From: a virus
Lineage: Duplodnaviria; Heunggongvirae; Uroviricota; Caudoviricetes
DNA length: 8,224 nt
IMG/VR virus record: IMGVR_UViG_2648501186_000018
Span: 1-8,224 of that record
Direction: 5' to 3' (one strand)
Shown: one piece after another, positions 1 through 8,224 of the stretch
Layout: the number at the start of each line of letters is the position of its first letter
Position numbering within the stretch: the stretch's first letter is position 1
The notes under the pieces: model-generated
What the model saw: the letters and a program-made list of their open reading frames with translations, nothing else
What the model was told of the DNA's origin: nothing
The model's database searches: none
Translations under genes and position numbers: made by a program

Positions 1-837
1 TTACGCCTTCTTTATATCCTCCATAATTTCAGAGTGGGACATATTTGGGACATTATCACCAAAAATGTCGTCTATTTTCCTCGCATGCTCTGTCAAATGA
101 TTAGGCGCAAGGTGAGCATACCTACGAACCATTTCTATGGACTCCCATCCGCCCATTTCCTGAAGCACTGATAATGGGACGCCTGACTGAATCAGCCAGC
201 TTGCCCAGGTGTGTCTGAGGTCATGGAAACGGAAATCTTCAATTCCTGCACGACGACAAGCTGATAGCCATGATGTCTTGCTGTCGATGCGCATCTTCCT
301 GACCGCAGGCGTTGATGTTCCATCTGCTCGCTTAGCCGCCTTGGTATGTACAAACACCCATTTGTGATGCTTGCCTATTTGATCACGCAACACTTTACAG
401 GCGGTATCGTTCAGCGCCACACCAATGGCGCGGTTTGATTTGCTCTCTTCTGGATTCACCCAGGCAACTCGTCGCTGCATGTCGATTTGTTGCCATTCCA
501 GATTTATGATGTTCGACTTTCTCAGACCAGTTGCCAGCGCAAACTTGACGACAGATTTCAGTGGTTCGGGGCACTCATCAATAAGGCGTTTTGCTTCCTC
601 CTTTTCCAGCCATCTGACTCGCTTGTTTCTGACCGCTGGTATCTTGATGACAGGCGCTTTTTCCAGCCACTTCCAGTCGCGTTCTGCAGCACGGAGAATG
701 GCCTTTATCATGGCAAGATGCTTTGCCTTTGTCTGAGTTGATACTGGCTTTGGTTCATAAACAGGCAGTTCTTTACCTTTCCTGATGGCGGCCTGAACTT
801 TCTGTTTCCATATTTCTTTCGTCTTTCTGTTATGCAT
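1..837 (-). CDS. int: Phage tyrosine integrase (DLP12 IntD-like), 5'-truncated. The homologous frame stays open up to 1026 but contains no ATG/GTG/TTG there; the first ATG at 837 gives 278 aa.
   Basis: The translation carries the tyrosine-recombinase C-terminal catalytic region (…[12 protein letters not shown]…[15 protein letters not shown]), with the HxxR box and the catalytic Tyr. Reading the same frame upstream of 837 gives …[55 protein letters not shown], which continues the integrase homology. The frame is closed by TGA at 1027-1029. The ~55 N-terminal residues (arm-binding domain) expected for this family are absent. Confidence 0.85.
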
Positions 838-1026
838 TCTGCTTACAGCAGAGTAAATCTTTGCCTCCGAGATATCTTTAAGCCTTATACCCTCAAAATG
901 TTCAAGCCAGAACTCAATCCGGCTTTTATCTGAATCGAGAGATTTTTTATCAGCTTTTTCCTCAAGCCATCTTAGGCAGGCCTCTTCAAAAGTGACATCA
1001 GGTACGCTGCAGGATAATGTCCGGTA

Positions 1027-1407
1027 TCATGCTGCCACCTTCTGCTCAGTGGCTTTCTGTTTCAGGAATCCAAGAGCTTTCACTGCTTCGGCCTGTGTCA
1101 GTTCTGACGATGCGCGAATGTCGCGGCGAAATATCTGGGAACAGAGCGGCAATAAGTCGTCATCCCATGTTTTATCCAGGGCGATCAGCAGAGTGTTAAT
1201 CTCCTGCATGGTTTCATCGTTAATGGCTTTTTTGCTGGCCCCGTGGCGTTGCAAATGATCGATGCATAGCGATTCAAACAGGTGCTGGGGCAGGCCTTTT
1301 TCCATGTCGTCTGCCAGTTCTGCCTCTTTCTCTTCACGGGCGATCTGCTGGTAGTAACGCGCCCAGCTCTGAGCCTCAAGACGATCCTGAATGTAATAAG
1401 CGTTCAT
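1027..1407 (-). CDS. Chimeric gam'-'bet ORF (126 aa). The first ~60 aa match lambda Gam from its internal GamS start; the last ~65 aa match the C-terminus of lambda Bet. Probable in-frame deletion product.
   Basis: N-terminus [60 protein letters not shown] matches the lambda Gam sequence as I recall it. C-terminus …[64 protein letters not shown] matches the end of lambda Bet as recalled. A strong Shine-Dalgarno AGGAG lies 7 nt upstream of the ATG at 1407. Both matches are from memory and need alignment to confirm. Confidence 0.75.
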
Positions 1408-1482
1408 GGCTGAACTCCTGAAAATGGCTGTGAAAATATCGCCCGCGAAATGCCAGGCTGATTAGGAAAACAGGAAAGGGGA

Positions 1483-1689
1483 TTAGCGATTCAGGCCGTT
1501 ACCGCGTCCGTCGAGAAAAACTTCCACGAGCAAATCACGGGTATAAGTGCGCTCGATGCCGCGATGCAGATAAAGCCGTCCGCGTAAATTAGCTGATGCA
1601 GTCCAGGTACCATCTTTGTGTTTGACCAGCATTCCTGGCATGACCGCACCTCGATTAACGGTCTGCGTTCCGTAATGTTGATGAACCAT
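1483..1689 (-). CDS. kil: Kil-like small protein (68 aa), similar to Rac KilR, a host FtsZ/cell-division inhibitor. The start is assigned to the ATG at 1689; the ORF track extends the frame to a TTG at 1893.
   Basis: An AGGAG Shine-Dalgarno sits 5 nt upstream of the ATG at 1687-1689. The product [68 protein letters not shown] aligns with my recollection of Rac KilR (shared PG…(V/L)xH…GT(W/Y)xASAN…R(K/R)LY…T(F/Y)xxD…(K/E)VFL). It lies immediately upstream of gam in the PL operon, which is the lambda kil position. The KilR match is from memory and needs confirmation. Confidence 0.55.
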
Positions 1690-1910
1690 AAAAACTCCTG
1701 CCCGTAAGCTGGGCTGCTGAACATATAGAGACTTCTGCGCGTATTCAGGCGGTGGATGGCCGCCGGTTGTCATAACTAAGCCGCCTCGTTGAAGCGACTG
1801 AGGTATAAAGTGTTGTGTTGATTTCAGCTGGTCACACCGACGTTCACGCGTCCGTTTCACCCCTCGCACTCCCCGAAGCCTGCTGAAATTCAAACTGCGG
1901 ATCTAAGCGG

Positions 1911-1962
1911 TCATCGCAACGGTGAAACAGGTGGTTACCGTATCGTTGTGTCGTTGCGATGA
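1911..1962 (-). repeat. Perfect 11-bp inverted repeat (TCATCGCAACG … CGTTGCGATGA) with a 30-nt spacer, at the 5' end of the predicted PL transcript.
   Basis: Read directly: 1911-1921 tcatcgcaacg and 1952-1962 cgttgcgatga are exact reverse complements. The spacer contains a second TCGTTG copy that could pair alternatively with the first arm. Confidence 0.7.
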
Positions 1963-1964
1963 AT

Positions 1965-2040
1965 TTATTTAAAACTATAGTTGTTTTATCGTCAACAACA
2001 AAAGTTGTTTTATCGGTTGTTTTAAATATAACTGGTTGTA
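1965..2040 (-). promoter_or_regulatory. PL promoter with OL operators (leftward early promoter).
   Basis: On the minus strand: -35 TTGACG (plus 1990-1995), 17-bp spacer, -10 TTAAAT (plus 1967-1972). The segment GTTGTTGACGATAAAACAACTATAGTTTTAAAT is near-identical to the PR segment GTTGTTGACTAAAAACAACCATAGTTTTAAT at 3514-3544. Operator-like elements: palindrome AACAAC-aaaa-GTTGTT at 1994-2009; GTTGTTTTATCG repeated at 1980-1991 and 2004-2015; further GTTGT copies at 2017-2021 and 2035-2039. Confidence 0.6.
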
Positions 2041-2132
2041 TTTAGGATGGATTTATTTTGTGACTTGCATCGCATAGCGATAACTGAAGTGAGGTGTGGT
2101 GGTTTTTTGGACGGTATGAGTTATGAGGGGGA

Positions 2133-2161
2133 GGAAAAGAAAACCCGGCGCGGTTGCCGGG
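2133..2161 (-). terminator. Rho-independent terminator ending the cI-lipoprotein transcript.
   Basis: GC stem cccggc (2144-2149) / gccggg (2156-2161) with loop gcggtt. On the minus strand it is followed by TTTTCTTTTCC, 9 nt downstream of the lipoprotein stop. Confidence 0.7.
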
Positions 2162-2169
2162 TATGATTA

Positions 2170-2550
2170 TCAGTCAGCCCAACCTGATTTCGAGTTTATT
2201 TGGGTTTCTGACATTGTGTATTTCTTAATCGTGTCATCGTTAAAAAGAATAGTAAGTTCTTTTTTCGTACCGTTCGTTCCGTTATGGAATAATCCATAGA
2301 ATGGAATAAAAGTGGTGCCATTAACTTTTACTTTTGCAAAGGCGTACTTCCAGATCTCCTTTCCACTGTCAGTATATGAAACAGCATCAGGAGAACCAAA
2401 GTAAGATTTAACCTCATTCTTGGTTGTTTTACCTTCCTGAAGTTTAGACTGGACACTAATTTCAGTTTCATTTTTGAGTTGCTGGTTGCCTGAAGAAGCA
2501 CACCCAGCCAATACAGATGCCATCATGGCAGCGATTAGGATTTTTCTCAT
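2170..2550 (-). CDS. Outer-membrane-type lipoprotein (126 aa) of unknown function, encoded immediately downstream of cI in the position lambda uses for rexAB.
   Basis: Signal peptide MRKILIAAMMASVLAGC with lipobox LAGC, and Ala at +2 after the Cys. An RBS GGAAAC precedes the start. The mature part shows a BamE/SmpA-OmlA-like motif pattern (G.T..EV...FG.PD…W.Y.F…LTILFN), which is my inference only. It is flanked by its own terminator and separated from cI by a 229-bp AT-rich spacer. Confidence 0.8.
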   Translation of the reverse strand: MRKILIAAMMASVLAGCASSGNQQLKNETEISVQSKLQEGKTTKNEVKSYFGSPDAVSYTDSGKEIWKYAFAKVKVNGTTFIPFYGLFHNGTNGTKKELTILFNDDTIKKYTMSETQINSKSGWAD

Positions 2551-2779
2551 TTTATGTTTCCATTCATTATAATCAGAAACATCTTAACATAATGATTCGA
2601 AATAAAAACCGCTACGAGATAGGGAGACATTTTGCTGACAGTAGCAACAAATCTCAGCTAACAACGAGAATATTTACTGAAATATGCAAACAGATTTGGC
2701 GTTCTTATAGAGAATTTAGTGCAATATCTAATCCGAGTGGTATAAACCTTAACCTTCGCTCCCTTAAGTCGTAGATAAA

Positions 2780-3469
2780 TTAACCATGCTTCCTGTACGT
2801 CTGCGGCATGCTTCCAATGACCTTACCGAATATGAACACCCGGTTCATCTCGTCTTTCTCGATCGGGTCCCACGGCGAGTAGCTCTTGTTATCAGAGATA
2901 ACCAGCAGCTTATCCTTCATCATTTGAAGACGTTTTACATGGGCAGTGTCGTCGTACAGAAACGCATAGATGCCATCACCGTCGAAAGATTTAACAGTGA
3001 TATCAACGAACAGCAGGTCACCTGGTTCGATCGTCCCTGACATGCTGTCACCTCGCACGTTAATGATGCGGATATTTTCCGCCTTCCTGCCATCGAACAT
3101 GTGACGAGCATCGTCAAACGAGTACTCAACCGAGCGTAGAACTTCTACAAACTCACGGTTGATTACACCTGGCCCGGCACTGACTTCTATATCAAGAACG
3201 TCAATTTTGAAGTATTTGGAATGGCTGACAGTTGATTGTATTGGTTGCACTGTACTGTCTGACATATTTCCAACGCCAGAAGATAACCATTCTGCGCGTA
3301 CACCCAAAGCGTTCGCGATCTCCACGATTTTAGTTGTTTGGTTAGCTTTCCCTGTTTCGATTTTCTGAATAGCAGCCTGGCTAACCCCGACCAAATCCCC
3401 AAGCGCCTTTTGTGTAAGGCCTCGCGCTAATCTGGCTTCTTTAAGTCTTTCTGAGAGTGTTGTTTTCAT
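2780..3469 (-). CDS. cI: CI-type prophage repressor: N-terminal XRE-family HTH plus C-terminal LexA-like S24 autopeptidase domain.
   Basis: HTH region LTQKALGDLVGVSQAAIQKIE. Ala-Gly cleavage site in EVSAGPG. Catalytic Ser in VRGDSM and Lys in HVKRL. It is divergent from cro across an operator region. The mRNA is probably leaderless or nearly so, since the PRM -10 lies about 7 nt upstream of the ATG. Confidence 0.95.
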   Translation of the reverse strand: MKTTLSERLKEARLARGLTQKALGDLVGVSQAAIQKIETGKANQTTKIVEIANALGVRAEWLSSGVGNMSDSTVQPIQSTVSHSKYFKIDVLDIEVSAGPGVINREFVEVLRSVEYSFDDARHMFDGRKAENIRIINVRGDSMSGTIEPGDLLFVDITVKSFDGDGIYAFLYDDTAHVKRLQMMKDKLLVISDNKSYSPWDPIEKDEMNRVFIFGKVIGSMPQTYRKHG

Positions 3470-3475
3470 AGATCA

Positions 3476-3546
3476 AATGTACAACCAAGGTTTTATTTCA
3501 TCAAACGAAAATGGTTGTTGACTAAAAACAACCATAGTTTTAATCT
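3476..3546. promoter_or_regulatory. OR operator region with divergent promoters PRM (leftward, cI) and PR (rightward, cro).
   Basis: PR: -35 TTGACT at 3518-3523, 17-bp spacer, -10 TAATCT at 3541-3546. PRM on the minus strand: -35 TTGATG (plus 3499-3504), 17-bp spacer, -10 TACATT (plus 3476-3481). Perfect 9-bp inverted repeat ATGGTTGTT-N7-AACAACCAT at 3511-3535 overlaps the PR -35. An additional ACAACCA half-site at 3481-3487 overlaps the PRM -10. Confidence 0.7.
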
Positions 3547-3573
3547 TGATTCGGATTAACCACGGAGGTTGTT

Positions 3574-3804
3574 ATGAACCCAGCAATCAAAACAGCGATC
3601 AATATCGTTGGTTCACAAAAGAAACTAGGCGATGCCTGCGAAGTTTCACAGCAGGCCGTCTATAAGTGGCTTCACAACAAAGCAAAGGTATCCCCTGAAC
3701 ATGTCGGCAGCATTGTTACGGCTACTGGTGGAGTTGTGAAGGCATACCAGATTCGCCCGGATCTTCCGAAGTTGTTTCCACACACCGAAAAGAACGCAGC
3801 TTAA
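3574..3804 (+). CDS. cro: Cro-like HTH regulator of the YdaS type (76 aa).
   Basis: First gene downstream of PR and divergent from cI. RBS GGAGG lies 6 nt upstream of the ATG. The family-like pattern AIxxxGSQxxLxxxxxVSQQAVxxW…GGV…RPDL matches the YdaS/Cro family as I recall it. Confidence 0.85.
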   Translation: MNPAIKTAINIVGSQKKLGDACEVSQQAVYKWLHNKAKVSPEHVGSIVTATGGVVKAYQIRPDLPKLFPHTEKNAA

Positions 3805-3816
3805 ATTTCCATTTCA

Positions 3817-3829
3817 CGCTCTTTAACAA
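3817..3829 (+). promoter_or_regulatory. boxA-like element (CGCTCTTTAACAA) in the cro-O spacer, at the nutR position; no convincing boxB hairpin follows.
   Basis: Matches the rrn/lambdoid boxA consensus GCTCTTTAACAA, 13 nt after the cro stop. Downstream there is only an AGTCAATT direct repeat (3847-3854 and 3867-3874), not a GC hairpin. Confidence 0.45.
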
Positions 3830-3873
3830 TAAGCAATCAACTTAACAGTCAATTCAAACTAAAGGAGTCAATT

Positions 3874-5046
3874 ATGCAACCACTTACATACCAACAGACT
3901 AGCGGATTTATTCCGACTGCGGTGATAAATCGTTCTCAAACAAAACAAGCTCCAGGCCACGAAAAAATCCGTGATGCCGTCCGCGCCTGGTCGGCTGTAG
4001 ATAATCAGGATGTCGTTGCCGCACTCATTGTGAATGAGTATCGGGAGCAGGGCGACGGCACCATCGATTTCCCTGATGATGTCAGCCGTGCACGCCAGAA
4101 GCTGTTCCGCTTCCTCGATAACAAATTCGATTCTGAAAAATACCGAAATAACGTGCGTGAACTGACCCCGGCAATTCTGGCGGTACTACCGCTGGAATAT
4201 CGCGGTTACCTGGTTGAGCAGGATAGCTTCATGACTCGGTTGGCCGGATTAACACAGCACCAGCTTCTGGTCTTCCTGGCTGTCATGCGCAAAACATATG
4301 GCTTTAATAAAAGACTGGATTGGGTGAGCAACGAGCAACTTTCCGAATTGACCGGGATATTGCCGCACAAGTGTTCTGCTGCAAAAAGCGTTCTGGTAAA
4401 GCGTGGGATTCTTATTCAGAGCGGGCGAAATATCGGCATTAATAATGTGGTCAGTGAATGGTCAACATTACCCGAATCAGGTAAGAAAAATAAAGTTTAC
4501 CTGAAAGAGGTAAATTTACCTGAATCAGGTAAGAAAAGTTTACCCAAATCAGGTAAAGGCGTTTACCCGAATCAGGTAAACACAAAAGACAAACTAACAA
4601 AAGACAATATAAAACCTTTTTCGTCCGAGAATTCTGGCGAATCCTCTGACCAGCCAGAAAACGACCTTCCTGTGGTGAAACCGGATGCTGCAATTCAGAG
4701 TGGCAGCAAGTGGGGGACAGCAGAAGACCTGACCGCCGCAGAGTGGATGTTTGACATGGTGAAGACCATCGCGCCATCAGCCAGAAAACCGAATTTTGCA
4801 GGGTGGGCTAACGATATCCGCCTGATGCGTGAACGTGACGGACGTAACCACCGCGACATGTGCGTGCTGTTCCGCTGGGCATGCCAGGACAACTTCTGGT
4901 CCGGTAACGTGCTGAGTCCGGCCAAACTCCGCGACAAGTGGACCCAGCTCGAAATCAACCGAAACAAGCAACAGGCTGGCGTGACAGCCGGCAAACCAAA
5001 ACTCGACCTGACGAACACTGACTGGATTTACGGGGTGGATTTATGA
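3874..5046 (+). CDS. O: Replication initiator, lambda O-like (390 aa), with the origin embedded in the gene.
   Basis: The N-terminal domain shares the lambda O signature (LTQHQLLVFLAVMRKTYGFNKRLDWVSNEQLSELTGILPHKCSAAKSVLVKRGILIQ versus lambda O LTKRQFKVLLAILRKTYGWNKPMDRITDSQLSEITKLP…). RBS AAGGAG precedes the start. The gene overlaps P by ATGA and contains the iterons listed separately. Confidence 0.9.
   Translation: MQPLTYQQTSGFIPTAVINRSQTKQAPGHEKIRDAVRAWSAVDNQDVVAALIVNEYREQGDGTIDFPDDVSRARQKLFRFLDNKFDSEKYRNNVRELTPAILAVLPLEYRGYLVEQDSFMTRLAGLTQHQLLVFLAVMRKTYGFNKRLDWVSNEQLSELTGILPHKCSAAKSVLVKRGILIQSGRNIGINNVVSEWSTLPESGKKNKVYLKEVNLPESGKKSLPKSGKGVYPNQVNTKDKLTKDNIKPFSSENSGESSDQPENDLPVVKPDAAIQSGSKWGTAEDLTAAEWMFDMVKTIAPSARKPNFAGWANDIRLMRERDGRNHRDMCVLFRWACQDNFWSGNVLSPAKLRDKWTQLEINRNKQQAGVTAGKPKLDLTNTDWIYGVDL
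4468..4579. repeat. Origin iterons: five 17-bp palindromic repeats TTACC-N7-GGTAA inside the O gene, followed by an A/T-rich stretch (4580-4622).
   Basis: Copies at 4468-4484, 4497-4513 (degenerate), 4516-4532, 4540-4556 and 4563-4579. They are mirrored in the protein as repeated PESGKK/PKSGK motifs. This is the lambda ori architecture, with different iteron sequence. Confidence 0.85.
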
Positions 5047-5744
5047 AAAACATCGCCGCACAGATGGTTAACTTTGACCGTGAGCAGATGCGCCGGATCG
5101 CCAACAATATGCCGGAACAGTACGACGAAAAGCCGCAGGTACAGCAGGTAGCGCAGATCATCAACGGTGTGTTCAGCCAGTTACTGGCAACTTTCCCGGC
5201 GAGCCTGGCTAACCGTGACCAGAATGAACTGAACGAAATCCGCCGCCAGTGGGTTCTGGCTTTCCGGGAAAACGGGATCACCACAATGGAACAGGTTAAC
5301 GCTGGAATGCGCGTAGCCCGTCGGCAGAATCGACCATTCCTGCCATCACCCGGGCAGTTTGTCGCCTGGTGCCGGGAAGAAGCATCTGTTAACGCCGGGC
5401 TGCCAAACGTCAGCGAGCTGGTTGATATGGTTTACGAGTATTGCCGGAAGCGTGGCCTGTATCCGGATGCAGAGTCTTATCCGTGGAAATCGAACGCGCA
5501 TTACTGGTTGGTTACCAACTTGTACCAGAACATGCGGGCCAATGCGCTGGCTGACGCGGAATTACGGCGCAAGGCTGCCGATGAACTGACCTGTATGACA
5601 GCGCGAATTAACCGTGGTGAGACGATACCTGAACCAGTAAAACAACTTCCTGTTATGGGCGGTAGACCTCTAAATCGTGCACAGGCTCTGGCGAAGATCG
5701 CAGAAATTAAAGCTAAGTTCGGACTGAAAGGAGCAAGTGTATGA
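5043..5744 (+). CDS. P: Replication protein P (DnaB helicase loader), nearly identical to lambda P.
   Basis: The 233-aa product MKNIAAQMVNFDREQMRRIANNMPEQYDEKPQVQQVAQIINGV…AKFGLKGASV matches lambda P as recalled, with only a few substitutions. The start overlaps the O stop (ATGA) and the stop overlaps the ren start. Confidence 0.95.
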   Translation: MKNIAAQMVNFDREQMRRIANNMPEQYDEKPQVQQVAQIINGVFSQLLATFPASLANRDQNELNEIRRQWVLAFRENGITTMEQVNAGMRVARRQNRPFLPSPGQFVAWCREEASVNAGLPNVSELVDMVYEYCRKRGLYPDAESYPWKSNAHYWLVTNLYQNMRANALADAELRRKAADELTCMTARINRGETIPEPVKQLPVMGGRPLNRAQALAKIAEIKAKFGLKGASV

Positions 5745-6043
5745 CGGGCAAAGAGGCAATTATTCATTACCTGGGGACGCATAAGAGCTTCTGTGCACAG
5801 GACGTTGCCGCGGTAACAGGCGCAACCGTAACCAGCATAAATCAGGCTGCGGCTAAAATGGCGCGGGCAGGAATCCTGGTCGTTGATGGTAAGGTCTGGC
5901 GAACGGTGTATTACCGGTTCGCTACCAGAGAAGAATGGGAAGGAAAGGTGAGCACGAATCTGATTTTTAAGGAGTGTCGCCAGAGTGCCGCGATGAAACG
6001 GGTATTGAGGGTATATAAAAGAACATCAATGGGAACACAATGA
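5741..6043 (+). CDS. ren: Ren (lambda ren-like; protects against Rex exclusion), 100 aa.
   Basis: MTGKEAIIHYLGTHKSFCAQDVAAVTGATVTSINQAAAKMARAGILVVDGKVWRTVYYRFATREEWEGK… matches lambda Ren as recalled. The C-terminal tail differs slightly. The start overlaps the P stop by ATGA. Confidence 0.9.
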   Translation: MTGKEAIIHYLGTHKSFCAQDVAAVTGATVTSINQAAAKMARAGILVVDGKVWRTVYYRFATREEWEGKVSTNLIFKECRQSAAMKRVLRVYKRTSMGTQ

Positions 6044-6060
6044 TGAAACAGGTGAGTTGA

Positions 6061-6095
6061 GTTCAAACTGTAGTACAATTCTCTCCAGTTTGAAC
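6061..6095 (+). repeat. Perfect 10-bp inverted repeat GTTCAAACTG-N15-CAGTTTGAAC in the emrE 5' leader.
   Basis: Read directly; it lies between the ren stop (6043) and the emrE RBS. No T-tract follows, so it is not a classical terminator. Confidence 0.6.
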
Positions 6096-6110
6096 AGGAA
6101 AGAATATGCT

Positions 6111-6443
6111 ATGAACCCTTATATTTATCTTGGTGGTGCAATACTTGCAGAGGTCATTGGTACAGCCTTAATGAAGTTTTCAGAAGGTTTTACACGGTTA
6201 TGGCCATCTGTTGGTACAATTATTTGTTATTGTGCATCATTCTGGTTATTAGCTCAGACGCTGGCTTATATTCCTACAGGGATTGCTTATGCTATCTGGT
6301 CAGGAGTCGGTATTGTCCTGATTAGCTTACTGTCATGGGGATTTTTCGGCCAACGGCTGGACCTGCCAGCCATTATAGGCATGATGTTGATTTGTGCCGG
6401 TGTGTTGATTATTAATTTATTGTCACGAAGCACACCACATTAA
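6111..6443 (+). CDS. emrE: EmrE small multidrug resistance (SMR) efflux transporter, 110 aa.
   Basis: The product MNPYIYLGGAILAEVIGT.LMKFSEGFTRLWPSVGTIICYCASFWLLAQTLAYIPTGIAYAIWSGVGIVLISLLSWGFFGQRLDLPAIIGMMLICAGVLIINLLSRSTPH matches E. coli EmrE as recalled, with four TM-like hydrophobic segments. The ORF-track start at 6057 is a TTG extension; the real start is the ATG at 6111, preceded by AGGAAAG. Confidence 0.95.
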   Translation: MNPYIYLGGAILAEVIGTALMKFSEGFTRLWPSVGTIICYCASFWLLAQTLAYIPTGIAYAIWSGVGIVLISLLSWGFFGQRLDLPAIIGMMLICAGVLIINLLSRSTPH

Positions 6444-6473
6444 AATAATTTGTTTCTAAACGACTAAAATATG

Positions 6474-6512
6474 GAGGCTCTTATATTTATATGAGCCTCG
6501 TTTTATGCTTTT
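6474..6512 (+). terminator. Rho-independent terminator downstream of emrE.
   Basis: Stem gaggctc (6474-6480) / gagcctc (6493-6499) with a 12-nt AT loop, followed by TTTTATGCTTTTT. Confidence 0.65.
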
Positions 6513-6697
6513 TGTTAATGTCTTTATTTTTTATGTATTCTTTTGTGCTTTCAAGATTATGGCGTAAGAAAATTGCAATACGATTATTGTTGTATATTCA
6601 AGATAATGTGACCTTAATTGTCTTTTTAAATAAAAAATAAACAAAAATTATATCCCACCACTAAGGTTTATAAAAGCATACGTTAGCAGGTGTCACC

Positions 6698-8224
6698 ATG
6701 AAAAAAGCCATAGCATATATGCGATTTTCATCACCAGGTCAGATGTCTGGCGACTCATTAAACCGACAGAGAAGACTTATTGCTGAATGGTTAAAGGTAA
6801 ATAGTGATTATTATCTTGATACCATAACATATGAAGATTTAGGATTAAGTGCATTCAAAGGAAAGCATGCACAATCAGGAGCTTTTTCGGAATTTTTAGA
6901 TGCTATAGAGCATGGTTATATATTGCCAGGAACTACATTGTTAGTTGAAAGTCTGGACAGACTTTCAAGAGAAAAAGTCGGTGAAGCGATTGAACGTCTG
7001 AAATTGATTTTGAATCACGGTATTGATGTTATAACTCTTTGCGACAATACAGTCTATAATATTGGCTCTTTGAATGAGCCATATTCATTAATAAAAGCCA
7101 TACTTATAGCACAAAGGGCAAATGAAGAAAGCGAGATAAAGTCAAGTCGGGTTAAATTATCATGGAAGAAAAAACGGCAGGATGCACTGGAATCAGGTAC
7201 GATTATGACGGCGTCTTGTCCGAGATGGCTCTCCTTAGATGACAAAAGAACGGCTTTTGTTCCAGACCCCGACAGGGTGAAAACTATTGAGCTAATTTTT
7301 AAACTCAGGATGGAAAGGCGCTCATTGAATGCAATAGCCAAGTATTTAAATGATCATGCTGTAAAGAATTTCTCAGGAAAAGAAAGTGCATGGGGACCTT
7401 CTGTAATTGAAAAATTATTAGCGAATAAAGCTCTGATAGGTATTTGCGTACCTTCATATCGTGCAAGAGGGAAAGGGATAAGTGAAATCGCTGGCTATTA
7501 TCCCAGAGTCATATCAGATGATTTGTTTTACGCTGTACAGGAAATTCGGTTGGCACCTTTTGGTATTAGCAATAGTAGCAAGAATCCTATGCTAATAAAT
7601 CTACTTCGAACAGTTATGAAGTGTGAGGCTTGTGGTAATACCATGATTGTTCATGCGGTATCTGGAAGTTTGCATGGCTATTATGTTTGTCCGATGAGAA
7701 GATTACATCGATGTGACAGGCCATCAATAAAAAGAGATTTGGTTGATTATAATATCATTAATGAATTGCTTTTTAATTGTAGCAAAATTCAACCAGTTGA
7801 AAACAAGAAAGATGCTAATGAAACTTTAGAGTTAAAAATTATTGAGCTTCAGATGAAAATTAATAATTTAATCGTTGCATTGTCTGTCGCGCCTGAAGTT
7901 ACCGCTATAGCAGAGAAAATAAGACTATTAGATAAGGAATTACGAAGGGCTTCGGTATCATTGAAAACTTTGAAGAGTAAAGGTGTAAATTCATTCAGTG
8001 ATTTTTATGCTATTGACTTAACCAGTAAAAATGGACGAGAGTTATGCCGTACACTTGCCTATAAAACATTCGAAAAAATCATAATTAATACGGATAATAA
8101 AACCTGTGATATCTATTTTATGAATGGCATTGTTTTTAAACACTATCCTTTAATGAAAGTAATATCCGCCCAGCAGGCGATAAGTGCTCTCAAATATATG
8201 GTTGATGGTGAGATTTATTTCTAA
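6698..8224 (+). CDS. ybcK: Large serine recombinase, YbcK-like (508 aa): resolvase-type catalytic domain, recombinase domain, zinc-ribbon and coiled-coil.
   Basis: N-terminal catalytic motif AYMRFSSPGQ…R with the Ser nucleophile. Cys-rich zinc-ribbon CEACGN…CPMRRLHRC. Coiled-coil segment LELKIIELQMKINNLIVAL. RBS AGGTG lies 6 nt upstream. It follows emrE as in K-12 DLP12 (from memory). Confidence 0.9.
   Translation: MKKAIAYMRFSSPGQMSGDSLNRQRRLIAEWLKVNSDYYLDTITYEDLGLSAFKGKHAQSGAFSEFLDAIEHGYILPGTTLLVESLDRLSREKVGEAIERLKLILNHGIDVITLCDNTVYNIGSLNEPYSLIKAILIAQRANEESEIKSSRVKLSWKKKRQDALESGTIMTASCPRWLSLDDKRTAFVPDPDRVKTIELIFKLRMERRSLNAIAKYLNDHAVKNFSGKESAWGPSVIEKLLANKALIGICVPSYRARGKGISEIAGYYPRVISDDLFYAVQEIRLAPFGISNSSKNPMLINLLRTVMKCEACGNTMIVHAVSGSLHGYYVCPMRRLHRCDRPSIKRDLVDYNIINELLFNCSKIQPVENKKDANETLELKIIELQMKINNLIVALSVAPEVTAIAEKIRLLDKELRRASVSLKTLKSKGVNSFSDFYAIDLTSKNGRELCRTLAYKTFEKIIINTDNKTCDIYFMNGIVFKHYPLMKVISAQQAISALKYMVDGEIYF

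Follow-up and report, generated by a model that had tools for sequence, protein, structure and literature searches.

Deletional decay of the cryptic prophage DLP12 is well known. DLP12 is the most prevalent cryptic prophage of E. coli, being found in 74% of 638 genomes (PMC6379469), and in K-12, where it carries a full intD, excision occurs in fewer than 1 per 100,000 cells (PMC3105296). The left arm of the K-12 copy, which kept this full-length intD, has suffered two independent deletions with 2-bp overlaps; one removed xis to orf60a and the other 5.9 kb from the 5' part of exo through the 5' part of P (gam, bet, kil, cI, cro and O), and an IS3 element lies in ren. The proteins encoded by gam and bet have been characterized structurally in phage lambda. 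Gam works as a dimer; it occupies the place of duplex DNA on RecBCD and extends one N-terminal helix into the RecB ssDNA channel (PMC5218532). Residues 183-261 of Redβ constitute an autonomous C-terminal domain (CTD), ordered from Thr195, whose three-helix bundle binds lambda Exo and the SSB C-tail (PMC6393309). Also related to the locus described here are 2G7b (Nesevirus) and PhiR26_1, which have been deposited as complete phage genomes and in which gam, bet, exo, xis and int are all full-length.

The stretch of DNA that we analysed, hereafter the window, is 8,224 bases long and over its whole length a 100% match to E. coli ETEC1706 (NZ_CP122904.1; pig faeces, Belgium), where it starts on the reverse strand at 3531648, 15 bases past tRNA-Arg (argU). 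The strains ETEC4073 and ETEC4090 differ from it by 1 base each. Since the window is identical to ETEC1706 and starts just past argU, its left end is the left arm (int to pL) of a cryptic DLP12 that sits at argU in an ETEC lineage of pigs. The gene order in the window is int', 'bet, gam', kil, a lipoprotein gene, a gene for a cI-like S24 repressor, cro, O, P, ren, emrE, ylcJ and ybcK. Beyond the window, ETEC1706 continues with ybcL (split by IS3), ybcM, ybcN, ninE, ybcO, rusA, ylcG, quuD and a porin gene, followed by essD, rrrD, rzpD, bor, ybcV, ybcW, ylcI and a truncated nohD, and the far end comprises a fragment of J and one of a tail-fibre assembly gene before the host genes appY and ompT are reached. 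An exact 47-bp copy of the argU 3' end is located between envY and ompT, which is the position of attR, and this repeat is intact. The element therefore combines the argU site, the 47-bp att repeat and the DLP12 gene set devoid of morphogenesis genes, as expected for cryptic DLP12. The gene content of the source genome reveals no head or tail genes in the remainder of the element, which renders it cryptic whatever the state of int. The preliminary description of this DNA had supposed a cryptic prophage on the basis of its left arm, and the truncated nohD, the J fragment and the missing head and tail genes bear this out.

Integration site and 47-bp att repeat are common to the window and K-12 DLP12, and shared segments are 99.3-100% identical (argU and intD 99.3%; ren, emrE, ylcJ and ybcK 99.9-100%). 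The late region is likewise the same, with ybcL-N, rusA, quuD, a porin gene at the nmpC position, essD-rrrD-rzpD, bor and the truncated nohD. In contrast to K-12, however, the window keeps kil, cI, cro, P and ren and carries three deletions of its own. With phage lambda it shares the gene order, an overlap of the bet stop with the exo start as ATGA, and 97-98% DNA identity in what survives of gam and bet/exo; the exact values (gam 97.0%, bet/exo 97.8%) mean that a chance match is of no concern. Unlike lambda, the window has an integrase of the argU-specific IntD type rather than lambda Int, encodes Gam only in its GamS length, and has gam, bet, exo and int all truncated. PhiR26_1 has the same left-arm gene order and, from the exo stub to cI (window positions 1001-2800), an identity of 99.3%; in 2G7b, the int gene matches window positions 1-1004 with 99.8% identity. 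Relative to these two phages the window is a decayed relative, and since their int-xis-DUF4222 segment is 100% identical to that of the undeleted sister prophage, the integration module was probably functional until the deletion that we designate B. Considering all of this, we hold with high confidence that the region is the DLP12 left arm in a state of stepwise deletional decay and that the gam-bet and int remnants are pseudogenes. Features and junctions are compiled in Table 1.

Table 1. Features of the window and the three deletion junctions, with the evidence for each.
Feature	Position	Strand	Evidence
intD 3' part, codons 55-387 and stop; complete catalytic domain, no start codon	1..1004	-	identity to ETEC1716 intD, Pfam, PGAP
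Residual 278-aa int ORF from internal Met110 of IntD, ATG at 837	1..837	-	ORF list
exo stub: ATG 1030-1028, 10 codons, TGA across the junction at 1000-998	998..1030	-	comparison with Exo of EC42405 (L003) and lambda
Junction B, 4-bp microhomology GGTA; 1606-bp deletion joining int codon 54/55 to exo codon 10	1001..1004		
gam'-'bet chimeric ORF, in frame, 126 aa, ATG start	1027..1407	-	ORF list, translation, Pfam, PDB search
bet 3' part, codons 198-261 and stop; entire ordered Redβ C-terminal three-helix domain	1027..1220	-	PDB matches
Junction A, 3-bp microhomology TAA; 707-bp deletion joining bet to gam	1221..1223		BLAST segments against EC42405 (L003)
gam 5' part, codons 1-62 of a 98-codon GamS-type gene	1224..1407	-	sequence, Pfam, PDB matches
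Native gam Shine-Dalgarno AGGAG, 7 nt upstream of the ATG	1415..1419	-	
kil, intact FtsZ inhibitor, upstream of the chimera in the leftward operon	1483..1689	-	NCBIfam NF008465, Pfam KilR, PGAP
Putative pL, TTGACG-17 nt-TTAAAT, inside the OL operator repeats	1965..1998	-	inverted repeats and sequence (inference)
Junction C, 4-bp microhomology TGGC; 383-bp deletion	4241..4244		

The reading frame at 1027-1407 had been proposed to start as Gam and end as Bet as a consequence of an internal deletion, and comparison with the prophage of strain EC42405 (locus L003), in which gam and bet are intact and the flanks are 100% identical, allowed us to map this deletion. Window positions 1001-1223 correspond to L003 5001-5223 and positions 1221-2800 to L003 5928-7507, and the missing 707 bp are L003 5224-5930. 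They comprise gam codons 63-98, the 5-nt intergenic spacer and bet codons 1-197. The two genes are encoded in different frames, and as 707 leaves a remainder of 2 when divided by three, the deletion brought them into the same one. In the resulting protein, residues 1-62 are those of Gam in the sister prophage, and from residue 63 to the end at 126 the sequence is that of Bet 198-261 from the same prophage, in agreement with the proposed in-frame chimera. One contiguous parental arrangement accounts for both flanks with 100% identity, and mosaic recombination between phages was therefore ruled out as the origin of the fusion.

Domain searches delimit what is left of either protein. The chimera matches the Pfam Gam family (PF06064) with residues 1-64, which cover model positions 1-64 of 98, while Gam of the sister prophage covers positions 1-98; no Pfam match to RecT (PF03837) was found in the chimera. 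In intact Bet the RecT match spans residues 24-183; none of these is left in the chimera, and the annealing and oligomerisation domain (Redβ 1-177) is accordingly gone. The protein is therefore not a full-length member of either family. In a PDB sequence search, the Gam entries 2UUZ and 5MBV covered residues 1-63, and the entries 8TFU and 6M9K, which contain the Bet C-terminal domain, covered residues 61-126. Compared to these structures, the chimera is without Gam 63-98 and the Redβ annealing domain, and among solved or described proteins we found none that combines an N-terminal piece of Gam with the Redβ CTD. Against the 5MBV and 2UUZ Gam chains, residues 1-63 show 4 differing positions, including K61 to A in the aligned tail, and the long N-terminal helix that occupies the RecB ssDNA channel is present by sequence. 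Residues 62-125 align with positions 4-67 of 67 in 6M9K chain D with one difference, A255T; ordered residues of the CTD begin at 195, the chimera has 198-261, and all nine reported contact residues (L223, Q226, I227, R229, F249, L250, Q252, K253 and E256) are kept. The surviving part of Bet is hence a complete, independently folding domain and not a random tail, although its retention is a curiosity with no evidence of function. AlphaFold2, run on the chimera without an alignment, returned a poor model (mean pLDDT 44.6, pTM 0.26) from which no more than an all-helical secondary-structure pattern can be taken. Because 36 of the 98 Gam residues (63-98) are missing, the chimera likely has no intact RecBCD-binding fold, and Gam function is likely lost.

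To define the distribution of the fusion, a probe of 151 bases across junction A was searched in 5426 complete E. coli genomes and was found contiguous in seven, all from pigs: UMNF18, P13-6, HNSQ2209, ETEC1716, ETEC1706, ETEC4073 and ETEC4090. The junction DNA is 100% identical in these genomes, which come from several countries. In a large protein collection, the exact 126-aa sequence was present on 99 contigs, and the chimera accounted for 172 index blocks. Four further alleles (P0002, P0007, P0009 and P0011) have the identical junction and 1-3 substitutions each, and all five keep the full 126-aa frame. Most of the substitutions restore residues of the lambda type in the Gam portion (Y18H, I22L), a pattern suggestive of gene conversion with other lambdoid prophages, and five full-length alleles fit a recent origin and are also compatible with selection. 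RefSeq/PGAP annotates the gam and bet pieces as two partial pseudogenes. The same protein has often been deposited as 'recombinase RecT', a mislabel in several database records that is worth correcting.

We were wondering whether the chimera might be a functional new protein kept by selection, for instance a modulator of recombination or anti-defence or a decoy in which the Gam helix for the RecB channel would be linked to a three-helix bundle that binds SSB and Exo, and consider this improbable. The fusion is in frame and has the native gam Shine-Dalgarno, which makes it translatable if transcribed, and both the ordered Redβ CTD with every reported Exo-contact residue and the Gam helix that inserts into RecBCD (PMC5218532) have been preserved. 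However, a random deletion yields an in-frame product in one of three cases, and the persistence of the exact sequence on so many contigs, and of five full-length alleles, carries little information in a narrow and near-clonal lineage with identical DNA in seven genomes. Moreover, one sub-lineage later lost exo, whose product is the partner of the CTD, and an intact cI-like repressor keeps the operon repressed. Gam is active as a dimer, the body of which imitates duplex DNA (PMC5218532); over a third of the Gam residues are gone, and PGAP treats the frame as two pseudogene fragments. A more specific version, in which the chimera would be expressed on derepression and attach to SSB, or to Exo supplied by a lambdoid phage in the same cell, while presenting the Gam helix to the RecB channel, appears just as improbable; if true, a deletion in a prophage would have created a new combination of domains in nature. 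We thus return to decay as the preferred explanation: the chimera and the int remnant are products of ordinary prophage decay and nothing new in kind, and RefSeq already flags three remnants as partial pseudogenes.

Junction B was resolved by comparison with ETEC1716 (locus L002), where intact exo, orf60a, orf63, DUF4222, xis and full intD are located between flanks that are 100% identical to the window. Window positions 1-1004 equal L002 6001-7004, positions 1001-2800 equal L002 8607-10406, and the missing 1606 bp are L002 7005-8610. This deletion took exo codons 11-226, orf60a (DUF1317), orf63 (DUF1382), DUF4222 and xis as well as the region upstream of int together with int codons 1-54. The two junctions in the left arm are hence true deletions, given that sister genomes with identical flanks retain the missing DNA. 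The int remnant begins inside codon 54 of the 387-aa IntD, with P55 as the first intact codon, and is 100% identical to residues 55-387 of IntD from ETEC1716; a loss of about 55 N-terminal codons had been estimated beforehand, and 54 were counted by alignment. Its Phage_integrase match (PF00589) spans model positions 1-171 of 172, consistent with a complete catalytic domain, while the start codon and the N-terminal domain (residues 1-54) are deleted and PGAP labels the remnant 'site-specific integrase, incomplete, missing N-terminus' (pseudogene). The first in-frame ATG, GTG or TTG is indeed the ATG at 837, as stated in the preliminary description, and no recognisable Shine-Dalgarno was found in the sequence upstream of it, AAAGATTTACTCTGCTGTAAGCAGA followed by ATG. 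The same description had exo and xis absent altogether. This holds for xis, but not for exo, of which the ATG and 10 codons remain at 1030-1001, too little to encode the nuclease domain of lambda exonuclease (YqaJ fold). The stub begins within the ATGA overlap with the bet stop.

For residues 1-54 of IntD, the Pfam search gave only a weak, sub-threshold match to DUF6538, and neither a solved structure nor a curated arm-binding domain was found by PDB sequence search and in Pfam. We presume that this missing N-terminus resembles the arm-binding domain of lambda Int, and by this analogy it is probably an arm-binding domain. As to the excisionase of this phage group, a likely candidate is an ORF of 123 aa that shares 145 nt with the start of int (L003 2732-3100, minus strand; equivalents in L002, L007 and L008). 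It matches Pfam HTH_17 above the cut-off and the excisionase family TIGR01764 just below it. In RefSeq and phage records this ORF is unannotated or reduced to a 66-nt fragment, and one gene caller predicted it (L014 6936-7307, HTH_17).

The chimera and the int remnant are separated by a single TGA at 1029-1027, as had been pointed out before. This stop codon is in frame with int, whose reading frame continues without interruption from 1026. It is conceivable that read-through of the UGA, or translational coupling, gives rise to a partly active recombinase, either a Gam'-Bet'-linker-Int(55-387) fusion or a fragment of Int made by restart; the int remnant continues the frame of the TGA for 341 sense codons and contains the whole catalytic domain. 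Nevertheless, we regard this as highly unlikely. The TGA is the native bet stop, the 8 'linker' codons between it and P55 are the exo stub read out of frame, and the frame match is what a random deletion produces in one of three cases, a coincidence with no evident meaning. Furthermore, there is neither xis nor an N-terminal Int domain and, by analogy to lambda Int, recombination between attL and attR would still fail.

The distribution of the junctions also reveals their order. The junction B probe was contiguous only in ETEC1706, ETEC4073 and ETEC4090, that is in three of the seven genomes with junction A, which means that B is nested in A and that the deletions were sequential. Reading 24 contigs that encode the chimera, we found that about 22 keep exo and full int, about 19 in the ETEC1716 arrangement and 3 with an added IS3-family insertion in orf60a as in UMNF18, and that 2 have the arrangement of the window. 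UMNF18 had been a candidate for keeping a traR/orf61 segment, which was ruled out; its left arm is that of ETEC1716 with the IS3-family insertion. That the deletions are assembly or sequencing artefacts of one genome is hardly credible, since junction A was seen in many draft and metagenome contigs besides seven complete genomes, which are independent of each other and come from several countries, junction B in three complete genomes and in the separate draft assembly GCA_021646955.1, and junction C on 25 contigs. No evidence contradicting the deletion model was found.

Based on these data we propose that decay of the left arm proceeded in steps. First, an illegitimate 707-bp deletion between two TAA triplets, in the common ancestor of the seven complete genomes and many drafts, by chance generated the in-frame 126-aa Gam(1-62)::Redβ(198-261) ORF behind the native gam ribosome-binding site. 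Subsequently, in the sub-lineage of ETEC1706, ETEC4073 and ETEC4090, a 1606-bp deletion between two GGTA tetramers followed, and a separate 383-bp deletion fused ydaT to O. Lacking Xis and an Int with start codon and N-terminal domain, the prophage would be unable to excise by itself despite its intact 47-bp att repeats. Likewise, without the Redβ annealing domain and Exo, no Red recombination would be expected, and judged by domain content RecBCD inhibition would very probably be lost with the C-terminal third of Gam. In this respect the locus is a cleanly resolved case of a lambdoid prophage 'grounded' by successive short-microhomology deletions, with intermediate decay states preserved in sister genomes and an independent path at the same locus in K-12. 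Given that the K-12 deletions arose independently, and also with short microhomology, serial deletion of this kind is a recurrent mode of DLP12 decay. The junctions could, in addition, be used as lineage markers for a porcine ETEC group.

Junction C was analysed in the same manner. The ORF at 3874-5046 encodes a 390-aa 'replication protein' that consists of YdaT-like residues 1-124 fused in frame to residues 72-339 of O, and the deletion removes the O N-terminus (Pfam Phage_rep_O positions 1-22). Because BLAST joins pieces across the short 383-bp gap (2109 'full' hits across E. coli), membership was checked locus by locus. Among the loci fetched, junction C was present only in ETEC1706, ETEC4073 and ETEC4090 and absent from ETEC1716, UMNF18 and EC42405. 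The 25 contigs mentioned above encode the exact YdaT-O fusion protein, which RefSeq calls an ordinary replication protein and not a pseudogene.

As for expression of the left arm, inverted repeats pair OL/pL (1969-2013) with OR/pR (3500-3543), and the putative pL would drive kil, gam'-'bet, exo' and 'int. Transcription of the remnants would require that the intact cI-like repressor be inactivated so that pL can fire. The regions around both promoters (1965-2013 and 3500-3545) are inverted copies with operator half-sites GTTGTT...AACAAC. No N-like antiterminator gene is evident in the approximately 270 nt between pL and kil. Ahead of the annotated start of kil, the long ORF at 1483-1893 encodes a run rich in arginine, VKRTRERRC; at this place a 125-aa 'Kil' is annotated in PhiR26_1. 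A promoter scan of positions 1-3900 showed no enrichment over shuffles, and an Rfam scan of the whole window gave no matches.

The lipoprotein gene (2143-2550, 126 aa) is located downstream of the repressor gene, which is the position of rexAB in lambda, and shows weak BamE/Ag473-type matches, all below cut-offs. A strong intrinsic terminator follows it (2162-2143), the sole clear terminator in the scanned region. The gene is probably a lysogenic-conversion moron.

Several smaller changes were seen across the lineage. In ETEC1706, IS3 lies in ybcL (L005 23320-24482); UMNF18 (L011) has its IS3-family element in orf60a at 4562-5775 and an IS2 in ybcK at 13162-14390; and ybcK of ETEC1716 is frameshifted. 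An internal stop in the neighbouring host gene sfmD is common to the three Belgian strains ETEC1706, ETEC4073 and ETEC4090. Finally, EmrE (6111-6443) carries a T19A substitution compared to both K-12 and the EC42405 sister prophage, and over window positions 4245-7417 no more than 5 bases differ from EC42405, this change included.

Follow-up and report, generated by a model that had tools for sequence, protein, structure and literature searches.

KilR (b1352), the product of the Rac prophage kilR gene, inhibits both FtsZ and MreB; its toxicity is relieved by FtsZ and depends on the C-terminal tail, and removal of three residues abolishes the effect on MreB and leaves division inhibition in place (PMC12482147). 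A kilR-dependent division arrest has been described, with Rac kilR silenced by NusG/Rho (PMC5793797). The Kil protein of lambda and KilR are treated as unrelated and differ in their genetic requirements (PMC12482147). In Rac, racR could not be deleted in a delta-kilR strain, a viable Rac deletion left kilR intact without racR, and essentiality of the repressor was assigned to ydaS/ydaT (PMC5700373). The preliminary description of the locus considered here had taken Rac kilR as the gene that makes its repressor indispensable, a precedent that these genetic results contradict.

The window, i.e. the whole 8,224-nt stretch of viral DNA analysed (IMG/VR record IMGVR_UViG_2648501186_000018), adjoins the argU tRNA, which is the site of the DLP12 cryptic prophage in K-12, and is 100% identical to the chromosome of the pig ETEC strain ETEC4073 over the 1.9 kb compared. 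Leftward of cI lie a lipoprotein gene, kil, a gam'-'bet fusion and an integrase gene without its N-terminus; rightward lie cro, a 390-aa cII'-'O fusion, P, ren, emrE, ylcJ and ybcK. The argU site is held in common with K-12 DLP12, as are, at 99.9-100% identity, int' (intD), the P fragment (peaD), ren (renD), emrE, ylcJ and ybcK, the identical stretches being 1-1005 and 5433-8224 of the window. DLP12 of K-12 differs in having lost the whole kil-PL-cI-cro-O block, cI and kil together, and in carrying IS3 in ren, whereas the window keeps the block. Because its flanks are identical at this level, the locus resembles a version of DLP12 in which less has been deleted and the immunity and replication region is retained.

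Deletions were mapped against Escherichia phage PhiR26_1, a complete genome with MG1655 as host according to its record, to which the window is 99.3-99.8% identical across most shared segments. One deletion of 2.3 kb runs from the int N-terminus to the end of bet, a second of 704 bp joins bet' to gam', and a third of 383 bp joins cII to O in frame. The 704-bp deletion created the gam'-'bet fusion (1027-1407, minus strand; Gam(1-64) with the C-terminus of Bet), which is the next ORF on the putative PL transcript. With the loss of the int N-terminus, of xis and exo, and of most of bet and part of gam, the prophage cannot excise. Several pig ETEC strains carry the same bet-gam deletion with an identical kil-cI block; this common deletion reflects an inherited remnant and is not evidence of selection.

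The kil gene (1483-1689, minus strand; RefSeq WP_000233577.1) encodes 68 aa from an ATG at 1689-1687 to a stop at 1485-1483. Read from the sequence, a Shine-Dalgarno AGGAG at 1695-1699 is followed by a TTTTT spacer that places the ATG 5 bases on. The ORF, its ribosome-binding site and its likeness to KilR had all been proposed in the preliminary description, and each is borne out. The BLASTP alignment with Rac KilR spans 61 residues at 36% identity (E 9e-13), residues 1-59 aligning with KilR 1-61 and Met1 falling on Met1, as it also does with the Kil proteins of HK225 and phi80. The protein matches PHROG 294, 'Kil protein for bacterial septation inhibition', with an E-value of 1.7e-37. The NCBIfam model NF008465, 'FtsZ inhibitor protein', matches at E 3.6e-17 with 62.1 bits, short of its curated cut-off of 92 bits, and the protein thus represents a sister subfamily, outside the Rac-type subfamily proper. 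It shows no likeness to lambda Kil, there being no alignment with the 47-aa protein at E <= 100. The local copy of Pfam gave no match to the ORF, although all of its database homologues are labelled PF27398 as a precomputed domain, and a PDB sequence search with the family profile gave no match.

RefSeq names the protein 'phage encoded cell division inhibitor protein', and homologues across the Enterobacteriaceae carry the name 'cell division inhibitor protein'. It occurs at 100% identity in phages Turner, Perceval, Lambda_4C10 and PhiR30_1, at 84-85% in HK225 and mEp237 and at 40% in phi80, and the DNA of kil with its leader is present in 2239 of 5426 complete E. coli genomes. Among seven aligned phages, chosen by DNA similarity of the region upstream of kil, 9 of the 11 variable sites in kil are third codon positions, and the ORF is under purifying selection. 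The 68-aa gene is an ordinary, already-annotated prophage kil at the usual place for its phage type. As a common and already-named division inhibitor in its usual place, it changes little by itself.

Compared with Rac, the homology extends to the same start, a similar length, a structured core with a short and probably flexible C-terminal tail, and the location of the gene, which in both prophages lies in the early-left operon with the immunity region on one side and the recombination genes on the other, as would be expected of a KilR-family gene of about 70 aa. The tail is 12 residues long in KilR and 9 here, a difference that counts against a fully KilR-like action, as tail length mattered for the dual activity of KilR (PMC12482147). 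In Rac, ydaG, ydaF, sieB and the KilS sRNA lie between racR and kilR, whereas here kil comes first after PL; the repressor here is also of the S24, self-cleaving cI type. The Kil proteins of phi80, HK225 and mEp237 belong to the same family (PHROG 294; 40-85% identity) and their genes have the same leader element upstream. In phi80 this element follows N and tL1A and precedes other ORFs before kil, whereas here N is absent and PL would feed the leader directly. Lambda Kil, a ZipA-dependent FtsZ inhibitor, has an analogous role and an analogous position upstream of gam without detectable sequence similarity.

The putative PL promoter (1967-1995, minus strand) comprises a -35 TTGACG at 1995-1990, a 17-nt spacer and a -10 TTAAAT at 1972-1967, and its core is approximately identical (95%) to the PR core at 3511-3545. 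The OL operators (1971-2023, minus strand) consist of the 17-mer AAAACAACTATAGTTTT at 1971-1987, a second copy at 1995-2011 and a half-site AAAACAAC at 2016-2023. The operator 17-mer AAAACAACYATAGTTTT is found both at 1971-1987 and, in the OR/PR region (3481-3545, plus strand; -35 TTGACT at 3518-3523), at 3525-3541, while the copy at 1995-2011 is degenerate; the operator patterns have 0.09 and 0.6 matches expected by chance. No operator-like repeats were found in the 229 bases adjoining cI. In the seven-phage alignment the terminator at 2143-2162, the roughly 95 bases after it, the leader and kil are nearly invariant, and a block at about 1958-2051 is wholly replaced in phages of a second immunity type, in which TTGATA-N17-TATTAT occupies the same alignment columns as PL. 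A third immunity type was seen in IMG/VR contigs.

This alignment settles that PL/OL do not lie next to cI. Between them are a lipoprotein gene (2170-2550, minus strand; PHROG 3135, with a weak BamE-like match) and an intrinsic terminator of the cI-lipoprotein, or immunity, transcript (2143-2162, minus strand), just upstream of OL/PL and kept in all relatives; kil therefore heads the PL operon, some 270 bases away from the inferred start. In the interval separating kil from PL, the terminator scan called no terminator-like site. In lambda, rexAB lie between cI and PL, and the lipoprotein gene and terminator hold the same position here. The lipoprotein is named 'SEN1984 family lipoprotein' or BamE in some genomes. 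Relatives carry other cargo in the slot, e.g. a HipA-like pair or unknown ORFs, and the interval between cI and PL is thus a moron hotspot.

The cI gene (2780-3469, minus strand) is intact and encodes HTH_3 and Peptidase_S24 domains. In alignment with lambda cI, its Ala98-Gly99, Ser142 and Lys179 fall on the cleavage site and the catalytic residues, so that RecA-stimulated self-cleavage is plausible, in agreement with the SOS-cleavable repressor first proposed. At the level of sequence, the proposed direct operator control of kil by cI is supported by the arrangement of promoter and operators, in which kil immediately follows a PL with operators that match the ones at PR.

It had further been noted that N and cIII are missing. 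Neither is present between PL and gam' in the window, but their absence is not decay. The complete phages PhiR26_1, Perceval and Lambda_4C10 have the order cI, moron, PL, kil, gam, bet, exo, which recurs in more than 60 distinct IMG/VR sequences of three immunity types, and neither gene occurs in the interval from PL to kil in any of the complete phages or of the 69 distinct relatives examined. Because complete genomes share it, the N-less layout is native to a widespread lambdoid phage group. PhiR26_1, a phage without N, has a good terminator-like site, GGAGCTACAGGCTCC followed by TTTTTT (1986-2000, minus strand, PhiR26_1 numbering), in its PL operon between orf61 and a TraR-like gene. A literature search on Bievrevirus and PhiR26 returned nothing useful. 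For the reading of such loci, the corrections that matter are that PL does not adjoin cI, that the lack of N and cIII is native and that the Rac precedent is contradicted.

From the gene identity, homology, promoter and operator layout, intact cI and native N-less architecture that can be read in the DNA, we infer transcription from PL, a toxic Kil with its target, and an effect on the maintenance of the repressor. The explanation that we consider quite probable as a whole is that this is the kil of an N-less lambdoid prophage of the Perceval/PhiR26_1 type at argU, and that cI, from 0.8 kb away, binds the three operators of PL. In the lysogen cI would keep PL shut while the lipoprotein would be expressed. 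Once cI is cleaved during SOS or lost, PL would fire and the leader of about 270 nt would be transcribed with kil; Kil would be made from its own AGGAG/ATG signals and, if it acts like its homologue Rac KilR, would block the Z-ring and FtsZ-dependent division and possibly MreB. That Kil might inhibit division only and not MreB, its tail being three residues shorter than that of KilR, is speculation. Because the prophage cannot excise, derepression would harm the host without phage release, and loss of cI alone would be disfavoured. Repressor addiction and an SOS-triggered division block are both plausible on this analysis. Such addiction, if true, would help explain why remnants at the DLP12 site can keep an intact immunity region that K-12 has lost.

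Kil is not the sole candidate killer under cI. Cro (3574-3804, plus strand) matches Pfam YdaS_toxin, a family that also contains the Rac protein responsible, when derepressed, for racR essentiality. The cII'-'O fusion (3874-5046, plus strand) joins in frame about 123 N-terminal residues of a YdaT-family cII-like protein, which match Pfam YdaT_toxin, to O, and P is intact. The O' part of the fusion retains iteron-like repeats at about 4465-4582, which also gave spurious weak Rfam matches. With a YdaS-like Cro, a YdaT-like cII'-'O, an intact P and the iteron-like repeats all present, the right arm is at least as good a candidate as kil for making cI indispensable. Just past cro, in the nutR position, is a perfect rrn-type boxA, CGCTCTTTAACAA (3817-3829, plus strand); no convincing boxB hairpin follows it.

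Kil may accordingly be a passenger, the cI-kil block having been kept only because the deletions are recent or because cI must silence the operon to its right (YdaS-like Cro, YdaT-like cII'-'O and P, with in-situ replication), so that Kil would add little to addiction. The assignment of Rac repressor essentiality to ydaS/ydaT and not to kilR (PMC5700373) favours this account, as do the toxin-family matches of Cro and cII', the intact P and the retained iteron-like repeats, and the 99.6% identity of the remnant to complete PhiR26_1, from which it follows that the decay is recent. The cII-like protein is truncated and fused, however, and the O domain of the fusion is without its first ~22 profile positions, at the start of the N-terminal domain, so that toxicity of the right arm is uncertain; the kil ORF, by comparison, is fully intact with promoter, Shine-Dalgarno sequence and leader. 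We regard the passenger account as a substantial possibility, if a minority one.

The region between PL and kil offers a further level of possible control. The leader (1690-1960, minus strand; about 270 nt and inferred to be untranslated) is nearly invariant across phages of three immunity types and contains a conserved RNA element of 70 nt (1740-1809, minus strand), composed of a two-helix hairpin followed by an invariant GGCGG-CCAUCCA-CCGCC hairpin. In the first hairpin the outer helix (1808-1804 with 1774-1770) pairs CAUA with UAUG and buries an AUG at 1773-1771, and the inner helix (1799-1791 with 1787-1779) buries a Shine-Dalgarno-like GAGG, its 3' arm always beginning GAG. The second hairpin pairs GGCGG at 1764-1760 with CCGCC at 1752-1748. 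Six of the nine inner-helix pairs change on both sides, with 97.5% of cells paired. Over the two-helix structure 98.4% of cells pair, versus 36-61% with slid partners, and 0 of 500 shuffles reach the observed score; this covarying hairpin lies outside the search pattern used to collect copies. A covariance model scores the element at 92 bits, as a single copy in the window, and its MFE is -23 kcal/mol (z -3.3).

No Rfam family matched anywhere near kil at E <= 1. The element is common to HK225 (3363-3432) and phi80 (2990-3058, each in the numbering of the compared sequence), an exact 26-mer of it is present in more than 120 IMG/VR contigs, and it is also found in several enterobacterial genera. 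A KilR-family ORF follows within 900 bases in 77 of 97 usable copies, at distances of 85-766. In the copies inspected the element usually stands directly after an intrinsic terminator, in phi80 after tL1A and N. The covariance model found no copy in Rac, and neither the KilS sRNA nor the region upstream of kilR in Rac shows significant similarity. Lambda and HK022 gave weak partial matches to the first hairpin alone (14 and 20 bits). The lambda match, CATACC...AACGCTTCACTCGAGGCGTT...GTTATG (2476-2524, minus strand, in the numbering of that sequence), is just upstream of cIII, and a U-run follows the homologous hairpin. The tL2 terminator cluster of lambda presumably lies in this general region, and the lambda hairpin may already be a known terminator. 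The tL2a terminator lies between ral and ea10, where it forms the 3' end of the PreS/LPR1 sRNA (bioRxiv 10.1101/2024.10.31.621285).

Other roles for the element were considered and rejected. A conserved mini-protein, MTTGGHPPP from the AUG at 1773, is contradicted by copies in which 1-nt or 5-nt deletions alter the peptide and keep GCGGC(C/U)AUCCACCGC. As to an RNA of the HK022 put type, the left arm of HK022 is without similar sequence.

The element is unannotated in the records examined and is the sole mildly new item at this locus. It may be an undescribed cis-acting RNA that serves kil and other toxic early-left genes as a safety gate at the post-transcriptional level, whether as attenuator, Rho entry site or translational operator, and that in N-less phages might in part replace N/nut; this is a tentative proposal, which we are inclined to doubt. 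The conserved leader RNA would be a small addition to what is known of the control of toxic early phage genes. The leader, structured and C-rich, may limit Kil output even with PL open. A stronger form of the same idea is that Kil output is gated mainly after initiation, the leader (hairpin, mini-ORF and C-rich, rut-like tract) attenuating or terminating PL transcripts so that Kil is made only under special conditions, e.g. reduced Rho/NusG, and not simply upon cI loss. The covarying hairpin 90 nt upstream of kil agrees with this, as does the tract at 1832-1742, which contains much C and little G (C/G ratio about 1.6) and is compatible with a Rho entry site. So do the lack of an N to suppress termination in this phage type, the control of Rac kilR by NusG (PMC5793797) and the U-run after the homologous lambda hairpin. 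The scan, however, did not call the hairpin a terminator, and complete relatives must transcribe gam, bet and exo through the leader. Gating chiefly at this step is a doubtful alternative to control by cI at PL.

The direct-control explanation also presupposes that Kil acts on division. The AF2 model (pLDDT 82) predicts a small beta-barrel of six strands and a C-terminal tail of lower confidence, mean pLDDT being 87-91 at residues 11-60 versus 66 at residues 61-68; the tail of 9 residues is glycine-rich. As the predicted fold is a generic SH3/KOW/Tudor-like barrel, identity to KilR is just 36% and the score is below the NCBIfam cut-off, the name may have been carried over from Rac KilR to a subfamily that does something else early in infection. 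The conserved early-left position beside the recombination genes, and the core residues and glycine-rich tail in common with phi80 Kil and KilR, make this improbable, and division inhibition remains the preferred reading of the gene.

The preliminary description had also noted that the kil frame stays open upstream, and had suggested a gene remnant. The frame is indeed open for about 68-71 codons, and a TTG at 1893-1891 without a Shine-Dalgarno sequence would give a protein of 136 aa; the other two frames of the stretch contain 5 and 3 stops, and 68 open codons are expected by chance at about 0.04 in composition-matched shuffles. Among 64 distinct related sequences the frame is open in 53 and broken in 11. 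In 6 of the 11, PhiR5_1 and PhiR70_1 among them, the break is a CAG to TAG change at 1800; the remaining 5 are interrupted by other changes. PhiR30_1 has one additional T between the Shine-Dalgarno sequence and the ATG, a frameshift just before the kil start, another relative has a 5-nt insertion in the leader, and HK225, phi80 and one contig have unrelated sequence or stops in place of the extension. The variable sites of the extension divide 8, 5 and 7 among the codon positions (our own count), with no third-position excess, and deposited annotations disagree on the length of kil (68, 96, 125 or 139 aa). In view of the broken frames, the lack of a third-position excess and the disagreeing annotations, we conclude that the 68-aa protein is the conserved unit and the extension a conserved leader, not a gene remnant or conserved coding region.

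A longer true product, of 96, 125 or 136 aa and started at ATG 1773, GTG 1860 or TTG 1893, is very unlikely: the frame is open in most relatives, GTG 1860 follows a GGGGAG by 8 bases and is replaced by ATG in one relative, and several phage annotations use a longer form, but the stops and the PhiR30_1 frameshift break it, the homologues of HK225, phi80, Klebsiella and Rac begin at the aligned Met, the variable sites show no third-position excess and copies of the leader motif persist with shifted reading frames.

An N-like protein in the extension was likewise rejected: the frame meets a stop at codon 21 in six distinct sequences, substitutions have no clear codon bias, and neither a boxB-like hairpin nor a leftward boxA was found. 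A possible short ORF runs from GTG 1860 to 1801 (minus strand). Several common polymorphisms are synonymous in this frame, yet the six sequences stop at that codon. Its peptide starts MKRTRERRCDQLK and resembles an arginine-rich motif.

Follow-up and report, generated by a model that had tools for sequence, protein, structure and literature searches.

The window, by which we mean the whole 8,224-nucleotide stretch of DNA analysed here, is a defective lambdoid prophage of Escherichia coli that belongs to the DLP12/PhiR26_1 type and lacks an N gene. Its minus strand carries a truncated int (1-837), a gam' fusion ORF (1027-1407), kil (1483-1689), a gene for a 126-aa lipoprotein (2170-2550), and cI (2780-3469). 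The plus strand carries cro (3574-3804), followed by O/P/ren, emrE, and a recombinase gene. According to the PGAP annotation of identical genes, kil encodes a 68-aa cell-division inhibitor, and it is the first gene of the PL operon. The active phage PhiR26_1 is 99.6% identical to the window over 3 kb, and three deletions distinguish the window from it. Comparison of window positions 1-1407 and 3874-5046 with PhiR26_1 (locus L275) identified the window as a deletion derivative of a PhiR26_1-like phage. The PhiR26_1 segments absent from the window are 1021-3309 (from the 5' part of int to exo), 3531-4236 (from bet to gam'), and 7259-7639, and their loss has left the truncated int, the gam' fusion ORF, and a single 390-aa ORF that joins the YdaT/'cII'-like gene to O. 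In intact relatives, kil, gam, bet, and exo come directly after the PL leader. Another E. coli strain, L73, is 100% identical to the window around the inverted repeat described below.

Just upstream of PL, a terminator scan detected an intrinsic terminator on the minus strand (2143-2162) that closes the cI-lipoprotein transcript; it consists of a 7-bp stem with G-C in six pairs, followed by a T-run. The lipoprotein gene, together with this strong terminator of its own, lies between cI and PL, which is the position of rexAB in lambda. Relatives of other immunity types carry other cargo at this place, including an ASCH-domain gene with a hypothetical gene, a SIR2-family gene, or small hypothetical genes.

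Promoter scoring placed PL on the minus strand, with a -35 hexamer (TTGACG, 1990-1995) and a -10 hexamer (TTAAAT, 1967-1972) separated by a 17-nt spacer. The -10 hexamer ends 6 nt before A1960, and from this geometry A1960 is the predicted +1. The adjoining OL operator region (1965-2040, not assigned to a strand) was recognised by direct and inverted repeats of the AACAAC..GTTGTT / AACTATAGTT type and resembles the PR operator region. The layout of PL, TTGTTGAC..AAAACAAC[T/C]ATAGTTTTAA, likewise parallels that of PR at 3515-3550. A promoter-like match on the plus strand (1954-1981) was set aside as a by-product of the palindromic operator. The OL region is specific to this immunity type, and homology in other genomes stops at approximately 1960. 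BLAST homology to the window ended at query position 270/271, corresponding to window 1959/1960, in many E. coli genomes. Since this break falls at the predicted +1, the transcript start would also be the point at which the exchangeable immunity region meets the left-operon module.

An exact inverted repeat lies at this junction. Its two arms, TCATCGCAACG (1911-1921) and CGTTGCGATGA (1952-1962), are 11 bp long and 100% complementary, with a 30-nt spacer. Read on the transcribed minus strand, the 5' arm corresponds to 1952-1962 (TCATCGCAACG) and the 3' arm to 1911-1921 (CGTTGCGATGA), and the intervening loop (1922-1951) is C/A-rich and contains a second CAACGA copy. The plus strand carries TCGTTG twice (1943-1948 and 1951-1956), so that the RNA would contain two copies of CAACGA, making a weaker, alternative 5-bp pairing with CGUUG possible. 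An earlier interpretation made from the letters alone (hereafter, the sequence-only reading) had pointed out the exact 11-bp repeat with its 30-nt spacer, the second TCGTTG as an alternative pairing partner, and the proximity of the repeat to the predicted PL start, and our analysis bore out all three. This is the sole exact inverted repeat of at least 11 bp (spacer 3-60) in the window. However, one or more repeats of this kind also arose in 11.6% of 1000 Markov-1 simulated windows, so that its presence by itself is only slightly unusual and constitutes weak evidence.

In the predicted RNA, the stem is 9 bp rather than 11 bp long, because bases 1962 and 1961 of the DNA arm lie upstream of +1. 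Nucleotides +1 to +9 (AUCGCAACG) pair with +40 to +48 (CGUUGCGAU). We then examined promoter geometry in 61 distinct upstream sequences of relatives, which came from three immunity groups of E. coli and from about nine promoter types of other genera (Klebsiella, Enterobacter, Citrobacter, and Kluyvera-type prophages). The best-scoring promoter had a 17-nt spacer throughout. The distance from the -10 hexamer to the A of AUCG was 6 nt in 52 sequences and 7 nt in seven, that is, in 59 of the 61. The same promoter-hairpin geometry was present in at least 12 unrelated promoter/immunity sequences of related phages.

Approximately 270 related loci were gathered from GTDB genomes, IMG/VR, and metagenomes, 165 of which were of the main E. 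coli type. Among these 165, the stem positions +2 to +8 and +41 to +47 were nearly invariant. Position +1 was A in 143 loci and G in 22, either of which pairs with U48. The top pair (+9/+40) was G-C in 17 loci, including the window, A.C in about 143, and A-U in five, so that the exact 11-bp repeat occurs in only a minority of loci and the stem of the RNA is usually 8 bp. The loop was the most variable part, with six common polymorphisms, and neither Hfq (ARN) nor CsrA (GGA) motifs were conserved in it when inspected by eye. Two loci (L006 and L007) carried an 8-nt loop insertion that forms an extra inner helix and extends the spacer to 38 nt. In O157-type prophages, BLAST homology stopped inside the loop at window position 1926, and the sequence on the 5' side was AU-rich and unrelated. 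The first nine nucleotides of their 5' arm (AUUGCAUCG) nevertheless stand in the same register, with 8/9 pairs retained and one U.G. A single pair was broken in rare variants, namely A.G in PhiR26_1, U.U in L068, and A.C in L006.

The sequence-only reading had proposed that conservation and covariation of the pairing be checked in related prophages. The pairing was indeed retained, but covariation was not significant: in column shuffles, 342 of 500 did as well as the observed pair counts, and RNAalifold applied to the whole leader found changes on both sides in 0 of 67 predicted pairs. These formal tests were negative because the sequences are too similar (at least 90% alike), and at such similarity the pairing could be merely inherited.

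Outside the E. coli type, short leaders of other genera (Klebsiella/Enterobacter-type) contained a 6-bp mini-hairpin, AUCGACAAC-9 nt-GUUGUC, located 2-3 nt from the predicted +1. The mini-hairpins and the E. coli form share AUCG.CAAC and CACCGUUG, and a common origin would imply one or two compensatory changes. A relation between the two is suggestive only; MAFFT misaligned the arms when they were aligned together, and the mini-hairpins escape the E. coli family model, leaving homology unproven. One further leader type had a very weak 5' hairpin and a lambda-like leader type had none. AUCG at +1 to +4 was kept even in these leader types with a weak or absent hairpin.

Folding differed considerably between variants. 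The RNA of 1905-1965 (minus strand) gave -19.2 kcal/mol (z = -4.1), and the window variant taken from the predicted +1 gave -14.7 kcal/mol (z = -2.3). The corresponding values were -8.6 kcal/mol (z = -1.0) for the majority variant with its 8-bp stem, -8.0 kcal/mol (z = 0) for the O157 type from +1, and -19 to -21 kcal/mol (z of about -3) for the insertion variants. The first 58 nt folded as a single stem closing the 30-nt loop. Within a 298-nt context, the ensemble probability of the stem was 0.55-0.83 for the window form, approximately 0.5 for the majority form, 0.7 for the second immunity group, and 0.00 for the O157 type. In the window, a rival helix between +31-46 and +95-109 (with +31 to +40 opposite +100 to +109) came within 0.5 kcal/mol; as both arms of the hairpin are transcribed first, co-transcriptional folding should favour the hairpin. 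There were no unpaired nucleotides at the predicted +1 in any E. coli variant, and 2-3 in the short-leader types. The 3' arm is followed by GACCGCUUAGAUCC with no U-tract, and the terminator scan did not report the hairpin. An intrinsic terminator or attenuator was therefore discarded as its identity, since the stem lacks a U-tract.

We next examined the RNA between the hairpin and kil. The kil start codon is ATG 1689 in RefSeq genomes, and this ATG and its AGGAG are kept across genera while the upstream sequence differs. The conserved start indicates that the hairpin heads a 271-nt untranslated leader (1690-1960, minus strand), in which no convincing ORF was found. Further helices are predicted inside this leader, including the 1821-1831 / 1879-1889 repeat and a hairpin formed by GUCGCUUC and GAGGCGGC. 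This leader has a modular build: a hairpin module (+1 to about +62) was confined to E. coli prophages, and from about +63 on the sequence was related to leaders found in other genera. HK225, in which kil sits further down the operon, shares the 120 nt closest to kil. Of 5426 complete E. coli genomes, 2232 carried the leader, as did 24 phage records (83-100% identity) and active phages such as PhiR26_1 and Perceval. The homologous region carried no annotation among the 60 RefSeq genomes listed, and the leader was not described in the literature on Perceval/LF82 or in the lambdoid surveys. The hairpin is an uncatalogued, ordinary-looking RNA feature. In this prophage group, the PL transcript starts with a stem-loop that is conserved and with a long, structured leader ahead of the toxic gene kil.

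Several elements within the leader are also worth recording. The GUCGCUUC-AAC-GAGGCGGC hairpin (1774-1810, minus strand) is strong, conserved, and kil-proximal, and it is embedded in CAUACCU...AGUUAUG. It encloses an in-frame upstream ATG at 1772 and was also found in L125-L127 and in HK225 (L181); the leader part that contains it also occurs in phages whose first gene is not kil. The 11-nt repeat at 1821-1831 / 1879-1889, with one mismatch, closes a 47-nt domain of the leader. Between this domain and the loop of the 5' hairpin there is an 8-bp perfect match, GTTTCACC/GGTGAAAC (1854-1861 / 1921-1928). This pairing rivals the 5' hairpin in the window variant and is lost in the majority variant.

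For early-left expression in N-less lambdoid phages outside the HK022 put family, a 2025 survey simply guesses 'put-like' (PMC12315714). The putL element of HK022 begins at +3 of the PL transcript (PMC9378689), which made a put-like identity for the hairpin a reasonable idea, and the sequence-only reading had offered it as one option. Like putL, the PL hairpin lies ahead of the early-left genes of an N-less lambdoid phage and starts within 1-3 nt of the point where PL transcription is predicted to begin, and some put phages also have a kil homologue downstream. We compared the two using a put model composed of eight RNAs (HK022 L and R, UPF_BP1, phiEt88, CobraSix, S9-5, HK639, and PdC23), which were found by BLAST in GenBank records, aligned, and folded; the resulting covariance model was searched with filters off. 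In the control, it recovered HK022 putL at 96.1 bits and putR at 52.4 bits. Neither the PL leader of the window nor those of 22 related loci gave a match, and the best score elsewhere was 10 bits (E = 0.4), in unrelated places.

The conserved put motifs were also absent from the window leader. The put RNAs consist of two adjacent stem-loops of roughly 70 nt that leave invariant nucleotides unpaired or bulged, and they contain the invariant motifs GAACGGCGCG, GUCGG, and GGCGGG.UCAGGAUGA.CGGCAAU as well as clear covariation in stem II. In contrast, the PL hairpin has one stem, a variable loop, and no covariation. King et al. in 2011 reportedly described put-like RNAs in HK639 and others. HK022 carries a second copy, putR, whereas blastn-short and the family model detected no second copy of the PL hairpin or leader anywhere in the window, its PR operon included, or across the first 16 kb of PhiR26_1. 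Taken with the Rfam search described below, these negative results led us to reject membership in the put family, leaving a positional analogy. The put-like option of the sequence-only reading thus failed on the model, the motifs, and the PR copy alike, and the loop, which should be conserved if it were part of an aptamer that binds RNA polymerase, was the most variable part of the element.

The leader was likewise distinct from that of lambda. The nutL/N leader of lambda occupies the same place on the map, as an untranslated leader of about 220-270 nt directly after PL. Unlike lambda nutL, the leader here has no boxA, no boxB, and no N gene. A search for boxA (CGCUCUUA / GCUCUUUAACAA) in 1690-1960 (minus strand) gave no match within three mismatches, and no boxB-type 5-bp stem with a GNRA-like pentaloop was present in the leader, including after a weak CGCUUAGA motif. 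No N gene follows PL, and kil came first in the window and in all annotated relatives. The absence of N and of nutL-like boxes, both claimed earlier, was thereby confirmed. This very common N-less prophage group therefore has neither put nor nutL in its leader. Separately, CGCTCTTTAACAA at 3816-3829 (plus strand) contains a perfect rrn-type boxA (exact at 3818-3829), located between cro and the next ORF, at a distance of 12 nt from the cro stop codon. No other exact boxA exists in the window, and this one occupies a nutR-equivalent position, with no obvious boxB following it. This post-cro boxA was also found in PhiR26_1, which has the same immunity, and was absent from the cro-ydaT spacer of L006, which has a different one.

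A search of 4227 Rfam models, including prophage sRNAs, with E up to 10 gave no match to 1690-1965 on either strand. At the same threshold, only spurious matches were obtained in the whole window, all within 4465-4582 (mir-26, rliD). These weak matches arose because this part of the O gene contains origin iterons. The iterons are five copies of a ~22-nt repeat (TTACCYGAATCAGGTAA...) within the O-like gene (4468-4584, plus strand).

5'-terminal stem-loops, such as that of the ompA leader, stabilise mRNA against 5'-end-dependent decay by RppH and RNase E. Like the ompA 5' UTR hairpin, the PL hairpin lies 0-3 nt from the predicted 5' end of a long untranslated leader, and as in ompA-type stem-loops it would be the stem that matters, with loop sequence and length free. 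The free loop suggests a generic hairpin rather than an aptamer, and the retained stem, the extreme 5' site, and the lack of a U-tract, an unpaired motif, or a second copy fit the profile of a generic 5'-terminal stem-loop. The likeness to ompA is one of analogy, however: unlike ompA-type stems, the PL stem is only marginally stable in most variants, and alternative folds compete with it. Our preferred interpretation, which we hold tentatively, is that the PL hairpin may be such a generic stem-loop, protecting the 5' end of the PL mRNA. Transcription would start at A1960, +1 to +9 would pair with +40 to +48 and close the 30-nt C/A-rich loop, and the hairpin would open a conserved, structured, untranslated leader of 271 nt ending at the kil start codon. 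Having no single-stranded 5' end, this ribosome-free leader might be shielded from attack by RppH and RNase E, and the hairpin may also nucleate folding of the leader. Counting against 5'-end protection are the lack of significant covariation, the 8-bp majority stem with z = -1.0, the pair-breaking variants, the modest ensemble probabilities of the stem in the 298-nt context, the failure of the family model to detect the mini-hairpins, and the lambda-like leader type that lacks a 5'-terminal hairpin. We are more confident of the structural statement, that a hairpin lies at the predicted +1 of the PL RNA, than of the functional one. Among the options raised by the sequence-only reading, a stability or processing element is, by this analogy, the one we favour; if the hairpin only stabilises mRNA, it would be an ordinary element.

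The repeat may instead be incidental, with the block AUCGCAAC...GUUGCGAU conserved as an initial transcribed sequence and immunity-swap junction and with no selected RNA function. This explanation, a strong rival that we consider only somewhat less probable than 5'-end protection, draws on the roughly 12% of random windows that hold an exact repeat of at least 11 bp and on the non-significant covariation. Moreover, the downstream leader is conserved as much as the stem arms, the majority (z = -1.0) and O157 (z = 0) variants fold no better than shuffled sequences, and the retention of AUCG at +1 to +4 without a good hairpin suggests that the start region, rather than pairing, is what is constrained. 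On the other hand, a perfect 9-bp stem placed right at the predicted +1 would be expected far less often than a repeat anywhere (about 1e-3 with ±2 nt, as a rough estimate), and the arms are clearly under tighter constraint than the loop. The O157-type 5' arm holds its register and most of its pairs beside an unrelated loop, and changes at +1 and +9/+40 mostly keep or restore pairing, which also argues against an incidental repeat. A palindromic operator for a regulator just downstream of PL, the DNA-site option of the sequence-only reading, appears very improbable. It would account for an exact palindrome beside a repressor-controlled promoter and for arms that contain CAAC/GTTG, as OL half-sites do. 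However, the arm centres are 41 bp apart in the window and 49 bp apart in L006/L007, the spacing being 30 and 38 bp within the family and 9 bp in the mini-hairpin that may be related, and in most relatives the arms do not form an exact palindrome. Because the element is common to at least three unrelated immunity/repressor types, travelling with the left operon across immunity regions, it is not an immunity-specific operator.

Two further explanations assign the RNA a more specific role. One is a new cis-acting antitermination or anti-Rho RNA, unrelated to put, with which polymerase would cross the 271-nt leader and the early-left operon without N. Its position matches that of putL, at +3 of the HK022 PL transcript (PMC9378689). 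N-less phages are viable, PhiR26_1 and Perceval being active, and the distant kil-family phages HK639, CobraSix, and S9-5 have put upstream of kil. A long ribosome-free leader would also be an obvious Rho target, and its first 60 nt are C-rich (C/G 1.5). Nevertheless, we regard such an RNA as unlikely: the put model found no match and the put motifs are absent, the PR operon has no second copy, the majority variant folds marginally, and a scan found no strong intrinsic terminators in the first 2.7 kb of the PhiR26_1 PL operon. The hypervariable, replaceable loop of variable length is also unlike an RNA polymerase-binding aptamer, and we do not consider it likely that the hairpin modifies RNA polymerase. 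That the hairpin, alone or with the leader, is an unrecognised cis-acting RNA rendering polymerase resistant to Rho or terminators in N-less DLP12/PhiR26_1-type phages seems quite unlikely. If the leader did confer processivity, it would represent a new antitermination RNA and a second route, unrelated to put, by which early antitermination could proceed independently of protein; about 40% of E. coli genomes would carry it. The other explanation is a leader switch that tunes toxic Kil, in which the 3' arm and loop would pair with +100 to +109 (GGUGAAACGG) or with the kil initiation region. The full-length minimum free energy structure (-83.1 kcal/mol) does use +31 to +46 / +95 to +109, the hairpin-enforced fold being 0.5 kcal/mol worse, and the 8-bp GTTTCACC/GGTGAAAC repeat is present. 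In addition, the kil start GGUUCAUCAAC is similar to the 5' arm and could form a duplex of -14.3 kcal/mol with the 3'-arm region. A switch nonetheless strikes us as quite improbable, as the alternative helix is lost in the majority variant (+34 U-to-A, uncompensated), short-leader relatives lack the pairing partners, and the hairpin arms are transcribed long before their competitors, so that the hairpin should form first.

Some minor likenesses between start regions and between leader types were also observed. The kil start AUGGUUCAUCAAC (1683-1699) resembles the PL start region AAUUCAUCGCAAC (1952-1966), both on the minus strand; this likeness and the possible -14.3 kcal/mol duplex are probably a coincidence. 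Among the non-E. coli kil leaders from IMG/VR, another type (L101-L122 and L137-L143) starts with CACCAAGACGCACCACGAACCACC..., which is similar to the opening 25 nt of the lambda PL transcript (AUCAGCAGGACGCACUGACCACC). This type has conserved CCCACGAAGUAGCCG and GGUGG closing segments, with no N gene after them. Just upstream of the kil ribosome-binding site, GUUCCGCCAGCCUGGCGACAAGGGCAAA was common to all of the non-E. coli types.

Follow-up and report, generated by a model that had tools for sequence, protein, structure and literature searches.

Nus complexes of the kind assembled on rrn leaders act mainly on Rho-dependent terminators. BoxA elements that stand alone recruit NusB–NusE and the Nus complex at the rrn operons, at suhB, at a parE-like gene of C. 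koseri and at CRISPR leaders (PMC5725501, PMC7665894). The consensus of these elements is GYTCTTTAANA, and the published search looked for it within 50 nt of a start codon (PMC5725501). At suhB, translational repression is followed by Rho termination, and the effect persists with up to 100 nt between the BoxA and the Shine–Dalgarno sequence (PMC5725501). We found no paper that deals with a lone BoxA in lambdoid phages without N and without put.

Here we analysed a stretch of 8,224 nucleotides (positions 1 to 8,224 of IMG/VR record IMGVR_UViG_2648501186_000018), which we refer to as the window. An earlier note, made from the letters of the window alone, had described a lambdoid early region in which cro runs straight into O, with a boxA in between and with neither cII nor N. 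Our main result is a correction: the odd gene order stems from a private deletion in a dead prophage. We also find that a widespread lambdoid family without N, boxB or put carries one perfect BoxA in its early right transcript.

The window is a decaying DLP12 prophage

Over its 8,224 bp the window differs from ETEC4073 by one mismatch, and it is the DLP12 cryptic-prophage locus of a porcine ETEC-type Escherichia coli. The Arg-tRNA gene and fimZ adjoin the locus, a neighbourhood that we take to be the DLP12 site. The int, bet, gam and ybcL genes of this prophage are truncated or partial, and cII and O are damaged (see below); the prophage is therefore decaying, and the deletion that it carries is private. 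Loci of this kind are common, as 1,477 of 5,426 complete E. coli genomes (about a quarter) hold a place that covers at least 80% of the region.

Immunity region and early promoters

The repressor gene cI (2780–3469, minus strand; Pfam Peptidase_S24 and HTH_3) and cro (3574–3804, plus strand) are divergent, with a palindromic operator region in between. The product of cro, 76 aa in length, is of the YdaS/P22-Cro type (Pfam YdaS_toxin, 6.6e-17, and P22_Cro) and is a transcriptional repressor according to PHROG. A perfect OR palindrome of 25 bp (3511–3535, plus strand) overlaps the inferred PR, which is predicted from the sequence on the plus strand with TTGACT at 3518–3523 and TAATCT at 3541–3546 (feature span 3511–3546). 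PL is predicted on the minus strand at 1967–1995, with TTGACG at 1995–1990 and TTAAAT at 1972–1967, amid OL operator repeats; this call rests on likeness to the PR region, read from the sequence as GTTGTTGAC...AACAAC.ATAGTTTTAA. On the PL side, cI is followed by a BamE-like lipoprotein gene that has a terminator of its own, then by OL/PL, by the leader (about 270 nt) and by kil, gam and further genes.

A deletion fused cII to O

The open reading frame (ORF) at 3874–5046 encodes 390 aa, in which a match to Pfam YdaT_toxin (residues 67–143, E 3.3e-19) is followed by one to Phage_rep_O (residues 124–196) that spans only profile positions 23–95. Domain matches and alignment to relatives identify this ORF as an in-frame cII'–'O fusion and not O, and it should be annotated as such rather than as a “replication protein”. 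By BLAST against phages and complete E. coli genomes, PhiR26_1 and E. coli UMNF18 are 100% identical to the window on either side of 383 extra bp, and so the fusion was made by deletion. Window positions 3574–4244 correspond to 4675–5345 of the UMNF18 locus, and those from 4241 onward to 5725 onward. The missing 383 bp lie between two copies of TGGC, and this microhomology marks the deletion junction (4241–4244, plus strand). In the relatives, cII and O are in different frames, and loss of the 383 bp restores the frame.

On the left of the junction, cII' (3874–4244, plus strand) encodes residues 1–124 of a YdaT/phi80-type CII (Pfam YdaT_toxin, PF06254), all 124 of them the same as in the UMNF18 cII. 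On its right, 'O (4245–5046, plus strand) encodes a replication initiator without about 71 N-terminal residues, identical to the UMNF18 O from residue 72, and the gene for replication protein P follows (5043–5744, plus strand; Pfam Phage_lambda_P, 1.9e-61). The annotation of intact relatives lists cro, a 69-bp gap, a cII of 179 aa (‘cII / toxin YdaT domain-containing protein’) and an O of 339 aa; their cII and O overlap by 4 bp, leaving no room for oop. The intact cII homologue matches phrog_163, ‘CII-like transcriptional activator’ (1.4e-66), and cII has 70% nucleotide identity to the cII of phi80 (BLAST). The earlier note had seen no cII in the window, and this is not borne out, as 124 residues of a YdaT-type cII are encoded directly after the spacer. 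Its direct passage from cro into O is a product of the 383-bp deletion, since relatives hold a separate cII and O. The distance of 69 bp that it gave between the two genes stands as the gap between neighbouring ORFs (3805–3873), but by Pfam the ORF on the right is the fusion.

The junction is rare. With a 50-bp probe centred on it, we found it in 3 of 5,426 complete E. coli genomes, all of them porcine ETEC from one study. It was found in none of the 80 IMG/VR loci that have the same cro, 73 of which have the intact arrangement.

Alignment to PDB 8bt1 and 3c4r places the POU-like domain of CII at about residues 28–115, which the fusion keeps, and the tetramerising helix α6 at about residues 121–142; the fusion keeps residues 1–124 of 179. 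The CII part has probably lost its C-terminal oligomerisation helix. In YdaT, helix α6 forms the tetramer, and a fragment of residues 1–96 is a monomer that fails to bind DNA (PMC9986795). The O part, in which the conserved ‘DLDDGY...’ start is gone, appears to lack the beginning of the origin-binding domain; five ori iterons are kept in 'O (4468–4584). With the helix lost from one part and the start of a domain from the other, this copy can probably neither establish lysogeny nor replicate. An inverted repeat at 3905–3931 (GATTTAT-N13-ATAAATC) was considered as a CII site and rejected, as it does not exceed chance expectation.

A perfect BoxA in the cro–cII spacer

The 69-bp spacer (3805–3873, plus strand; the next ORF starts at 3874) is the native cro–cII intergenic region of this immunity type, and the identical 69 bp separates cro from an intact cII in PhiR26_1 and UMNF18. 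It consists of 27 A, 21 T, 15 C and 6 G, and is thus A/U-rich and G-poor as RNA; the minimum free energy of −3.6 kcal/mol (RNAfold) is that of an unstructured RNA. The sole helix predicted in the spacer joins 3818–3824, within boxA, to 3862–3868, so that the boxA core pairs weakly with the Shine–Dalgarno sequence. Repeats of the AATCAA/AGTCAA type are present in the spacer.

The boxA that the earlier note had placed at 3817–3829 is confirmed on the plus strand: the 13-mer CGCTCTTTAACAA fits the published BoxA consensus exactly, and no other match occurs in the window even when two mismatches are allowed. It lies 12 nt past the cro stop codon, 44 nt ahead of the ATG at 3874 and about 265 nt downstream of the inferred PR. 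The 11-nt consensus within it, GCTCTTTAACA, occupies 3818–3828 on the plus strand, with 45 nt from its end to the same ATG. Set beside the criteria of the published search (PMC5725501), the site has the consensus, lies on the transcribed strand as given by the inferred PR, is unpaired in the predicted RNA and is less than 50 nt from the ATG. The 48-kb genome of PhiR26_1 contains a single exact match to the consensus. Among 200 shuffles of the window, 11 contained a consensus match anywhere; given so few, a sense-strand match inside the 69-bp spacer is very unlikely to be due to chance.

Two further matches were set aside. The supplementary table of PMC5725501 lists a BoxA near ‘cII’ in E. coli S88 and one near ‘cI’ in 55989, each at a distance of 3 nt from the start as annotated; the window spacer has no start codon 3 nt after boxA, and so the spacing of these entries does not agree with it. 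A match to ‘TTTCACGCTCTTT’ in HK022 lies antisense inside the HK022 cI gene and is a chance match.

Because the spacer is poor in G (5 G in the 44 nt between boxA and the ATG) and folds weakly, it has no boxB hairpin (RNAfold), in agreement with the earlier note. There is also no intrinsic terminator-like site in the spacer on either strand. The tR1 terminator of lambda is Rho-dependent, and Rho-dependent terminators are not recognisable from sequence.

The position of boxA ahead of cII suggests one possible role, repression of the suhB kind. The Nus complex would tether the nascent RNA to the polymerase, limit access to the Shine–Dalgarno sequence of cII (AGGAG, 3863–3867, plus strand) and permit Rho polarity, and the dosage of the YdaT-type CII would follow the levels of host Nus factors. 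The distance of 45 nt falls within the 50 nt of the published search, and the repression at suhB survives spacers of up to 100 nt (PMC5725501). The spacer has more C than G and is unstructured, resembling a rut site that overlaps a BoxA, and the boxA core GCUCUUU can pair with the Shine–Dalgarno sequence. This pairing is, however, very weak, and the same cII is under the control of other immunity types that lack a boxA. We consider repression of this kind unlikely.

The left operon has neither N nor put

The leftward early operon opens with kil (1483–1689, minus strand, 68 aa), and between PL and kil lies an untranslated leader of about 270 nt (1690–1960, minus strand). No N gene was found between PL and kil, no Pfam or PHROG match to N occurs in the window and no N is annotated in the complete 48-kb genome of PhiR26_1. 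A hidden N upstream of kil was considered in the form of a 136-aa ORF (1483–1893) with the arginine-rich start ‘VKRTRERR’. PHROG matches this ORF to phrog_294 (Kil) over residues 60–135, PGAP annotates a 68-aa cell-division inhibitor at kil, with GGAG 5 nt before the ATG at 1689, and variable sites in 42 haplotypes are distributed over the three codon positions as 7:5:6 in the extension compared with 3:6:16 in the kil core. Given the lack of third-position bias, a PHROG match to the Kil part alone and the 68 aa called by PGAP, the ARM-like extension (KRTRERR) is not coding, and we rejected it. Pfam, PHROG, the PhiR26_1 annotation and the codon-position comparison thus all agree with the earlier note that there is no N-like gene.

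The PL leader contains no boxA (up to two mismatches allowed, as in the window), no boxB and no nutL. A put-like RNA in its 270 nt was rejected, as there was no similarity to the put of HK639 or HK022 and no match in Rfam, and nothing similar to putL or putR was found in the window or in PhiR26_1; the putL of HK639 compares with HK022 at 79% over 56 nt. PL leader haplotypes are at least 96% identical. Perceval, which is of a different immunity type, has the same leader at 97% identity from about the PL transcription start onward, and so the leader is part of a backbone that lacks N rather than of the immunity module. Within the leader, a 47-nt element (1742–1788) is 85% identical to a region of HK639 that overlaps an annotated terminator, and its 28-nt core is identical to the phi80 sequence between tL1A and tL1B.

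The lineage, including its intact relatives, has no N gene, boxB, nutL or put-like RNA. As these absences are common to intact relatives whose records are complete phage genomes by deposition (among them PhiR26_1 and IdasGreatGrand), they do not reflect decay of this copy.

A phage so equipped might rely on boxA itself, as in the second explanation of the earlier note, by which O/P expression depends on a host Nus/boxA mechanism. In intact phages the lone boxA would build an rrn-like Nus complex that makes transcription from PR resistant to termination without N, and expression from cII–O–P to Q would depend on NusB and NusE. Along with the absence of N and of any put-like RNA, this reading draws on the perfect boxA about 265 nt past the inferred PR, a spacing close to that between PR and nutR in lambda, and on at least one convincing intrinsic terminator-like site on the plus strand of PhiR26_1 between ren and Q (11828–11842). 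Yet the PL operon has no boxA, even though its leader carries the homologue of the HK639 terminator region and of the phi80 tL1A–tL1B sequence, and Perceval-type phages have the same right-operon genes with no boxA in the early region examined. Complexes of the rrn type, moreover, mainly oppose Rho-dependent terminators, and the downstream genes are translated. Antitermination by boxA alone therefore strikes us as improbable.

boxA in related phages

Among phages of the same immunity, the exact 13-mer is present in 78 of 80 loci (IMG/VR, same cro) and in 119 of a further count of 120. These loci are 97–100% identical overall and almost clonal, and we rejected the conservation of boxA as a test of function because such loci are uninformative. 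One variant, GTTCTTTAACA, still keeps the consensus and is identical to the suhB BoxA. In another, TCTCTTTAACA, a G is replaced by T where lambda has the boxA5 mutation, a change that weakens the binding of NusB (PMC2800207), and a third has one A-to-G change. Variants in boxA occur at about the same density as in the rest of the spacer.

The picture differs in other immunity types. Perceval matches the window from the ATG of cII onward, starting exactly there, and Perceval, 4A7 and similar phages have the same cII–O–P–ren and PL leader–kil modules. The cro–cII spacers are 24–30 nt in Perceval, phi80, CobraSix and HK639 and 2 nt in mEp237, and there is no boxA in the cro–cII gap of any of these phages; in Perceval, none was found in the approximately 10.8 kb of early region examined. 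As boxA is missing where the same cII–O–P sits in other immunity types, it travels with cro.

In the wider Cro family, boxA is found as part of nutR. Behind Cro homologues of 56–75% identity, boxA lies 7–24 nt past the stop codon and is mostly followed by a boxB hairpin. In the Stx phage PA28 (Cro 66% identical in amino acids), ‘...TAA GTAACAC CGCTCTTTAACA TTGCTGGTCGT TCACC-TCTAACAG-GGTGA’ after cro is a canonical nutR; PA28 encodes an N-like protein, with a matching nutL upstream of its gene. In Providencia PSTCR7lys (Cro 72%), TGCTCTTTAATAA is followed by a GCACA...TGTGC hairpin. When 80 GTDB loci were compared, one genome per species, 19 had a boxA with at most one mismatch up to 90 nt past cro. 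All but one of these boxA sites were 7–24 nt past the stop codon, and 13 of the 19 loci had a perfect small hairpin just downstream, with an imperfect one in several others; boxB hairpins in relatives are at +2 to +20. The nearest Cro relatives (79–87% aa identity), from Klebsiella ST101-KPC2phi6.1, K. grimontii, Kosakonia and Enterobacter, have short spacers and no boxA.

These comparisons support placing the boxA of the window where nutR sites of the wider Cro family have theirs, and the boxA-only state is peculiar to this immunity type. By BLAST, the spacer has boxA alone in common with nutR sites. A likeness to PSTCR7lys that can be seen by eye (AATCAA, ACTTAAC) had suggested a nutR from which boxB was cleanly excised; this was unsupported by MAFFT and BLAST and was rejected. 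Either descent from nutR or arrival by recombination may have given rise to this boxA.

The same comparisons bear on whether boxA is an RNA signal at all. The match could be fortuitous, or it could be a DNA element, either part of a leftward PRE-type promoter or a CII/YdaT operator, an idea prompted by the roughly 95 bp that YdaT of CP-933P protects around the ydaS–ydaT junction (PMC9986795) and by the AATCAA/AGTCAA-type repeats. Chance is excluded by the shuffles and by the position of the match. A DNA element sits poorly with the full nutR sites found at the same position behind homologous cro genes and with the lack of a promoter-like site on the minus strand of the spacer, and a CII operator should travel with cII, yet the spacer travels with cro. 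We regard this whole class of explanation as highly improbable.

It is possible, though less likely than not, that boxA is a pure relic with no effect in any carrier, whether left over from nutR or brought in by recombination. N, boxB and nutL are all absent, sister phages do without boxA, natural variants break the consensus (one locus among the 80 and one among the 120), and the low diversity of the loci means that perfect conservation carries no weight. On the other hand, a consensus BoxA suffices for Nus recruitment elsewhere (PMC5725501, PMC7665894), and here the site is perfect and the RNA unstructured. The earlier note had offered loss of the antitermination and lysogeny-establishment circuitry, with boxA as its remnant, as one of two explanations. 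Decay of the prophage, seen in the truncation of int, bet and gam and in the damage to cII and O, agrees with this, but the DNA-binding domain of cII is still encoded. Of the findings that could have overturned that account, a cII-like gene was indeed present on the spot, and boxA proved to be kept in relatives of the same immunity and absent from other immunity types.

Possible roles of the lone boxA

The explanation that we favour, with moderate confidence, combines a cII'–'O deletion fusion in a DLP12 prophage with an orphan boxA of the nutR type, in a lineage without N, in which Nus loading would be modulatory. The boxA would be an orphan element carried along by the immunity module, a reading that follows from the shared nutR boxA position, the limitation of sequence likeness to boxA and the lack of boxA in the closest Cro relatives. 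In intact relatives, boxA is predicted to load NusB–NusE, and then NusA, NusG and SuhB, onto RNA polymerase. Its effect would be modulatory rather than essential, because sister phages without boxA share the downstream modules and because there is no boxA in the PL operon; it might consist of some resistance to Rho or of a suhB-like damping of cII translation. In the window itself boxA would have no consequence, as the downstream genes are damaged and the prophage is presumably repressed.

A stronger claim would concern PhiR26_1, IdasGreatGrand and DLP12-like prophages, lambdoid phages whose immunity type is very common in E. coli: without N or boxB, they would employ the single rrn-type BoxA after cro as a host-driven Nus switch. 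We consider this doubtful. If it is true, the switch would make the PR operon Rho-resistant, or would tie CII synthesis and the lysis–lysogeny decision to the availability of Nus factors.

Comparison with known systems

The DLP12 of K-12 lies at the same site by the Arg-tRNA gene and fimZ and has the same ren–emrE–ybcK genes. It has presumably lost its immunity region, whereas in the window copy cI, cro, OR and OL are retained alongside private deletions. With the YdaS/YdaT pairs of CP-933P and Rac and with the cII of phi80, the window shares a cro of the YdaS type and, after the spacer, a gene of the YdaT family (PF06254, phrog_163). Unlike YdaT, the cII of the window ends at residue 124, where it is fused to O, and is missing the tetramerising C-terminal helix.

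Among the phages that use put RNA, HK639 is likewise without N, and it has a homologous Cro (63% aa identity), a phi80/YdaT-type cII and the kil module. In contrast to HK022 and HK639, neither the window nor PhiR26_1 has a putL- or putR-like sequence.

The lambda-type nutR has the same position just past cro in the PR transcript and the same boxA (CGCTCTT(T)A...). The window differs in having no boxB, N gene or nutL, and N-dependent antitermination is not possible. Judged from its sequence, the boxA of the window is not a lambda-type nut site, as boxB, N and nutL were each looked for and none was found.

The stand-alone BoxA elements of the rrn leaders, the suhB 5′ UTR, C. koseri CKO_00699 and CRISPR leaders have the same exact consensus in a single-stranded context. 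They need no phage factor, and the suhB site is at most 50 nt from the start codon, as is that of the window (PMC5725501). In contrast to these systems, the predicted element of the window lies within the early operon of a phage, flanked by two genes that are translated, and sister phages lack it. Non-ribosomal targets known for the Nus complex are few, namely suhB, the ParE-like toxin gene and CRISPR leaders, and a lone BoxA in the early operon of a phage would, if functional, add to them.

BoxA and the cro–cII spacer

An exact 18-mer (TCACGCTCTTTAACAATA) at window positions 3814–3831, which covers the perfect BoxA (3817–3829, + strand) in the 69-bp cro–cII spacer, is also found in several K1E/SP6-like podophages (K1E, ULINTec4 and Vectrevirus), where the copies lie mostly in unannotated DNA. 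These matches suggest that lone BoxA elements also occur in other phage regions that are transcribed by the host polymerase. In some loci of the same immunity type (L009, L028 and L034), the spacer carries a 12-bp insertion (ACTGATTAACAG) at window 3846/3847, which duplicates a TTAACAG motif between boxA and the Shine–Dalgarno sequence; the 5′ end of cII has diverged in the same loci. Relatives with short spacers have a GC hairpin across the cro stop codon (around 4962–4985 in L003, and also in L004, L005, L091, L007 and L096–L098), with arms of GCCGCC/GGCGGC in phi80 and shorter or variant arms elsewhere (for example, GCCGC/GCGGC in Perceval). The window lacks such a hairpin.

The first codons of cII contain an inverted repeat (GATTTAT-N13-ATAAATC, 3905–3931), in the same region as the CII-binding site of lambda; its frequency is no higher than expected by chance. 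Five O-type iterons (TTACCYGAATCAGGTAA) are intact at 4468–4584, within the cII′–′O fusion open reading frame (ORF). Two weak Rfam matches (mir-26 and rliD), both on these iterons, were rejected as spurious.

Leader and deletions of the PL operon

Upstream of kil, the PL leader contains a 47-nt element (1742–1788, minus strand) with the hairpin GGCGG-CCATCCA-CCGCC. Its 28-nt core is identical to sequence between tL1A and tL1B of phi80, the whole element is 85% identical to a region of HK639 that overlaps an annotated terminator feature, and a wider 62-nt stretch (1748–1809) has an 81% identical counterpart in Enterobacter phage CobraSix. The phage that carries the element here is without a known antiterminator.

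An ORF extension upstream of kil (1690–1893, minus strand) encodes an N-like arginine-rich stretch, VKRTRERR, and is included in a 125-aa ‘Kil’ in the annotation of PhiR26_1. An N-like coding reading was rejected, as a codon-position test indicates that the extension is non-coding.

Within 1–1407, int lacks its N terminus, PGAP annotates Bet and Gam as partial, and a 126-aa ORF (1027–1407) encodes residues 1–64 of Gam at its start before continuing into other sequence. The truncated int, Bet and Gam are additional PL-operon deletions of this DLP12 copy.

A terminator-like site of PhiR26_1 and a BamE-like gene

In PhiR26_1 (L089), an N-less phage, the interval between ren and Q contains a terminator-like site of the intrinsic type (11828–11842, + strand; ACCGCGTTAAGCGGT, then T7), and a strong promoter-like site (11738–11767) lies just upstream of it.

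Between cI and OL/PL, the window carries an inserted BamE-like lipoprotein gene (phrog_3135; 2143–2550, minus strand), to which a strong intrinsic terminator at 2162–2143 belongs. The gene is probably a lysogenic-conversion moron and takes the position that rexAB holds in lambda.

Follow-up and report, generated by a model that had tools for sequence, protein, structure and literature searches.

Positions 6044–8224 of the 8,224-nt stretch analysed (positions 1–8,224 of the IMG/VR virus record IMGVR_UViG_2648501186_000018; hereafter, the window) are likely to represent the left half of an accessory block that is shuffled by recombination, occupies a slot of the DLP12 type and carries a complete, selectively maintained large serine recombinase (LSR), YbcK. 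The genes emrE–ylcJ–ybcK are a known cargo of DLP12-type lambda-like prophages, and the block is mosaic, in that at least three modules, namely emrE, ylcJ–ybcK and the downstream cargo, assort independently.

Identity of the locus and base composition

The window is 100% identical to the corresponding locus of its source strain, E. coli ETEC4073, and, over 5700–8224, 99.9% identical to the DLP12 prophage at argU in the MG1655 records of E. coli K-12, where both emrE and ybcK are already annotated. The emrE–ybcK pairing that the first-pass annotation named for K-12 DLP12 is thus real; by the same identities, the block is textbook-annotated K-12 DNA, so the finding as originally stated adds nothing new. 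The identical ETEC4073 locus has the DLP12 gene order intD…emrE–ybcK…nin–quuD–nmpC–essD at tRNA-Arg (argU). The prophage's own integrase is, as had been supposed, of the tyrosine type (PF00589, E 7e-47); in ETEC4073, it adjoins tRNA-Arg and is a RefSeq pseudogene lacking the N-terminus. The main features of the window are listed below.

1–837, minus strand: prophage tyrosine integrase (intD-type), Pfam PF00589, E 6.7e-47
5741–6043, plus strand: ren, left boundary of the variable slot
6061–6095: 35-bp near-palindrome, GTTCAAACTGTAG-9 nt-CTCCAGTTTGAAC, 12/13 complementary, directly upstream of the emrE ribosome-binding site
6111–6443, plus strand: emrE, small multidrug resistance efflux transporter, NCBIfam SMR_efflux_EmrE, Pfam PF00893
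6451–8224, plus strand: recombinase segment (ylcJ and ybcK), running at least ~66 bp beyond the window, and to the equivalent of 8533 in the DLP12 type
6474–6499, plus strand: hairpin with a GC stem (GAGGCTC...GAGCCTC), then a T-rich run; inverted repeat at 4432–4457 of locus L002, 92% complementary
6491–6640, plus strand: ylcJ, hydrophobic ORF of 49 aa, match to the Pfam YlcJ-like family
6698–8224, plus strand: ybcK, intact LSR of 508 aa, Pfam Resolvase, Recombinase and Zn_ribbon_recom

The abrupt shift to AT-rich DNA noticed after ren was borne out, the GC content being 0.509 over O–P–ren (3874–6043) and 0.356 over 6044–8224, with the best single change point at base 6011. Family-profile matches confirmed that this AT-rich DNA carries emrE and a 508-aa LSR, and the last bases of the window are indeed the ybcK stop codon.

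Cargo slot and its boundaries

When the sequence was extended rightward and compared with relatives, the edges of the block fell at the 3′ end of ren and at a conserved inverted repeat upstream of ybcN, which limit the slot. The AT-rich block is about 4.06 kb long and comprises emrE, ylcJ and ybcK in the window and ybcL–ybcM beyond it; the low GC content extends from the 3′ end of ren to slightly beyond ybcM. Downstream of the cargo, ybcN–ninE–ybcO–rusA–ylcG–quuD are intact, and the initial view that the block stands where the nin region would be was therefore abandoned, since the nin genes follow the cargo. The reading of the block as cargo stood: AT-rich DNA occupies the slot between ren and ybcN/ninB, and unrelated accessory genes are found there in related lambdoid phages.

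The block had been said to start after ren; its true left edge lies ~27–36 bp inside the 3′ end of ren (~6007–6017) rather than at the stop codon, and the last ~10 ren codons belong with the emrE cargo. Homology to phages PhiR5_1 and PhiR30_1, which carry a different cargo, ends at L002 3965–3974, corresponding to 6007–6016 of the window, and in PhiR5_1, PhiR30_1, Perceval and Turner the homology breaks at L002 ~3965–3975 and 8037, regardless of the cargo. The outer boundaries of the slot are unchanged with or without a recombinase in the cargo. Since unrelated cargoes in related phages share both boundaries, these boundaries are not att sites of YbcK.

emrE, ylcJ and neighbouring elements

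EmrE matches the NCBIfam model NF042984 over all of its residues (1–110 of 110; 238.1 bits, curated cut-off 226). The gene forms a discrete module of ~404–416 bp (about 6035/6046–6450), delimited by megablast (6046–6449) and by a blastn comparison with a copy located beside fliE (L002 3993–4408); against this fliE-side copy, the dN/dS of emrE is 0.03. The 35-bp near-palindrome also accompanies the fliE-side copy of emrE, which is 92% identical, and differs there by a single change. The hairpin at 6474–6499 overlaps the ylcJ start codon and, by its appearance, may serve as the emrE terminator; it was absent among the terminator-like sites of a consensus terminator scan. The promoter scan remained at chance level (17 found, 16.4 expected). 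emrE has been named a moron of phage Perceval, induced in DMEM (PMC9928086), and may act as a moron-type efflux gene expressed in the lysogen.

It is doubtful that ylcJ is a protein-coding gene: some genome annotations list it as frameshifted, and its variable sites (1/4/3 by codon position) have no third-position excess.

YbcK is a complete large serine recombinase

The domains of YbcK are located as follows, all on the plus strand.

6698–7180: catalytic domain, PF00239, E 1.5e-18, with Ser11 at 6728–6730
7268–7549: recombinase domain, PF07508
7601–7768: zinc ribbon, PF13408
~7799–7978: coiled coil, helical hairpin H368-397/H401-427 of the AF2 model

ybcK encodes a complete, selectively maintained LSR of the integrase type. 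The protein matches the integrase family phrog_95 (2e-119). Residues R9, S11, Q15, D87, R88 and R91 do not vary across 22 YbcK family members, nor do the zinc cysteines C309, C312, C331 and C339 among family members; catalytic and zinc-binding residues are unchanged down to ~30% identity. A single-sequence search of the PDB with YbcK gave no match and a family profile was required, which matched the integrases of A118 and SPbeta, the A118 integrase (PDB code 4kis) being aligned over residues 191–475. The AF2 model (pLDDT 80) yielded full-length Foldseek matches to the integrases of SPbeta, PhiC31 and Bxb1. The dN/dS of ybcK is 0.08 at a dS of 0.13 (40 synonymous and 13 non-synonymous differences), its variable sites are distributed 14/8/38 by codon position, and 24 of the 25 haplotypes are intact, with one premature stop codon in the set; IS insertions are present in the copies of some strains. 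Judging by these features, YbcK looks functional and its enzymatic activity is probable, and purifying selection would be expected for a selfish recombinase too. No published assay of site-specific recombination by YbcK was found in the literature mentioning ybcK.

Distribution and mosaic structure

The order ren, emrE, ylcJ, ybcK, in one orientation, was found in 80 of 80 viral contigs (IMG/VR), followed by at least five kinds of cargo (ybcLM, alpha/beta hydrolase, Turner-type, P22AR-type and none); across the E. coli genomes and phage contexts retrieved, ybcK always had the same position and orientation. All configurations part 66–80 bp downstream of the ybcK stop codon. All phage-borne copies contain the ylcJ–ybcK segment, which is missing from the emrE–ybcL–ybcM remnant beside fliE, where, in copy L016, L002 4408 is joined to L002 6492 with four unmatched bases.

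The region was matched in 3,698 of 5,426 complete E. coli genomes, with ybcK in 1,425 (26%), and ~2,260 genomes (~42%) carry emrE without ybcK. The arrangement emrE–ybcL–ybcM beside fliE, with no ybcK, was seen in one genome; the other emrE-only genomes, whose copies were sampled at even steps along the ranking of matches, probably share this layout, to judge from the common coordinates and ~92% identity. No phage with emrE–ybcL–ybcM but no ybcK was found in 50,697 phage records. The comparison separates cargo retained by the host (emrE, ybcL, ybcM) from cargo retained by phages (ybcK).

Relatives of YbcK with 42–60% identity are encoded in Atlantibacter and Pantoea prophages, between replication genes and ninB/Q, with no emrE; at the Pantoea locus, a tyrosine integrase is encoded as well. 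The "stable association" of emrE and ybcK suggested earlier thus holds for E. coli lambdoid phages, as the 80 contigs indicate, but is not obligatory, given the emrE-only genomes and these relatives. A scan of GTDB species representatives revealed only one relative outside E. coli because the scan patterns fit close relatives only, and the wider family was found by protein search. Matches in the plasmid collection were limited to three records of 0.39–4.9 Mb, chromosome-sized.

Search for YbcK recombination sites

Att-like dyad sites of ~40–50 bp were not found near ybcK, though weakly conserved half-sites could escape the tests used. For recombinase segments of 2,083 bp and 1,840 bp, the inner ends were compared as inverted repeats, and their scores were equalled in 847 of 1,000 and 994 of 1,000 shuffles, respectively. 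No shared palindrome architecture was found near eight YbcK family members, no conserved upstream non-coding DNA across nine YbcK-family loci, and, near ybcK, neither an invertible segment nor a repeated partner site. The Rfam search on the block gave a chance match only, and the PADLOC defence models had no matches in all seven block proteins.

Two candidate sites were rejected. An inverted repeat with perfectly matching 13-nt arms 24 nt apart, 3′ of ybcK (L002 6381–6430), was considered as attP; it is not part of the minimal shared module and is specific to the DLP12 type, since the Perceval, Turner and O157 forms lack it, and each of 675 genomes has a single copy of it without a partner. 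The other candidate, ninB as a targeted attB, came from the metagenomic contig L019, in which the conserved repeat and the 5′ end of ninB are duplicated just upstream of the recombinase module as a diverged copy of ~230 bp (~85% identity); ninB is complete further downstream, and the copies differ by ~15%, which fits recombination between two phages and not an exchange by a serine recombinase.

Movement of the modules and possible roles of YbcK

The modules of the shuffled accessory block would pass from one phage or prophage to another when the conserved flanks recombine, homologously or illegitimately, and not through the recombinase that they carry; in experiments, lambda and phi80 gain DLP12 DNA via flanking homology (PMC3945230). 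The rival reading, also raised in the first-pass annotation, makes YbcK the integrase of a nested mobile element, that is, of a ylcJ–ybcK or emrE–ybcK cassette inserted site-specifically in the ren–ninB region. The clean presence or absence of ylcJ–ybcK in the phage and fliE-side forms would suit such a cassette, but, with one junction at ~90% identity, a deletion in a decaying remnant fits equally well as an insertion. In three genera, divergent relatives do recur between the replication and nin genes, where their immediate neighbours differ, and the family members of Erwinia and Ewingella lie at a prophage–host junction, like true integrases; against this, no conserved non-coding sequence adjoins the gene across genera, and the linkage and orientation are the same in all 80 viral contigs, with no solo copies elsewhere. 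The duplication in L019, at first sight a trace of insertion, fits unequal recombination between two phages. With segment ends whose inverted half-site symmetry does not exceed chance and outer boundaries common to recombinase-free cargo, a nested element is improbable.

Domestication of ybcK, retained by E. coli for programmed inversion or a stress response, was the other early proposal, and we consider it very improbable. Both K-12 and BL21 carry an intact copy in their cryptic DLP12, and in BL21(DE3) tolerance to sabinene rises on ybcK overexpression and falls on its deletion (PMC7181518), phenotypes that do not point to a recombination role. In LF82 lysogens, the recombinase has 6–241 reads and the neighbouring gene P 0–8, with the column headings presumed (supplement of PMC9928086), whereas in K-12 a Rho-dependent terminator in the leader silences ybcK, which is also bound by Hfq/polyphosphate and could simply be unused DNA in cryptic prophages. 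A host function also agrees poorly with a gene that occurs in only 26% of complete genomes, is missing from the host-fixed emrE–ybcL–ybcM remnant of ~42% of genomes, has neither an invertible segment nor a repeated partner site nearby and is no less conserved in phages that were isolated as virions or are inducible and that have their own Int/Xis. Nor is ybcK at all likely to be a functionless relic, a captured leftover integrase gene persisting only via linkage to emrE: the lack of an identifiable target site, the IS insertions and premature stop codon in some strains and the seemingly unconstrained adjacent ylcJ would accord with decay, but the low dN/dS, the dominance of third codon positions among the variable sites, the 24 intact haplotypes and the invariant catalytic and zinc-binding residues do not.

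Under the preferred explanation, a selectively maintained LSR in a shuffled accessory block, YbcK may still catalyse conservative site-specific recombination of benefit to the phage, e.g., auxiliary integration or excision. Its presence in phages isolated as virions or inducible, and its absence from the host-fixed remnant, suggest that it serves the phage rather than the host. A bolder proposal, which we regard as possible but rather unlikely, is that the YbcK family represents a distinct supernumerary LSR lineage, which lambdoid phages in several enterobacterial genera retain under purifying selection in the replication-to-nin slot, next to an ordinary tyrosine Int/Xis, and provides a second, phage-serving programmed recombination, which might be alternative integration when the primary attB is occupied, or rearrangement in phage–phage conflict.

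Comparison with known systems

The K-12 DLP12 prophage (b0543–b0546) shares its genes, their order and the argU insertion site with the window; unlike K-12 DLP12, the window copy has retained cI, cro and P, its ren is uninterrupted and its O gene is a ydaT–O fusion. An IS3-family element splits ren in the K-12 records, and an IS3 element interrupts ybcL in the source strain. Phages Perceval (LF82 prophage, Bievrevirus), 4A7, 1W, 3W, D2 and Turner, isolated as virions or inducible, have ren–emrE–ylcJ–ybcK in the same place, with a YbcK identity of 97.4–99.6% at the protein level; the Perceval gene is annotated as "Large serine recombinase", and this phage has a tyrosine Int and Xis. Downstream, these phages differ in having alpha/beta hydrolase or hypothetical genes and no ybcL–ybcM.

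The LSRs of A118/LI, SPbeta (SprA), PhiC31, Bxb1 and TP901-1 have the same architecture as YbcK, with catalytic and recombinase domains and a zinc ribbon with a coiled coil. YbcK shares the catalytic Ser/Arg set with large serine integrases and has full-length structural matches to them (E 1e-13 to 1e-18), but the sequence identity is only 14–20%; unlike them, it does not belong to the integration module of the phage, being encoded mid-genome, in the early-right region, without a recognisable attP or directionality factor. Why phages equipped with their own integrase should retain another integrase gene, of the serine type, complete and well conserved, is a puzzle; should YbcK prove to have a defined att pair, E. 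coli would have a native large serine integrase, relevant to phage lysogeny range and genome engineering. The block itself resembles the lambdoid morons of the ren–nin interval and the b region, which are likewise AT-rich, sharply bounded, interchangeable and dispensable for lytic growth, but, compared with these, a site-specific recombinase is an unusual moron.

Gene content and composition

The ORF list and family searches identify the window as a lambdoid early region with the following genes:

1-837, minus strand: tyrosine integrase
next in the list: Gam/Bet remnants
2780-3469, minus strand: cI
3574-3804: cro
3874-5046: O
5043-5744: P
5741-6043: ren
6111-6443: emrE
6491-6640: ylcJ
6698-8224: ybcK, 508 aa, with Pfam Resolvase, Recombinase and Zn_ribbon_recom domains

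The first-pass annotation was correct in describing an AT-rich shift after ren, with emrE and a 508-aa large serine recombinase (LSR); GC content is 0.509 in O-P-ren vs 0.356 in 6044-8224, and a single change point fits best at base 6011. The ybcK product matches PHROG 95 'integrase' (2e-119).

The O gene (window 3874-5046) is a fusion of a ydaT/cII-like 5' part and an O 3' part: 379 bp of phage PhiR70_1 (positions 1820-2198 of its record, L002) are deleted at the join. Pfam assigns residues 67-143 of the fused protein to YdaT_toxin and residues 124-196 to Phage_rep_O; this replication initiator is probably defective. Between the kil/N side and cI is a second AT-rich island (1900-2780, GC 0.36-0.40), probably another moron; an ORF in it (2170-2550, minus strand) has a 126-aa, lipoprotein-like product whose BamE-like match is weak.

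Source prophage and the ren-nin slot

E. coli ETEC4073 matches the stretch 5700-8224 at 100% identity, and K-12 MG1655, C600 and other strains, where emrE, ylcJ and ybcK are annotated, match it at 99.9%; the block is real but already annotated. Its neighbourhood in ETEC4073 is a defective lambdoid prophage adjoining tRNA-Arg, which is DLP12. There, ybcK is followed by ybcL, split by an IS3 element, and ybcM, just beyond which the low GC ends, and then by a complete nin-type region (ybcN-ninE-ybcO-rusA-ylcG-quuD), a porin gene and lysis genes. The cargo, earlier placed where the nin region would be, therefore does not replace the nin genes; it stands before them. IS insertions strike the block repeatedly: besides the IS3 in ybcL of the source strain (L001, the ETEC4073 locus, 17404-18661), ybcK is split by an IS2 or IS3-family element in several strains and IS1 cuts the block short after ylcJ in strain c1-17, while in K-12 an IS3-family element lies within ren.

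The same DNA follows ren in 12 sequenced Escherichia phages (PhiR70_1, PhiR68_2, PhiR34_1, PhiR47_2, Turner, Lambda_4C10, 4A7 (two records), 1W, 3W, D2 and the LF82 prophage Perceval). Other relatives, whose P/ren and nin genes are nearly identical, hold different cargo in this slot, including Rha and small ORFs (PhiR5_1), an acyltransferase and a lipoprotein (PhiR30_1), and a DNA methyltransferase or PD-lambda-1. The left homology break common to all, L002 3965-3975 (window 6007-6017), is within the last ten codons of ren, at the same place as the GC change point. Homology resumes in all at L002 8037, just 5' of two elements that precede ybcN/ninB, the conserved repeat TTTGATT..AATCAA and the inverted repeat CCGGAG..CTCCGG; the right-hand repeat presumably occupies the position of the lambda tR2 terminator. 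Infecting lambdoid phages take up DLP12 DNA via flanking homology (PMC3945230), and the most likely reading of the block is phage cargo, shuffled by recombination, in a slot already known to vary. Elsewhere the slot carries a SIR2_2-domain protein (positions 4755-6695 of an Atlantibacter-like metagenomic contig, L019) and PD-lambda-1 (phage PhiR26_1), so it also hosts anti-phage genes.

Mosaic structure and the fliE-side remnant

The order ren-emrE-ylcJ-ybcK is constant in 80 IMG/VR contigs, and the DNA 3' of ybcK varies: ybcL-ybcM (30 of 80), other cargoes (Turner-type, alpha/beta hydrolase, P22AR-type) or no cargo at all ahead of ybcN, the case in the O157:H7 prophage at icd. Sequence common to all versions ends 66-80 bp after ybcK stops; the block has a mosaic make-up.

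The region is matched by 3,698 of 5,426 complete E. coli genomes, only 1,425 of them with ybcK; about 2,260 match window 6046-6449 (emrE) only, at ~92% identity. In the one such genome inspected, ST131 strain 751, emrE-ybcL-ybcM lies between fliE and yedF (L016 6989-9241) in a decayed lambdoid remnant; of ren it retains the final 9 bp, and it also has the repeat region as far as the start of ybcN and the 3' end of Q. The remnant joins L002 4408 to L002 6492 with four unmatched bases, and the absent 2,083 bp contain ylcJ, ybcK and a spacer. Other emrE-only matches, sampled at even steps through the ranking, show the same coordinates and identity, from which we infer that these genomes have the same arrangement. 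None of 50,697 phage records contained emrE-ybcL-ybcM without ybcK. The remnant adjoins an IS200/IS605 transposase, and its emrE copy, 92% identical, keeps a 35-bp near-palindrome (6061-6095), directly 5' of the emrE ribosome-binding site, with one change; this near-palindrome may act as an operator, an RNA hairpin or a promoter element. LF82 and ETEC4073 are among the strains with both this copy and a phage-borne emrE.

YbcK relatives in other genera

A protein search revealed a clade of YbcK relatives (505-522 aa, 40-60% identity) in Atlantibacter, Yersinia, Pantoea, Erwinia, Kluyvera, Ewingella and Citrobacter. Their contexts are as follows:

Atlantibacter: O-P-...-DNA methyltransferase-LSR-DinI-NinB-NinG-Q
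Related metagenomic contig: O-P-...-SIR2-...-LSR-KGG-DinI-NinB-NinG-Q
Pantoea dispersa: tyrosine Int...cI-cro-...-ParB-like-LSR-KilA-N-DUF968-Q
Yersinia, Erwinia, Ewingella: prophage end, LSR immediately 3' of tail-fibre and tail-fibre-assembly genes
Citrobacter koseri: conjugative-island-like
Kluyvera: near umuC and dinI

Host genes begin within ~1.4 kb (Erwinia) and ~0.6 kb (Ewingella) of the LSR, and some family members occupy the position expected of a true prophage integrase. None of these loci contained emrE, so the recurrent replication-to-nin resident is the recombinase and not the emrE-ybcK pair. The pairing, earlier called stable, holds throughout the 80 IMG/VR contigs but breaks down in these relatives and in the ~2,260 genomes with emrE only. 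In Citrobacter koseri (L020 7145-10530), the gene for a 50%-identical relative lies in divergent orientation beside that for a 555-aa protein, which matches Shufflon_N (PilV-like) faintly, within a TraD/MobA island; this is a hint that inversion systems may employ some members of the family.

Origin and role of the recombinase

The suggestion that the block is a nested mobile element fared poorly. Because cargo without a recombinase uses the same outer junctions, these cannot serve as attachment sites for YbcK. Whether the ylcJ-ybcK segment was delimited by the 2,083-bp difference or reduced to the 1,840-bp minimal shared module, its ends had no more inverted symmetry than shuffled controls; neither a palindrome architecture common to eight family loci nor upstream non-coding conservation across nine loci was found. 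Beyond the window, 199 bp 3' of where ybcK stops, the ybcK-ybcL spacer of the DLP12 type has a striking inverted repeat, perfect over 13 nt with 24 nt between its arms (L002 6381-6430, window-equivalent 8423-8472). About 0.005 such repeats are estimated to occur by chance in that stretch. It is confined to DLP12-type blocks (675 genomes, one copy each) and was rejected as a YbcK site, being single-copy and outside the minimal module. L019 has two copies of the conserved repeat plus the first 60 codons of a ninB-like gene (8652-8853 and 11632-11832), the extra one ahead of the recombinase module; the copies differ by ~15% in DNA and at only 2 of 60 residues, and the downstream ninB is complete, which fits unequal recombination between two phages, and the duplication looks like a trace of such an exchange. 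We conclude that YbcK did not place the block, though weak half-sites could have slipped past these tests.

Domestication of the recombinase, also proposed earlier, is disfavoured. Perceval, which carries ybcK, is inducible (PMC9928086) and also has a canonical tyrosine Int and Xis, while the remnant fixed in hosts beside fliE has lost ybcK but retains emrE, ybcL and ybcM under purifying selection (ratios 0.03, 0.09 and 0.12); together, these observations favour a role that is phage-serving or selfish. As regards expression and function, the ybcK leader has a Rho-dependent terminator (PMC4150792), Hfq binds to ybcK in a polyphosphate-dependent manner (PMC10954037), ybcK overexpression gives a sabinene-tolerance phenotype (PMC7181518) and ybcLM is autoregulated by YbcM (PMC8464067). 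In a published LF82 table, if its column headings are as presumed, recombinase reads apparently exceed P reads.

Integrity of YbcK

ylcJ is doubtful, being frameshifted in the annotation of some genomes, with variable sites lacking a third-position excess. The DLP12-type and Perceval-type ybcK alleles have 40 synonymous and 13 non-synonymous differences (dS 0.134, dN 0.011, ratio 0.08); among 25 haplotypes, 24 are intact and variable sites number 14/8/38 by codon position. A 22-member alignment (to ~30% identity) shows no variation at R9, S11, Q15, D87, R88, R91 or the four zinc-ribbon cysteines. Judging by these sequence features, YbcK is an intact, conserved serine integrase, supernumerary in phages already equipped with a tyrosine Int. 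The family profile matches the A118 and SPbeta integrases and the TP901-1 catalytic domain. The AlphaFold model (mean pLDDT 80) contains a catalytic domain, long helix E, a recombinase domain and a zinc ribbon, with a helical hairpin at 368-427, and its full-length Foldseek matches are the integrases of SPbeta, PhiC31, Bxb1 and A118.
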